Part shown: positions 1-64,000 of the stretch, piece by piece
How positions within the stretch are numbered: position 1 is the stretch's first letter
Layout: each line of letters starts with the position of its first letter
Source: a phage
Direction: 5' to 3' (one strand)
DNA: 64,000 bases
Sequence record: PQ724393.1
Made by a program: the position numbers and the translations under genes
Notes under the pieces: generated by a model
The model's database searches: none
Seen by the model: the letters and a program-made list of their open reading frames with translations, nothing else
Told to the model about the DNA's origin: nothing

Positions 1-811
1 GCGAGCCCATAGGGAACTTAATATAAACTACATCATGGCGAGTACGCATCCATGTGCCTTTAATATAAGCCGAATCCAATGGATAAACAATACCACCATA
101 AACGGCATAAAGTCCTGAACGTTCAAAATCTCTGTAACCGGTATCAGTTACAGCATAGTAGTCTTCGAATTCAGGGAAATAATCAACTTCGGCCCCATCA
201 ACATCACCGAGTCCAATGAACGGTCGCATGATATAACGAACTTCAGTTTCAAACTTACGGAAATCTTCTTCATCAACAGGAACCGTGATTTCTATACCGG
301 TTTTGTCACCTGGATTCATAGGTTCAACGAAAGTAGGTTTAATCTGAGGTCCATCACCATCCATATAAGCTACATAACCGCGAACTTCACCATTATGCCA
401 CGAGGTAATATTAAACGTTTCGGTATAACTGAACGGAGATTTTGAACCAAGGCCAAAGCCACCGATGAAATCGTTAGAAGCTGTTTTGGATGATGCGAAA
501 TAAGAGTTATACAAACCTGTTTCGTTTTCATCACCACGAATTTGGAAATCACTCATGCCTGGCCCGAAGTCACGGCATACAAAACGAGGGTCCAGTTTAC
601 CAGGAACCTGTACTTTCCAACGTTCTTTATTACCATTCAGAATATGAGCATCAATCATATTGGTAATTAGTTCACGAACTACAGCACGCACCTTATTACT
701 ATAAAGGTCTGATGAAAGAATTTTAAAGACCTTAGGCGAGGCCTGGATAGTAAAGCCTGTGGACTTAGCGCCATTACCAATGATTTGTTCTTTTTCGGTT
801 TCAATAATCAT
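1..811 (-). CDS. rIIA: rIIA protein, N-terminal part (gene continues beyond window start)
   Basis: Own translation from ATG at 811..809: [60 protein letters not shown]... closely matches recalled T4 rIIA N-terminus; frame open to window edge. Confidence 0.8.
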
Positions 812-818
812 ATTTTTC

Positions 819-1022
819 TCAATTCAGGTTACGTTTAAAAAGGTCTGCTACTTCAAGGAGCTCGTCCTTAGTAGCGATGTCGTTGAGTATTTTATATCTG
901 ATTTCTTTAAAGCGTTCTTTAAAATCCTCAGCTGCATTGATATCAAAAAATCGTTGGATTAACCGGAATTCTTTATGGACGGCTTTATCGAACAAATCAA
1001 TATTCACTTTAAAGTTTGTCAT
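819..1022 (-). CDS. small protein, rIIA.1-like by position
   Basis: 67-aa ORF; SD GAGGTAG 7 nt upstream of ATG; sits between rIIA and gene 39 region. Confidence 0.5.
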
Positions 1023-1332
1023 TTTTAACTACCTCATGTTGAACATATTCTCTGGTAGAACCGAGTTCAGCCAGAATTCTTCTCATAGAACCCATTGTAC
1101 TTTTGTGCTCTCTGTGGCGATACAATATCTCCAGAACCTTTTCCTGGACAACAGGAGAGAGCGCCTGGTTATCTTTAATCTTTAAGGCAATAGATTTTAC
1201 AGCCTTAAGATATTCTAGCCCCTTACCGCTTGTAATCACTACTCCTTCATCTTTACAGTTACGAATAGCGGTTTCCATAAAGGATAAAGCCAGGTTGTCA
1301 GTGTTCACTATACTGTTATCTTGCATAATCAT
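1009..1332 (-). CDS. hypothetical protein (107 aa)
   Basis: Track ORF 1009..1359 starts at GTG inside promoter; in-frame ATG at 1332 has SD GAGGTGA. Confidence 0.5.
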   Translation of the reverse strand: MIMQDNSIVNTDNLALSFMETAIRNCKDEGVVITSGKGLEYLKAVKSIALKIKDNQALSPVVQEKVLEILYRHREHKSTMGSMRRILAELGSTREYVQHEVVKNDKL

Positions 1333-1345
1333 ATTCTCACCTCTA

Positions 1346-1379
1346 GATAATCCTATCACAGTTTTGTTATGTTGTAAAC
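1346..1379 (-). promoter_or_regulatory. putative early sigma70-type promoter
   Basis: Coding strand GTTTAC -35, ~17-nt spacer, weak -10 (TAGGAT); upstream of ORF 1009..1332. Confidence 0.4.
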
Positions 1380-1380
1380 C

Positions 1381-1403
1381 CCGAAAAGGGCCTTGCGGCC
1401 CTT
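1381..1403 (-). terminator. rho-independent terminator
   Basis: Minus strand GGGCCGCAAGGCCC stem-loop followed by T-run. Confidence 0.6.
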
Positions 1404-1405
1404 AA

Positions 1406-1558
1406 TTATTCAATTTTGTAGACTTGTCCTCGAACTTGATAAAATTCGCCTTCCCAGGTTTCTACCATAATGGTCACATACTCTGCGAACAAAGGTCTCT
1501 TCTCGGCCCAGAGATATCCAAATTCACCGGTGGCTAGCGTTATCCAGTACTTTCTCAT
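1406..1558 (-). CDS. hypothetical small protein (50 aa)
   Basis: Internal ATG of track ORF 1406..1693 preceded by AGGAGA; longer form overlaps gene 39 end; followed by hairpin terminator. Confidence 0.35.
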   Translation of the reverse strand: MRKYWITLATGEFGYLWAEKRPLFAEYVTIMVETWEGEFYQVRGQVYKIE

Positions 1559-1601
1559 AAAGTCTCCTAATTGTATGGCACTCATGTACCATACATATTT
1601 A

Positions 1602-3419
1602 TTACGACATCCAGGCCTTACGGAGTTGAGGGTCGTTCCCGAGGAGCATTTCGAACTGTTCTTTCCAATCTTCAGGCAATTGAACCACATCAAATTTAGG
1701 GTCTTGAATCATTCGACGGTATTCAGCCTTCTCAAGAGAACCTAAACCTTTAATATATCGAATAGAATGTTTTGGTAGAGAGTCCTTGGCTTTGGTATAA
1801 CTAGGAACATCATAAAACCATTCCTGTTCTTTACCAATCTGAGCAATAATCACCGGAGTTTTACAGAATCGTACTCGGCCTTGTTCGAATAATTCAGGCC
1901 ATTGGCTAAAGAAGGCTAGCAATGACGGATAAATCGAGCCTGTACCATCCACATCGGCATCAGTCATAATAGCGATATTACGATAGTTAGTTTTATCTGC
2001 AGGTTCGCCAATAACCAGTCCAGTGATTGCACAGATATCAAACAATTCTTTGTTCTTCATGATATCAACTGCAGGCATACCCCAGGTATTCATAACCTTA
2101 CCACGCAATGGATAACCGCCTTGAAGGTCTTTATTACGTACTTCAATGAAAGGACCCATTGCTGAATCACCTTCAGTCAAGAACAGAGTTGTATCGGCAT
2201 CTTTACCATACATATTGGCTTTAATATGCTTATGGACCTTAGCTTTCAAAGCTTTCTTAGCGGCTTTTGTTTCTGCTGCTTTTTCGGCTGCTAATTTACG
2301 TGCTAAAGCAGCTTCGACGATAGGCATAATCAACCCATCGACCTTAAGAATCATCGATGCAATTTTCTTAGCATCAATTTGGATATGGCTACGAATCTCG
2401 CCAAACGGGGAGGTCAAACGCTCTTTAGTCTGGGAATCAAAACGCATATTACTCATATCACGAATGAACATTACCATCGTAAGGCATTCTTTAACACGAG
2501 CCTTAGTTACTTCAATTCCACGATATTTCTTTTTAATACCAGGCAGAAGGTGCTCACAAATGTCATCGAATACACATTCAACGTGGTGGCCACCATTCTT
2601 GGTATGGATATTATTTACATACGTCAGTTGACGGAACCCATCCGGAGAAGGAGTAAATGCCATCGAAACATTATCAGTTTCTTGGATTACAAAGTCATCA
2701 CCAAATTGCTTAGCATACTTTTTAAAGTTGCCATCTACTTTTTTACCATTAAAAGTAAATTGAATATCAGGATAAATTACGGCCAGTGTTTGAAGACGGT
2801 CTAATGTAATATCCAGATAAATTTGGGTCAGGCTATTTTCTTCGAAATGGTTAAAGTCTGGGGTGAATATAACCGAAGTACCCTTACCTTTAGATTTCTT
2901 AGTAGTCCAACCTTTGTTTTCCATTCCGTTAGAACAGTTAACAGTAATCTCATTCTCGCCATCAGAGGTGATGCCTGTGAACAAAACAGAGAAGATATTA
3001 GTTAAACTACTACCGACACCATTCATGCCACCTGTCTTACGCTCTGAGTCATCTCCAAAGTTACCACCGGCCTTTGGAATAGTCCATGCAGCTACAGGAC
3101 CCGGAATTTGTTCGCCATTTTGGTCAGTAACCATTGCTTGTGGAATACCACGGCCATTATCGGAAACTGAAACCTGATTATTCTTAATTCGGACATCAAT
3201 TTTGTTTGCGAATTTAAAATTAGTACGAATAGCTTCATCGACAGAGTTATCAATGATTTCGTCAATTAATTTAACCAGTCCAGGAACATAGTTCACCTGG
3301 GTAAAATTACCAAACAGGAATCGACCGTGAGCTTCATTAGCACTTGAGCCAATATACATCCCACTACGTTTTTTGATATGTTCAATGTCGGACAGTACTT
3401 TAATTTCATTCTTAATCAT
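1602..3419 (-). CDS. 39: DNA topoisomerase II large (ATPase) subunit, gp39, single 605-aa ORF
   Basis: 605 aa; GHKL/GyrB-like N-terminus MIKNEIKVLSDIEHIKKRSGMYIGS; T4 gp39 position after rIIA; length equals unsplit 39+60 form. Confidence 0.95.
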   Translation of the reverse strand: MIKNEIKVLSDIEHIKKRSGMYIGSSANEAHGRFLFGNFTQVNYVPGLVKLIDEIIDNSVDEAIRTNFKFANKIDVRIKNNQVSVSDNGRGIPQAMVTDQNGEQIPGPVAAWTIPKAGGNFGDDSERKTGGMNGVGSSLTNIFSVLFTGITSDGENEITVNCSNGMENKGWTTKKSKGKGTSVIFTPDFNHFEENSLTQIYLDITLDRLQTLAVIYPDIQFTFNGKKVDGNFKKYAKQFGDDFVIQETDNVSMAFTPSPDGFRQLTYVNNIHTKNGGHHVECVFDDICEHLLPGIKKKYRGIEVTKARVKECLTMVMFIRDMSNMRFDSQTKERLTSPFGEIRSHIQIDAKKIASMILKVDGLIMPIVEAALARKLAAEKAAETKAAKKALKAKVHKHIKANMYGKDADTTLFLTEGDSAMGPFIEVRNKDLQGGYPLRGKVMNTWGMPAVDIMKNKELFDICAITGLVIGEPADKTNYRNIAIMTDADVDGTGSIYPSLLAFFSQWPELFEQGRVRFCKTPVIIAQIGKEQEWFYDVPSYTKAKDSLPKHSIRYIKGLGSLEKAEYRRMIQDPKFDVVQLPEDWKEQFEMLLGNDPQLRKAWMS

Positions 3420-3443
3420 GTTATTTCCTCATGTAGTAGGAGA

Positions 3444-3470
3444 ATATTATCCCATTTCACTTAAAGCATA
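3444..3470 (-). promoter_or_regulatory. putative MotA-box middle promoter upstream of gene 39
   Basis: Coding strand TATGCTTTA (MotA-box-like) then ~12 nt then TAATAT. Confidence 0.35.
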
Positions 3471-3488
3471 AAAGGGCCGAAGCCCTTA
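3471..3488 (-). terminator. putative rho-independent terminator
   Basis: AAGGGCTTCGGCCCTT hairpin (UUCG loop) then TTTAT; overlaps lipoprotein stop. Confidence 0.5.
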
Positions 3489-3746
3489 ATCAAATCGAAT
3501 GGTCGACTTTTTAAAGAATAACCCAGAACAAACTGTTCCTTCAACCCTTTTACCTGTCGGCCCTACAGCAATAAAGCCTGTACGCTGGAAATCATCTTCA
3601 GAACAGCCGAATAAGTTGTATCCTGTGATTTGGATTTGTTCGTAGCCATTTGCATCCAATACACGGGTAGCATTATCGGCATCAGTACAACCAACCAACG
3701 AAACTGCTAGTACAAGAGCCGCAATAGAACGATTAACATATTTCAT
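3486..3746 (-). CDS. putative lipoprotein (86 aa)
   Basis: N-terminal signal peptide with lipobox LVGC; terminator hairpin overlaps stop. Confidence 0.6.
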   Translation of the reverse strand: MKYVNRSIAALVLAVSLVGCTDADNATRVLDANGYEQIQITGYNLFGCSEDDFQRTGFIAVGPTGKRVEGTVCSGLFFKKSTIRFD

Positions 3747-3752
3747 AATTTC

Positions 3753-3929
3753 TCACTTAGTTAGCAGGTCATAGAACCCGCCGTTAACATGTTTAGGAGC
3801 TGAAACTAACCGAACAGCCAGCCGATGGCAATCAGGGCAAACATCATTATCTCTTTCAGAGATTTTCTTGATTTTTTCGTATTCTTTTGCACAGTCTTCG
3901 GATTGGCATTTGTAATCATAAAGTGGCAT
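3753..3929 (-). CDS. FmdB-family zinc-ribbon protein (58 aa)
   Basis: Not in ORF track (<60 aa). Own translation MPLYDYKCQSEDCAKEYEKIKKISERDNDVCPDCHRLAVRL...; MPxYxYxC...CPxC signature; SD AAGGAA. Confidence 0.5.
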   Translation of the reverse strand: MPLYDYKCQSEDCAKEYEKIKKISERDNDVCPDCHRLAVRLVSAPKHVNGGFYDLLTK

Positions 3930-3930
3930 A

Positions 3931-4317
3931 TTATTCCTTAAAGTGGGCTTTCAACATCTGGTAAACGGTCCAGGCTTCAGAATTATTGGAGATAGTGATT
4001 TTGGTCAAAGGGAAATCACTTGGTTCATATGGGGCTACATCTTCAGACTGGTCTTCGTCTTCACTGTCAACTTCAACCATTTCTGTAAAGAATTTACGCT
4101 CACTCGCGTATATAACCATATCTTTATTATCACCGTAAACCAGGTCGAAGTTGATTATGCATCCATTTGAAATTTTAACCGGAGAAAAACCTTCACCTTC
4201 AATAATAACATCGGCTACAATATTATTGATATCTCTACGACGGAATTCAGCTTCTGCCGCGTCATCTTTAAAATAGTACCATTTACCTTTTTCAAATTCG
4301 AGTTCTTGATTAAGCAT
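3931..4317 (-). CDS. hypothetical protein (128 aa)
   Basis: Track ORF trimmed to ATG 4317, which overlaps upstream stop (ATGCTTAA arrangement). Confidence 0.5.
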   Translation of the reverse strand: MLNQELEFEKGKWYYFKDDAAEAEFRRRDINNIVADVIIEGEGFSPVKISNGCIINFDLVYGDNKDMVIYASERKFFTEMVEVDSEDEDQSEDVAPYEPSDFPLTKITISNNSEAWTVYQMLKAHFKE

Positions 4318-4531
4318 TGTAAGTTTCCTTCCAGAAGTCGGTGCCTTCAGCAGTGATTTCACGGAACACTGCGTAGATAGGATTTTTATCACCTTGATTT
4401 TCATATACATAAACCGACGATAAATGAGAAAACGTATCAGAATGTTCCTTTTGAACCACGATTAAATCAGGGTTGAACAAAACATCTTCAAATTCTTCAC
4501 GAGTCGAGTTTGCAGTGATTTTAGTAGTCAT
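4310..4531 (-). CDS. hypothetical protein (73 aa)
   Basis: In-frame ATG 4531 preceded by AAGGAGA; track ATG 4549 lies in the SD. Confidence 0.5.
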   Translation of the reverse strand: MTTKITANSTREEFEDVLFNPDLIVVQKEHSDTFSHLSSVYVYENQGDKNPIYAVFREITAEGTDFWKETYNA

Positions 4532-4692
4532 TTTAAATCTCCTTAACAAGCTTTAATTAAAAGATACAGACAGATAACGATAACTGCAATCATAATATAA
4601 GGTGCAAACATTTTTATTCTCCATTTCACTCATTTGTTTTGATAGGGTAATCTTATCACTACCCTACCGTATTGTATACTGTTTTTTAAACT

Positions 4693-5259
4693 TTATGCAC
4701 GGTGAATGTTAGCATATTCAACAATAAAGCTTTCAGGAACAACCTTAAAGGTTCCAAGGAACACGATGTTATAGAGCTTAACGCCACCTTCAACCCACTG
4801 GTCTGTGATGTAACCAGACATGCTACTGGTTTCGTAAGTACCAAAAGGTTCGTCAACATATTTGAACGGTTTAGGAGTATTAAAACACACTCCTCGACCT
4901 AATTTCCATTTGAAATCAACGCCTACATGAGATTGGTCAATAGTTTCAACGTCTTGAGCTACTACGCCACGGATATCATTGCTTTCACATACATACCCAT
5001 CATGAGATTCAACTTCTTCAACTACAGGAGCGATGTATCCGGTAAATTCAGTCGATTCCAGGAATTTAGCGCGCACATAGCCGAATTGGGTTTCAGTCTG
5101 GCGATTTTTAGGAATGATACGAACTTTTACTTCATAATTTTCTTCACTGACACCTTCTTTAAGTTGGATGCTAACAACTTCAACTAAACTGCCCGCAGCT
5201 TTTGAACGAGACTTTTTGGATACACGAACGATACTGCCGATATCGGAAATAGTAATCAT
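4693..5259 (-). CDS. hypothetical protein (188 aa), tandem paralog A
   Basis: C-terminal ~35 aa (YITDQWVEGGVKLYNIVFLGTFKVVP) similar to adjacent ORF 5333..5884; own promoter upstream. Confidence 0.6.
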   Translation of the reverse strand: MITISDIGSIVRVSKKSRSKAAGSLVEVVSIQLKEGVSEENYEVKVRIIPKNRQTETQFGYVRAKFLESTEFTGYIAPVVEEVESHDGYVCESNDIRGVVAQDVETIDQSHVGVDFKWKLGRGVCFNTPKPFKYVDEPFGTYETSSMSGYITDQWVEGGVKLYNIVFLGTFKVVPESFIVEYANIHRA

Positions 5260-5301
5260 AATTTTTCTCTCTTGGTTAAAGGTTTATTCTCCATGAGAGC
5301 C

Positions 5302-5330
5302 ATTATAACATGGCCCTCGATAAAGTAAAC
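5302..5330 (-). promoter_or_regulatory. early promoter (GTTTAC-17-TATAAT)
   Basis: Perfect -35/-10 with 17-nt spacer upstream of ORF 4693..5259. Confidence 0.6.
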
Positions 5331-5332
5331 TA

Positions 5333-5884
5333 TTAATTCAATACGTTAACCACTGCACTACGAGGTACTACACTAAAATCACCAGCATGGACAACGTTCA
5401 GGAGTTCAACACCATCTTCAATCCACTGGTCTGTTACCCAACCGCAGATAGGGTTATCAAAAGGACGACGGATAGCCACAGCAGCACACAGAAGGTCGGT
5501 AGGGTCTTGTTCGACTTCGACTTCACGGAAAAGCCCAAATTCAGCTTCATAGACTAGGATTTTCTCTACTTTGTTATTATCTAACCGGCGGCCATGTATT
5601 ACGTAAGATTTAGTAAACCAGTCACTTTTGGCGAATTCTTCAACAATAAATTCGCCTTCGCCAAAAACATCAGTCAGAGTTTTATAACCGGAAATCAAGG
5701 CCTTAGTTTTAATTTCAGGTTCAACCAGTTTGTAGGTTTTGCCGATTTCGATAGTCTGAGTAGTCATAGCGGTTTCCTTAATTTCCAGTGGTTTAACAGG
5801 GCATACATAAGTGCTTAAAACATCAAAATCAATCAGTTTAGCTGCCGGATTCGGGGTGTATTTAGGGTTGTAATTAAATTTCAT
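5333..5884 (-). CDS. hypothetical protein (183 aa), tandem paralog B
   Basis: C-terminus WVTDQWIEDGVELLNVVHAGDFSVVP; ATGA overlap with upstream ORF. Confidence 0.6.
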   Translation of the reverse strand: MKFNYNPKYTPNPAAKLIDFDVLSTYVCPVKPLEIKETAMTTQTIEIGKTYKLVEPEIKTKALISGYKTLTDVFGEGEFIVEEFAKSDWFTKSYVIHGRRLDNNKVEKILVYEAEFGLFREVEVEQDPTDLLCAAVAIRRPFDNPICGWVTDQWIEDGVELLNVVHAGDFSVVPRSAVVNVLN

Positions 5885-6390
5885 AATTTTCTCATTTCAA
5901 TAAAATCTACGAGTTCGGCATAGGATTTGCGGAACATTACTTGGCGGCCACCAATGACAACCTCATCTTCAGGTATTTCGTAAACAGCAAGGTAGAATCC
6001 TTTAGAAGATAATTCTTCGCGCTCTTCACGAGTGAACCAGCGCATCATATCATACTCACTGGCAAAAGCAAAATGGTAGAGGTTAACAAACCAGCCTGGA
6101 ATATAATCGTCGCAGCCTTCATAATCAGGCCGTTTCCACTTAGTTCTAATGGTTTTATTAGAATTTTCTACCAGCAACGTATCTTGACTTGGTAGTGGGA
6201 TATTTTTATTAATGCTATGATGATGTCTAAAAATAGGTCTGTCTAAACCTACTTCTAATAACCAGCCTTCACTCCACGAGTCTGTTGTACTTCTATACGG
6301 GGTCATTTGAGTACAGAGGTCTCGTCGTATTGTGATAGCGTTTCCATCATCTAAGATACTGAACGATGACTCAACTCGATAAATTTTCAT
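5881..6390 (-). CDS. hypothetical protein (169 aa), MotB-position
   Basis: ORF with SD GAGGAG and conserved early promoter upstream; size and position like T4 motB but identity not verified. Confidence 0.55.
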   Translation of the reverse strand: MKIYRVESSFSILDDGNAITIRRDLCTQMTPYRSTTDSWSEGWLLEVGLDRPIFRHHHSINKNIPLPSQDTLLVENSNKTIRTKWKRPDYEGCDDYIPGWFVNLYHFAFASEYDMMRWFTREEREELSSKGFYLAVYEIPEDEVVIGGRQVMFRKSYAELVDFIEMRKL

Positions 6391-6416
6391 TTTGTTCTCC
6401 TCATGTTGATAGGGTT

Positions 6417-6445
6417 ATAGTATCATGCCATGAGGAGAAGTAAAC
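6417..6445 (-). promoter_or_regulatory. conserved early promoter
   Basis: Coding strand GTTTAC-17-TGATACTAT; arms CTCCTCATG/CATGAGGAG flank the -10 and include the SD. Confidence 0.6.
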
Positions 6446-6449
6446 ACTT

Positions 6450-7124
6450 TTATCGATTTTTTACACTTAATGGGTCTGGATTCTCAGGAACATCTTCCAG
6501 GTTTAAAGCATATCGTTGGGCATATTTAAGCATCAAGATATCCTTAGCACAGTCATGGATAGAGTCATGAGCAACAAAGCCATTCAAGGTTCCGTTAGGC
6601 AGAGGGCACATGCTCAATCCGCGCGTTAGTGAGTACGCTTCAACGGCCGTACGGATATCGCGTTGGTTCCAGAATTTAACCGGTTCTAATTTACTGGTAT
6701 CAATTTCATTCTCAGGAACACCTTCAGAACGATAAGCATCGCGAATAAGGTCGACTAAGATAGGAAAGTCAAATGACATTCCACGACACCACATCTGTGA
6801 TTTCCACTGGTCTACATCATTTTTACGGCAATATTCTAAGAAGTTGCCGATGCCGATAGAAGTGCTCACATCCATTTCGGACGGCGCCAGGTTTTTACGT
6901 GCTTCGGGCCCTTGTTCTTTCCACCACTGTAAAGTGCTTTTAGAAAACAGTCGTTTATCACGTTGAGAAGCTAGGTCAAATTTAATACGAAGGCCTCGTT
7001 GAGTAAGCTCTTCAAACGTTTCTACTACCTCTGGATTTGGGTCGTAAGCAATTACGGCTAGGTCAATAACCGCCGCATTTTGGGTAGTGGCAAAGGTTTC
7101 GAAGTCAATAATTACATCTTTCAT
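6450..7124 (-). CDS. dexA: exonuclease A (DEDDh 3'-5' exonuclease)
   Basis: 224 aa; VIDLAVIAYDPNPEVVETF and FVAHDSIHDCAKDILMLKYA match recalled T4 DexA. Confidence 0.8.
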   Translation of the reverse strand: MKDVIIDFETFATTQNAAVIDLAVIAYDPNPEVVETFEELTQRGLRIKFDLASQRDKRLFSKSTLQWWKEQGPEARKNLAPSEMDVSTSIGIGNFLEYCRKNDVDQWKSQMWCRGMSFDFPILVDLIRDAYRSEGVPENEIDTSKLEPVKFWNQRDIRTAVEAYSLTRGLSMCPLPNGTLNGFVAHDSIHDCAKDILMLKYAQRYALNLEDVPENPDPLSVKNR

Positions 7125-7360
7125 TTAACGTACCTCATAAGGTCACGGATTTGACCAACGGTGTAGTCTTCAATATAAACTGAAGAGATATTGTCGTCCA
7201 TTAGACGCTGTATTGCGATAAAATCACTTTCAATCTCTTTAAGAGAATGCAAGACCTTATGAGCCTTGCCACGGATATTTGTATCGTCTTGGTTGACCTT
7301 AATAATATATTCTGTTTCAAATTTCAACTTATAAAATTGGTCTTTAGTTACTTTAATCAT
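7121..7360 (-). CDS. hypothetical protein (79 aa)
   Basis: In-frame ATG 7360 with SD GAGGA overlapping dda stop; track start extends into dda. Confidence 0.5.
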   Translation of the reverse strand: MIKVTKDQFYKLKFETEYIIKVNQDDTNIRGKAHKVLHSLKEIESDFIAIQRLMDDNISSVYIEDYTVGQIRDLMRYVK

Positions 7361-7367
7361 ATTTTCC

Positions 7368-8699
7368 TCAAACATAGTAGGCATCAGTACGAGCACGAGT
7401 AATACTAACATAAGCTAGCTGTGAAGCTAAATTCGCATCAGCCATGTGCATACATGGGGTATAGATGAAACTGTTCCGGACAGTAAGACCCTGTGATTTA
7501 TGGACGGTACTCACCGGAAGAGCCCGAACCTTAGTGAACATTCGCTTGGCTTTCCAGAAATCAGCCCACTTAGGTTTCTTACCTGTTCCACGCATAGCTT
7601 TGTACTCTGTAGCAACCTTAGCCAAGAAATAATGGAACTTCTCAACTGAAGCCTCATCGATAACCTTTAAATGCTCTACATAGTACTCGTCGTCTTCATC
7701 AACAGATTCTACTTGTAGGTCCCAGTAATTAATCATTTGACGAGTGCCTACGTCCTTAGCAGACAAGAACAATGAGGTATGATTCACATCCAGAATACGA
7801 ACCATTTGCCCGTTATTAAAAATGGTTTCAGAGAATTTCTTACCGTCGTATTCGAGCTCCTTCATAAAAGGCTCTTGCATCACGAGGATTTCACCCTTGA
7901 TATAAGGTGCATCAGTTTCATAAAGCTTTTTACGAATAATGCTATTCAGCTTTTCAACCGATTTATTTGTATAAGCAAACATCCTATTTTCAAATAAGGC
8001 ATCCGCGTCTTTTACGATGGAAAAATAATTCATCATAAAATCTTTTAAAGCCGTTTGAGATTTAAAACCATGGACCCCGTGACCTTCGAATATACAATCT
8101 CGGAACCATCCACCATTACGGATTTCAGTAGCAACCTCAATGATAGGGGCATTACTACGCATTACTTCAGTAAGGTGCAGCTGTTTAATTTTAGGATGAG
8201 TAAAGAACGGAGATAACTGCGGACTACCATCACTTCCAGGTTCTACCGGTTGTAGCTGAGCTCTGTCGCCAATCCCTAATACAGTGCACCATGGTGGCAC
8301 GGAGGATTCAATAATCTTAAACAGCTTACCGTCAATCATCGAGCCTTCATCAACAACTAACACATTGCATTTGCTCAAGTCAGGAGCTTCGCGTTGTTCA
8401 AAGATATCCTGGTCCTCGTATGTAGTAGGGTTAATCTTTAAGATTCGGTGGATTGTTGATGCTTCTTGGCCTGCGAGTTTCGACAATACCTTCTTGGCCG
8501 CATGTGTAGGGGCGGTCAAAATAACTCCGAGTTCACCGTTCTTGACTAAGTGGTCAAGGATAAATTTAGTAAGGGTCGTTTTACCTGTACCCGCAGGACC
8601 ATTCAATGTAATCCATTCGCCCTTACGTCGTTTAATAGCTTCAATGATTTCTTTAAAGGCCGTCCGTTGCCCAATATTCAAGTCTTCAAATGTAATCAT
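7368..8699 (-). CDS. dda: Dda DNA helicase (SF1)
   Basis: 443 aa; Walker A NGPAGTGKTT; N-terminus similar to recalled T4 Dda. Confidence 0.92.
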   Translation of the reverse strand: MITFEDLNIGQRTAFKEIIEAIKRRKGEWITLNGPAGTGKTTLTKFILDHLVKNGELGVILTAPTHAAKKVLSKLAGQEASTIHRILKINPTTYEDQDIFEQREAPDLSKCNVLVVDEGSMIDGKLFKIIESSVPPWCTVLGIGDRAQLQPVEPGSDGSPQLSPFFTHPKIKQLHLTEVMRSNAPIIEVATEIRNGGWFRDCIFEGHGVHGFKSQTALKDFMMNYFSIVKDADALFENRMFAYTNKSVEKLNSIIRKKLYETDAPYIKGEILVMQEPFMKELEYDGKKFSETIFNNGQMVRILDVNHTSLFLSAKDVGTRQMINYWDLQVESVDEDDEYYVEHLKVIDEASVEKFHYFLAKVATEYKAMRGTGKKPKWADFWKAKRMFTKVRALPVSTVHKSQGLTVRNSFIYTPCMHMADANLASQLAYVSITRARTDAYYV

Positions 8700-8995
8700 G
8701 CCAATTTTACTCGCTTAACATATAAAGTGTCTAAAATCAATTTTAATTCTCGGGCCCGTTCTTTGGTAGGAAAAACTGTTTTAGTTTCCCACTTATCAAA
8801 CCACCATTTTCTTGGCGTGCACACTGTTTCAAGGCGTCCAAGCCGAAGATATCTTTTTGTTGAGATTTCATAAGCCTCTAAAGCAGTGTCGGCTCCAATC
8901 TTTGACGAATACAAAGTCACTTCACCGGCATCTTCTAATGGAATTTCATACCCGTCTTTGTCCTTGTGAACTAATACATATGCATAGTACATCAC
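8696..8995 (-). CDS. hypothetical protein (99 aa)
   Basis: ORF coupled to dda by overlapping start/stop. Confidence 0.55.
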   Translation of the reverse strand: MMYYAYVLVHKDKDGYEIPLEDAGEVTLYSSKIGADTALEAYEISTKRYLRLGRLETVCTPRKWWFDKWETKTVFPTKERARELKLILDTLYVKRVKLA

Positions 8996-8996
8996 G

Positions 8997-17559: not shown

Positions 17560-18997
17560 AAAATTTGATAGATGCTGCTAAATCGTCTAAATCGCTTCTA
17601 TTAACACGCGACTGGCGATTGACCTCGGCTTGACGATTCATCTCACCTGTAGCCTCACGAACGGTGTTCACTGGGCCTGGGTTAGAATCATCTTCAACTT
17701 CGTACCAACGTTGATTTCCTTTCTTAACACCAATCTTAAATTTGTTGTAGTAGCTCTTATCGCCATAACGAGATTTAAGCTGCTTAACCATCTGCATACC
17801 CATCTGAGCAAACTCTTCTGTCTCGACCACGCCTAACATGAAGTCTGCAGTATGTGCAATACCAAAGGATTCAGCGATATCAGCCATATCGATTTCGGCT
17901 GCAACGTTCGCGCCACGAGTAGTCTGGGCCGCGGTCCACAGCAATAATTTCTTCTCTACTGCAAGGCCACGTAGTTCTTCGGCAACCATCTTAATCAATC
18001 CGTAACTGTTTTCAGAGAAAACTTTCGTACGAGACGATGCACAGATAGCCAAGTAGTCAACGATAACAACCTGAGGGACAAAGTTTTGTTTGAGCTTGTA
18101 TTCGTTTAATAATGCACGGAAGGTATCAGCATTAGCACCACCAGTAGGATACTGTTTAATCTTTAAACGACCTAAAGTAGCAGTTGAACGCCATTTATCC
18201 ATCTTAGCTTTATATTCGGGCCACGAGACATGACCATCATCGATATCATCCAGTGATACGTCCAGAAGGTTGGCATCAATACGCTTAGCACATACTTCCT
18301 CTGCCATCTCCATGGAGATATAAAGAACATCGTAACCGGATTGAAGGTAATCAGCAGCCAATGAACAAAGACCAAGAGACTTACCTACGTTTGTTCCTGC
18401 CAACAATACGTTTTCAGTACCAAACTCGGCACCGCCCTTGGTAATCTTATTCAGAATATTAAGTCGGAATGGAACTTTACGTGCTTTATCGGAATAACTT
18501 TTGAATCGTTCTTCATAGTCATCCATCCAGTCATGACCTAATTCAGAATCGAAACAAATCGATAATGCATCACGCATGATATCTGGAATAGCACCGATAC
18601 CTGGAAGTTTTCTATTTTGTTGCTCAACCGGAAGGTCGGCATTAGTTTGGATTTCAATGATTTTTGAAGTTGCATTATACATCGCTGCTTTCTGAACGTA
18701 TTTCTCCGTCTCTTTAACCAACCATTCTTGGTCTTCAGGTCCGGCATTCAGCGAACTTAAAAGCTCTTTAGCGCCTTGGTGTTCAACTTCCGAAAGCGTA
18801 CTGTTATCTAATGCAATGCTCAGCGCGTTCTTAGAAGGCACTGCATTATATTCATTGACATGTTTTTTAATTTCTTTGAAAAGGGTCTTTGCAGGACCCT
18901 GGTCAAAATAAGAATCATTCATATAAGGCCAGACCTTAGTGAAATAATCACTATTGCCTAGCAGTTGAGCCAAAATAGTTTCTACCACTTCCACCAC
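17558..18997 (-). CDS. 41: replicative DNA helicase gp41 (DnaB-like)
   Basis: 479 aa; N-terminus and Walker motifs match recalled T4 gp41. Confidence 0.93.
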   Translation of the reverse strand: MVEVVETILAQLLGNSDYFTKVWPYMNDSYFDQGPAKTLFKEIKKHVNEYNAVPSKNALSIALDNSTLSEVEHQGAKELLSSLNAGPEDQEWLVKETEKYVQKAAMYNATSKIIEIQTNADLPVEQQNRKLPGIGAIPDIMRDALSICFDSELGHDWMDDYEERFKSYSDKARKVPFRLNILNKITKGGAEFGTENVLLAGTNVGKSLGLCSLAADYLQSGYDVLYISMEMAEEVCAKRIDANLLDVSLDDIDDGHVSWPEYKAKMDKWRSTATLGRLKIKQYPTGGANADTFRALLNEYKLKQNFVPQVVIVDYLAICASSRTKVFSENSYGLIKMVAEELRGLAVEKKLLLWTAAQTTRGANVAAEIDMADIAESFGIAHTADFMLGVVETEEFAQMGMQMVKQLKSRYGDKSYYNKFKIGVKKGNQRWYEVEDDSNPGPVNTVREATGEMNRQAEVNRQSRVNRSDLDDLAASIKF

Positions 18998-19311
18998 CTC
19001 TTAGATTTAATTTTATCCAGTTCTTCTTGTATTTGCATTGTAACACATTTTTCTACATGAAGCGCTAGCTCTTCTTTTCGGTCTTCGGAAGGTGTTCCGA
19101 AATCAACCGACACTTTTCCATCTTTCTCAATAACAATATTCATCACATAAACGATGTGAGCAGTGCCATCGGGTAAAGTAAGCATAATTTCCTGCTTAAC
19201 CGAACCCATTGACTTACGGATTATATCTAATGATTTCTCATAATAACGAGGGTCACTAGGACCCTCTTCGGTATCTTTAACAAAATTATCTAAATCAGAT
19301 AAATCAGTCAT
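18982..19311 (-). CDS. 40: gp40-like protein (head vertex assembly chaperone position)
   Basis: 109 aa between uvsX and 41 as in T4. Confidence 0.6.
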   Translation of the reverse strand: MTDLSDLDNFVKDTEEGPSDPRYYEKSLDIIRKSMGSVKQEIMLTLPDGTAHIVYVMNIVIEKDGKVSVDFGTPSEDRKEELALHVEKCVTMQIQEELDKIKSKRWWKW

Positions 19312-20485
19312 GGTCGCTCACAAAATTCATATTTTCTAAATCGTTTTCTATATCAGCGGCGCTTTGGGTATTTCCACCTAATTTAACAGCAACGTTCTTA
19401 GAGACACGAGAGTTAATAAGGTCGTTCACCGCATCGTCAACTTCTTTAATAGAATTAATTGCACCGAGCTTATACTTATTCTCGATTGCTTCACGGAACG
19501 GAGCATGTTTAAACAGCGGTCCCCAGAACTCGACACAATCGGTAGCTTTAGCACGCCATGATTTTTCTTCTTGAACCATTTCACCTGTGGTTTCGTCAAG
19601 GAATGCACGATTATACCAACCAGCTTTAGGTTTCACAACAAAGCCAATATCAGTAGCCATTTCAAGCAATCCACTGAATGGGTCGATACCACCTTCAAAG
19701 TTCACAGTAATTGGGAACGTTGATTTCTCTTTAACAGTACGAGATTTTTCGGCCTTCAGGGTGAAGTCATAACCAGTGAGCTCGGTGCCATCTTTAACCT
19801 GACGTTTAGAGATAAAGAATACGGTAGAAGCAGAGTACAGAATACCGGTACCGCCACCCATAATCTCTTTAGGATACATTCCACCAATTTCCATAGCCGT
19901 ATGGTTAATTGCTACACAAGGGATATCCTTGATGGTCAGATAAGGTGTTACGATACGGAACAGAGATTTCAGTGACTTAGCACGGGTCATATCACCTACA
20001 ACTTTCTCGTTCAAAGCATCTTCGGTTTCTTTCTTAGAAGCGGTGTTACCGATGGAGTCGATAAAGATAATAACCTTTTCACCACGAGTAATTTCTTCTA
20101 ATTGGTTGGTCATGTCAACCTTCAGTTGTTCAACTGACTGGATTGGCGTATGAACCACACGTTCCAGGTCAACACCCATTGAACGGAAATAAGATTCTGA
20201 AGCACCGAACTCAGAGTCATAGAACAAGCAAATTGCGTCTGGATATTTCTTCATATATGCCGCAACCATAGTTAATCCAAACAACGTTTTAAAGTGTTTA
20301 GACGGCGCAGCAAAGATTGTCAAACCTGATTGTAAGCCTGCATTCAACGCACCACCCAATGCAATATTAAGCATAGGAATACGAGTAGGAACTTCGTCAC
20401 GACCATTAAACAATTTAGATTTGGTCAGGTCGGCAGTCATTTTAGAAGTAGAAGCTTTAATCAAACGGGATTTTAAATCAGACAT
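19304..20485 (-). CDS. uvsX: UvsX RecA-like recombinase
   Basis: 393 aa; MSDLKSRLIKASTSK N-terminus and RecA core match recalled T4 UvsX. Confidence 0.93.
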   Translation of the reverse strand: MSDLKSRLIKASTSKMTADLTKSKLFNGRDEVPTRIPMLNIALGGALNAGLQSGLTIFAAPSKHFKTLFGLTMVAAYMKKYPDAICLFYDSEFGASESYFRSMGVDLERVVHTPIQSVEQLKVDMTNQLEEITRGEKVIIFIDSIGNTASKKETEDALNEKVVGDMTRAKSLKSLFRIVTPYLTIKDIPCVAINHTAMEIGGMYPKEIMGGGTGILYSASTVFFISKRQVKDGTELTGYDFTLKAEKSRTVKEKSTFPITVNFEGGIDPFSGLLEMATDIGFVVKPKAGWYNRAFLDETTGEMVQEEKSWRAKATDCVEFWGPLFKHAPFREAIENKYKLGAINSIKEVDDAVNDLINSRVSKNVAVKLGGNTQSAADIENDLENMNFVSDHD

Positions 20486-20537
20486 TATATTTTTCCATAG
20501 GCATCATTATATTTTACTCACGTTTTAAGATAGGGTA

Positions 20538-20546
20538 ATTATATCA
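20538..20546 (-). promoter_or_regulatory. putative extended -10 promoter upstream of uvsX
   Basis: Coding strand TGATATAAT about 50 nt upstream of uvsX ATG; no clear -35. Confidence 0.3.
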
Positions 20547-20562
20547 CTTCACATTTACAGCG

Positions 20563-21456
20563 TTAAAGGACCACGTCCTCATAACTTGGCATTTCGTGCC
20601 CAGAATGGATATGGGCACCGAAATAAATGAATTCAGCCAGACCAGGATGGAATACTAAACCTGGGTTCTCATGATAAATGATATGCGGTCTTGATTTCAG
20701 AATCTGATAATACTCAACCTTACTCGGTTTGAATTTAACAATCTCTACATCAGGACGATAGTCTTCACGCTTAAATGAATCATTAGGGTTGGTGATATAA
20801 AGACGAGCACCTTCAGCCGCAGCTTGGTCTACAACTCTTTCGAATTGATAGCACTTATCCGAAATACGGAATGGATGGAAAATACCATCAATTTTAATAG
20901 GCGCTAGACCTTCAGAGTAACGCTCAATTACTGCAGGATTAATTACCTTTTGGTCTACAAAAATCTTATCAGAGGATGCACCTCGTGACACCAGGACGTC
21001 TTTCTGGCATTGATTCAGGACTGTAGTATAAAGTGAACGTTCAACTGAAGCCACATCAATATCAATGAACTCGTCGATATAATAACGAGGAACTTCAGGG
21101 TCCATTGTGATATTAAAGTTGAATTGTACAGTATGAGCACCATCATAACCTGTGATATCGGTTACCAGTCCTGAGCAATCATAGTATTCGATTAGTGAAT
21201 CGACTACAAACTCATTTTCAGACCAGAAATGTTTACGGGTTTCATAAGCATTTTCTTTATACCAAAGTGGTACGAAATTCAGTTCTGGGAATAATTCAAT
21301 GCATTCTTTGATATCGCTCGAATTTCTAGGATAAGCCAGATAATCACCTGGACGAGCACGATTTAAATGGAGTTGAAAATTGCCGTCCTTAAGGACGGCA
21401 TATTCACCTGTTTCGTAACTACGCATACTGAAAATAGGAACGATAAACAAACTCAT
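20563..21456 (-). CDS. hypothetical protein (297 aa) in beta-glucosyltransferase slot
   Basis: No similarity to recalled T4 beta-gt; ATGA-coupled to gene 42 stop. Confidence 0.6.
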   Translation of the reverse strand: MSLFIVPIFSMRSYETGEYAVLKDGNFQLHLNRARPGDYLAYPRNSSDIKECIELFPELNFVPLWYKENAYETRKHFWSENEFVVDSLIEYYDCSGLVTDITGYDGAHTVQFNFNITMDPEVPRYYIDEFIDIDVASVERSLYTTVLNQCQKDVLVSRGASSDKIFVDQKVINPAVIERYSEGLAPIKIDGIFHPFRISDKCYQFERVVDQAAAEGARLYITNPNDSFKREDYRPDVEIVKFKPSKVEYYQILKSRPHIIYHENPGLVFHPGLAEFIYFGAHIHSGHEMPSYEDVVL

Positions 21457-22151
21457 TTCAGGAAACCTCGGACGTAGTCAAAATCACGTTCAAACACGTG
21501 TGCACTTACCATGGTGTGGGAATACGTACCTAAACCAACACCACACTGTTCAGCAATAAATGCCATCAGTTTACCCTGCAGATAGAAATCCAGCTGCATA
21601 ACAACAGCGCAGTTTTGTGAACGCATATGGGTGTGTGCATACAAACGCCCGTCACGAATATAATACGTTACCGAATCGGTGCAAGGGTATTCTAAGGATT
21701 CGTCAGAATCAAGGAGGGCTTGGTCTTGTTCTTGGAGAATCTGGAACACAACTCTTCGCGAGTTGGCCTTTTCTTTAAGCTCTTTAAGTAGGGCTGGGAG
21801 TTGGGCCGCAATTCGAGGTCCATAGAAAGTGTTGAAGTTTGCAGGCAATACGTCACTTTTCGGCTTATCAATGAACTTAGCAACATTAGGGTATTCCTTA
21901 AATGCTTCGGCAGCGTCAGTACCACCAGAAATCATAAATTTCCAAAAGGATTCGGCATATTCATAACTGATACGATTGATACGTGGGTCGGTGAATTTAT
22001 AGGTGCTGACATCCAGTACTTCTATAGAAGCAGAACCAATTTCATAACAACGTCCGATACGAGAATCAACTGCAAACTGTGGAGCTTCCAGGATTTCTTC
22101 GTTCATTTGTTTAAATGCATTTTCAAAACTAACAGCGGTAATGTGTTTCAT
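21453..22151 (-). CDS. 42: dCMP hydroxymethylase-like enzyme (thymidylate synthase fold), gp42 position
   Basis: 232 aa; EYPCTDSVTYYIRD...HMRSQN resembles T4 gp42 FMCTNTVQYLIRD...MRSND; divergent. Confidence 0.7.
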   Translation of the reverse strand: MKHITAVSFENAFKQMNEEILEAPQFAVDSRIGRCYEIGSASIEVLDVSTYKFTDPRINRISYEYAESFWKFMISGGTDAAEAFKEYPNVAKFIDKPKSDVLPANFNTFYGPRIAAQLPALLKELKEKANSRRVVFQILQEQDQALLDSDESLEYPCTDSVTYYIRDGRLYAHTHMRSQNCAVVMQLDFYLQGKLMAFIAEQCGVGLGTYSHTMVSAHVFERDFDYVRGFLK

Positions 22152-22684
22152 TTATTCACCTTATTTTCAATATATTCGTTCAGACGTTTTAATTCTACCA
22201 TATCAACATTAAGCAAATTATTATGGCCGTCATGATTTAAGATTTTAAACACGTTTTCAAAACATGTTTCGTATTGCTGGATAGTTAGGTTGAACTCATC
22301 TTTGGTTAATTTAATAAGGTCATCTTCGAAGTCTTCGTCTAATGGGTTGCGAGTTAAAATAACTTCGATAACGTTAAATTCAGATTTAAACCCTTTCCAA
22401 TCTTCCAGTTCTACATAAGGGTCCATTTCACCACGAAGGAATCCCGAGTAAACAATATTACTAGGATACCCACGGTCTAAGATGTAGACAAAATTAGGGT
22501 CTAAAAACTTATACAGAGTTTCAACTAAAGCCTTGTCATTATCAGTCCCTAATGAAATGCATTTGCCATTAATCTTTTTAGGGAAATCAATAAGACGATA
22601 TTTCTTATCAGATAAAAGTGATTCAATTAAAGTAGACTTCCCGGAATTATCCGGGCCGTCGATAACAATGATTTTTGGTTTCAC
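22148..22684 (-). CDS. P-loop kinase (thymidylate/dNMP-kinase-like)
   Basis: 178 aa; Walker A IIVIDGPDNSGKST, DRGY motif; GTG start overlapping upstream stop. Confidence 0.6.
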   Translation of the reverse strand: MKPKIIVIDGPDNSGKSTLIESLLSDKKYRLIDFPKKINGKCISLGTDNDKALVETLYKFLDPNFVYILDRGYPSNIVYSGFLRGEMDPYVELEDWKGFKSEFNVIEVILTRNPLDEDFEDDLIKLTKDEFNLTIQQYETCFENVFKILNHDGHNNLLNVDMVELKRLNEYIENKVNK

Positions 22685-23064
22685 GGATGATATGCCTTAT
22701 AACTATCAAGAGTTCCTTCACGAACCAATTCTTTAAAGTGGTCTGGACGGATTGCTCGGTCATCGATGATAAAAGTATAACTCGGCTTGTGTGTAAGCAA
22801 ATTGTGATATTTCAATCCAATTTTTTCAAGGTTCTTAACCAATGCAGGAACTACTTCAACCAAGATTCGACCTGGGCCACATGAAGTCATGCCACGGGCA
22901 GTGAATAATGTAATCTCGTACCCTTCATCATAAAGCTTATTAATCATGGACACCATTTCGGTGTCCGGTTTAAAGTTCTCATAATCACGGTCATGGTTCC
23001 AAATCGTGATTGTGTTATCGATATCAAAACATAAATGTGGCTTATTTTCTACTCGATGCGACAT
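22681..23064 (-). CDS. HAD-superfamily phosphatase
   Basis: 127 aa; motif I CFDIDNTIT (DxDxT); start reset to ATG 23064 (TAATG overlap). Confidence 0.6.
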   Translation of the reverse strand: MSHRVENKPHLCFDIDNTITIWNHDRDYENFKPDTEMVSMINKLYDEGYEITLFTARGMTSCGPGRILVEVVPALVKNLEKIGLKYHNLLTHKPSYTFIIDDRAIRPDHFKELVREGTLDSYKAYHP

Positions 23065-24737
23065 TAAATTTTCTTCCATTGTTTGTGGAGTTCAGTAGAA
23101 CCTGTAGGTTTATATTTTACACCAGTTTCCTGGTCAAGCAAAACCCACTTATCAGGACAACGAGTAATAATTTGAGCCGTGATAGGGTCACGAACTTCAT
23201 CGACAAATTCACCAGTAATAAGCTTACGCTTACGAGGATGCCGCTTCAGCAGCACACTCAGTTGGTACAAACCGTTATAATAAGCACCCAGAGCTTTCAG
23301 AGGGTTATTCTTAAAGTAACCTGCCAGAGCCATCCAAATAACAGCAATCCAGAGCTTGTGCTTAAATGTGCACATAGGAATATCGTCTAAAGGCATAACC
23401 TTTTCAATATCAACGAATACACGAGTTCCATTACGAGTTAATCCACCCCATAGAGGGTCTGAGTTAAATTTGTCATAGCCATCGATAGAATAAAGCACCT
23501 TAGCTTCATCATAAATCGCAGGGCCTTTAGAACTATTACCGAAATAACCACGTGGGTCGATGATTTTAATATCACCTTCGTCCGACAGCATAATATTACT
23601 GTAGTGCGGGTCGCCATGAATAAGTTGGTACGGCTCTTTATGTTCAGACAGAATTTCTAGTGCGTGGCGGAGAAGTTTTTCAGGGTCGCCTACTTTGAAA
23701 TCGTTAACATGGGTAATGCCTTGTGGAGCAAAGCCTTCAATCAATCCAGCAATAGAAGCATTACGAATAAGGACCTTGTCCAATACTTCTTTCTTAACAT
23801 CAGAATACCATTGCTCATCGGACGGATTATCGATAGTTCCACCAAATGAACGTAATGCACTAATGACCTTATAAACCATGAGGACTTTAGTTTCTTTAGA
23901 CATAAACCGGTAGGCATCTGCCATGGTGCGACCAAAGATACGTTCCATTTTAATGAATTCGCCTGGAGCAAAGTCTACAATGCTCGGAACAAATTCAGAA
24001 TCAATAGAATTATACCAATTGATTTCTTTAGATTGGATTTCTTTACCTAATTCGTTGGTAGGTACTTTAATAGCCAGATTCTCAGTGAACTCTAATTTAT
24101 TAAATTCACGGTTAATTTCAGAATCTTCATGGGCCCTAGCCAGTTTCAATTTGTCACCGACATCAACCACAAAGTCCAGCTTACGTTCAGTCAAATGGAC
24201 CATCGAATCCAGGTTGTCTGCAAGGTCTTCGCCATAATTAGAACGGTCGAAACCTGTCCAATTAGCCACCTGATACAAACCAACCACACCACCGCCAGTA
24301 CCAATTTCACGCAAGTACGGTTCTTCAAATGTAAAACGACAGTCGGTCCCATAGGTATAACAGTAGTCGTTATCCCACTCAACTTTATGACCTTCAGGAA
24401 TAATATCACACCAGTTAAACAAGACATTATGCCCGATGATATCTTCGGCAATGCAATCGATAGCATGAGCTGAACCGTTGGCCACATCTACGTTACGAAT
24501 AGTGAATTTAGGCTTATCACTGGTAATCATGTTAATGGATTTAATGTAACCCTTAACGAGGTCATTAAATTTGCTGTGAATAACCAGAATAATTTCATCT
24601 GATTGGTTACTATACAAATCATACAAATGTTTTAGTACTGTATGCTGTTTGTAGTTAACCAATACCTTCGGGATTTCGTTAGTAATTGGATACAACCGTG
24701 AGCCAAGACCCGCGCCTAAAATAACAACCTTTTTCAT
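23064..24737 (-). CDS. bifunctional sugar-1-phosphate nucleotidyltransferase / kinase
   Basis: 557 aa; N-terminus VVILGAGLGSRLYPIT (GxGxRL of RmlA/GlmU-type); C-terminus LIHGDPHYSNIMLSDEGDIKIIDPRGYF (HGD..N...D APH/choline-kinase-like); SD GAGGAA before ATG 24737. Confidence 0.7.
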   Translation of the reverse strand: MKKVVILGAGLGSRLYPITNEIPKVLVNYKQHTVLKHLYDLYSNQSDEIILVIHSKFNDLVKGYIKSINMITSDKPKFTIRNVDVANGSAHAIDCIAEDIIGHNVLFNWCDIIPEGHKVEWDNDYCYTYGTDCRFTFEEPYLREIGTGGGVVGLYQVANWTGFDRSNYGEDLADNLDSMVHLTERKLDFVVDVGDKLKLARAHEDSEINREFNKLEFTENLAIKVPTNELGKEIQSKEINWYNSIDSEFVPSIVDFAPGEFIKMERIFGRTMADAYRFMSKETKVLMVYKVISALRSFGGTIDNPSDEQWYSDVKKEVLDKVLIRNASIAGLIEGFAPQGITHVNDFKVGDPEKLLRHALEILSEHKEPYQLIHGDPHYSNIMLSDEGDIKIIDPRGYFGNSSKGPAIYDEAKVLYSIDGYDKFNSDPLWGGLTRNGTRVFVDIEKVMPLDDIPMCTFKHKLWIAVIWMALAGYFKNNPLKALGAYYNGLYQLSVLLKRHPRKRKLITGEFVDEVRDPITAQIITRCPDKWVLLDQETGVKYKPTGSTELHKQWKKI

Positions 24738-24797
24738 TATCTGTTCCTCAAGTGAATGTAGGTACATTATACACTATTTTTAATAAATTGGTATTGC

Positions 24798-25298
24798 TTA
24801 AATCTTATCTTTACCGATTTCAATACACCGTTCTATTGCCGCCGGTACTTTGGTCTTGAGCTTATTGATTTGTTTCTTATAATCACGGGCTTTATCGAAG
24901 CTCTCGGTTTCGAGCATTTCGTAATAACGAGCCTCGTGGATGGAAATCTGTAGATTGATATGGTTTACGCACATCGCATACAGTTTCTGCTTTTTGTACA
25001 AATCATCTTGACGCTTCATTTCTGCCTGGTGTTTGGCTAGTACCGCTTCACGCTTAGACTCTTGTTCACGTTGGAATTCGATTTCCCTTTGAGCATATTT
25101 TGCACAGTTATTACCGCATTGATTATTAGCTCGGGTATACACAAGCCCAGAACCAGCACGGAATTTCATTTCACCGTCATATTGTTTCTGTTCAGCTGCG
25201 ATACGAGCTTTACCAACTTCATCAGCCGAAACTGCATCGCCATATTGGACCGCGCAACCTGATAGGAGCATACTCATTGCGATAATTAACTTTTTCAT
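24798..25298 (-). CDS. putative lipoprotein (166 aa)
   Basis: Signal peptide with lipobox LLSGC; SD AAGGGAA. Confidence 0.6.
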   Translation of the reverse strand: MKKLIIAMSMLLSGCAVQYGDAVSADEVGKARIAAEQKQYDGEMKFRAGSGLVYTRANNQCGNNCAKYAQREIEFQREQESKREAVLAKHQAEMKRQDDLYKKQKLYAMCVNHINLQISIHEARYYEMLETESFDKARDYKKQINKLKTKVPAAIERCIEIGKDKI

Positions 25299-25307
25299 GG
25301 AATTCCC

Positions 25308-25544
25308 TTACTGTTTAACAATAATGATTTGTGCATTTGATTTACGTTCAGCGACGATGGCCCAGATTAAAGCCACTACCCAACCAATCATCGTCCAACC
25401 CAACAGGAGGTTTAGGAAGAAAATTCCGACATTACTACGAGTGCCTCGCAGAAGAGCCAGAATCCATGGTAAAAAGTAACCGATGAACATAATAACCAGA
25501 GAACCGAATCCTAAAACACCAGCACTAACGATTAAAGCTTCCAT
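25308..25544 (-). CDS. two-TM membrane protein, Imm-like (superinfection immunity position)
   Basis: 78 aa, two hydrophobic helices; immediately before gene 43 as T4 imm; promoter and SD GAGGAAA. Confidence 0.55.
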   Translation of the reverse strand: MEALIVSAGVLGFGSLVIMFIGYFLPWILALLRGTRSNVGIFFLNLLLGWTMIGWVVALIWAIVAERKSNAQIIIVKQ

Positions 25545-25574
25545 TGTAATTTCCTCATGTAGTTGATAGGAAGG

Positions 25575-25604
25575 ATACTACCACGTTCCTTGTGGTATGT
25601 AAAC
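25575..25604 (-). promoter_or_regulatory. early promoter upstream of imm-like gene
   Basis: GTTTAC-18-TAGTAT. Confidence 0.5.
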
Positions 25605-25606
25605 AC

Positions 25607-28318
25607 TTAAAAGTCGAACATATCAAATAATGTTGCTTTTTTCTCGTAGTCGATTTTAGCAGACTCAGTAAAACCAGTCAGAGGCTTGATAAAGGTCTTT
25701 TGGAACAGTACGTTGTAGTCCATCCAACGGAGGACTTGGTCACGAATCTGAATCGGAAGTTCAATACCTGACGGCCATGCCATACAAGCTTCACCGAACG
25801 GGTTGCCTTCTTTAAGCGGCAGTACATATACCTTTTCACCATCAACGATACGAGGCATAGTCAAATCACCTGCAGAAGCACGCATGTAAGCTAAGCAACC
25901 TTTGATGTGGTACGGGCATTTAGAACCAGGGAATCCGCCTTCATTATATTTCTCGATGTTGTTAGCACTGGATACTGCTGCAATGCTTACATAGTTGAGT
26001 TCGTTAAATTCCTTATTAAACTGTTTGAAATATTCTTGCAAAGATGCCTCACCTTCCTGAAGCATACGACGGATACATTCCTTCAGAGCTTTCTGAACTG
26101 CTTTAGGTGTACTTGATTTCTGAGTTTCGAGGCCCATGATTTTCAAGTGTGGTTCGGCATAACGAGTACCTTCCATGTCCCAAACGTTCAGTGCATAACG
26201 TTTCTTACCTGTCCAGAATCCACCAAGACCTTTAGAACCAAGTGGAGGACCTGCGATAGCTTCTCGGTCCATGAACATCAAGTGCTGTTTGTTGTTCATG
26301 TACTCGCACATCTCACGGAAGCCTGCATCAATAGCCGGTTCCATACGTTCACGTGCAAATTTATCTAAGAAGTCAACCCAGTGGTTAGTATCACGGAATT
26401 TGTCTTCGCCTACTTTATTGATGATTGCATCAGCCTTAACATAAATGGAGTCAGTATCACCATAGAGCACGAACTTCTGGTTTTCAGTCTTGCACACACC
26501 ATTCAGGTATTCGTTAACCTTACGTTCAATCCATTGGAGGGCCATTTGACCAAACAGTGTGATTGCAGTTGCGTTCCTGAGGTCGTAATAACGGAACCAT
26601 ACGTTACCAAGTGCACCATAAAGGGAGTTGATAAGCAACTTACGGTTAATCTGAGCAGTCATACCTGCAACTTCGGTACGTTCAGCTCTGAACAACATTT
26701 CTCTTAAAGAAGGTGCTGACAGCGTTTTAATCTTGGCTTTGATTTCGTCAGAGAAGTCAAAACGATAATCGATATCCAGTGGACTATCAGCCGAGAGATT
26801 AGGATTTTCTAATGCTTCTTTAATTAACTCACCATTACGTTGAGCTGCAAGCATATAACCTTTATGTTCTTTACGTTGTAAGAACACCTTAGTGATTTCT
26901 GTAGGAATAACACCATCGCGGTCTTTATAGTACATCATGCCGTTAGGAGAGCAACTGTAGACGTCGCTAGGACGCGGAGCTGTTCCGGCAATATATTCAT
27001 GTATCGGTGCGTTAGCGAATGTCCCTGCGATGGTCTCTGGGCTTATATTCACTTGTCGAATGATACTCGGGTACAGAGATGTAAGGTCGAAACTCATTAC
27101 ATATTTGTAAGCGTTAGGAATCGGTTCCTTAACGAAAGCACCAGGATAAGGTTGAACCACGTGTGAACGAGCTTGTGGAATTACCTTGCCTTGTTCTTTA
27201 AGGCTATTAAAGATAATAGCGTCCCAAGTCTTAATTGGACTAAACACCGACTGAATCTGCATCTTGGCATAATAACCCATGTCCAAACTCAGAAGAATGA
27301 ACTGACGCTTCATATCAATCTGCACTACACGATATACGTCGATAATGTTATAGGAAATATATCGTTGGTGGTTCGTCTCACGTAACTTAGAGATTGGACC
27401 ATCATATTTCAACTTACCCACTTTCAATTCATATTCAGAAACATAATCCAGAGAATAAGAAGGCTGGTTGGTGAAGCTGAATTTTTTATAGAGGTCGATA
27501 TAATCCAGAACAGAGATACCGAACAATGTAATGATTTCACGAGCACCGTACATGTTCTCAATAACTTTAACACGAGTTTTACGATGTGGGCTTAATCGCT
27601 TAGCAGTGTTCTCACCGAACAGATTTTTCAGACGGTTATAAACGTACGGTACGTCAAACGACTCAACGTTCCATCCAGTCAAAATCACAGGAGTTTTCTG
27701 TTGCCAGAAATTCAAGTACTCAAGCATCATTTCTTCTTCAGAATTAAACGGAAGATAAACGATTTTGTCAATGATTTCCTGTGGAACTTCGTCACCACCT
27801 TCGTCTTGGAGTTTCTCAGCGATTTTAATCGACCACTCTTCAACAGTACCATAAGGCGAAACTAAAAGGTCGAATACATAGAATTTATCGTCAATCGAGT
27901 CGTAGTGGGTAATGGCATCGATAGGATGTTTAGCCTGAGCTGGTTCAGGGAATCCATCAGGAGATGTTACCTCGATGTCGAAGTTAGCAATACGAATCTT
28001 AGAAGAATCATATTTGATTTCTTTACGATAGGTATCAGACAAATAGGCTAATTTATAGTCGTCCATACCCAGGGCTTCGAGACCCATATCATCCATACGT
28101 TTCATCCATTGGGATGCATCACGCATAGAATCGAATTCTTTCTTAACACAACCCTTACCATAGATATCAATGTATTTTACGGCTTGCTCTGGGTTAGCAT
28201 GCATAAACATTGTGGGCTTGTATGGAACTTCACGACTACGTTCGTTACCATTTTTATCGATGTAACGTTCGAGAATATTATCACCGATTTGTTCGACTGT
28301 CAAATAGAATTCTTGCAT
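25607..28318 (-). CDS. 43: DNA polymerase gp43 (family B, with 3'-5' exonuclease)
   Basis: Start reset to MQEFYLTVEQ... (ATG 28318, SD AAAGGA); exo motif FDIEV; YGDTDS polymerase motif; strong similarity to recalled RB69/T4 gp43. Confidence 0.95.
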   Translation of the reverse strand: MQEFYLTVEQIGDNILERYIDKNGNERSREVPYKPTMFMHANPEQAVKYIDIYGKGCVKKEFDSMRDASQWMKRMDDMGLEALGMDDYKLAYLSDTYRKEIKYDSSKIRIANFDIEVTSPDGFPEPAQAKHPIDAITHYDSIDDKFYVFDLLVSPYGTVEEWSIKIAEKLQDEGGDEVPQEIIDKIVYLPFNSEEEMMLEYLNFWQQKTPVILTGWNVESFDVPYVYNRLKNLFGENTAKRLSPHRKTRVKVIENMYGAREIITLFGISVLDYIDLYKKFSFTNQPSYSLDYVSEYELKVGKLKYDGPISKLRETNHQRYISYNIIDVYRVVQIDMKRQFILLSLDMGYYAKMQIQSVFSPIKTWDAIIFNSLKEQGKVIPQARSHVVQPYPGAFVKEPIPNAYKYVMSFDLTSLYPSIIRQVNISPETIAGTFANAPIHEYIAGTAPRPSDVYSCSPNGMMYYKDRDGVIPTEITKVFLQRKEHKGYMLAAQRNGELIKEALENPNLSADSPLDIDYRFDFSDEIKAKIKTLSAPSLREMLFRAERTEVAGMTAQINRKLLINSLYGALGNVWFRYYDLRNATAITLFGQMALQWIERKVNEYLNGVCKTENQKFVLYGDTDSIYVKADAIINKVGEDKFRDTNHWVDFLDKFARERMEPAIDAGFREMCEYMNNKQHLMFMDREAIAGPPLGSKGLGGFWTGKKRYALNVWDMEGTRYAEPHLKIMGLETQKSSTPKAVQKALKECIRRMLQEGEASLQEYFKQFNKEFNELNYVSIAAVSSANNIEKYNEGGFPGSKCPYHIKGCLAYMRASAGDLTMPRIVDGEKVYVLPLKEGNPFGEACMAWPSGIELPIQIRDQVLRWMDYNVLFQKTFIKPLTGFTESAKIDYEKKATLFDMFDF

Positions 28319-28378
28319 TTCATTTCCTTTATAGACGAGTGATTGTCTTTTGTTTGTTGATGAATCATTATACTCCAA

Positions 28379-28399
28379 AAAGGGACCGAAGTCCCTTTG
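28379..28399 (-). terminator. hairpin/terminator upstream of gene 43
   Basis: GGGAC-TTCG-GTCCC followed by TTTTTGG; may also serve in gp43 translational control. Confidence 0.55.
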
Positions 28400-28400
28400 C

Positions 28401-28616
28401 TTAAATTTCTATTGTTTGACGTTTAATGGTTGAATTACCATCTTCGTCTTTAGTTTTAATCATAGCCTGGAAGACTTTCTGACCTGGATGTAGCAACTTA
28501 TGGAGTTCTTTTTGAAATTCTAGTTGGAGCTCTTCGGAAAGGTCAAAAACAGTTTGAGTTGGTGAAAGTCCGTATACCTCTTTAAGACGTTCACACGTTT
28601 CAATTTCAAGAATCAT
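28401..28616 (-). CDS. hypothetical protein (72 aa)
   Basis: In-frame ATG 28616 directly after regA stop; track form overlaps regA. Confidence 0.45.
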   Translation of the reverse strand: MILEIETCERLKEVYGLSPTQTVFDLSEELQLEFQKELHKLLHPGQKVFQAMIKTKDEDGNSTIKRQTIEI

Positions 28617-28617
28617 A

Positions 28618-28980
28618 TTAATTACCAATGCTATACTTAGACAGTAGTTCCCAGTCATTTTTCTGTTTAAAGGAAATGACACGGAAATTATTAGTGATTT
28701 CGAACAGCTCAGAGTCGTCTACGATATCAATAAGTCCCCAATCCTTAAGAAGCTGGGCGATAGAATCGCGGCGTTGGTAGTCTTCACCATCGATATCTAC
28801 CTGGCGACCGTCCATACGCAACATCTCTTTAAAGTGGACAATATAATACCGTCCTTGCTTTTGCAAAATGTGGCAGGATTGATATAGTTTCTTTTCTTTA
28901 TTATTGGCGATACCCATACGAGTCAGGGTCTCTTTCACTTTTAGGAAGTCTTCAGGTTGCTTCAGAGTAATTTCAATCAT
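28618..28980 (-). CDS. regA: RegA translational repressor
   Basis: 120 aa; MIEITLKQPEDFLKVKETLTRMGIANNK...NNFRVISFKQK near-identical to recalled T4 RegA. Confidence 0.9.
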   Translation of the reverse strand: MIEITLKQPEDFLKVKETLTRMGIANNKEKKLYQSCHILQKQGRYYIVHFKEMLRMDGRQVDIDGEDYQRRDSIAQLLKDWGLIDIVDDSELFEITNNFRVISFKQKNDWELLSKYSIGN

Positions 28981-28986
28981 TTTAAT

Positions 28987-29559
28987 TTACCATTCCAATG
29001 CTTTCTTTTTCAAGTCTTTTTGTTCTTTCACATTTTTGGTCACGGATTTCAAGAACTCGTCCGTAACCAACCCTTTCATCTTCTTAAGCATTGCCGGAAG
29101 ATGGCCTTTAATTTTATAAGTCTCGAGATAACGATAAGCGTCATCATTATTAATTGAATGGTATTTCATCAATAAACGAGTAATAAAAACTACACTAACT
29201 TCATCATCATGGGCCTTAGCCCATTTACCAAATCTCTTACCCTTAGGAACAGCATGTAAAAGATAGTTGAAGTGACTTTGGTCGTCAAGTTTAAGACAGT
29301 TAACCATCGCGGCTTGCATAATGCAATCTACGTGTTGGCTCAAACTATTATCTAGCCAAAATTGATTATAGTTTTCTGATTGGGCCAAGTTACGTTGTTT
29401 TTTACCGTATGTGATATCGTTCATAATGGCAAACAATTCGTTTTCAGCCTTTTCTTTAAATGAATCGGCTAAGGCTTGAATAGCAGCGTCGTTACGTTGT
29501 TTCCAAGCAACTTCATGTTCATTCAGTTCAACGTCATCATCAAAAAGACTTATAGCCAT
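28987..29559 (-). CDS. 62: clamp-loader subunit gp62
   Basis: 190 aa; C-terminus GLVTDEFLKSVTKNVKEQKDLKKKALEW matches recalled T4 gp62. Confidence 0.85.
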   Translation of the reverse strand: MAISLFDDDVELNEHEVAWKQRNDAAIQALADSFKEKAENELFAIMNDITYGKKQRNLAQSENYNQFWLDNSLSQHVDCIMQAAMVNCLKLDDQSHFNYLLHAVPKGKRFGKWAKAHDDEVSVVFITRLLMKYHSINNDDAYRYLETYKIKGHLPAMLKKMKGLVTDEFLKSVTKNVKEQKDLKKKALEW

Positions 29560-30509
29560 TGGAGCTCCAGAGCAAGTTGGATAAACAGATAAGTCAGGTG
29601 AATTTCTGGGTTAGCCGCAATACCATGGTATTGGTTATTTTCACCGACGATTTCATACATTCTAACAATGCTTGGCCCGGGCAATTTACCATAGAGTTCG
29701 TTAGCCAATGTCATAATAAAGTTGGCATAATCATTGACATGACGTGGAGCTAATGCACGGAGTTCTTTAAAGTTTTTATCTTTCAGTGCGGCCACTACTT
29801 CATCAATAGGCGAATTGGTATTCATTACAATACTCAAAATGCCTGTATCGATTTTACCACTTGAGGAATAACGGTCTAGTTGGTTAATTGTTTTACGGAA
29901 GTCAGGGAAGTTTTGTTTAACTAAAGCAGCAATAACTTTAAGGTCTTCGACTTCGATATTTTCGTTTTTACAAATTGCTACTGCACGATGAATCATTTCT
30001 TTCATCATGGCAGTTTGGTCAGCTGGAGTGGCTTCACCAAATTTAATTACACGGCAACGAGATTGAAGTGGACCGATAATACCATCAATATTGTTTGCTG
30101 TAATAATTACAGAACAGTTTGAGGAATAGGCCTCTAAGAATGAACGAAGGTGGCGTTGAGCTTCAGCAACACCAGCACGGTCGAATTCGTCAATAACAAT
30201 TACCTTACGTTTACCTTCGATAGATTTAGAAGATGCAAAACGAGTAAGTTCGTTACGAACGAAATCAATACGGCAGTCAGAACCGTTAACAAACAACATG
30301 TCTGAATTTGTATCAGCACACAATGCTTTAGCTACGGTAGTTTTACCTGTGCCTGGTGAAGCAGAGACTAGGATAATGTTAGGGATTAGGCCCTTATTAA
30401 CAATTGCTTGGAGAGTTTCTTTATCATGAGCAGGCAGAATACACTCAGATAAAGTACCTGGACGATATTTCTGTTCGAACATGAATTCATTATTGTTTAC
30501 TGTAAGCAT
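29550..30509 (-). CDS. 44: clamp-loader ATPase gp44 (AAA+)
   Basis: 319 aa; Walker A SPGTGKTT; high similarity to recalled T4 gp44. Confidence 0.92.
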   Translation of the reverse strand: MLTVNNNEFMFEQKYRPGTLSECILPAHDKETLQAIVNKGLIPNIILVSASPGTGKTTVAKALCADTNSDMLFVNGSDCRIDFVRNELTRFASSKSIEGKRKVIVIDEFDRAGVAEAQRHLRSFLEAYSSNCSVIITANNIDGIIGPLQSRCRVIKFGEATPADQTAMMKEMIHRAVAICKNENIEVEDLKVIAALVKQNFPDFRKTINQLDRYSSSGKIDTGILSIVMNTNSPIDEVVAALKDKNFKELRALAPRHVNDYANFIMTLANELYGKLPGPSIVRMYEIVGENNQYHGIAANPEIHLTYLFIQLALELQWL

Positions 30510-30570
30510 ATTAATTTCCTCAGGTTTGTTTTTACATTATACTCCAAGGGAGGAATATCCTCCCTATGCT

Positions 30571-31269
30571 TTAGAACGAGTGGCTTGAGCCTGCTTCCAT
30601 GGCCAATACATAAGAAGCTTGTGAACCTTCAAACTTAGCTGCAAAACGAGCATCCTGACCTTCACCGCGGGCCCATAACAACACATGATAATCGGCTGGC
30701 ATCATTTTCATATTGGTTTTGTTAATGATGAACTTAAAGTCAGGACCATCATGGTCAGCTACTACCAAAGAATACAGTGGACGAGTTAATTCTTTATCGT
30801 CGACTTGTTTATAACCGTTGATAACAATTTTACCATCGTCTACAGTGATTGCAAATGTATCAATACTCAGACCAGAGGACACTCGCATCAGCTGCTGGTA
30901 ATCTTCGGCTTTAAGGTCGAAAATAACTTCAGCCACAGGGAACGGGATAGCTTTGCTTGGGAATGCGATTGTGCTTGGGTCAGCAATAGGCCACTTAATT
31001 GTTGAACGTTGGTCTTTAATAATTAATGTGGTTTGGTCTTCACTTACCGAAACTTCAGCACTTTCCGATACCAAAGACAGAATACTTAAGAAGCCATTCA
31101 AATCATAGATTGCTGCTTCGATATCGAAGGTGTCGCTTACAGTGGCTTCACCATAACTTGCACCGGTAACAGATCGGGTCAGAATGGTGTTACCCGGTTT
31201 AAGCATAATGCCTGGGTTAATACCGGAGAAGTTTTTAAGAATGTTCAGGGTTTCTTTAGAGAATTTCAT
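30571..31269 (-). CDS. 45: sliding clamp gp45
   Basis: 232 aa; similar along its length to recalled T4 gp45. Confidence 0.92.
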   Translation of the reverse strand: MKFSKETLNILKNFSGINPGIMLKPGNTILTRSVTGASYGEATVSDTFDIEAAIYDLNGFLSILSLVSESAEVSVSEDQTTLIIKDQRSTIKWPIADPSTIAFPSKAIPFPVAEVIFDLKAEDYQQLMRVSSGLSIDTFAITVDDGKIVINGYKQVDDKELTRPLYSLVVADHDGPDFKFIINKTNMKMMPADYHVLLWARGEGQDARFAAKFEGSQASYVLAMEAGSSHSF

Positions 31270-31293
31270 AATGTTTCCTTATCAAGTCAAAAA

Positions 31294-31707
31294 TTAAGCA
31301 ATAACGATCATTTGTTTACGGATTGATTCAGGCAGAGATTCAATATACTCTGGAATCTGGGAAGCAACAATAGCGCCGGCTTCAAGCAACTGCTCATCAG
31401 GGTCGACGCAATAATCATCTTCTAAACGTTCAGAACCGTCGCGGTCGATAACAAGTTTAGCACCTGCAGCCAGTGAATCATTATAATGGCGACGCATAAT
31501 TTCTACCCACTTATCAGATACGTCGTTATCAATAATACCGTAGAGCATGAACTTAGTTTCTTGTGGAAGAGACTGCAATCGACGTGCGGAGTTGGTATCA
31601 ATATTCAGTACCCATGATTTACGGATACGGTTCTGATTATGTGGGTTGGAGTCAGTACGAATGGTTTTAACTTGGATATCTTTAACAGTAATAGCGTTAG
31701 CAAACAT
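31294..31707 (-). CDS. rpbA: RpbA-like protein (position); start uncertain
   Basis: ORF between 45 and 46 as T4 rpbA; three candidate ATGs with weak SDs. Confidence 0.45.
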   Translation of the reverse strand: MFANAITVKDIQVKTIRTDSNPHNQNRIRKSWVLNIDTNSARRLQSLPQETKFMLYGIIDNDVSDKWVEIMRRHYNDSLAAGAKLVIDRDGSERLEDDYCVDPDEQLLEAGAIVASQIPEYIESLPESIRKQMIVIA

Positions 31708-31769
31708 AATATTTTCTCTCATTTGGTTGGTAGATGTATTATAAATCAATATTTTAAAGCACTTAACGT

Positions 31770-31961
31770 TTAATCAAAGTATTCATAAACGAACCAGGCA
31801 GGGTTCCTGTTCGACATGATTCTATCATACTCTGACTTAAAAGCATTTCGGAGATAATCTTCAGTAACAAGATGTTCGTCTCCAGAGAAGTTGTTAACTA
31901 AAACATACCGCTTTAGTTCAGGAACGGCCAACAAATGCTGGCCTGTTATAAAATCACTCAT
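31770..31961 (-). CDS. hypothetical protein (63 aa), 45.2 position
   Basis: Track ORF coupled to gene 46. Confidence 0.5.
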   Translation of the reverse strand: MSDFITGQHLLAVPELKRYVLVNNFSGDEHLVTEDYLRNAFKSEYDRIMSNRNPAWFVYEYFD

Positions 31962-33640
31962 TCTATCACCGTGAATCGTCCAACTTTCTTCATTTGAAGA
32001 TGTTGGCCATAAGCTTGTGGGTCGTGGTCCCTGTGGCTGATTATAAAAACATTACTGTCTTCAAGACTATTAAGAATACTTGCAATCGATTTAACAGCCT
32101 CAGCGTCAACTGCTCCGTCAAAAACTTCATCCAACACTAATGTACTGATGTGGACCCCACTGACTTTTTCAGCAATATCACGCCAGGTAAAAAGTAGTGC
32201 GATATCAATACGTGCTTTCTCACCCTGTGAAAATGAAGCATAACTAAAGTCTTCACGTCCACGTGATTTAATCGTCTCATTGAATTCTTCGTCTAGGGTA
32301 AAGACGTAGTCGGCTTCCATAATCTTCAAATAAGAATTTATCTGCTTATTAAAGATAGGAATGTATTTCTTAATAATGGAACCTTTAATACCGGTATCCT
32401 TCAACATTTCTGTTAGAATTCCACGATGATATTTTTCCATTACCAATGTGGATTTGGTAGAGACGATTTTATCAAGCTCCGCTTGAAGCGCGGCAATCTC
32501 TTCGGCATTACTTACGAACTCAGCAGCGGCTTGGTCGATTAATACTTTAACCTTTTTAGCTTTCTCTACGGCAGTAATGGCTTGTTGCTTATGAGTAGCT
32601 ATCTGGGATTTAATAGCCAGCGCTTTATTACGTTGCTCAGTTACTTGGTCTTTAATAAGTTTAAGCTCTTGGTATTGCTCATTAATCTTATCCAAAGATT
32701 TTTGAAGCTCAAAGTTTTTATCCTTAATTTTAGTAAGGATATTACCATGCTCTTCTAACCCTTGCATACACGTAGGACAATGGCCACCTGTTTCGTATAA
32801 CTTAACCACCTTTGTAAAGGTTGCCATATCATTTTTGATTGCAAATCCTTTATTACTCAGGTCACTCATGGAGTTGCTAGGGTCATCATCTACGATAACA
32901 TTGAGTAATTCATCAGTTAGTTTTTCTATATTGCCCTTCGCAGTCCTGGCTTCTTTAACGAGCTCATCATACATTAATTGCAGACGGGCAGCGTTCTCGC
33001 CGGATAATTTACGTTGACGTTCTTCGTTGTCATTATAAATTTTAATCTGTTGGGTAATAGAATCCTGTTTAACGTCTATTACCTGGATTTGGCTATTAGT
33101 CTCACGAATCAGAGATTTGTTCAACTTATCCATATCCGCTAATACAGAAACCTCTAAAAGGTCTTCCACCAGCTTTCGACGCGCTGGGGTTGACAAACCC
33201 ATGAAGGGGGTATACCCTGCCGTGCCAAGAACGACAATCTGTTTGAAGCTTGCATAGGACATTCCGATAAGCTGTTCAAATTCTGCTTGGAAGTCTTTAC
33301 TGCTGGCAGATTCATCAAGACGTTCACCGCCACAAGAGATTTCAAAAACGTTCGGTTTTTGCCCACGTTTGATGTAGTATTCTTTGCCATCATATTCCAT
33401 CCACAGTTCGACCAAAAGGTCTTTCTTGTTACTTGAATTAATCAACTGCCCTTTCTTAACATCGCGAAAAGGCTTACCGAACAGAGCAAATGTTACGGCT
33501 TCAAGGAACGTAGATTTCCCTGCACCATTTTTACCAGTGACTAAGGTCTTTTGGACCTTGTCGAGTTGGATTGTAATAGGCTGTTGGCCCACTGACATGA
33601 TATTTTTATACGTTACTTTCTTTAACTTAAAAGTCTTCAT
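31958..33640 (-). CDS. 46: recombination endonuclease subunit gp46 (Rad50/SbcC-like)
   Basis: 560 aa; Walker A TGKNGAGKST, coiled coil, C-terminal signature/Walker B LVLDE. Confidence 0.9.
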   Translation of the reverse strand: MKTFKLKKVTYKNIMSVGQQPITIQLDKVQKTLVTGKNGAGKSTFLEAVTFALFGKPFRDVKKGQLINSSNKKDLLVELWMEYDGKEYYIKRGQKPNVFEISCGGERLDESASSKDFQAEFEQLIGMSYASFKQIVVLGTAGYTPFMGLSTPARRKLVEDLLEVSVLADMDKLNKSLIRETNSQIQVIDVKQDSITQQIKIYNDNEERQRKLSGENAARLQLMYDELVKEARTAKGNIEKLTDELLNVIVDDDPSNSMSDLSNKGFAIKNDMATFTKVVKLYETGGHCPTCMQGLEEHGNILTKIKDKNFELQKSLDKINEQYQELKLIKDQVTEQRNKALAIKSQIATHKQQAITAVEKAKKVKVLIDQAAAEFVSNAEEIAALQAELDKIVSTKSTLVMEKYHRGILTEMLKDTGIKGSIIKKYIPIFNKQINSYLKIMEADYVFTLDEEFNETIKSRGREDFSYASFSQGEKARIDIALLFTWRDIAEKVSGVHISTLVLDEVFDGAVDAEAVKSIASILNSLEDSNVFIISHRDHDPQAYGQHLQMKKVGRFTVIE

Positions 33641-33861
33641 GTATTGTTCTCACGAATTGTTTGTTCAGCATATTCTAGCATTTCTTCGGAAGAAGCAAAC
33701 ACGTCGTCAAGTTCCATGGCCCATGAAACACCTTCAGAATATTCAGAAGTGACATACATAGTTCCGGTATACCAAGAACCATCCACGTCCCATTCTACAT
33801 TACCAAACCAGCCATCGCCAATATGAAAATCATGTTTATACATTTTCATCATTATAAGCAT
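33637..33861 (-). CDS. hypothetical protein (74 aa)
   Basis: Track ORF. Confidence 0.5.
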   Translation of the reverse strand: MLIMMKMYKHDFHIGDGWFGNVEWDVDGSWYTGTMYVTSEYSEGVSWAMELDDVFASSEEMLEYAEQTIRENNT

Positions 33862-34099
33862 CCTTGATGCATGATTCAGCCATATGAATTAATGTTTCTG
33901 GAGTATCATCTACCATTACATTAAAGCTAAATTCCACAGCCCAATCAGTGGCAACATAAACTTTAATAAGCTCGTTGGTATCACGAGTGCTCACGGCTTC
34001 AAACCAGAACTTAATAATACTCGTTTGTCCATCGTCATCAATAACTGTGCAGTCATGCTCCAGTTCAAGTCCTGATTTTTTGAATTCATCTAAAGTCAT
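33836..34099 (-). CDS. hypothetical protein (87 aa)
   Basis: Track ORF. Confidence 0.5.
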   Translation of the reverse strand: MTLDEFKKSGLELEHDCTVIDDDGQTSIIKFWFEAVSTRDTNELIKVYVATDWAVEFSFNVMVDDTPETLIHMAESCIKDAYNDENV

Positions 34100-35118
34100 C
34101 GTGTAACCTCATTATAAAGTTGTGCAGCCATAGTCTTAAGGGCTTTAACATCGTCTTCAGTGTGGCCATCAGGAAGGGCATCGATATAGTCATACATCAT
34201 ATCCAAGAGGGACTTGACTTCATCCTCCTCTTCAGAATCATCGATATCAACACTATTATCTACCTTAGACACAATACGTAAAGAATGGACGACCTTTTCA
34301 AGCTCTGATTCGAACTTAGTAAGGCCGTCATCAATTTTATCGACTATAACACGAACTGCGATATTTGTAAAATCTTTGTAATCGATAGTCGCGTTAGGAT
34401 AATGAATCTTACGATGCCAACAGGTTTCATTAATGATGAAATCCATTTTATGAGTTTCGGTATCGAAAATCCAGAAACCACGAGGGTCGTTCTCATCACC
34501 TGCAGTCAGGGTCCATGGAGTACCAATGTACTTAACGTTTGCTGCATCAGAAATAGTGTGGAAGTGGCCTGACCAAACTTGCTTATACTTTTTAAGGAAA
34601 TCAGGTTCTAAACCATGGGATTTCATTCCTTTATAGAAATAGAAACCATTTAATTCCCAATGCCCAATACAGAAATCTGCTGTGGTATTTTTGATATGGT
34701 CCATGATATCGGTCGTGTTTTCTTCACACATCCATGGAATCAAATCAATTTCGGTGCCATCAAAGTTAACCGTAGTAGGTTTTTCAATAACCTTGATATG
34801 GTCATATTTACCCAGAACTTCAGAAGCAGCATTAGGAGTCAAGGTATTTTTGTAGTGCATATCATGATTACCAACAACGGTATACATGGTAATGCCATTA
34901 GCTTTAAGCAAATCAGAGATTTCGCGAGCGAATTCCATGCACTTGTGAGTAATTGCTTTACGAACATCAAAGATATCACCGTATTGAATCCATACAGTAA
35001 TGCCATTTGCTTTAGAATAATCAATAGCGTCTTGGATACCTTGACGTTGGATATTTTGTACCCACACATCATCAGCCTTAACTCCAAGGTGCCAGTCACC
35101 TGTGTTTAATATTTTCAT
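34096..35118 (-). CDS. 47: recombination nuclease subunit gp47 (Mre11/SbcD-like)
   Basis: Start reset to MKILNTGDWHLG (ATG 35118; track start is TTG); phosphoesterase motifs GDWHLG, GNHD, GHFH. Confidence 0.92.
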   Translation of the reverse strand: MKILNTGDWHLGVKADDVWVQNIQRQGIQDAIDYSKANGITVWIQYGDIFDVRKAITHKCMEFAREISDLLKANGITMYTVVGNHDMHYKNTLTPNAASEVLGKYDHIKVIEKPTTVNFDGTEIDLIPWMCEENTTDIMDHIKNTTADFCIGHWELNGFYFYKGMKSHGLEPDFLKKYKQVWSGHFHTISDAANVKYIGTPWTLTAGDENDPRGFWIFDTETHKMDFIINETCWHRKIHYPNATIDYKDFTNIAVRVIVDKIDDGLTKFESELEKVVHSLRIVSKVDNSVDIDDSEEEDEVKSLLDMMYDYIDALPDGHTEDDVKALKTMAAQLYNEVTR

Positions 35119-35258
35119 AAGCCAAGCACCGTTATCGAAATACAAAATAAAATTATTGAAATGAACCCGTCAGAAGTGGAAAAGAATCCTATCCAACAAG
35201 CTCTTGTGAATGTGTAGAATGCCATGAATAACACGACATATCCTAAAAATAATTCCAT
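35115..35258 (-). CDS. small hydrophobic membrane protein (47 aa)
   Basis: Not in track; SD GAGGAGAA; own translation MELFLGYVVLFMAFYTFTRACWIGFF...; stop overlaps gp47 ATG. Confidence 0.4.
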   Translation of the reverse strand: MELFLGYVVLFMAFYTFTRACWIGFFSTSDGFISIILFCISITVLGL

Positions 35259-35300
35259 ATGTTCTCCTCAGTTGGTTCATTTTATCATCCCGAATATAAA

Positions 35301-35328
35301 GCAAAAAAGGAAGCCCTAGGCTTCCTTT
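35301..35328 (-). terminator. rho-independent terminator
   Basis: AGGAAGCC-TAGG-GCTTCCT followed by TTTTTTGC. Confidence 0.65.
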
Positions 35329-35489
35329 CCAATTAATACGCCATACAGAGGTTCGTGATTAGACCTGAACTTGATAGGCTTATAGGTAATAGTACCTTCA
35401 TTTTCTGCTTTAATACGAGCGGCTTCAAATTGAAGTATCATCTCATTTTTGTCAGATTTAATCTTATCAAAATCCATCGAATTCGTCAT
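35316..35489 (-). CDS. hypothetical small protein (57 aa)
   Basis: Not in track; SD AAGAGG; stop inside terminator hairpin. Confidence 0.3.
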   Translation of the reverse strand: MTNSMDFDKIKSDKNEMILQFEAARIKAENEGTITYKPIKFRSNHEPLYGVLIGKEA

Positions 35490-35547
35490 TCATATAACCT
35501 CTTAAACTTTTTCGTATTCGTCATTCATTAGCCTGCAGTCCATGTTA

Positions 35548-35748
35548 TCATCTCTGCCACCACTTCTTAAGTTGATGAGAATCTACCCAAACCTTGGCTA
35601 CGGGCTCAATCTGAAAAATACCATCAGAATATCGGCCCATCATTTTGTATTCGGTTTCGGACTGCTTAATACAGATATTACCGTATGAGCGAAGTCTAAA
35701 GGCGGCTCCAATAAGAAGCCGTTTAAAGGGTTTATTTACCAGAGCCAT
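35548..35748 (-). CDS. hypothetical protein (66 aa)
   Basis: Track ORF. Confidence 0.4.
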   Translation of the reverse strand: MALVNKPFKRLLIGAAFRLRSYGNICIKQSETEYKMMGRYSDGIFQIEPVAKVWVDSHQLKKWWQR

Positions 35749-36043
35749 TGACGATTTCCCAAATTTGTTTGCGGGTGGATTCCCACATCAATTGAACAAG
35801 TTCATCAGTAACAGGTTGACGGTAAATACCACGTAATTTAATTAAAGCGTACTTATATGCTTCAAAGTTGTTTTCAAGTACAGCGCCTTGGGCGTGGAGA
35901 TTTAAACGACGGATTTCACGAGCATTCTTCTTAAGAATCTTAGCCGCTTGAGAATTAGCTTCTTTAATATTGTGCTCTTCTAAACGTTGCTGGGCTTCTT
36001 CAATTTGCTCGTCAGTCAATTGAGAAATGTCATGGCTTTGCAT
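35732..36043 (-). CDS. hypothetical protein (103 aa)
   Basis: Track ORF. Confidence 0.5.
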   Translation of the reverse strand: MQSHDISQLTDEQIEEAQQRLEEHNIKEANSQAAKILKKNAREIRRLNLHAQGAVLENNFEAYKYALIKLRGIYRQPVTDELVQLMWESTRKQIWEIVNGSGK

Positions 36044-36044
36044 A

Positions 36045-36275
36045 TTAATCCTTTGGAGTCAATTCGATAGTGAAGTAGAAATTAGCGTTCTCAACATGAT
36101 AACGATAATCTACGTTATTATCAGGAGAAGTGAATTCAATATTCCTGACGTTAAGTGGGTCAATATCAATAGGAAGGCCTTTAACATCCCGTAATATCAA
36201 TTTAATAAAATAAGGGAGTGCTTCGAAGTCTTCCATTCCATCTAAAAGTGGAGTGATATTAATCTGATGTTCCAT
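36045..36275 (-). CDS. hypothetical protein; start uncertain (ATG 36275 or GTG 36311)
   Basis: Track ORF 36045..36311 overlaps gp55 end. Confidence 0.45.
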
Positions 36276-36816
36276 ATAAAAAATCCAGTTCGCCAACTTT
36301 AGGTTCGGCACTCTTATCAGACCCTGGTGCTTTAGTTAAAGAGGTTTCATACTGTGTCATTTTATCGTAGATATCTTGGATAAAGGTTTCATCTGCAATA
36401 CCTACCATATCGTCATCATTACTGTCATAGACATTATGGACGAAGTAGCTATATTTCTTTGCCATTTCTTTACGTTCTTTTTTGATACGCTGAACGAAGG
36501 CATTAAAACAAGCCATAGTGATATATGCATGTGGGTTGTCGTATTTTGTTTCGTCGAAGTTGTGAAGACCTTTAATCGAAGCTTCGATTCCATCAGCAAT
36601 CATTTCTTGCTTCCAGGATTGGGTATATCCGGAGAAGTTGAAACGCTTACTTAGTCCTTCAGCAATGAGCATAATAGCCAACCCTATAGTATCATTTTGT
36701 CTAATGATTTTATTAGGGTCGGTATTTTCTCTAAGCTCTGTTTTCCATTGGGTAATAGCTTTCAGAAGCTCCTTATTATTTACATAGTTATTTTTAGTCA
36801 GTTTAATTTCGGTCAT
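36259..36816 (-). CDS. 55: late-transcription sigma factor gp55
   Basis: 185 aa; [52 protein letters not shown] essentially matches recalled T4 gp55. Confidence 0.93.
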
Positions 36817-36842
36817 TGTTACCTCAGATAACTCAAATCATA

Positions 36843-36884
36843 GGTCTATTATATCATAGTATTTGAAGACCCGTTTAAAGCATC
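36843..36884 (-). promoter_or_regulatory. putative promoter region upstream of gene 55
   Basis: Coding strand GATGCTTTA (MotA-box-like), 14 nt, TACTAT, then TGATATAAT. Confidence 0.3.
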
Positions 36885-37146
36885 AACGGAGTAAGCAATA
36901 AGCCTGAAATACTGTTTCAAGAATTTTTTTGAACTCTTCGAAGGAAGGGGCTCCTTCAAATCCTTGGCTTTGAATATAAAGGCAGAATTGTTGGTAAAGG
37001 ACTAAATATTCGGATTGGTTGTATTTGGAAATATGAGACTTCCACACTTCAGAAGTCTCTCCGCAAATAAACTCAACATTCATATAGTTATCTATTAAGA
37101 AAAATCCTAAGCCTTCATAAGCTAATGTTATGGATACAGGCGTCAT
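36883..37146 (-). CDS. hypothetical protein (87 aa)
   Basis: Track ORF. Confidence 0.5.
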   Translation of the reverse strand: MTPVSITLAYEGLGFFLIDNYMNVEFICGETSEVWKSHISKYNQSEYLVLYQQFCLYIQSQGFEGAPSFEEFKKILETVFQAYCLLR

Positions 37147-37409
37147 TGTAGGAATCTGGCTCCTTCTAGTGCATCATCAAGATTATCAAACTCATCAACG
37201 TAATCAATACCGCCGACCTCATCTTTAGCGTATAGCCAGTACTGTTTAAATTCATATTCAATAATAAAGTGGTCACCCTCAATCTGGAGAACCCCATCAC
37301 TATTAAATTGAACTGTATAACCGGTAAAGCGGACATCATTCAAGAGTTCTTCTTTCATAGCAATCATTTCCAAGTTTTTATCGTAATTAGAGAGTTTTAT
37401 TTTAATCAT
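37143..37409 (-). CDS. hypothetical protein (88 aa)
   Basis: Track ORF. Confidence 0.5.
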   Translation of the reverse strand: MIKIKLSNYDKNLEMIAMKEELLNDVRFTGYTVQFNSDGVLQIEGDHFIIEYEFKQYWLYAKDEVGGIDYVDEFDNLDDALEGARFLQ

Positions 37410-37650
37410 TTAAATAATCCTCAAATTCATTTAATGTCATGCCTTCGTCCCAAGCTATTTTAGGATCGGGCATTTTCATATAAGTGGTCTTAGAGCTTAT
37501 AGGAAATATCCTGAAATCGCGATGACTTCCACTTAACATATTAGCCGCTTTTATAATAGTTTCACTATTATTCATCATAGGGGTACGTTGGAAACCGGCT
37601 AAAGCTTTAAGGACTATTATAACCGATACATCTTCAGGCAAATTACTCAT
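37402..37650 (-). CDS. hypothetical protein (82 aa)
   Basis: Track ORF. Confidence 0.5.
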   Translation of the reverse strand: MSNLPEDVSVIIVLKALAGFQRTPMMNNSETIIKAANMLSGSHRDFRIFPISSKTTYMKMPDPKIAWDEGMTLNEFEDYLND

Positions 37651-37976
37651 TTCGCAGCCTTAACAATTTTCAGGTCAACGAATTTTTTCTTACGTTGATT
37701 CTTCATACGACGGATGGTTTTGTCTGTGATTTCACCTGGCTGCCAAGCTTTAGATTCAACACCAAAGGCGGCCACATCAAACTCGTCGAGAATATATTGA
37801 ACCAGGATTTCACGAATACCGTTCTTACCAATTTTTTGGTCTTTAGAGTGCATGATTGGTAACAGTTCAGCAACCCATCGGTCAAGAACCTGAGGAGTTA
37901 CAAAGCCGGTTTTCATCAGTTCGTTAACTTTATCGAAAGCGAAAGAGTTCAGTACGTTTTTAATAGCTTGTGACAT
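37647..37976 (-). CDS. hypothetical protein (109 aa)
   Basis: Track ORF. Confidence 0.5.
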   Translation of the reverse strand: MSQAIKNVLNSFAFDKVNELMKTGFVTPQVLDRWVAELLPIMHSKDQKIGKNGIREILVQYILDEFDVAAFGVESKAWQPGEITDKTIRRMKNQRKKKFVDLKIVKAAK

Positions 37977-38044
37977 AATAATTTCCTCAGTTTAAAATTT
38001 ATAATCCATGGGACCATTATACTCTGGTCCCAAGAGTTTGTAAA

Positions 38045-38293
38045 CTATTTTTGTGCTAATGCACCTTTCCAACCTTCGTACATCGCCGCAGCCGATATTA
38101 ATATTGCTCCTGCGCATTTTGAATATTTGTTATTCCAAAACCAGTTTAGAAAAACTTCGTCATCAATACCTTGGGCTATCATATTTTCAAAGAATTGACG
38201 ACGAGCTTCAGCAACACGTTGTGATAATTTAGATTCAGGATTCATTTTAAATTTTCCAGTTACCGTTTTCATCAATAAATTTAATCCAGTCAT
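38045..38293 (-). CDS. hypothetical protein; start uncertain
   Basis: Track ORF; alternative ATG at 38245 lies just after upstream stop. Confidence 0.45.
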   Translation of the reverse strand: MTGLNLLMKTVTGKFKMNPESKLSQRVAEARRQFFENMIAQGIDDEVFLNWFWNNKYSKCAGAILISAAAMYEGWKGALAQK

Positions 38294-38378
38294 TTACTGA
38301 CCACGTGGTTGTATCGCCCTTTGGACTGACATTTAAAGTATACAACCCTTGCTTAAAAAGCATTCGTTTGATATTCAT
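38247..38378 (-). CDS. hypothetical small protein (43 aa)
   Basis: In-frame ATG 38378 with SD GAGGAAAA; longer track form overlaps neighbours. Confidence 0.35.
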   Translation of the reverse strand: MNIKRMLFKQGLYTLNVSPKGDTTTWSVNDWIKFIDENGNWKI

Positions 38379-38385
38379 ATTTTCC

Positions 38386-38679
38386 TCAGCTGTAACGATA
38401 ACATTCGTTTGATTTACGTTTTGCAACTTGATGAGAAGTATTGTAATCAGGTTCATCGTCGTTGTAAACATCTTTTTTCAGCTTTCTCACTTCTTTACGA
38501 AGTTGGCGATTCATTTCATTCTTAACTTCAGAATCAACACCACGCATACGTTTCCACTTGTCAGAACGGAAGATATTTTCCTCAACCAGTTCCTGACTTA
38601 CACCGTCGGGCGCTTTACGGCGTCCGGAATAATAAAAATCTTTTACAGACAATTCTTTACGGCGAATAGTTTTACCCAT
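38386..38679 (-). CDS. hypothetical basic protein (97 aa)
   Basis: Track ORF. Confidence 0.5.
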   Translation of the reverse strand: MGKTIRRKELSVKDFYYSGRRKAPDGVSQELVEENIFRSDKWKRMRGVDSEVKNEMNRQLRKEVRKLKKDVYNDDEPDYNTSHQVAKRKSNECYRYS

Positions 38680-38681
38680 AG

Positions 38682-38936
38682 TTACCTCAGCAGTTTGTAT
38701 CCAATAAGATGTTTAATGTATTGGACATCTTTGACATCCAAATCTAACTTAATATCTTTCAGGCGTTCGGCCAGAGTAAGAAATGTTACGCGTTTCCAAT
38801 TCTTAACAGGGCAACAATAAGTTTTCGGCCCGTTAGCGATTTCAATATTTTTATCTGTGACGGTGATAAAAATCAAACGTTCATCATCGAGATTAAGGGT
38901 GACGACACTTTTGGTTGAATGTAGTTTCAGGCTCAT
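38682..38936 (-). CDS. hypothetical protein (84 aa)
   Basis: Track ORF. Confidence 0.5.
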   Translation of the reverse strand: MSLKLHSTKSVVTLNLDDERLIFITVTDKNIEIANGPKTYCCPVKNWKRVTFLTLAERLKDIKLDLDVKDVQYIKHLIGYKLLR

Positions 38937-39115
38937 AATTTAATTTCCTTAGCTATCGAACAAAACAAACTACGGTCACATACCATCAATGGAATATTTC
39001 TATGGTCTAGTACACGATACCATACGTCTGAATCGCTAGCAGCAATTACACGAACCGCACGCCCATTTACCAAATAATACTGGTCGGCTTTAATTTCTTT
39101 ATCTTGGATAGTCAT
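38933..39115 (-). CDS. hypothetical protein (60 aa)
   Basis: Track ORF; conserved early promoter and SD GAGGAGA upstream. Confidence 0.5.
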   Translation of the reverse strand: MTIQDKEIKADQYYLVNGRAVRVIAASDSDVWYRVLDHRNIPLMVCDRSLFCSIAKEIKL

Positions 39116-39144
39116 AATGTTCTCCTCATGTGTTGATAGGATAG

Positions 39145-39173
39145 ACTATAACACGTGAGGAGAGGAAGTAAAC
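39145..39173 (-). promoter_or_regulatory. conserved early promoter
   Basis: GTTTAC-17-TATAGT; flanking arms CCTCACGTG/CACATGAGG. Confidence 0.55.
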
Positions 39174-39174
39174 A

Positions 39175-39492
39175 CTAATCTTCAATTAAATCTCGGTCAT
39201 AACCAAGTTCAATCAAAAGTGATTTGAAGGTAGGAATATTTTCTATTTTCTTATTATCGACAAATATGACAGGATAGCGTATCGCCAAGCTCTTGAAGCC
39301 TGCACGTTTGGCCAATGATACTATAAGAGGCTTGTCATATACTGCGCCTGACGGCGTCTGGTTAATCACAGGATAGAAAGTATGTGGGATAGAAAGGGAA
39401 TTTAGGAGCGATAGAACAGCAATGCACCCTGGACAGCGCATGACTGTCTCAGGGATACCATAAATCTCAATTTTAGTTAACTTTTGGTCCAC
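39175..39492 (-). CDS. thioredoxin-fold redoxin (CPGC motif), NrdH-like by position
   Basis: 105 aa; RCPGCIA CxxC motif near N-terminus. Confidence 0.5.
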   Translation of the reverse strand: MDQKLTKIEIYGIPETVMRCPGCIAVLSLLNSLSIPHTFYPVINQTPSGAVYDKPLIVSLAKRAGFKSLAIRYPVIFVDNKKIENIPTFKSLLIELGYDRDLIED

Positions 39493-39769
39493 AGGAAATA
39501 ACTCCTTGGTAGTCCCAAGTTTTTAGAACTTCGTCTTCATTAGTTCCGTATGGGACGTAAATCTGGATAAGGAACCCAGTATCATCAAAAGAGAAGTAGA
39601 CGGTAGGTTTAATACCGTGAATCTCTGACAGGGCATAGATGTCCTTGAGGTCGTCTTCCTTACCTTTAAAGAATTCAGGGTTCAGGTCACAGTCATGGAA
39701 GTACCAATCATCACCAAACTTGTCCCATGTGGTCCAATTCAAAGCTACATATTCTTCAAAACGTTTCAT
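39473..39769 (-). CDS. hypothetical protein (98 aa)
   Basis: Track ORF. Confidence 0.5.
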   Translation of the reverse strand: MKRFEEYVALNWTTWDKFGDDWYFHDCDLNPEFFKGKEDDLKDIYALSEIHGIKPTVYFSFDDTGFLIQIYVPYGTNEDEVLKTWDYQGVISCGPKVN

Positions 39770-39981
39770 TCTTTCACCTTCATCATTTTTGCTATAACAC
39801 TATGAACAGCCTGGATTCGTTTGTTGAACTCAGACCCTTCAAGACCTTTTTCAGTACTCAGCGCACCAATAATAACGAACAGCAATCCAAATGGGATGGC
39901 CAGGATTAAAAGGCACACGATAAACAGAACTAATGTAATATTGGCCAGGATATCAGAAACAGCATTACGAAATTTATTCAT
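39766..39981 (-). CDS. small membrane protein
   Basis: Hydrophobic core; start taken at in-frame ATG 39981 (alternative 39993). Confidence 0.45.
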   Translation of the reverse strand: MNKFRNAVSDILANITLVLFIVCLLILAIPFGLLFVIIGALSTEKGLEGSEFNKRIQAVHSVIAKMMKVKE

Positions 39982-40102
39982 TAAAGAACCCACATATTAG
40001 TTACAACAAATAACCATTGAGCAGGATACTCAACACCCATAATACGCACTGCATCGTTCAGAGATTCAGCTAGAGCATAGAATGTGTAGCCATAAAAATT
40101 AA

Positions 40103-40576
40103 TCATTTAAGCGATTTCCTCAGTTGTTTTTTAAATGAATCGACCATTTGTTTCTTTGTGTCAGATTCATTATAAGTCATTCCATGTGAAAGCATTTCAG
40201 CAATCATTTCTTCCTTACCTAATCTACTGAACTCTTTGGTTTTATCAGTTACAAAAGTAGGGTGAATAGGATTCTTGGAGCAATCATTCTCGAGGTACGC
40301 AACTAGATTTTTAAGACACTCGAGGTAGTCGTTGCCACGACCTTTAAGACCAGAGCGTACAAATTGGTGTCTGCTGCGTCCTTCCCAGGCGTTACAAAGA
40401 TTACAGAGCAACCCACGAACTCGTCCGGCTTGTAGCCCTTCTAAATCATGAGAGTGGTCTAAGTGGTTACTTTGAACATCCGTATTTAGATGTTGTTTAC
40501 ATACTAAACACAAGCCCTGTTGGTCTTTGTACATCTGTTCTTTTTGTTCTTTATAAAGCTTGCCAGTCAACAACAT
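40103..40576 (-). CDS. 49: endonuclease VII (Holliday junction resolvase) gp49
   Basis: 157 aa; MLLTGKLYKE...HLDHSHDL...RGLLCNLCNA...NESDTKKQ...FKKQLRKSLK matches recalled T4 endo VII. Confidence 0.92.
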   Translation of the reverse strand: MLLTGKLYKEQKEQMYKDQQGLCLVCKQHLNTDVQSNHLDHSHDLEGLQAGRVRGLLCNLCNAWEGRSRHQFVRSGLKGRGNDYLECLKNLVAYLENDCSKNPIHPTFVTDKTKEFSRLGKEEMIAEMLSHGMTYNESDTKKQMVDSFKKQLRKSLK

Positions 40577-40611
40577 AATAAACCCTTACCATTATTAGAT
40601 AAGGGTATTTA

Positions 40612-40845
40612 TTATTTTTCGAATGTACTATAAAACGAGCGATGTAATCGTTTAAATTGACGCATCATCTTTTTGGTAGGTCGAGTGGACAATCCTACAC
40701 ATGTAGCCATAAACTGGTCAACAGGACTTCCTTTGATAAGAAGTTTCCAGACCTTTGCGCCATTTAATTTTTCAGTATAAATCAGTTCAGTTTTCATAGT
40801 AAAACCCAAACTCCATATCGATGAAATCATTGTTTGAAGGTTCAT
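40612..40845 (-). CDS. small basic protein, PTKRQ-motif family; start uncertain
   Basis: C-terminal STRPTKKMMRQFKRLHRSF. Confidence 0.45.
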   Translation of the reverse strand: MNLQTMISSIWSLGFTMKTELIYTEKLNGAKVWKLLIKGSPVDQFMATCVGLSTRPTKKMMRQFKRLHRSFYSTFEK

Positions 40846-40919
40846 TATACTCTATTTCGGAATCGTTGTAAACAGGTTCCTCTGGCTCGGTAGTTTTCCA
40901 CCGAGCGACATACCATGGC

Positions 40920-41228
40920 TTAACGGTCACACCACCAACTACTTACTTCAAAATCGGGTTCACCGTGTTCCCAGTACCAAGGGCCGATTGGATGCCAATC
41001 GCCATGTTCATCTTCTTCAAATTCTTCAGATTCTAGCCCAACATATTGCCATTGGACTTCATAAGCAGTGCCACCGATTACAACAGTATTCTCGCCATAT
41101 GGGTTAGCCACAACAAAATCAATACCTTCTGCTTTAGCCAACCAAACCATATATTCGTATAGTTTATATTCTAGGTCGTCTTCAGTACCATCGCCTAGAA
41201 AAATGGTTTGTTCATTTAATCCAATCAT
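40920..41228 (-). CDS. hypothetical acidic, Trp-rich protein (102 aa)
   Basis: Track ORF. Confidence 0.5.
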   Translation of the reverse strand: MIGLNEQTIFLGDGTEDDLEYKLYEYMVWLAKAEGIDFVVANPYGENTVVIGGTAYEVQWQYVGLESEEFEEDEHGDWHPIGPWYWEHGEPDFEVSSWWCDR

Positions 41229-41386
41229 TTAAAGTTCCAGAATGAAGCCCCAACCAGAAATAAAGGCCAACAAATCATAGACGTCAGCCACCAACAAAAG
41301 TCACCGGAATCATCTAATTTAGCTAGAGTCTTAGCATAACCAATACCGATGATAAGATACAAAACGACCAACGATAATTCAATCAT
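41225..41386 (-). CDS. small membrane protein (53 aa)
   Basis: Not in track; ATGA overlaps with both neighbours; own translation MIELSLVVLYLIIGIGYAKTLAKLDD... Confidence 0.4.
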   Translation of the reverse strand: MIELSLVVLYLIIGIGYAKTLAKLDDSGDFCWWLTSMICWPLFLVGASFWNFK

Positions 41387-41646
41387 TTGAAGTATGCTCG
41401 CAGTTGGTCAAAGCCGCCAATAGAAGTTCCGTCCGGAGCAAATACCTGAGGCATAGTCAAACCTACCTGAGATTCACGTCCAAGAGCGGCCAGGAGTTCA
41501 GCAATCTTCTCATCATCAAATACACCTTTTTCAGGCATAACATTGATGAATTCATACGGTTGTTTTTTAACGTCAAGTAGACGTTTTGCATTATCACAGA
41601 AAACACAACGATGAATAGATGAATCATAACCATAAACTTTAAACAT
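41383..41646 (-). CDS. nrdC: thioredoxin NrdC
   Basis: 87 aa; MFKVYGYDSSIHRCVFCDNAKRLL...GLTMPQVFAPDG...FDQLRAYFK near-identical to recalled T4 NrdC. Confidence 0.88.
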   Translation of the reverse strand: MFKVYGYDSSIHRCVFCDNAKRLLDVKKQPYEFINVMPEKGVFDDEKIAELLAALGRESQVGLTMPQVFAPDGTSIGGFDQLRAYFK

Positions 41647-41647
41647 T

Positions 41648-41899
41648 TTAAATTCCTAATACTTGTTTGAATGCTTCAGAACGGTCAAGTTCTGTTCCAT
41701 ATTTTTCGAGATGTTCGTATTTTAAATCATACACATCAGATAGTATATTATTATACGAACGAGTTAAAGCAGATTTCAATACTGAATAACTGTCCGGAAA
41801 TTTACCATGCTCTTTATAATAAGCTAGAGTAAGTTCACGAACCGCCTTATCGGCGGCCTCTACATATTCTTTACGCTTTGCCATTTTCGTCTCGCTCAA
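41648..41899 (-). CDS. hypothetical protein (83 aa)
   Basis: Track ORF. Confidence 0.5.
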
Positions 41900-42092
41900 A
41901 TTTGTGCTTACAATGACGGCATTTATACTGAAGAGGGTTATGACGCCAATAAGTCAATTGGACCTGTTCAGTTCCACACATAGGACAGTTCGGAACGTTC
42001 TTAGAAGCTTTTTCACGACGTTCGACAATTTTAATAATGGCATTCCAATCAGGAATACTTTGGTCAATATCGTCAGCTAATTGGTATTTCAT
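41871..42092 (-). CDS. zinc-ribbon protein (73 aa)
   Basis: CPMCG...CRHCKHKF four-Cys motif. Confidence 0.5.
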
Positions 42093-43099
42093 TTCAACAG
42101 CTCCAGAGCTTGTTCAAGACGGTCTAAACGATTGGTAGACTCTTCCCAAAGTTTCTTGGCAGCGGTATATTGCCCGGTCAGTTTTTTGTTAATAGCCAGG
42201 GCATCTTTATATGCTTTTTCTAAGGCAACGACTTCCGGTAACTTGGATTTAGTAATTGGTGTAGGGGCCATGATAGGGCTGTTCAAGTCGTTAATCAAGT
42301 CTTCTAATGTAGCAGGCTCTTTATCAGTATTCACAATTTCCTCACATTTTTCTTGGTAAATTTCAGCGTCAGTTTTTGGAACAGGGCATTTGATTTCGCG
42401 AACTGTTACTAAGACTTCATATCCTTTCCAGCCTAAGTGGTGTTTAACTTCTTGGGTCTCATATTTCTCTACGGTATCCATCAGAGCTAAAGCTTGTTCG
42501 ATAGTATTCAAGGTATCGTAAGCAATATCTTGATACTTTACAACTTCCGCATCATCTTTAGGTTTCCTATTAGGTGACCAAATAACAGAAATAATAGCTT
42601 TTCCTTTATAACTATTTGTTTTAATCATGCAATTAGCCATCGGGTGAATAGTACGACAATCACCGGAAACTATAGTTTTAGAGGCCGCTTTGAGAATTAA
42701 TGCAGAGTTAGCCTTGAATTCGGTAACCCAACGTTGCGGAAATAAACTACTAGGGTCCATACCTTTAATTTTGATATAACCTTTTATGGTATCACCAAAC
42801 CATTTGTAGCTAACAACACGGTTGGAACCTGGATGTTTCTCTTTGCCAAACTCTGAAAGGATGTCCTTATTGACCAGTCGCGAAAGCAGTCGAGAACCTT
42901 TAAATGTTTTAATGATATCATGAATGCACAAACGGCCTGCAATCTTTTCGATTTCAGATTTAAAATACAGTGACAAATCTTCATCAATTTGGTCTACCCA
43001 TTTATTGATATTGGAAACTATCACCTCATACGGGGTTAATGGCGGTGTATTAGCAGTGATATACGTAGTAAAAGCATTGATGTATTCGGTACGGGTCAT
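42089..43099 (-). CDS. hypothetical protein (336 aa)
   Basis: Start reset to ATG 43099; GTTTAC-18-TATAAT promoter just upstream. Confidence 0.55.
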   Translation of the reverse strand: MTRTEYINAFTTYITANTPPLTPYEVIVSNINKWVDQIDEDLSLYFKSEIEKIAGRLCIHDIIKTFKGSRLLSRLVNKDILSEFGKEKHPGSNRVVSYKWFGDTIKGYIKIKGMDPSSLFPQRWVTEFKANSALILKAASKTIVSGDCRTIHPMANCMIKTNSYKGKAIISVIWSPNRKPKDDAEVVKYQDIAYDTLNTIEQALALMDTVEKYETQEVKHHLGWKGYEVLVTVREIKCPVPKTDAEIYQEKCEEIVNTDKEPATLEDLINDLNSPIMAPTPITKSKLPEVVALEKAYKDALAINKKLTGQYTAAKKLWEESTNRLDRLEQALELLK

Positions 43100-43127
43100 G
43101 ATATTCTCCTCAGTAGTTGATAAAAGG

Positions 43128-43157
43128 ATTATACTCCATCCGTCCTTGGATGTAAAC
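43128..43157 (-). promoter_or_regulatory. early promoter (GTTTAC-18-TATAAT)
   Basis: Upstream of ORF 42089..43099. Confidence 0.55.
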
Positions 43158-43158
43158 A

Positions 43159-44052
43159 TTATTTTAGAGCTAATAGTGCCGCGCGAAGCTTGTCACGTTG
43201 GGCTTCCATATTCTTGATGCTATTCAGAACGTCTTGAATACTCTTTTTCTCATCTTCAATCTGACCATTTAAACGGTGGATTGATTCCTGAATGCTATCT
43301 GCATAATAGGTCTCAATAGGTTTCATCGTAGGGTTAGTAACCACCAAAGAATTCTCGGGTTTAATTTTCCAATGATACGGTTCAGAATTGAATGGGCCTG
43401 GCACAGCGGTGGTTTTGAATTTGTCATAAGTAGCATACTGACCTACAGGCCCATATGACGCAGTGGAGATTCGACGTTCCATTTGTGGTTCCTTTTGTTG
43501 TGGTTGATAAGGGGCATAAGACAAAAGATATTCACGAGTTAGTTTAACATTAAAATACACTGCATCAGCCCGTCCAGAACAATCAGCATATTCATCTGTT
43601 GTAACCTTATATGATTCTACAGCCTTAATACGAGTCATTGCCTCTCTGAATAAGGTTTCGAATGCTTCACGAATGGCCTTATTGCCTTTTGAGGTAGGAC
43701 GGAAACGAACTTGAATACCGTCAGGCAGAATATTAATGACTAGGTTACGAGCCGTAAAATTAATATTCTTGATATTAACAGGAACCGTAGAAATACGTCC
43801 TGCAGTAGCCAAGAGGTCTTTGATATTAGCTCGTAATGTTGCACCGAACAGGTGGGCCGGGCAACGGCAATAATCGTTCAAAGAACTAATATAAGTCCCT
43901 TTACGTCCTACACCATAAGTATAATTACCATTACAAATATGACCAAAGTCTGCTAACCGGTCAATAGCGATACGACGAGTAGTGTCATGGTCGTATATAG
44001 AGTATTCTTTACGTGTTTTAATGTTCATATTAAAGTCCAAATAATTTTTCAT
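43159..44052 (-). CDS. hypothetical protein (297 aa)
   Basis: Track ORF; C-terminal coiled-coil-like region. Confidence 0.55.
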   Translation of the reverse strand: MKNYLDFNMNIKTRKEYSIYDHDTTRRIAIDRLADFGHICNGNYTYGVGRKGTYISSLNDYCRCPAHLFGATLRANIKDLLATAGRISTVPVNIKNINFTARNLVINILPDGIQVRFRPTSKGNKAIREAFETLFREAMTRIKAVESYKVTTDEYADCSGRADAVYFNVKLTREYLLSYAPYQPQQKEPQMERRISTASYGPVGQYATYDKFKTTAVPGPFNSEPYHWKIKPENSLVVTNPTMKPIETYYADSIQESIHRLNGQIEDEKKSIQDVLNSIKNMEAQRDKLRAALLALK

Positions 44053-44230
44053 AGAGTTTAGCTAAAGGCCAAGTCACAATAGAAACTATTCCAAATAAAG
44101 CAAGCACTGGCCAAATAAAGGTAGCGAATACTGCTTCGCCACCTGAGCTAATTTCCATATGTTTGCGGCCAATCAGAACAGTAATGAATCCTAATGCAAG
44201 GTACAGAAGAATAAAACCTGCGATTTCCAT
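44030..44230 (-). CDS. small membrane protein (66 aa)
   Basis: Two hydrophobic segments. Confidence 0.45.
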   Translation of the reverse strand: MEIAGFILLYLALGFITVLIGRKHMEISSGGEAVFATFIWPVLALFGIVSIVTWPLAKLYEKLFGL

Positions 44231-44232
44231 AA

Positions 44233-45078
44233 TTAATCCTTAAGAAGATTTAGGATATCGATATATTTCTGGCGTTCAGCCTTAGCTTTGGCATTCAGAC
44301 CAGAGAGTCGGAAAATCTCATCATCTTGTTGTTGAATTGTAACATTCAAGCAAGTAAGCAAATTGCTAAAATACTCGATTTGAGCTTGGTGTTTCTCATT
44401 GCTGCGCACCGGTACAGGTTCCGGTTTAGGAGCTTGTTCTGAAGGCTCTTCAGCCAGGTCTTTAATTTTATAAAGTTTAATACGCTGACCCACTCCAGTT
44501 TCGGCATCACCGAAACTAAGAACACCGTGCTGTTCTAATTCAGACAAGGCCAATCGGAGATGGAACTTCCAGTTGTCGTATTGACACCCACTGTAATGGG
44601 AAATAGTATACTCATTTTCATTTCTGGGGTGGTTAACAATACTAAAGATAATCCAATCACCTGAACCATTAGTCTTAAAGGTCATTTGTTTATCTTGACC
44701 TTTTGCAAGTCGAGCACCAAGAGCCAGTAGACGTCGTTGGTTGGCATGAAGGTCTTGAACAACTTCGTCAAATGACATCGCCGGGATTAAACGACCATAG
44801 AGGTCGTAGCCTTTGTTATAATTTTTAAGAATAATTTTGGCATTAGCACGAGACAACATACCTGTTTTACGAAGAGTTTTCATGACTCGGTCTTCTAACG
44901 TAAACGAACCTTTAGTCTTGTCAAAGATTTTAGTGAAGTCATCTTTAACAGTACAAACGTTGAACTTGTCCCACATCATATATAGAACCTTTTCAACTAC
45001 TTCTTTAGAACTCGGAATACGACCAAATTTAACAACTTTTTTAACTTCAGAACGAATTTGATTAATTGCCTGTGACAT
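44233..45078 (-). CDS. hypothetical protein (281 aa)
   Basis: Track ORF. Confidence 0.55.
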   Translation of the reverse strand: MSQAINQIRSEVKKVVKFGRIPSSKEVVEKVLYMMWDKFNVCTVKDDFTKIFDKTKGSFTLEDRVMKTLRKTGMLSRANAKIILKNYNKGYDLYGRLIPAMSFDEVVQDLHANQRRLLALGARLAKGQDKQMTFKTNGSGDWIIFSIVNHPRNENEYTISHYSGCQYDNWKFHLRLALSELEQHGVLSFGDAETGVGQRIKLYKIKDLAEEPSEQAPKPEPVPVRSNEKHQAQIEYFSNLLTCLNVTIQQQDDEIFRLSGLNAKAKAERQKYIDILNLLKD

Positions 45079-45141
45079 AATAATTTCCTCAGTAAGTAAT
45101 TAAGAACCTAGAACCATTATACCATCCTTGGTATAAAGCGT

Positions 45142-45666
45142 TTATGCGAGAACCGTCTTTAAACGCTCTTCAAATTTCTGAAGCAGAGCTTGGCGTTCAG
45201 CTCGTTGTGATTTGTACTGCTCGATACGACCTGAAGTGAGGGCGTACTGTTCGTTTACTGATTCCCGCATGAATTCAGGAATCTCTTTACAAGCTTTGAT
45301 TTCGTCAAACTTATCAATAACAGCTTGTTGTTCAGCAATCAGATTATCGAAATAAGCGATATCAGATTTAACGTTTGCCAGGTCGGATTCAGTAGGCATT
45401 AAACGTTTGTTACGTTCAGCTTGATAAGCTTGATTGGTTTCACGACTCCAGTGAAGAGTACGTTTTTTGTTAGTGTTTTTATAGAGCTCTACAATACCAA
45501 CTGAATCGATGACTGCAATCCAGTTCCAACGGCTTTTGTAAATCTCTCCTCCAGATACGGTAATCTCATTACCACAAGCAACATCGTTAAAGAACTTGCT
45601 TTGTTTTTCAGATTTGAAATTACCGTTGTTGAAATTAATCAGTGAAAAAATATCTTTAGCGTTCAT
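45142..45666 (-). CDS. hypothetical protein (174 aa)
   Basis: Conserved early promoter and SD upstream. Confidence 0.55.
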   Translation of the reverse strand: MNAKDIFSLINFNNGNFKSEKQSKFFNDVACGNEITVSGGEIYKSRWNWIAVIDSVGIVELYKNTNKKRTLHWSRETNQAYQAERNKRLMPTESDLANVKSDIAYFDNLIAEQQAVIDKFDEIKACKEIPEFMRESVNEQYALTSGRIEQYKSQRAERQALLQKFEERLKTVLA

Positions 45667-45692
45667 GATAACCTCCAGTAGTTGATAGGTCT

Positions 45693-45721
45693 ATAGTATC
45701 ATTTCTACTGGAGATGTAAAC
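45693..45721 (-). promoter_or_regulatory. conserved early promoter
   Basis: GTTTAC-17-TGATACTATAGACCTATCAAC; arms CTCCAGTAG/CTACTGGAG. Confidence 0.6.
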
Positions 45722-45723
45722 AA

Positions 45724-46065
45724 CTAATAAAAACTTTTTTCACCTGCTTGCCCACTAAACCATGCGGATTGAGTGTTCTCTTTCCGTTGGTGTTTAATAC
45801 GAATAAGGTATTCGTTCCTGATGGCGCAGAGTTCATCTCTGAAGTCGACTGCCAACTTAACCTGCTTACGGTCTAGATTTATTAAGGCCTGCGTCTTCGC
45901 GGCCAAGGCCAGTCTCTTGTAGTCTCCTTCTTCACAATCGGTTTTGTAAACCTTCTCGGCGAATTGGTGTTTAAATTCATTATCATAGTCTTCAATAGAC
46001 TGTTTCATGGCATTAGAGTATTTCAACTCTGCTTTTATAAGGTCATAACTAAATTGTTCGAACAT
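45724..46065 (-). CDS. hypothetical protein (113 aa)
   Basis: Track ORF. Confidence 0.5.
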   Translation of the reverse strand: MFEQFSYDLIKAELKYSNAMKQSIEDYDNEFKHQFAEKVYKTDCEEGDYKRLALAAKTQALINLDRKQVKLAVDFRDELCAIRNEYLIRIKHQRKENTQSAWFSGQAGEKSFY

Positions 46066-46075
46066 AATTTCACCT

Positions 46076-47056
46076 TTATTTCAGAAGTGTAACTTCAGCG
46101 ATTTCGCTCCAGTCATTTTTATCGGTGGCAATGAAGTCCGCCAGATAAAGAGCCGTACGTAATGATACGTTACGAAGACGAGATACATTGGCCTTCATCC
46201 AGGACAGTGCTTGATAAGTCTCAGCATCAGTCAGACCTCGATTTTGCAACATATCAGTGGAAAGGATAACGTCTTCAACACGAACCATAATCTCTTCGTT
46301 AGAGTGAACTCCGAGGTCTAAGTAAACTGAACGAGATACTAAAGCCTGGAGGTGTGGAGCAAGTTTAGTGCCACGTTCTAATTCACGGTCAATATCAACG
46401 TTGGTGATGAACACGATGGTGCCTTCATATTCGAATTCTTTATCGATATTTTTATCATCGAGGTAAGAACTTGAAGTGCTCCAGCACACCTTACGTTTTT
46501 CACCGGTATCCAATGCCGCTTTTAACAGGTTCAGGATATCCATATCAGAGAATACATCGACATCATCGATAAGAAGAACACTATTAGGGCCGCGGTTATT
46601 CCAAAGCTGCTCGTAAAGACCGATTCCACTAATCTTTCCGTTGATTGATTTATATTCGATAGTTTCATTTTCGTGGGCATTCTGTAATGCTTTATCCAAA
46701 GAATACGTTTTACCAATACCTGCGGCACCAGAGATGATAAGGGAACGAATTTTACCATCGATGATTCCGTTAGTCATCATGTTCATTACTTTAAAACGTT
46801 TGTTGATGCGATGCTTCATTTCTTCAGCGGATTCAGTAACCATTGCAGGAGCTTCAGCACCTTCCATTTCAACATCACATTTGAACACCCATATACCACG
46901 TTCAACACCATCAATCTGTACGAATACCTTACCATCACCGAGGTGAGCTTCGGATTCATGAATTTTGTTAGGGAACCAGGTTTTACCTGAACTCATGAAC
47001 GTACCAGAGATTTCATTACCGCGATAGATACCTTTGTTGATTTTGATAGTTAACAT
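46076..47056 (-). CDS. P-loop NTPase (Walker A/B), family unassigned
   Basis: Start reset to ATG 47056 (SD GGAGAA); Walker A ISGAAGIGKT, Walker B VLLIDDVD. Confidence 0.6.
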   Translation of the reverse strand: MLTIKINKGIYRGNEISGTFMSSGKTWFPNKIHESEAHLGDGKVFVQIDGVERGIWVFKCDVEMEGAEAPAMVTESAEEMKHRINKRFKVMNMMTNGIIDGKIRSLIISGAAGIGKTYSLDKALQNAHENETIEYKSINGKISGIGLYEQLWNNRGPNSVLLIDDVDVFSDMDILNLLKAALDTGEKRKVCWSTSSSYLDDKNIDKEFEYEGTIVFITNVDIDRELERGTKLAPHLQALVSRSVYLDLGVHSNEEIMVRVEDVILSTDMLQNRGLTDAETYQALSWMKANVSRLRNVSLRTALYLADFIATDKNDWSEIAEVTLLK

Positions 47057-47093
47057 TATATTCTCCGTTTCACTCAGTAGATTTGATAGGTCC

Positions 47094-47122
47094 ATAATAA
47101 CATGCTCTACGAGGTTGTAAAC
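47094..47122 (-). promoter_or_regulatory. putative early promoter
   Basis: GTTTAC-17-TATTAT upstream of P-loop NTPase gene. Confidence 0.45.
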
Positions 47123-47140
47123 ACTTTTTTGCACTAAACC

Positions 47141-47165
47141 CAAAAAAGGACCCCGAAGGGTCCTA
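47141..47165 (-). terminator. rho-independent terminator
   Basis: AGGACCC-TTCG-GGGTCCT followed by TTTTTTGGG. Confidence 0.7.
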
Positions 47166-47387
47166 AATTGCGCTCCAATAATTATGGAAGCGGATATTAT
47201 TGATAGCCCAGTTAATACAACGTCTTATCTGCTTAGTCGTAGGCTTGCATACGTACTTGAAATTGATTCTTCTACCGGTTTCTCTACAAACTACTTCAAG
47301 ATACCAACGACAGGTTTTATGAGGTCTTCCATATGACAGGAAAACCTTGATTTCTTCTTTAACGGTAATAAGAGTTGTGGTTGTCAA
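47163..47387 (-). CDS. small basic protein, PTKRQ-motif family
   Basis: CKPTTKQIRRCINW; stop inside terminator hairpin. Confidence 0.45.
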   Translation of the reverse strand: MTTTTLITVKEEIKVFLSYGRPHKTCRWYLEVVCRETGRRINFKYVCKPTTKQIRRCINWAINNIRFHNYWSAI

Positions 47388-48369
47388 GATACACCTCTTC
47401 GACGAACTTGTCCCAGAACTTCATGTCCACCTTCGCAGGCATACCGTTCTTAGCAGCCCAGATGGCATTGGTTTCGACTTCGTCTACAATAGCTTCAAGT
47501 TCGGCCTGCACATCTTTAAAAGCATGTAACCCCTGTTTGATTTCAAGGATAAATGGCGCAGTACGTAAAGGGTATTGAAGGTCACCAGTTTGATAGATTT
47601 CCTTCAACTGGTATCCGGCCCTATAAGCATGACTCAGAGCTTTCCAGTCAATACCTTCATTGGCTTCTGCCTTACGAGCACGTTCACCATATTCGGCGTC
47701 AAGCTTATTCAGAGATTGCTTGAGCTCGATTAATGACAAAGTAGTCTGATATTTACGTCCGAGAACAGTATAGAACGTTTGTGGGCCTGTTTTCTCATGG
47801 TTATGGAATACCCATTCACAGAATTCGTTTTCAGGGAGCCGATGTTTGATATCTTCTACCTTAGTGCGACGAAGACGGTCCGGAATTCCTTCTTGATAAT
47901 CAACCCATTGTTCAGGAATCTGGTTGACTATTGCCAATACACCACGCAGAGCAGCCAGTCGAGAACCTTTAACACCATATTTGGAAGCTTGCTTGCGGAC
48001 ATACCCTAAATAGGCTTTCATGTTGGTTGTATAGAACCGTGAACGGTTGTCTTGGATAAATTTCCATACGTCAGGTAAATCGGATTTGACAACCAGGTCA
48101 GCCGGTGTGTGAATCATGTCCAGGGCAACGGTTTCGCCATCGGCTGCCAGTTTAAAGAAATATTTCAGACTATAAAGTTCATGGTCAACATCATCTTTTG
48201 TATTTTTGGTAGCCGTGTTATTCGTGTTCAGGTTTGTATGGTTCATAGCCGTACCTAACAGAATATCACGCGGATGTGGAACAAAGATTTCTTTAAAATC
48301 GATATCAGATTCCGGAGTACTTGTTCCATAAAGGTGGGAGCCAAAATATCCCTTCATAACTGTTCTCAT
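47359..48369 (-). CDS. nucleotidyltransferase-fold protein (Pol-beta superfamily)
   Basis: 336 aa; N-terminal FGSHLYGTSTPESDIDF (GS-x9-13-DxD signature). Confidence 0.6.
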   Translation of the reverse strand: MRTVMKGYFGSHLYGTSTPESDIDFKEIFVPHPRDILLGTAMNHTNLNTNNTATKNTKDDVDHELYSLKYFFKLAADGETVALDMIHTPADLVVKSDLPDVWKFIQDNRSRFYTTNMKAYLGYVRKQASKYGVKGSRLAALRGVLAIVNQIPEQWVDYQEGIPDRLRRTKVEDIKHRLPENEFCEWVFHNHEKTGPQTFYTVLGRKYQTTLSLIELKQSLNKLDAEYGERARKAEANEGIDWKALSHAYRAGYQLKEIYQTGDLQYPLRTAPFILEIKQGLHAFKDVQAELEAIVDEVETNAIWAAKNGMPAKVDMKFWDKFVEEVYLDNHNSYYR

Positions 48370-49133
48370 TATTCACCTCTTTCATAGTCTTCAATAAATT
48401 GCATAATTAAACGTTGATAGTTGGATTTGGGATATCCTAATTTACTAATATAGGTTCCGAAAGCTCCACGCTTAGGCCTATTTAATTTAACCCATAAAGA
48501 ATAAAGCAAATCATAATCTTGCCAATGTTTCCCTATTCTTTGCTTTGCTTTAGAAGCATCAGATTGCCTCTTTTTAGTCTCTGGATTATTTAGAGATTTC
48601 TTAACAGCATTCGAATGCCTTTCTCTAACATCAGGGCGTTTAAATGCTTCTTTAATAGCTTTAGAAATTTTCTCTTTAACTTCAGGACGGTTTTGAGCTT
48701 CTATTTGAGCCGCCGACATTTTATCTTTTATTTCTGGTAGACTCATAGTTATAGAACGTTTATTTCTATATTCTTCAGTCTTCCATATTTCTTTCATCGT
48801 ATTTGAGTGAATTTCTGAAAATTTTTCTCTAACTAATTGATACCCTCTAGAAGTTAGTTTAAGATTTCTTCCTAAAGAATCCTCGCCAAAGTTATAAAAT
48901 GACCACCAGGCATAAATTAATCCTGAAGAATCAGAATGAATTCTAGCTAGAAGCCAGTGTGCTATAAAATGTTCTCTAGCTGTCAACAGAACCAAATTAT
49001 TAGGTTCATCACTCCCGCCAATACATGACGGGATTATATGATGGGACTCTGTATAAAAATTTAATTTGGATTTGTCTAATCCTCTAAGTTTACCTCTTTG
49101 GATTAGACTATCATAAAGCTTGGTATAATTCAT
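48369..49133 (-). CDS. HNH homing endonuclease (Mob-like)
   Basis: HNH core ESHHIIPSCIGGSDEPNNLVLLTAREHFIAH; repetitive basic C-terminus; no SD before ATG 49133. Confidence 0.7.
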   Translation of the reverse strand: MNYTKLYDSLIQRGKLRGLDKSKLNFYTESHHIIPSCIGGSDEPNNLVLLTAREHFIAHWLLARIHSDSSGLIYAWWSFYNFGEDSLGRNLKLTSRGYQLVREKFSEIHSNTMKEIWKTEEYRNKRSITMSLPEIKDKMSAAQIEAQNRPEVKEKISKAIKEAFKRPDVRERHSNAVKKSLNNPETKKRQSDASKAKQRIGKHWQDYDLLYSLWVKLNRPKRGAFGTYISKLGYPKSNYQRLIMQFIEDYERGE

Positions 49134-49591
49134 TATGGATTTGTTTTGTCCTCGAAGTGGATTACAGGACACATCTTAGATTTACGAGCTTTAATGTATT
49201 GAATAACGATATTTTCTTTAGTTTCTCGGCCTTCACGCTCAGCTTGAATACGTTGCCATTCCTTTTCTTCTCTACGGGCATCATACCATGCGTGTAAATT
49301 CATCGCACCAAATGCCAAACCGATGGATAGTGCAATAATAAGAGCTATTACAATCAACCCTAAAACAAACCCTAGACTCAACAGAACAGGAGTACTTAAT
49401 ACAAAGAAATGCTCTAATACACCAGCTCCTGCAACAGTTAATCCAAAAAGCGTACTACCTGCAACAACAGCACAAGCAAAACAAGCCCAAATCATTTTCC
49501 AGAAATATGCACATAAAGAGTGTGGTCGAGAATGGCTGTCATAAAAACGGTCGTGTAATTTAACGTGCCAAGAGTTTGAATTGATAATCAT
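49133..49591 (-). CDS. membrane protein (152 aa)
   Basis: SD AAGGAAA; long hydrophobic segments then basic tail. Confidence 0.55.
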   Translation of the reverse strand: MIINSNSWHVKLHDRFYDSHSRPHSLCAYFWKMIWACFACAVVAGSTLFGLTVAGAGVLEHFFVLSTPVLLSLGFVLGLIVIALIIALSIGLAFGAMNLHAWYDARREEKEWQRIQAEREGRETKENIVIQYIKARKSKMCPVIHFEDKTNP

Positions 49592-49601
49592 AATATTTTC
49601 C

Positions 49602-50162
49602 TTAAGAGTTCATAGTTGGGATAACAGAGTTCAGATAAGAGACTAAAGCCTTAAGCTCGTCCTTAGTAAATACCACTTCATTTTCACCGTCATGTCTTTG
49701 GACAATGGACAACAAATCACGACCCTGATGTTGATACACGGATAATTCGGTATCATAATCCAGTTCTTCTTCATCACCTTCAAATGTTTCACTAGAACGA
49801 ATTACAGCATCTTGTCCAGGGACTTTCCATTCAACTTCTGGCTTGCATTCTTCCTGGAAGAGTTTGAAAATACATTTAAAGAAATTACTAGAATCGCTAA
49901 TGCTTAGGCATTCCGTATCAGTTTCGATATTAAACCCGTTGTCATGGTTATAAATCTGGGCCCACATATCATCATTAATATCAAATACACCTCTAAAACT
50001 ACCATTAAGATATTCGTGTTTGTCCAAAACCTTTAAATCGTAAAGTGGTTTGATATCTTGGATAGTCAGTACGATTTTATCGTCTTCTTGTGAAAGCACA
50101 ATTGCATTATCAACTACTTCAGCGGTCAGGTCACCAAACAGCCCAGATGTTTCAATAATCAT
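49602..50162 (-). CDS. hypothetical acidic protein (186 aa)
   Basis: Track ORF. Confidence 0.5.
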   Translation of the reverse strand: MIIETSGLFGDLTAEVVDNAIVLSQEDDKIVLTIQDIKPLYDLKVLDKHEYLNGSFRGVFDINDDMWAQIYNHDNGFNIETDTECLSISDSSNFFKCIFKLFQEECKPEVEWKVPGQDAVIRSSETFEGDEEELDYDTELSVYQHQGRDLLSIVQRHDGENEVVFTKDELKALVSYLNSVIPTMNS

Positions 50163-50172
50163 TTTCCGTTCC

Positions 50173-50355
50173 TCATTTCACATTTTGTTTAATAAAATTT
50201 AACAACTCTTTAAGAGCTTCATCTTCTTCTTTAGAAAGCCTGCTGCATTCACTAGCTGGGTAATCATTGCAAAACGCAGTTTCAAATCTAGCAACTGTAC
50301 CTGCATAGGCCTCGATAAGCTCTTCAAGCTTTAAATGCTTTTCTTCGGTTTTCAT
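50173..50355 (-). CDS. small acidic protein (60 aa)
   Basis: Resembles other ~60-aa acidic ORFs at 50676, 52822, 53016. Confidence 0.45.
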   Translation of the reverse strand: MKTEEKHLKLEELIEAYAGTVARFETAFCNDYPASECSRLSKEEDEALKELLNFIKQNVK

Positions 50356-50358
50356 AAA

Positions 50359-50556
50359 TCACCGGTTATGTTTTAAAATACTATAAAGCTCTTCGACCTG
50401 GCTCGCATTCAGACAAATCATATCATTTTCTTGTTGGAGCGTAATTCCACCTTTTTCTTCCCAATCTTTAACAAAGATGTCATCGTCAGATTCTTCAACA
50501 TCTGCCAAGAGGACAATAATACCGTCTTCAGAATTACCACTTGGGTCGTATAACAT
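50359..50556 (-). CDS. hypothetical acidic protein (65 aa)
   Basis: Start reset to ATG 50556 with SD GAGGAAA. Confidence 0.45.
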   Translation of the reverse strand: MLYDPSGNSEDGIIVLLADVEESDDDIFVKDWEEKGGITLQQENDMICLNASQVEELYSILKHNR

Positions 50557-50675
50557 TACAGTTTCCTCGCTAACCATGAAAAGAATAAACCAATTAAAAC
50601 AGGCCCTATAAGCATTGTTAACCAAGCCCAGGGTTCTAAGTAATAAATCATCTCATACTCCTGTGCCATCAGCCA

Positions 50676-50858
50676 TTATGCTTTCAACTCATTAAGATAC
50701 TCAACCAATGCAGCTTTAGAATTAGCCAAATCTCGTTTACACTGCTCTATTCCGGAATATGAATAGCCTTCACAATATTCAACGGCCAGGTCATTGGATG
50801 CGTTTTCAATGTGCTGGGCGAGTTTAAGGATTTGTTCAATCTGTTCAGTAGTTAACAT
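50676..50858 (-). CDS. small acidic protein (60 aa)
   Basis: Track ORF; paralog family. Confidence 0.45.
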   Translation of the reverse strand: MLTTEQIEQILKLAQHIENASNDLAVEYCEGYSYSGIEQCKRDLANSKAALVEYLNELKA

Positions 50859-50862
50859 AATA

Positions 50863-51099
50863 TCACCAGTATTTGTTGATAGTAGAAATTAATTCTTGGG
50901 CTTGGGTGGTTTTCAGTTTACATCCACAACCCTTTAATGTGTCTTTAAGGAGCCACGGTTCCTTGAGCTCGTCTTTTTCTAGGCGAATTCTATATCCTCG
51001 ATAATCGGCAAAGATACTTCGGTCGTCGAATATCTTAATCTCAAGGATACGACCGTTGATTTCATATTCTAATGAAACCGTAGTACTTGTAAGTTTCAC
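50863..51099 (-). CDS. hypothetical protein (78 aa), GTG start
   Basis: SD GAGGAGAA before GTG; conserved promoter upstream. Confidence 0.5.
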   Translation of the reverse strand: MKLTSTTVSLEYEINGRILEIKIFDDRSIFADYRGYRIRLEKDELKEPWLLKDTLKGCGCKLKTTQAQELISTINKYW

Positions 51100-51127
51100 A
51101 CCGTTCTCCTCATTAGTTGATAGGTCT

Positions 51128-51156
51128 ATAGTATCACGTTCCTAGAGGATGTAAAT
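51128..51156 (-). promoter_or_regulatory. conserved early promoter (variant -35 ATTTAC)
   Basis: ATTTAC-17-TGATACTATAGACCTATCAAC. Confidence 0.55.
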
Positions 51157-51162
51157 ACCTAA

Positions 51163-51193
51163 ACGAAAAAAAGGTCCCACCGAAGTGAGACCT
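51163..51193 (-). terminator. rho-independent terminator
   Basis: AGGTCTCAC-TTCG-GTGGGACCT followed by TTTTTTTCG. Confidence 0.65.
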
Positions 51194-51197
51194 TTGA

Positions 51198-51581
51198 TTA
51201 TTCTAACGTTAACAAATATTTAGTCTGGTAAAAGACCCCAGTGATATCGTCCAAAGTCGACTGGATGGCCTTAGGAAGGGTATCATAGATTTTATCAGAT
51301 GCTTTAAGAAGCTCGTCAAGGAAATCTACAGGGTCCTTAGGCAAGTCTGAAGCAGACGGTAATGATGCTTTATATTCTTTGCCACTGAATCCAAGATATT
51401 GCTCACTAAATTGGTCCAGCGGTCCTTGAACTTCTACATAATAGAAGTCATACGCTTTGTGTCTTGCATAGCTTTTGGTTTCTAAATGGGCTGACTTAAA
51501 ATAGGCTAAAGAAACCAGTAGCCAACCAATATAAGAATCCACTTCAGACCCTCGACCGGGTACGAAATCATTGAACTTCAT
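51198..51581 (-). CDS. hypothetical protein (127 aa)
   Basis: Track ORF; terminator downstream. Confidence 0.5.
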   Translation of the reverse strand: MKFNDFVPGRGSEVDSYIGWLLVSLAYFKSAHLETKSYARHKAYDFYYVEVQGPLDQFSEQYLGFSGKEYKASLPSASDLPKDPVDFLDELLKASDKIYDTLPKAIQSTLDDITGVFYQTKYLLTLE

Positions 51582-51861
51582 CTTCCACCTTCATTAGTTT
51601 TGCATAACGCTCTCCGATGGCACGACCCTCAATTGAGCACGCTTCTATAGTCCGACAACTTGATATCTTCCAAGAAGCCGTAACATAGGCCCAATAGTCT
51701 TCGGAGGCCTTTATGCTAGGTCTACTCATTTGCGCATAAACAGGCATCGCACTACTAGCAAATGCATCCATCAATTTATCGTGAGTATTATTTGCTAGTG
51801 AAACTGTAGGGCTTAAACATCCCGCCATAAGGATACAAGCCGCTGTACGGAAAATATCCAT
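51568..51861 (-). CDS. putative secreted/lipoprotein (97 aa)
   Basis: Signal peptide with LMAGC lipobox-like motif. Confidence 0.5.
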   Translation of the reverse strand: MDIFRTAACILMAGCLSPTVSLANNTHDKLMDAFASSAMPVYAQMSRPSIKASEDYWAYVTASWKISSCRTIEACSIEGRAIGERYAKLMKVEDEVQ

Positions 51862-51953
51862 ACAAAAGTCCTTTGTTGTTTTATACTATTTGCCTTTCGG
51901 CCTTAACCGATAGCGATTACCAAAAGCTAAAGCTCTACGGTTAGTATTATTAT

Positions 51954-52232
51954 TTATAGCTTTTTAAGCTTACGACAATAAGAATAGAACACGTCGTTAA
52001 AATTATGCTCAACCCAATTCCTCTGTATAGGCGAGGTAATGGAAAGCATATAATGGGCTTTAATTAAATCCATCCCATTTTTATTAGGACATTCTTTATT
52101 ATTAGCATTATACGTCGCCGCTACAACCTCTATCTCTCTTTTGTAAGCCACATCATCCATGATAGGCGAAAGAACAATATAAGAAATAGCCACAGCGAAC
52201 GCTAGAATTAAAATCTTTGAATTTAGGTCCAT
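51954..52232 (-). CDS. small membrane protein (92 aa)
   Basis: N-terminal TM helix. Confidence 0.5.
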   Translation of the reverse strand: MDLNSKILILAFAVAISYIVLSPIMDDVAYKREIEVVAATYNANNKECPNKNGMDLIKAHYMLSITSPIQRNWVEHNFNDVFYSYCRKLKKL

Positions 52233-52239
52233 AGTACCC

Positions 52240-52812
52240 TCAACTCGTTATTTCTATCCAGTGCTTCCTGCACAATGACACGTAAGAATCGTTGCCACCT
52301 ATAGAAACTTGGGCTCCGTCCTTAATTGCGACACCATCTTGGACCCTAGCAGTCATAGTAGCTTTACGGCCGCAATGGCACACACCTTTGTACTCAACGA
52401 GCTTATCTGCTGTAGCGAGTAATTCAGCAGAGCCAGGAAACAGTTTACCCTGAAAATCAGTTCTTAGTCCATAACACATAACTGGAACATTATAATTGTC
52501 TACTATCTTCGCCAGTTGTTTTATCTGTGCAGGTTCTAAGAACTGTGCTTCATCCACAAATACGCAGTGGATATCTTTTTGAGATTCAGCCCAACGATAG
52601 AACTCGTATAGGTCCATATCCGGAGTCACTGCATTAGCCTCTTGACTAATCCCTATACGAGACGAAATGGTATGGCTTGATTCTCTATTGTCTATCGCAG
52701 GCTTTAAAAGGAGTACGCCCATACCACGTTCTTTGTAGTTATGAGCTGCCGTTAGCAATGAAGCTGTCTTACCTGAGTTCATTGCCGCATAGTGAAACAT
52801 CAAACTTGCCAT
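52240..52812 (-). CDS. tk: thymidine kinase
   Basis: 190 aa; MASLMFHYAAMNSGKTASLL...VFVDEAQF...CHCG matches recalled T4 Tk. Confidence 0.9.
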   Translation of the reverse strand: MASLMFHYAAMNSGKTASLLTAAHNYKERGMGVLLLKPAIDNRESSHTISSRIGISQEANAVTPDMDLYEFYRWAESQKDIHCVFVDEAQFLEPAQIKQLAKIVDNYNVPVMCYGLRTDFQGKLFPGSAELLATADKLVEYKGVCHCGRKATMTARVQDGVAIKDGAQVSIGGNDSYVSLCRKHWIEITS

Positions 52813-52821
52813 ATCACCTTC

Positions 52822-53007
52822 TTATTCTGTAATACTTTCCAGATAATTTTCTAAATCGTCTGAAGCCTTATTAAGGGCTTCTAGCGCTTTATAATAGTCT
52901 TCACGGGAGTAATATTCTGTATGAAGTTCTTCGTCGTATTCGCTTTTAGCATCAACAACAGTTTCAATCATATCCAGAATTTTATTTTTCTGTTCTTTAG
53001 TAATCAT
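52822..53007 (-). CDS. small acidic protein (61 aa)
   Basis: Paralog of 53016..53201. Confidence 0.45.
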   Translation of the reverse strand: MITKEQKNKILDMIETVVDAKSEYDEELHTEYYSREDYYKALEALNKASDDLENYLESITE

Positions 53008-53015
53008 AATATACC

Positions 53016-53201
53016 CTAAAGCGTATTCACATAAGCAATTAATTCGTTTTCTTTCTCATCAAATCTATTAGCAAATTCTTCCAGACGTTCGGCATCTATC
53101 GGGCCGTATTCATCGTAAAAAGCGTTTGCTTCGGTATGTTCATCCAAAAGCTCATGAATAAGCTCAAACAATCTACTTTTCTGACTAATACTTAAACTCA
53201 T
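53016..53201 (-). CDS. small acidic protein (61 aa)
   Basis: Paralog of 52822..53007. Confidence 0.45.
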   Translation of the reverse strand: MSLSISQKSRLFELIHELLDEHTEANAFYDEYGPIDAERLEEFANRFDEKENELIAYVNTL

Positions 53202-53404
53202 TTAGGTTCACCATATCGCACAAATTTAGGATGTTCGCAATAACCGGAATGAAAACCTTCACCCTTATGATTAGAACATCCTTTATTAGAACAGTACCAC
53301 CAGTAATCATATTCGCAATTCATTTCATCATTGCATAAAGCTGCGATTACCGGCCATTCACATTTTTCACATTTAGCCGTTTTAAGAATTCTAGCTTGGC
53401 TCAT
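53198..53404 (-). CDS. cysteine-rich small protein (68 aa)
   Basis: Start reset to ATG 53404 (ATGA overlap); multiple Cys pairs. Confidence 0.45.
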   Translation of the reverse strand: MSQARILKTAKCEKCEWPVIAALCNDEMNCEYDYWWYCSNKGCSNHKGEGFHSGYCEHPKFVRYGEPK

Positions 53405-53613
53405 AACCATTGCACCTTTAAGCAATATTCTTCTACATGCTGTTTACGTTTATTTTTATCTATAAAAGTATATTCAACATATTCACCGATATACCATTTA
53501 TCAGTGTTGTGTTGACTTTTTATAGGGCATTTAGTTACTCGGGTTTCGGTCCAGCGCCGAATAATTTCAGCTTTATTTTTAGGGTCAAACGGATGCGGGT
53601 AATGTGCTTTCAT
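53401..53613 (-). CDS. hypothetical protein (70 aa)
   Basis: Track ORF; SD GGTGGA. Confidence 0.45.
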   Translation of the reverse strand: MKAHYPHPFDPKNKAEIIRRWTETRVTKCPIKSQHNTDKWYIGEYVEYTFIDKNKRKQHVEEYCLKVQWL

Positions 53614-54064
53614 AATCCACCACTATTAAATCAATATCAGGGGTAAACATGTCGATTAATTTAGAAACCTTTTCCCAATCACCGCCAGCAATACCACAAC
53701 CGATGCGAGGAATATAAATTCTTGGTTTAAACAAAAGGGTTTCTGCTTGTAGATTTAATTCTATCATACAGTTTACTAAAGCACCGTAATCAAGATTAGG
53801 GCCGGGTTCGTATTGGGTGTATAAATTATAGCACATTGCAAATCCATTAGGCTTATGTTTAAAAACAATAGACATATCGCCTAATTTATCACGAGAACCG
53901 TATTCAGTAGTGGTCTTATCAATTTCTAAGATTTTAGGATAGGCTCTTGCTAATTGACCGGCCACGCCTGAACCCATAGTATGAAAACAGTTGCACCCAT
54001 GTGCAATAATATTACCTTGGAGAAACAGGGCGACGATATCGCCCTTAATATAATCAATAATCAT
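53585..54064 (-). CDS. macro-domain protein (ADP-ribose binding/hydrolase fold)
   Basis: 159 aa; NIIAHGCNCFHTMGSGVAGQL and PRIGCGIAGGDW match macro-domain signatures. Confidence 0.65.
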   Translation of the reverse strand: MIIDYIKGDIVALFLQGNIIAHGCNCFHTMGSGVAGQLARAYPKILEIDKTTTEYGSRDKLGDMSIVFKHKPNGFAMCYNLYTQYEPGPNLDYGALVNCMIELNLQAETLLFKPRIYIPRIGCGIAGGDWEKVSKLIDMFTPDIDLIVVDYESTLPASV

Positions 54065-54417
54065 TTAGAGTTTAATCCTCGGTTGTAGGAGTCAACGAGT
54101 CTGTCTACCATAGACGCGCACATTTCTTTGTACTTTTTATCAGACGGAACACATTCAGTAACGTTTAGACGTTGCTCGTATCTTTTAGAAAGAGTTTTCT
54201 CTTTCATTCGGCGATGCTCGACGTCGTTCTGTCCATCTTTAAAAGCAGCTGTTATTTTTGAACTGAATTCAATAACGCATTCAGTATTACTCGGATGACA
54301 ATAATCTTTTGCTGTACGGGTGGCATACTCAACAATTGAATTATTTGTATCATCAACTTGTGACGCTAATACTCCCGGAGCAATCAACATAAGCGCTATA
54401 GTCATCTGCTTAATCAT
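54061..54417 (-). CDS. secreted cysteine-containing protein (118 aa)
   Basis: N-terminal signal peptide (cleavage near LAS-Q). Confidence 0.5.
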   Translation of the reverse strand: MIKQMTIALMLIAPGVLASQVDDTNNSIVEYATRTAKDYCHPSNTECVIEFSSKITAAFKDGQNDVEHRRMKEKTLSKRYEQRLNVTECVPSDKKYKEMCASMVDRLVDSYNRGLNSK

Positions 54418-54957
54418 TTAATACACCGCCTCAAACATCTTTTTAGATTTTAGATAATTGGCCTTTTCTAGAACTTCAGAAGCATATTTACTGCCTGCTT
54501 TGACGTCCCAGCCCGCATTATAAGAAGCAATCGCTTTTCTCAGGTCACCTTTGTGAACATCAATCCAATAAGACAGTTCAATGTAGGCCCAAGAGGCACT
54601 GTTCTGTCGTTTTTGGACCATACGAATTATTTCTTTGTCTGACATCTTCCAACCTACCTGTTGAACACGACTTCTTAACGTAGGCAAGTAATTTTGGAAC
54701 ATGCCATAAGCATGGTGCTTATCTTTATTTAAACCCTGATTAATTCCGGCGGATGATTCCTGCCATAGTAATCCGGCCATGATATATCCTAATCCTTTTT
54801 GATTAGGGTTTTCTTTGAACTTTCCCGACTTTTGGTATTGTTCACCGAAAGCATACGCATAATGCAAATTGTCGAGTTGCTCACTGTTGAAAGTAGGCTC
54901 TACGCTATAGGCAGACATACTAACTGTCAATAGTAAAGTGGCTAATACTTTTTTCAT
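54418..54957 (-). CDS. secreted lytic-transglycosylase-like protein (SLT domain)
   Basis: Signal peptide; LWQESS catalytic-Glu motif, AYGMFQ, SYNAG. Confidence 0.55.
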   Translation of the reverse strand: MKKVLATLLLTVSMSAYSVEPTFNSEQLDNLHYAYAFGEQYQKSGKFKENPNQKGLGYIMAGLLWQESSAGINQGLNKDKHHAYGMFQNYLPTLRSRVQQVGWKMSDKEIIRMVQKRQNSASWAYIELSYWIDVHKGDLRKAIASYNAGWDVKAGSKYASEVLEKANYLKSKKMFEAVY

Positions 54958-54969
54958 GAGACCTCATTA

Positions 54970-55428
54970 TTAAAGATAGATTACTTTCGTGCTGGTTTTA
55001 CCTTCTAAACGTTTAGAGTTAACAAATGCCATACGACATTTTAATGAATATCCTTTATCAGGATGTTTACGATCTACGGTCATACCCAACCATAAGGTTT
55101 TATCAGTAATCTCGAGACGCAGCGGACGATACACTTTACCTGGGACAATTTCAGATTCTATGTCAGGAAGAGGCTCCTGGATTAAAAATTCATGGATTTC
55201 TTTAACATGGTTATGGAGTTGCTTGAATAAAGCAAAAACGTATTTTTCGTCAATTTCACGTTGGATAGCACGGTCCAACAAGTGATTAGAGTACTTAATA
55301 AAGAAAGCTGGGACCCCGCTCTTGATGGCGGCTTTTTTGATGGACGCGTTAAGTTCACGAAATTCGGTTTCGAACTGACGACGTAATTTGTTGCGGCGGA
55401 TGAATACTTCTGAATTAATTTCTGACAT
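54970..55428 (-). CDS. regB: RegB endoribonuclease
   Basis: Start reset to MSEINSEVFIRRNKLRR...; 153 aa; strong similarity to recalled T4 RegB; promoter and SD AGGAGA upstream. Confidence 0.8.
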   Translation of the reverse strand: MSEINSEVFIRRNKLRRQFETEFRELNASIKKAAIKSGVPAFFIKYSNHLLDRAIQREIDEKYVFALFKQLHNHVKEIHEFLIQEPLPDIESEIVPGKVYRPLRLEITDKTLWLGMTVDRKHPDKGYSLKCRMAFVNSKRLEGKTSTKVIYL

Positions 55429-55456
55429 TTTGTAATCTCCTGTAGTTGATAGGTCT

Positions 55457-55485
55457 ATAGTATCATGTCTACAGGAGATGTAAAC
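55457..55485 (-). promoter_or_regulatory. conserved early promoter upstream of regB
   Basis: GTTTAC-17-TGATACTATAGACCTATCAAC; arms CTCCTGTAG/CTACAGGAG. Confidence 0.65.
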
Positions 55486-55490
55486 TGCTT

Positions 55491-55769
55491 TTAGTATTTT
55501 TCCTCGGGTTGGAAAACAGAACGACAGGCCCACATGGATGCTTCTTTCAAGCGTTCGATTGCCGTACGAATCTGGGTAATGCGTTCATGAGCCTGGTCTA
55601 GTTCTTGTTCAGAAACCTCTTCGGCATCTAAGTTCATATAATAGGTAACATGTTCTTCTTCTAATGCTTTAAAGATTAAGCCTAATCGAACTTCAGCATC
55701 TTTAATGGCATTCACTTTACTGATTTTATCGTCGGTATGTGACTTGTAACCTTTGATATCTTCAATCAT
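55491..55769 (-). CDS. hypothetical protein (92 aa)
   Basis: Track ORF. Confidence 0.5.
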   Translation of the reverse strand: MIEDIKGYKSHTDDKISKVNAIKDAEVRLGLIFKALEEEHVTYYMNLDAEEVSEQELDQAHERITQIRTAIERLKEASMWACRSVFQPEEKY

Positions 55770-55984
55770 TTCACTTCCTCATCAGATGCAATATCATATT
55801 CTACAAAACGAAGGCCATCGTATCCACCACTAACAGAGATATACGTAGTCGGGTAAACAATTTCTTTACCATTCCATTGACCGCCGTCCCAACATTCCAT
55901 AAAGCCTTGTTCGCCCTGTTCGTGGAACCAGTCAACAAACATCTTCAGAGCTTCATCAGAGCCTTCAATTGTCAATTTAGACAT
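55766..55984 (-). CDS. hypothetical protein (72 aa)
   Basis: Track ORF. Confidence 0.5.
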   Translation of the reverse strand: MSKLTIEGSDEALKMFVDWFHEQGEQGFMECWDGGQWNGKEIVYPTTYISVSGGYDGLRFVEYDIASDEEVK

Positions 55985-56273
55985 ATTTTTTCCAGTCAGA
56001 AATCATATGAATCTCTTGGTCATACGTCAAGAGACTGCGAGTAATAATACCCTTGCACGGCCCAGAGATGAACTCGAGAGTGAAGTAAGGAACCTGTTTC
56101 ATTAATCGGATGCTTGGGGCATGGCATCTAAAACGAGAGCCCTTAAAGGGCCCTGACATGAATACATATTCTAATGGATAGAAATAAGCATATTCGAAAT
56201 TTGCAGTAAGGTCCTCTCTTCGAACCTTACGTGAGAAATAACAGAACTCAAAAAGTTCTTCATCAGTCATCAT
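55977..56273 (-). CDS. hypothetical protein (98 aa)
   Basis: Track ORF. Confidence 0.5.
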   Translation of the reverse strand: MMTDEELFEFCYFSRKVRREDLTANFEYAYFYPLEYVFMSGPFKGSRFRCHAPSIRLMKQVPYFTLEFISGPCKGIITRSLLTYDQEIHMISDWKKYV

Positions 56274-56797
56274 TGCATTCCTATCACAAAGAACAGCGGC
56301 AGAGGTTTAGAACCCTGGCACATAAATTTGTTAATCATTACCTGGTAAGCTTCATAGAACTTATCCATCGATGGAAGGCGCATTGGCTCTTCGATAATAA
56401 TCAATAATCGAGTAACTGATAGACCACGATACTTATGGAAGTTATCTTCGTCTAAAAATGATCGCACGGTATCATATACAATAAACCCAGGACCTTCTAC
56501 TTGAAGATGTGGATGAGCCTTAGAAACCCTTTTTATTACATTACAGATTTCGCGTGACCGGTGCGAAGAACTCGACATAACAATCACATCATTACCCTTG
56601 GAAACCCAATCAGCTGCGAACTGGGCAAGGGCACTTGTTTTACCTGTTTGGCGTCCGCCGTCAAGTCGAAGAGTACCAAACTCTTGCATTCTTGAAGTAG
56701 GTTCGTACCAGGTGTATTGGTTTGAGTCTAATCGTTCAATGGCGCGTTCAGCGAAGGCGTGCATTAAGGTTAGATAAATGGGAGTTAAAAATTTCAT
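56270..56797 (-). CDS. P-loop NTPase-like protein (175 aa)
   Basis: Walker A GGRQTGKTSA; Walker B-like LLIIIEEP. Confidence 0.5.
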   Translation of the reverse strand: MKFLTPIYLTLMHAFAERAIERLDSNQYTWYEPTSRMQEFGTLRLDGGRQTGKTSALAQFAADWVSKGNDVIVMSSSSHRSREICNVIKRVSKAHPHLQVEGPGFIVYDTVRSFLDEDNFHKYRGLSVTRLLIIIEEPMRLPSMDKFYEAYQVMINKFMCQGSKPLPLFFVIGMQ

Positions 56798-56946
56798 AGT
56801 GGTCTCTTAGTTGTGGGGCCATTCCTTGGCACATAATTCATCCCTTTCTGCATTTACCCATTACCGCACTTGGGCTCGACCTTATTACAGGTTGGTGGGA
56901 GTCCCTCACGGAATTGTGAGGTCCAGGTTGCTCCCATTTTTAAAGA

Positions 56947-57306
56947 TTAAAGATGGTCGAGTGCCGGATTATGAGGCTTTTCTGCTTTAGCAGTATTTTT
57001 GTGCCAATCCGATTTAGAAACACGAATTGCATCCGCACCGTAAGAGCTCTTAAGGAGGCCCTTTTTATTGTAAACACTTATAGAAGTAAGGGTGTCACCA
57101 TTCCAAGTAGCATGGACGAAGTTGGATTTAGATTTAAGTTCTTTAGCCAGGCTCTGGTTGGTAGCCATAGAAGCAAAGTCTTTACCTGTAACTTTAAAAA
57201 CTTCAGATGGGTTCAGCCCTTCTTTAGCCTTAGCCAATTGTTCAGGAGACATAGCTTCGTTAATGCGCTGAGTAGATTCAGTAATAAATTGTTGGTAAGT
57301 TTTCAT
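56947..57306 (-). CDS. ipII: internal head protein, IpII-like
   Basis: N-terminal MKTYQQFITE matches T4 capsid-targeting sequence (MKTYQEFIAE); 119 aa. Confidence 0.6.
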   Translation of the reverse strand: MKTYQQFITESTQRINEAMSPEQLAKAKEGLNPSEVFKVTGKDFASMATNQSLAKELKSKSNFVHATWNGDTLTSISVYNKKGLLKSSYGADAIRVSKSDWHKNTAKAEKPHNPALDHL

Positions 57307-57320
57307 ATTATTCCTTAAGT

Positions 57321-57350
57321 TGATAGAAGTATTCTACCACGGATTTAATT
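57321..57350 (-). promoter_or_regulatory. putative promoter upstream of ipII-like gene
   Basis: ATTTAC-18-TAGAAT. Confidence 0.45.
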
Positions 57351-57765
57351 AAGCGTAAATAGCCTTGCCATAGTGTTTGTACCAGGTAGGACGTTGTGCA
57401 ATTTTTTCATCCAAACGGGTTTGTGAAATAGCGATAGAAGCTTCGTGAGGAGCATAATCACCACGGAATTCCTGAGGAATATCACTAATGTCCTGGACCG
57501 TAGTATCTTTGATATTAAAGCCACGTTTTAAACATTCGGCTATAAGCTCGATTTGACGCTTACGTAAAAATTCAAGCTTATCGTAAAAGAATGTAACATG
57601 GCCTGCGCCAAGGATAAAAGTAGGACTGATTTTGAAATCACGGACACGTTTACCATTAGCAACATGCTTACGAACTGCACCGAAAACACGTGGTAATTCA
57701 CGATATTCAGCCATTAAGTGTTGGTCAGCCAATTCAGATACTAAGGTAAGGTTGATACGAGTCAT
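57349..57765 (-). CDS. denV: endonuclease V (pyrimidine-dimer DNA glycosylase)
   Basis: 138 aa; [67 protein letters not shown]... nearly identical to recalled T4 DenV. Confidence 0.95.
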
Positions 57766-57792
57766 TTTTAATCTCCTGTAGTTGATAGGTCT

Positions 57793-57821
57793 ATAGTATC
57801 ATGTCTACAGGAGATGTAAAC
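57793..57821 (-). promoter_or_regulatory. conserved early promoter upstream of denV
   Basis: Same 41-nt block as 55457 promoter. Confidence 0.65.
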
Positions 57822-57845
57822 AACTTTTATCAAGTATCGGCTTTA

Positions 57846-58442
57846 TTAATTACCACGGGCTGCATTAGCAACGGCGTAAGCGTACTGAACATTAGCGTCT
57901 TTAAACGTACCTTTAGAGGTATCTATTTCTGCCTTAAAGCCACCTTTAGCCATAACATCAGCAAATTCTTTACGGAAAGCCATTGCATCAAGACCTTTCC
58001 ATGATGATTTGTGCTTGGCAAATTCAAGACCGGCGAAGTTGACAGCCTTAGCCAATTTATTATCAATAGTCCATTTACCTGCTTTAGGTACAACTACCGG
58101 GCCTTTTTGTTTAGAGAACAGTTTTAAATTCCAGCGACGAAGGTCGCCGTCAGCTTTAACAAAAGCTGCGTCCAAGTTACTAGCAACAACATCCTGAATA
58201 TGGCCAAATTTAAGCCCATCAGCTTCAATATTTAGGTCGTTACGCCAGCGAAGTCCTTCCCAGGCGAAAGCTTTAAAGTCAGAAGCTTTTGTAGCTAAAT
58301 ACCGTTCAATAGGAGCTGTTTTAGCGTCAAAACCATTTCCTGGGTTGTCAACGCCATTTCCTCGGTAGGTCCACTCATCTTTATTAATGCCTTGGACCTT
58401 TCCTACAGAAGCTTCGGCGATAAATTCTTTATACGTTTTCAT
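57846..58442 (-). CDS. ipIII: internal head protein, IpIII-like
   Basis: 198 aa; N-terminal MKTYKEFIAEA capsid-targeting sequence. Confidence 0.65.
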   Translation of the reverse strand: MKTYKEFIAEASVGKVQGINKDEWTYRGNGVDNPGNGFDAKTAPIERYLATKASDFKAFAWEGLRWRNDLNIEADGLKFGHIQDVVASNLDAAFVKADGDLRRWNLKLFSKQKGPVVVPKAGKWTIDNKLAKAVNFAGLEFAKHKSSWKGLDAMAFRKEFADVMAKGGFKAEIDTSKGTFKDANVQYAYAVANAARGN

Positions 58443-58495
58443 ACGGGTTCCTTAAAGGTAAATATTTTAATTAGTCTGTTCAATTAACTGTAGAT

Positions 58496-58524
58496 ATACT
58501 ATCACAATTCTAGGAGATGTAAAC
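58496..58524 (-). promoter_or_regulatory. early promoter upstream of ipIII-like gene
   Basis: GTTTAC-17-TGATAGTAT. Confidence 0.5.
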
Positions 58525-58529
58525 TGCTT

Positions 58530-59018
58530 TTATCTATAAGCGGCCCAAGTACCTGTTTTAAATGTTGAAATCACGCGCTTAGCACGGTTAGGGGTTTGCT
58601 TGTACCAACGAGATTGAGCCAGGTTAACTGCCGCATCGTTCCAACGTTTCTGTTGGAGCATACGTAAAGAGTTAGTGAACCCTGCTACACCTGCTTCACC
58701 CATTTGGAAGACCATGTTAATTAAAGCACAACGACGAACTTCATCGAGCACATCATAAACAGGTTTCAATTTAGGATTACGCAGAATAGCTCTACGAGCA
58801 TTATCAACCGACCGGTTAAAGAGTTGTTCTGCTTCAGCCATAGTAATACGACCATTACAAACTCGACCCATAAGCTTATCAAGTTCAGCGCGGGCAACAT
58901 CTTTAGATGGGTTCTTGGTAACTAACTGGCCAATACCAATAGTCCAATAACCTTCAGTGTCTTTATAAAGATTTAAATCAAGACCTTCGTCTTGACGTAA
59001 CATATCAAAAATATCCAT
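58530..59018 (-). CDS. e: lysozyme (endolysin) e
   Basis: 162 aa; [51 protein letters not shown] match recalled T4 lysozyme; SD AGGAGG. Confidence 0.95.
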
Positions 59019-59020
59019 AA

Positions 59021-59048
59021 TACCTCCTGAGTATAGGAGGTATTTATA
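59021..59048 (-). promoter_or_regulatory. gene e late promoter (TATAAATA) plus RBS-sequestering hairpin
   Basis: Coding strand GATATAAATA then ACCTCCT-ATACTC-AGGAGGT, where the second arm is the SD of e. Confidence 0.6.
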
Positions 59049-59498
59049 TCAAAAGAGCGAATCTAAAACCTTAAACATCGACGGGCCCATGACATATTTC
59101 CATTGTGGACGTTTAATCAAGGCAAAAGCATCGAATTCAGGAATCGTACGACCATCAGGGAACGTATGGTAAGCTGTACATTTGCAATTCTTGAACTGCT
59201 CGTGTTCCACAGGCACTGTATATAAGAACAGATGTAGATTCTTATTGCTTGAATATTTGAACTCACCTAGGTCTTTCAGGAATGCAGGATCGTATGCCGT
59301 GAATCCAATCTCTTCTTCGGTTTCACGCATTGCGGCTTGAATAGGCTCTTCGCCTGGTTCTACATGACCTTTAGGAATGTCCCATTTATGACGCATGTTC
59401 TCTGGATTACGAGAGCCTGTTACACGACCCATAACTAGTTCTTTATCAACGGTCATGAACAAAATACCGGCAGATAGTTCTTTAACTTTCTTACTCAT
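59049..59498 (-). CDS. nudE: Nudix hydrolase NudE (e.1)
   Basis: Start reset to ATG 59498 (8-nt overlap with upstream stop); Nudix box GHVEPGEEPIQAAMRETEEEIG. Confidence 0.8.
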   Translation of the reverse strand: MSKKVKELSAGILFMTVDKELVMGRVTGSRNPENMRHKWDIPKGHVEPGEEPIQAAMRETEEEIGFTAYDPAFLKDLGEFKYSSNKNLHLFLYTVPVEHEQFKNCKCTAYHTFPDGRTIPEFDAFALIKRPQWKYVMGPSMFKVLDSLF

Positions 59499-59727
59499 CG
59501 TCTCGTTCCCACGATTGTTTAAAGATATCTTGCATAATAATTTGAAGTCTATTTTCTGATGATGGACTTTCACTATCAGACACTTGAAGCATATAGTCAC
59601 CAATAGGACAGAACATATCCATATCGCTTTCTAAGTCTTCTTTGATTTTCTCTTCTGACGTTCCGGTATCATAGGAATACAGATAAGAATCACATGACTC
59701 AGATTTAATATAAATTGCAATACTCAT
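59491..59727 (-). CDS. hypothetical acidic protein (78 aa)
   Basis: Track ORF. Confidence 0.45.
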   Translation of the reverse strand: MSIAIYIKSESCDSYLYSYDTGTSEEKIKEDLESDMDMFCPIGDYMLQVSDSESPSSENRLQIIMQDIFKQSWERDDE

Positions 59728-60317
59728 TTACGGCATTCCTTAATAAACTCATTTAAATTATGTTTGTTTTTACCTTCGTCGTAAAGACGTTGTTGACGAC
59801 GTAAACGCCATGGCATTTCAATAGCCAAGCACCAAATACTTAAAGCAGCGCCAGCTGTGAAAAGATTCATTAATCCGGCGCCAATAATAGTTCGTTCTAG
59901 CGCATCATTCCAGTTAGCATCGATTAAAAATGAACTCAACACTAACATTGGAAGTAAAGTAATAAAATACGCTACAACATATCGTCCGAACGTAAGCCAT
60001 TCAGTATCGATGAGCTTAGCCTTTCCATCTTGGAGACAAATATACTTATCGTCAGTGCGGGTGATTTTCTTTACCGGTTGCCAACCATTTACGATATAAC
60101 CCATTCTGAACTCCTCAATTAAAAGCTGTTTCATTTCGGCAGTACAACCTGACCAATCTATTGTACTGGCTGAAATTCCTTCATCACAGTCATCGATATT
60201 TCGCCAGGACTTTTTAATAATCATATGTTCACCACTTGGGATAATAATTCCAGCATTTTCCGACCGACGGATGAAGTTTGTATCAATACCCATACAACCA
60301 GGTTCATAAAGGGCCAT
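59724..60317 (-). CDS. membrane protein (197 aa)
   Basis: Two C-terminal TM helices. Confidence 0.5.
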   Translation of the reverse strand: MALYEPGCMGIDTNFIRRSENAGIIIPSGEHMIIKKSWRNIDDCDEGISASTIDWSGCTAEMKQLLIEEFRMGYIVNGWQPVKKITRTDDKYICLQDGKAKLIDTEWLTFGRYVVAYFITLLPMLVLSSFLIDANWNDALERTIIGAGLMNLFTAGAALSIWCLAIEMPWRLRRQQRLYDEGKNKHNLNEFIKECRK

Positions 60318-61003
60318 TACCAGCCCTCCATAGGAAATTCCAGATATACTTGAGCATTAACGCGGATTTCATTTGTAATCTTTTTAACACGGTCGGTATT
60401 ACGAGACACACGACCAAACCAGCGCCACCCGTTACTTACTGCACGAGAACCTGTATGCCATGTTTGCCAATCAAACTGGAGTAACGTGCGGTCAGGAGCA
60501 TCCCACTTGGTTAATTCATTGGACTCAATTTTTTCCAGAACTTCTTTATGCCACTGGCGATAGATAAGTTCGCCTTCAGGAATCTGACTGAACTGTGCAG
60601 TTCCGGTTGCAAAATGAGTAGGACACACATCAGCATTAACAAGACCAAGAATATGTTCAGAATGGTATCGAGGATTATCATAATCAGGTTGCCCTGCGGT
60701 AATAAAGTGTTGACCCACCGGAATATCTGGACGTGGTACATCATCATGGTGGAAGCCTGGAATTGCAGGGTACCAGCCGGGCATTAACATGTGTACACGG
60801 GAATCAAATACGCATTCAACGGCTTTCCACTCATCAGGGAGATTAGTAATAAAGCTACGAGTAATAGGACCACCATTTTGTGCAGCAAAATTCAAATCAC
60901 AGTTAAAGAACATAGGCTCGTTTTTAATATCATCATTAGAAATATGACCTGCAAAACCACCTACTGCACGAGCTTTAGAATTAAAAGTTTTTGGACCGTT
61001 CAT
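60317..61003 (-). CDS. putative Fe(II)/2-oxoglutarate-dependent oxygenase-like protein
   Basis: 228 aa; candidate HxD (GFHHDD) and distal His/Arg (WHTGSRAVSNGWRWFGRVS); SD GAGGAAAA. Confidence 0.5.
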   Translation of the reverse strand: MNGPKTFNSKARAVGGFAGHISNDDIKNEPMFFNCDLNFAAQNGGPITRSFITNLPDEWKAVECVFDSRVHMLMPGWYPAIPGFHHDDVPRPDIPVGQHFITAGQPDYDNPRYHSEHILGLVNADVCPTHFATGTAQFSQIPEGELIYRQWHKEVLEKIESNELTKWDAPDRTLLQFDWQTWHTGSRAVSNGWRWFGRVSRNTDRVKKITNEIRVNAQVYLEFPMEGW

Positions 61004-61017
61004 AATATTTTCCTCAC

Positions 61018-61230
61018 TTACTTTTTGTTGAAAAAGTACATTTTACCTTTAGGAGATAAGGATACACGAAGGGCGTTACCAATACCAACTGAACATTTAA
61101 CCAGGTCAGCAGATTTCAATTCACCAAATGCTTGACGAAGGTCTCCATCACGAGTGTTAACCATCAGGCATTTAGCACCAGCTGCACGAACTTCGTTTAA
61201 CATGTTGATTGCTTGGTTAGAAAGTTTCAT
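61018..61230 (-). CDS. hypothetical protein (70 aa)
   Basis: Start reset to ATG 61230 with SD GGAGAA; track start lies in promoter. Confidence 0.5.
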   Translation of the reverse strand: MKLSNQAINMLNEVRAAGAKCLMVNTRDGDLRQAFGELKSADLVKCSVGIGNALRVSLSPKGKMYFFNKK

Positions 61231-61267
61231 TTTATTCTCCATTTCACTCTGTTGTTTTGATAGGTCT

Positions 61268-61296
61268 ATAGTATCACACCTATAGACCTTGTACAC
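61268..61296 (-). promoter_or_regulatory. conserved early promoter (variant -35 GTGTAC)
   Basis: GTGTAC-17-TGATACTATAGACCTATCAAAAC; inverted repeat GGTCTATAG/CTATAGACC. Confidence 0.5.
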
Positions 61297-61308
61297 TGTT
61301 TTGTGCAA

Positions 61309-62268
61309 TTATTTTTCGAAAGGACGAATTAAATGATGGTTATCTTGGAAACGCTTGATGTAGTCGTTTTCACCTAAAGTCTTATACATATTCACTACAG
61401 CTTGGTAGTTTTCCCAGGCGTACTCGCGGAACCAACCTGAAGTGATTGAGGTACACACTTTCTCAAGAGCCATATAAAAACTTAATGATGGTGAAATATT
61501 GAAGTCATTAGGAACCTGTGAACGTTCTAGTGCCAGGACACAAGTTTCTTCATATACACCAGCCAGTTTAATAGCTTCGGGCAAAGCCTCGAACTTCTCA
61601 CGAGAGGTCATGACTTCAGAACCTTCCTTCATATAAAAGGTATATGCAGGGCGTCCAGCCAATGCTACTGCTTCATGAATAGAGTCATGGTCCAGCGTAT
61701 AAATGGTATCATTAAAGAACGATGATTTGTTTACGTCCAATTTAGGGTGAGAATAGCTCAACGTTTCTTTTTGACGTTGCAACATAATTTCCCGGAGTTC
61801 TTCGTTCAGGGTGATACCTTTATTACGAAGGTATTTGATGTGGGACATAGTTTTCAAGAAGAACGGATTATTCTTCAGGAAACGATGAGAGGTTTTGATA
61901 GCCAGACAGATATCAGGCGTTGCCCAATAGAAACCAGTAAGACGGTCCTTTTTAATATGATTTTCAGCATATTTCAGGAGACGATAACTTGAAGTGAAAT
62001 CTTCGTCTTGAAGCTCGCCAGTAATTTCTCGTACGTTAGTCAGAGCACGGACAATATAAGCTTCAAAATAGGTTTCTTTACCATTGTACATACATTTAAA
62101 GGCCTGGACATCAGGATTATCCACAGGAACATGAGCGCCGAACATCCGGGCTTTAAAGTGATTCCATGAGCCTTGGTCGGCAATGAAATCCCAATCAGAA
62201 TTTTCGATATGCTTACTTTCAATCAGACCAGCGTGGTGCAGTGCACGAGAACCAATAACTAGCATCAT
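61309..62268 (-). CDS. nucleotidyltransferase-fold protein (319 aa)
   Basis: N-terminal IGSRALHHAGLIESKHIENSDWDF fits hGSxAxG...SDxDh minimal NTase signature; SD GAGGAAAA. Confidence 0.5.
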   Translation of the reverse strand: MMLVIGSRALHHAGLIESKHIENSDWDFIADQGSWNHFKARMFGAHVPVDNPDVQAFKCMYNGKETYFEAYIVRALTNVREITGELQDEDFTSSYRLLKYAENHIKKDRLTGFYWATPDICLAIKTSHRFLKNNPFFLKTMSHIKYLRNKGITLNEELREIMLQRQKETLSYSHPKLDVNKSSFFNDTIYTLDHDSIHEAVALAGRPAYTFYMKEGSEVMTSREKFEALPEAIKLAGVYEETCVLALERSQVPNDFNISPSLSFYMALEKVCTSITSGWFREYAWENYQAVVNMYKTLGENDYIKRFQDNHHLIRPFEK

Positions 62269-62281
62269 AATATTTTCCTCA

Positions 62282-62449
62282 TTAATAAAGACGAGTTACT
62301 TCATATTTACCCAGTTCAGATTTTTTTGCTTCAATACGCGTTGCGGCTAGATTAGCAGCCTCTAGTGAAGAAAATTGGACCACTTGGGAAGTATTCTGCC
62401 TTACGCCACCTTGTGGGTGAGTAACAAAAACAATAAGAACATTATACAT
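62282..62449 (-). CDS. hypothetical small protein (55 aa)
   Basis: Not in track; SD GAGGAAAA; own translation MYNVLIVFVTHPQGGVRQNTSQVVQF... Confidence 0.4.
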   Translation of the reverse strand: MYNVLIVFVTHPQGGVRQNTSQVVQFSSLEAANLAATRIEAKKSELGKYEVTRLY

Positions 62450-62470
62450 AATATTTTCCTCAGAGTAAAC

Positions 62471-62710
62471 TTAAATTTCAGCAACGTAATCGTTATGCAA
62501 TTCCCACATATCATCAGAATTATTCTTAATGATAGGAATTATCTCATTAGAGATTTCTTCTGCATAAGGGTCATTGATACAGTGGGCATCTTCAAAACGA
62601 ACACCGTAATCAGACTTCTTATAGGCAAAGCCATAAATCTTTTTAAACTTGGCACGACTAATTCGTACCGGCTCATCAGACTTATCAGACAATGGAGAGT
62701 AATACCACAT
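62471..62710 (-). CDS. hypothetical protein (79 aa)
   Basis: Track ORF. Confidence 0.5.
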   Translation of the reverse strand: MWYYSPLSDKSDEPVRISRAKFKKIYGFAYKKSDYGVRFEDAHCINDPYAEEISNEIIPIIKNNSDDMWELHNDYVAEI

Positions 62711-62753
62711 ATGTTCTCCTCATGTTTGTGTAGGGTAATAGTAACATGATTTT

Positions 62754-64000: not shown

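Follow-up and report, generated by a model that had tools for sequence, protein, structure and literature searches.

The DNA analyzed here (the window) is a stretch of 64,000 nucleotides from a phage. The locus under study lies on its minus strand, where gene e (58530..59018) encodes a T4-type soluble lysozyme (endolysin) of 162 residues, identified from its open reading frame, from a match to Pfam PF00959 (E = 1.2e-12) and by tblastn, in which the product is 76–79% identical to the lysozymes of T-even phages, the matches being annotated as e or endolysin. It is preceded by nudE (59049..59498, minus strand), which encodes a Nudix hydrolase (Pfam NUDIX, E = 6.9e-15) and is the final gene of the early unit that lies upstream. 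The gene order nudE-e-ipIII is the same in the window, in T4, and in JS98, and the 1.2 kb around e has 92–97% identity to JS98, fDHCT2, QL01, WG01, and other Dhakavirus phages; the window is that of a JS98-like Dhakavirus.

The stop codon of nudE (TGA, 59051-59049) adjoins an exact match to the gp55-type late promoter box, TATAAATA (59041..59048), which lies directly 3' of it. The box runs into a hairpin with a 5' arm, AATACCTCCT (59035..59044), a loop of 6 nucleotides, ATACTC (59029..59034), and a 3' arm, AGGAGGTATT (59019..59028), all on the minus strand; the arms form a perfect inverted repeat of 10 nucleotides that is also recovered by RNA folding. The 3' arm holds both the Shine-Dalgarno (SD) sequence GGAGG (59027-59023) and the entire spacer up to the ATG start codon of e (59016..59018), which directly adjoins the stem. 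Read on the minus strand, 59050..59016 consists of TATAAATA, CCTCCT, ATACTC, AGGAGG, TATT, and ATG in that order, flanked by CTCTTT TGA on one side and GAT ATT on the other, and this is an exact match to the string of late box and hairpin that the original prediction had placed upstream of e. The original prediction was also right in placing the SD in the 3' arm of the stem, but the stem, which it took to be a perfect helix of 7 bp, is perfect over 10 bp by both the inverted repeat and the fold. The last 4 nucleotides of the box (AATA) are at the same time the first 4 nucleotides of the 5' arm, and the sequence complementary to the SD (the anti-SD, CCTCC) is located inside the 5' arm, past the late box and ahead of the predicted transcription start, in the gap that would not be transcribed. 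Rfam covariance models gave no matches at E ≤ 1 in the region 58400-59700, and the JS98 record has no regulatory feature annotated at the e leader.

The location of the late transcription start can be predicted from the geometry of T4-type late promoters, in which the box extends from −13 to −6, with T/A variation at −13 among the relatives of T4 (PMC1524935, Nolan et al.). Because the last A of the box is at 59041, +1 is expected 6–7 nucleotides past it (59034..59035, minus strand), either at the base that closes the 5' arm (about 59035) or at the A that follows (59034). A late RNA that starts at the last base of the 5' arm is therefore unable to form the hairpin, and folding of RNAs starting at 59036-59033 indicates that the hairpin cannot form in any of them. 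A late promoter is marked by an 8-bp TATAAATA box that lies one helical turn or so upstream of the start, a −35 element not being required, and this is what is found relative to the predicted start of e. Late promoters are usually A+T-rich just downstream of the box (PMC2988020), and such a segment was not found downstream of the e box, where CCTCCT is 4/6 G+C; the functional first e box of T4 is followed by a similar CCTTCT. It should be noted that A+T-richness is a tendency, not a requirement, and the deviation from it here can be ascribed to the anti-SD function of the segment. The presence in this phage of gp55, gp33, and gp45 is assumed from its membership of the Tevenvirinae. The corresponding starts predicted for T4, at about 67018 and about 67005, are not mentioned in the text of bioRxiv 10.1101/2024.04.04.588121, a text that is separate from its start-site tables.

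The hairpin alone has a predicted free energy of −13.1 kcal/mol. Opening of AGGAGGUAUUAUG, the region from the SD to the AUG, is predicted to cost 12.0–15.6 kcal/mol in read-through RNA and 4.3–4.7 kcal/mol in late RNA. The probability that the SD GGAGG is unpaired is 0.000 in every read-through RNA folded and is predicted to be 0.21–0.23 in late RNA, in which the SD keeps a weak alternative pairing with the U-rich beginning of the coding region. When 90 candidate initiation regions of the window are ranked by opening cost, that of e comes 9th in its read-through form, and in its late form its cost is about the median (4.75 kcal/mol), but in this control 60 nucleotides of upstream RNA were set for every gene, which overstates closure for genes whose own promoter is immediately upstream.

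Perfect hairpins of at least 10 bp with loops of 3–10 nucleotides number 3 in the 64-kb window, compared with 0.65 expected from a first-order Markov model; to obtain such a hairpin by chance is rare, not impossible, and it is its exact placement over the SD that matters. The late box TATAAATA is not enriched in the window (4 copies found versus 6.4 expected), the 4 copies all being on the coding strand; 6 of the 8 boxes of the form WATAAATA are situated 14–38 nucleotides upstream of an SD and ATG; most of the window is early-gene territory. Taken as a whole, the local fold of 86 nucleotides at the e leader is unexceptional (z = −1.6). The case against chance is one of homology and of conservation in other genera, the latter being its strongest evidence, not of single-sequence statistics.

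Three other sites that came to light in these scans may be recorded here. At 15378-15399 (minus strand) a TATAAATA box (15399-15392) is followed by AGGCcaggaGCCT and the ATG of an open reading frame that begins MKSFKEVMNED; AGGCcaggaGCCT is a mini-hairpin of 4 bp, whose 5' arm is again located between the box and the predicted +1. At 13924-13955 (plus strand) a AATAAATA box is found 22 nucleotides upstream of AGGAGG and the ATG of an open reading frame of 66 codons (66 aa), and this is the only late-type box associated with a gene that is opposite in strand to nearly all genes in the window. A further hairpin, AAAGGAAGCC-CTA-GGCTTCCTTT at 35306-35328, has a perfect stem of 10 bp, lies between an A-run and a T-rich stretch, and may be a bidirectional terminator.

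The nearest early-promoter-type element upstream of e on the minus strand, recognized by motif only, is TGATACTATAGACCTATCAA at 61257..61276, ∼2.2 kb away, with GTG just before it. Allowing up to 3 mismatches, this 20-mer occurs 10 times in the window, where none is expected, always on the minus strand, with 5' ends at 6425, 9795, 16550, 17508, 45701, 47102, 51136, 55465, 57801, and 61276. It matches the T4 early −10 motif, TGTG(A/G)TA(C/T)(A/T)AT (bioRxiv 10.1101/2024.04.04.588121), and it probably represents the −10 region of an early promoter plus a conserved transcribed leader. The open reading frames between the element at 61276 and e are tightly packed or overlapping, and no terminator-like sites were called in a scan of the minus strand of this interval; the element at 61276-61257 is probably the source of early read-through RNA into e. 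As the nudE stop codon adjoins the late box, RNA that reads through nudE enters e with the full hairpin. Two matches resembling MotA boxes, at 59594 and 59847, were considered as middle promoters and rejected, being without a good −10 sequence. Some additional features of the early elements can be mentioned: all copies of TGATACTATAGACCTATCAA are just upstream of SD sequences, the first ∼10 transcribed bases, GACCTATCAA, are conserved among them, and at 61262-61289 a perfect 10-bp inverted repeat, AGGTCTATAG and CTATAGACCT separated by 8 nucleotides, overlaps the −10 region of the early-type promoter that precedes the e operon.

Leaders of e were taken from 34 loci in IMG/VR and from 9 annotated phages and compared. 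In Tequatrovirus, Mosigvirus, Dhakavirus, Karamvirus, Winklervirus, Gelderlandvirus, Jiaodavirus, Tegunavirus, Marfavirus, and several further lineages, the leader has an ATAAATA core with an anti-SD, a loop, and an SD after it, and the combination of box, anti-SD, loop, and SD is found, with differing stem registers, in at least 10 lineages of the Tevenvirinae. None of the 15 aligned Tevenvirinae leaders departs from the ATAAATA core, and the box is (T/A)ATAAATA in 13 of these, with GATAAATA, in which G precedes the core, in Marfa and in locus L026; A is frequent in place of the T at −13, in line with the description by Nolan et al. Four further Dhakavirus genomes in IMG/VR have exactly the leader of the window. 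The stem group that includes the window and T4 has the outer pairs AATA/TATT; Marfa, PG7, Jiaodavirus, and Winklervirus have the inner pairs TAT(C)/(G)ATA and have lost the outer pairs, and in one lineage CCUCC/GGAGG is changed to CCCC/GGGGG. The arm conserved in every case is that of the SD with its complement, and throughout the stem extends as far as the AUG or close to it. For the 22 unique e leaders with a recognizable box, the mean opening cost is ∼14.2 kcal/mol in the read-through form versus ∼4.3 kcal/mol in the late form, means that are approximate in that the regular expression used to find the box missed GATAAATA (Marfa and L026) and took a spurious GCTAAATA in PG7, giving a wrong late value of 14.4 for that phage. 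Among the leaders compared, a second box is found only in Tequatrovirus, most other genera having a single box; in these sequences, the form with a single box and a short loop is the common one, and the two-promoter form of T4 looks to be specific to Tequatrovirus.

The MAFFT alignment of the 15 leaders (A1) contains two stem types in different registers, and base pairs were counted on an alignment of 8 leaders that share the same register (A2). Both alignments have invariant ATAAATAC, GG.G, and ATG columns, and the 3' arm in the window is identical to that of T4. In A2, 91% of the cells are paired in the true register, compared with 42–59% when the partner is slid. Covariation in A2 is not significant, a single compensatory pair being matched by 63 of 500 shuffles, but weak covariation is to be expected because one arm holds the SD and the other shares bases with the promoter box. 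The e leader of the outgroup, Aeromonas phage AS-gz, has neither box nor hairpin, in agreement with the list of phages without the structure in a 2010 review (PMC3014915), which also reports that close T4-type relatives have similar leaders with a late promoter in the region encoding the 5' strand. At the distant IMG/VR loci L027 and L041-L043, whose lysozymes have 40–65% identity, an SD hairpin and a late-box-like motif occur in another order: in L027 (1440-1500) the sequence CCTCTTCTAAATATAATTTTAGAGGAGG has a CTAAATA box inside the stem-loop, and in L041-L043 (1440-1500) the anti-SD, CCTC, is upstream of a CATAAATA box and the SD is further downstream. These may be permuted forms of the e gate, as judged from the order of their motifs.

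The mechanism that operates at gene e of T4 has been described (PMC3014915, citing McPheeters et al. 1986, NAR 14:5813). Long early transcripts reach into e and form an inhibitory helix, lysozyme synthesis from such read-through transcripts is reduced ∼100-fold, and RNAs from either of the late e promoters are without the 5' strand and are well translated (PMC3014915). The claim of the original prediction that the arrangement is known for T4 gene e is in accord with this description, the leader in the window being orthologous. The element is therefore already known, and its conservation in relatives of T4 is already in print (PMC3014915). Experimental findings on the inhibitory structure, on the 5' ends of the late RNAs, and on the ∼100-fold effect are from T4 only; for the present phage, the late +1, the read-through of early RNA, and the magnitude of the effect are inferred from the resemblance to T4. 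For the leader itself, the present analysis provides sequence, fold, orthology, and conservation, and with high probability this leader is the orthologous counterpart in Dhakavirus of the translational gate at gene e of T4. In such a gate, early RNA polymerase would start upstream of e, probably at about 61276, and read through nudE into e. In the resulting RNA the anti-SD, CCUCC, just past TATAAATA, would pair with the SD in a 10-bp hairpin ending at the AUG, and this hairpin would block binding of the 30S subunit so that no lysozyme would be made from early RNA. Late, a gp55-containing polymerase would use TATAAATA and start at about 59035/59034, past the anti-SD, and the late mRNA, 5'-(U)AUACUCAGGAGGUAUUAUG..., having no 5' arm, would present an ordinary open initiation region. 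The choice of start would set translatability, and neither a ligand nor a protein would be required. This amounts to a precise prediction for the 5' ends of the late transcripts and opens no new question.

Other roles for the hairpin need to be weighed against this. It could be mainly an intrinsic terminator or a stabilizer of the 3' end of the nudE operon, with the overlap with the ribosome binding site of e being incidental, and in the record of PhAPEC2 (NC_024794, L002 1475-1511) the orthologous structure is indeed annotated as a 'putative terminator' (ARNold). The stem is also G+C-rich and directly follows a stop codon. However, the tail, AUGGAUAU, has no U-tract, the site was not called in the terminator scan, early transcripts of T4 are reported to continue into e (PMC3014915), and the conserved arm is the SD with its complement, in a stem extending to or near the AUG, a set of features that makes a role of this kind highly improbable. 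Identification as a rho-independent terminator was rejected, the stem being present but the AUGGAUAU tail having no U-run. The annotation in PhAPEC2 is probably a mis-annotation of the translational gate, and annotators should be aware that the e-leader hairpin is not a terminator, although it is so labeled in at least one public record. It is somewhat less improbable, but still very unlikely, that the leader is an inherited relic or a coincidence that has no regulatory effect in this phage, for example if little early transcription reaches e: the read-through into e is deduced, the late box is not enriched in the window, and the covariation statistics are not significant, but such a relic would not be expected to be identical in four other Dhakavirus genomes, to be kept as a hairpin in at least 10 lineages despite changes in stem register and in SD sequence, or to be absent, together with the box, from the Aeromonas outgroup.

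A third function, in which the hairpin chiefly governs RNA processing by shielding the GGAG of the SD from RegB or RNase E/G or by presenting it to them, is suggested by the fact that RegB cleaves early mRNAs at GGAG in their initiation regions (PMC3014915), and the AGGAGG of the e SD contains this sequence. The repression in T4 has been attributed to reduced 30S binding (PMC3014915), and processing could be an additional role that does not replace the gate; as the main function it is extremely improbable. The view that the leader acts as a translational gate, closed on read-through RNA and open on late RNA as originally predicted, is supported by orthology with T4, by the geometry of the promoter, and by conservation, and a classic device, temporal control of lysozyme by choice of transcription start, appears to be preserved in the JS98 group and across the Tevenvirinae.

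In T4, soc, 49, and I-TevI are other late genes that are closed on longer early transcripts (PMC3014915). Two of these genes have the same e-type design of late box plus hairpin in the window, a design already known for them in T4. Gene 49 (endonuclease VII; open reading frame 40576..40103, minus strand, ATG at 40576; Pfam PF02945 and PF09124) has, in the region 40576-40620, a AATAAATA box (40613-40606) and then a hairpin, ACCCTTA...TAAGGGT(TTATT), that covers the SD and adjoins the ATG. Its SD-opening cost, 18.4 kcal/mol, is the highest of the 90 initiation regions in the window, and its stem differs from that of e in having a bulge and in taking in more of the box. At soc (ATG at 13299, region 13299-13338, minus strand; Pfam PF16855), a TATAAATA box is present at 13338-13331 and the region just past the box is predicted to pair with the AAGGAG SD and the spacer. 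A related layout is found at an early gene, that of a modB-like ADP-ribosyltransferase (ATG at 11126, region 11126-11185, minus strand), which has a GTTTACA-N17-TATAAT promoter. There, a 10-bp hairpin, ATGACCTCTA/TGGAGGTCAT, begins inside the −10 hexamer, sequesters the SD, and adjoins the ATG. Its 5' arm overlaps the end of the −10 element, and RNA from that promoter would be without the 5' arm, which is the logic of e with an early promoter of the sigma70 type. The layout is seen also at loci L091 (RB69), L092 (E33), and L093 (Merlin) and is kept in three genera with differing stem sequences; in RB69 and Merlin the stems differ in sequence from that in the window. The modB case is absent from the list of genes in PMC3014915 (e, soc, 49, and I-TevI), and no description of it was found in the searchable literature. 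It is possible, although rather doubtful, that an anti-SD embedded in a promoter is a general, modular rule in these phages that extends beyond the four late genes, with the e gate permuted in distant lysozyme loci. If true, many phage genes would depend for their translation on the promoter from which the RNA arose.

Of the known systems, gene e of T4 is the closest to the leader described here. Base for base, the leader of the window can be aligned with its T4 ortholog, TTTTATAAATACCTTCTATAAATACTTAGGAGGTATTATG. The two have the same position, in the order nudE stop codon, box, hairpin, and e, the same 3' arm, AGGAGGTATT, immediately 5' of the ATG, a 10-bp stem that opens with the last 4 nucleotides of the TATAAATA box, and an anti-SD between the box and the predicted +1. 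They differ in that T4 e has two late boxes, the second TATAAATA being in the loop, whereas the window has one, and in the size of the loop, which is 10 nucleotides in T4 and 6 in the window. The stem in the window is perfect, with a C-G pair where T4 e has U.G, and the hairpin energies are −13.1 and −12.3 kcal/mol, respectively. The soc, 49, and I-TevI cases of T4 follow the same logic as e in the window, but in different genes and with unrelated stem sequences. In riboswitch expression platforms and RNA thermometers, as is predicted at e, an upstream anti-SD pairs with the SD and blocks translation. Unlike these generic SD-sequestering structures, however, the e leader in the window is without a ligand or temperature sensor, and its switch would lie in where transcription starts, and hence in whether the RNA contains the anti-SD.

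Follow-up and report, generated by a model that had tools for sequence, protein, structure and literature searches.

Does the 228-aa open reading frame (ORF) that lies among the early genes of this phage encode an Fe(II)/2-oxoglutarate (2OG)-dependent oxygenase, and does such an enzyme belong to the modification cassette found elsewhere on the same DNA? A preliminary description had proposed the enzyme class from two sequence motifs and had pointed to the cassette as a relevant context. We followed up both proposals in the whole stretch of 64,000 nucleotides (the window; record PQ724393.1), which belongs to a T4-like Dhakavirus coliphage (Straboviridae). At the DNA level, the ORF is 100% identical to its counterpart in Escherichia phage fDHCT2, 98% to that in WG01 and 93% to that in Bp7, and public classification places WG01 and Bp7 in the T4-like genus Dhakavirus of the Straboviridae. 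As set out below, the ORF very probably encodes an Fe(II)/2OG-dependent oxygenase, and the family to which it belongs is large, specific to phages and uncharacterised.

The gene and its phage-restricted family

The ORF occupies positions 60317..61003, in agreement with the preliminary description; according to the list of reading frames, it is on the minus strand and starts with ATG. A Shine-Dalgarno sequence, GAGGA (61011..61015, minus strand), is located 7 nt upstream of the ATG. At its other end, the gene overlaps the following gene, which encodes an e.2-like predicted membrane protein (59724..60317, minus strand), in a TAATG stop/start arrangement (60315..60319, minus strand), and this overlap suggests that the translation of the two genes is probably coupled. 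The ORF is a real gene and not a chance reading frame, since its homologues form 1322 clusters at 90% identity and 615 clusters at 50% identity, and are present in 473 phage genome records. Ranked by organism name, these records are headed by Escherichia (201), followed by Aeromonas (63), Mycobacterium (33), Klebsiella (26) and Gordonia (22), and the matches listed also include phages of Bacillus, Stenotrophomonas, Serratia and Alteromonas. The family was found solely in phages, prophage-like contigs and phage-sized contigs.

The protein matches PHROG 1843 from end to end, a family that is labelled as being of unknown function. Searches with curated models were largely silent. The 228-aa protein alone had no Pfam match at E <= 10, and single scans of 107 family members gave nothing useful, with one hit to 2OG-FeII_Oxy_5 (E 0.045) and one to PhyH (E 0.068); the family did not reach the curated thresholds of PhyH (PF05721) or of the other 2OG oxygenase models. 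NCBIfam and PADLOC had no match to the protein, and sequence searches of the PDB, with the single protein as well as with a profile of the 107 members, returned no meaningful relative. In the literature, we found no characterised member of the family and no anti-defence role for it. Some databases already flag relatives as PhyH or 2OG oxygenases, with the name "Phytanoyl-CoA dioxygenase family protein" given to Aeromonas phage members in UniRef and "2OG-Fe(II) oxygenase" to the homologue in Citrobacter phage Ursula. The gene is a divergent member of a well-known superfamily. Two homologues bear structural names, "tail sheath monomer" or "baseplate hub subunit", in phage vB_EcoM_005 (MK295203.1) and Yersinia phage vB_YenM_P8 (XAO54413.1), and these names look like annotation errors.

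The gene is not intact in every phage. It is split into three pieces in Aeromonas phage 65 (NC_015251.1, 182773-183458), is also broken up in Aeromonas phage 44RR2.8t.2, and occurs as partial copies in other phages. The truncated genes include 73-aa remnants and copies with 28-46% coverage, and the phages concerned include Escherichia phages AV115 and BEU50. The fragmented and partial copies indicate that the gene is dispensable, which is consistent with an accessory gene. At the other extreme of length, the long homologues contain no recognisable fused domains.

Active-site signature and predicted fold

The motifs named in the preliminary description are in place, residue 83 being the first of GFHHDD and residue 182 the first of WHTGSRAVSNGWRWFGRVS, and the spacing that it gave as about 100 residues is 98 residues from H85 to H183. 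We examined the conservation of these motifs in an alignment of 107 diverse members, which share 31-81% identity with the query and have a mean column identity of 27%. H85 and R194 are conserved in 100% of the members, D87, H183, R198 and D67 in 99%, and R91, Y220, R214, W228, Q105, H117, E29 and N211 in 93-98%. As judged from this alignment, the conservation of the motif residues is far beyond chance. H86 and D88, on the other hand, are conserved among close relatives only, and their variability identifies H85-x-D87...H183 as the candidate triad, with R194 at the position His+11. The conservation pattern therefore contains the HxD/E...H facial triad of the Fe(II)/2OG superfamily. It also contains a basic residue on the last core strand, where enzymes of the superfamily hold the C5 carboxylate of 2OG, as the invariant R194 lies 11 residues after H183, on the following strand; R198 is located four residues further along the same strand.

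We placed the motif codons on the window sequence by hand, all on the minus strand. The H85-H86-D87 codons span 60743..60751, and within them lie the codons of the two proposed iron ligands, H85 (60749-60751) and D87 (60743-60745). The codon for H183, the proposed distal iron-binding histidine, is at 60455..60457. The R194-W-F-G-R198 codons span 60410..60424, with those of R194, which would hold the C5 carboxylate of 2OG, at 60422-60424 and of R198, a candidate binder of an anionic substrate, at 60410-60412.

Departures from the signature are also informative. The only member of the 107 that lacks D87 lacks H183 and R198 as well, and two tandem-duplicated metagenomic homologues, P0137 (418 aa) and P0193 (444 aa), have C-terminal copies devoid of the HxD, the distal histidine and R194. 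Such a joint loss is expected if the motif residues form one functional site. The degenerate copies nevertheless keep the fold-determining positions and the conserved C-terminal Gly-Trp, and the tandem fusions suggest a fused pseudo-dimer and a stand-alone protein that works as a dimer.

An initial AlphaFold2 (AF2) model, built from 25 close homologues, had a pLDDT below 50 exactly across the HxD loop and was replaced by a model from the diverse alignment, with a pLDDT of 96.2 and a pTM of 0.92. In this model, the predicted core strands comprise residues 65-73, the bridge residues 78 and 85, and residues 116-122 and 129-138. They are followed by a helix (147-160) and by predicted strands at 165-168, 173-178, 182-185, which contains H183, and 192-201, which contains both R194 and R198. 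This order fits a double-stranded beta-helix (jelly-roll) core, the fold that the preliminary description would have expected of the model. In fold comparisons, human PhyH scored 7.3 and ALKBH2/3 scored 7.0, and Foldseek agreed for both models, albeit weakly (E no better than 1.4e-3, TM 0.3-0.43). The predicted structure shows the fold class clearly, with the family as a remote outlier within it.

A profile comparison with ectoine hydroxylase (EctD) gave a more local result. EctD genes were found by tblastn on plasmids, 80 genome loci were gathered, and 65 sequences were used. Local hhalign of the family profile against the 65-sequence EctD profile gave a P of 0.0018 and a probability of 15%, while the comparison with a single EctD sequence gave a probability of 2%. 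The Viterbi core scored 30, against 15.3 +/- 2.6 for column-shuffled profiles, and spans the helix together with the strand that leads up to the distal histidine, pairing FDWQTWH of the family with FDCNIMH of EctD, distal histidine on distal histidine. H85 and D87 fall on the iron ligands of the EctD WHSD motif solely in a realigned extension of low confidence, and the N-terminal half alone did not score above shuffles, yielding a spurious MLMPG/MLIPG match. At the sequence level, the comparison with EctD is positive for the distal-His element only.

Genomic setting and the cytosine hypermodification cassette

The gene belongs to a run of minus-strand genes in the order DUF7277/DUF7275 protein, small ORF, oxygenase gene, e.2-like membrane protein and 78-aa ORF, followed by nudE, e (lysozyme), the internal proteins and denV. 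The upstream neighbour (61309..62268, minus strand) encodes a 319-aa protein with the Pfam domains PF23942 and PF23940 (PHROG 2141), and the downstream e.2-like protein corresponds to phrog_2203, "membrane protein", and carries the name e.2 in the Bp7 annotation. At 19 T4-like loci, the DUF7277/DUF7275 gene lies upstream of the oxygenase gene, as it does at no locus of the other lineages. The syntenic region of T4, from denV to ipI, contains no homologue of the oxygenase gene, and this marks the gene as an accessory insertion in the variable stretch of early genes between e and the tRNAs.

A scan for promoters and terminators found 17 sites, as compared with 16.3 expected from shuffled sequence, and is thus not above chance. 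One of the sites, TTTACT-17-TATAAT (62441-62469, minus strand), resembles a T4 early promoter and is located upstream of a 55-aa ORF and the DUF7277/DUF7275 gene. Given that promoter-like sites are no commoner than in shuffles, we infer the timing of oxygenase-gene expression from its genome position only. Elsewhere in the same region, two small adjacent minus-strand ORFs, 63335-63559 (74 aa) and 63569-63799 (76 aa), match only the C-terminal ~70 residues of phrog_899 and have the appearance of a short domain duplicated in tandem.

Across the gene neighbourhoods of 85 loci, which came from viral contigs as well as from phage records, no recurring partner of the oxygenase gene emerged beyond lineage synteny. 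In other lineages, the gene is often beside a primase-helicase gene (11 loci) or a family-A DNA polymerase gene (10 loci), which places it in an early or replication module, and in prophage-like contigs it lies among early genes of the ERF, RusA and YopX types. An association with tRNA genes was considered and rejected, as these occur within 6 kb in only seven of 60 diverse loci. In cluster-M-type mycobacteriophages, as seen at the locus of Mycobacterium phage Reindeer (61862-69533), an RtcB-like RNA ligase gene and a tRNA gene precede the homologue (gp122), which lies ~2-3.5 kb downstream of them.

The hypermodification cassette of the window is located at 20563-24767 on the minus strand, and contains a 297-aa ORF, a ThyA-like gene (21453-22151, minus strand), a nucleotide kinase, a phosphosugar isomerase and a 567-aa ORF; among its products is a large putative transferase. 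A gene for an NrdC.11-type nucleotidyltransferase lies apart from it, at about 47359-48369. A 2026 study reported that RB69 and, by synteny, the Dhakaviruses make arabinosylated 5-hydroxycytosine, that the 5-hydroxyl is introduced by a ThyA homologue, and that the table of pathway enzymes is without a 2OG oxygenase (PMC13326640). In the light of this study and of the WG01 annotation, the cassette looks like an arabinosyl-5-hydroxycytosine pathway and not like the classical hydroxymethylcytosine/glucosyl system.

The preliminary description had hinted at a tie between the oxygenase and this cassette, and our analysis does not support the tie. The published pathway is complete without an oxygenase, and the cassette is ~36 kb from the oxygenase gene (about 20.5-24.8 kb versus 60.3 kb). 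The two distributions are also decoupled. Close homologues of the ThyA-like gene are found in 57 Acinetobacter phage records, and both Aeromonas and Mycobacterium are outside its ten commonest organism names, whereas the oxygenase gene shows the opposite distribution, with its 63 Aeromonas, 33 Mycobacterium and 22 Gordonia phage records. We therefore rejected the oxygenase as a component of the arabinosyl-5-hydroxycytosine pathway, as it is neither in the pathway table nor co-distributed with the pathway.

Proposed function and comparison with known systems

The enzyme class proposed at the outset is supported by the fold class together with the 99-100% conservation of the motif residues. We consider it likely that the protein is a stand-alone, catalytically competent Fe(II)/2OG oxygenase of a divergent, phage-restricted family, an enzyme for which we infer metal and 2OG binding as well as catalysis. 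By analogy with the superfamily, Fe(II) would be bound by H85, D87 and H183, and 2OG would chelate the iron, with its C5 carboxylate held by R194. In the reaction with O2, 2OG would be oxidatively decarboxylated, with succinate and CO2 as products, and the resulting Fe(IV)=O species would hydroxylate or otherwise oxidise the substrate. The predicted substrate pocket would be lined by the near-invariant polar residues R198, R91, R69, R214, D67, E29, H117, N211 and Y220. The most likely substrate may be an anionic small metabolite or a nucleotide-like compound. The arguments for a small anionic molecule rather than a nucleic acid are weak ones, namely the Arg-rich pocket, the mildly acidic character of the family (median pI 6.2), and the fact that small-molecule enzymes head the fold comparison. 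Lying among consecutive early-region genes of the same strand, and probably coupled in translation to the e.2-like gene, the oxygenase gene would serve as a dispensable accessory in host takeover or metabolism, outside the cytosine hypermodification pathway.

Other readings of the same fold deserve consideration. The enzyme might oxidise nucleic acids, acting in the manner of AlkB or TET on DNA, RNA or tRNA, or adding an extra step to cytosine hypermodification. This appears unlikely, given that the arabinosyl-5-hydroxycytosine pathway takes its hydroxyl from a ThyA homologue and contains no oxygenase (PMC13326640), and given the distance to the cassette and the decoupled distributions described above. 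The scarcity of tRNA genes near the family, its mildly acidic pI and the ranking of PhyH-like small-molecule enzymes above AlkB in the fold comparison also argue against it. The weak matches to the cupin model AraC_binding in 4 of the 107 members, and the distant nature of the structural similarity to bona fide 2OG enzymes, would instead suit a double-stranded beta-helix metalloprotein that makes no use of 2OG, such as a cupin-type dioxygenase, an isomerase, an epimerase or a 2OG-independent oxidase, a reading that we regard as quite improbable.

The degenerate copies in the fusion proteins, which have lost the catalytic residues, raise the further idea that the family keeps an oxygenase-like fold for a non-catalytic purpose, as a binder or sponge, as an inhibitor acting on a host protein or as part of the virion, and the two public records with structural names point in the same direction. 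However, these two names stand amid hundreds of "hypothetical protein" records and resemble annotation errors, and the gene is found among early genes and not in structural modules. Moreover, the near-complete conservation of the candidate catalytic residues in the stand-alone proteins indicates selection for chemistry, so that a purely non-catalytic role seems very improbable. The preferred reading, a catalytic Fe(II)/2OG oxygenase, could also be extended to a substrate class new to phage 2OG enzymes, such as a host nucleotide-derived immune signal, an alarmone, a host protein or tRNA. We consider this extension unlikely. If true, it would amount to a novel enzymatic way of taking over the host or of countering its defences, one carried alike by T4-like phages, phages with a T7-like replication module, actinobacteriophages and temperate phages.

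The family is very widespread among phages and has an intact oxygenase active-site signature, with neither a solved structure nor a curated model. Knowing the enzyme class focuses experimental work on assays of metal and 2OG, on metabolomics and on knockouts, and with a Pfam or PHROG annotation, hundreds of genomes of therapeutic phages would have one "hypothetical protein" fewer. In this window, the result also sets the oxygenase gene apart from the cytosine hypermodification cassette.

Among known systems, T4-like cyanophages carry genes for 2OG-Fe(II) oxygenases and "PhyH-domain" proteins of unknown substrate, which have been proposed to affect 2OG/succinate pools or DNA repair (Sullivan et al. 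2010, PMC3037559). These are likewise 2OG oxygenase-type genes of T4-like phages, although no cyanophage was among the matches listed for the present family, whose hosts are enterobacteria, Aeromonas, actinobacteria and Bacillus. Phage enzymes that oxygenate pyrimidines are represented by TET/JBP and by the ThyA-like 5-hydroxy-dCMP synthase of RB69 (PMC13326640), and the ThyA-like pathway is present in this window as well. The phage family differs from them in fold family or in chemistry, and the gene distributions are decoupled.

In the AlkB family, E. coli AlkB has its arginine at His+17, as compared with His+11 in the phage family. Membership in the AlkB family was rejected, since AlkB ranks below the PhyH-like enzymes, the arginine spacing is different, no AlkB nucleotide-recognition lid could be identified in the phage protein, and the family is acidic and not basic. 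In the TauD/TfdA/AtsK group, the residues are arranged as H-x10-R-x3-R, as they are in the phage family, and in TauD the two arginines bind 2OG and the anionic group of the substrate, respectively. This arrangement is the lead from which we propose R198 as the binder of an anionic substrate.

The PhyH-like/clavaminate-synthase-like set, which comprises EasH (4NAO), the proline hydroxylase H11 (7DZZ), EctD (4NMI) and human PhyH (2A1X), shares less than 15% identity with the phage family in structural alignments. The phage protein is shorter than these enzymes, with 228 aa versus 250-310, and the family is distinguished by a loop of ~30 residues between the HxD and the next core strand and by its conserved C-terminal Gly-Trp. 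Within the set, the retrieved EctD sequence has the same spacing from the distal histidine to the arginine, His+11, as the phage family.
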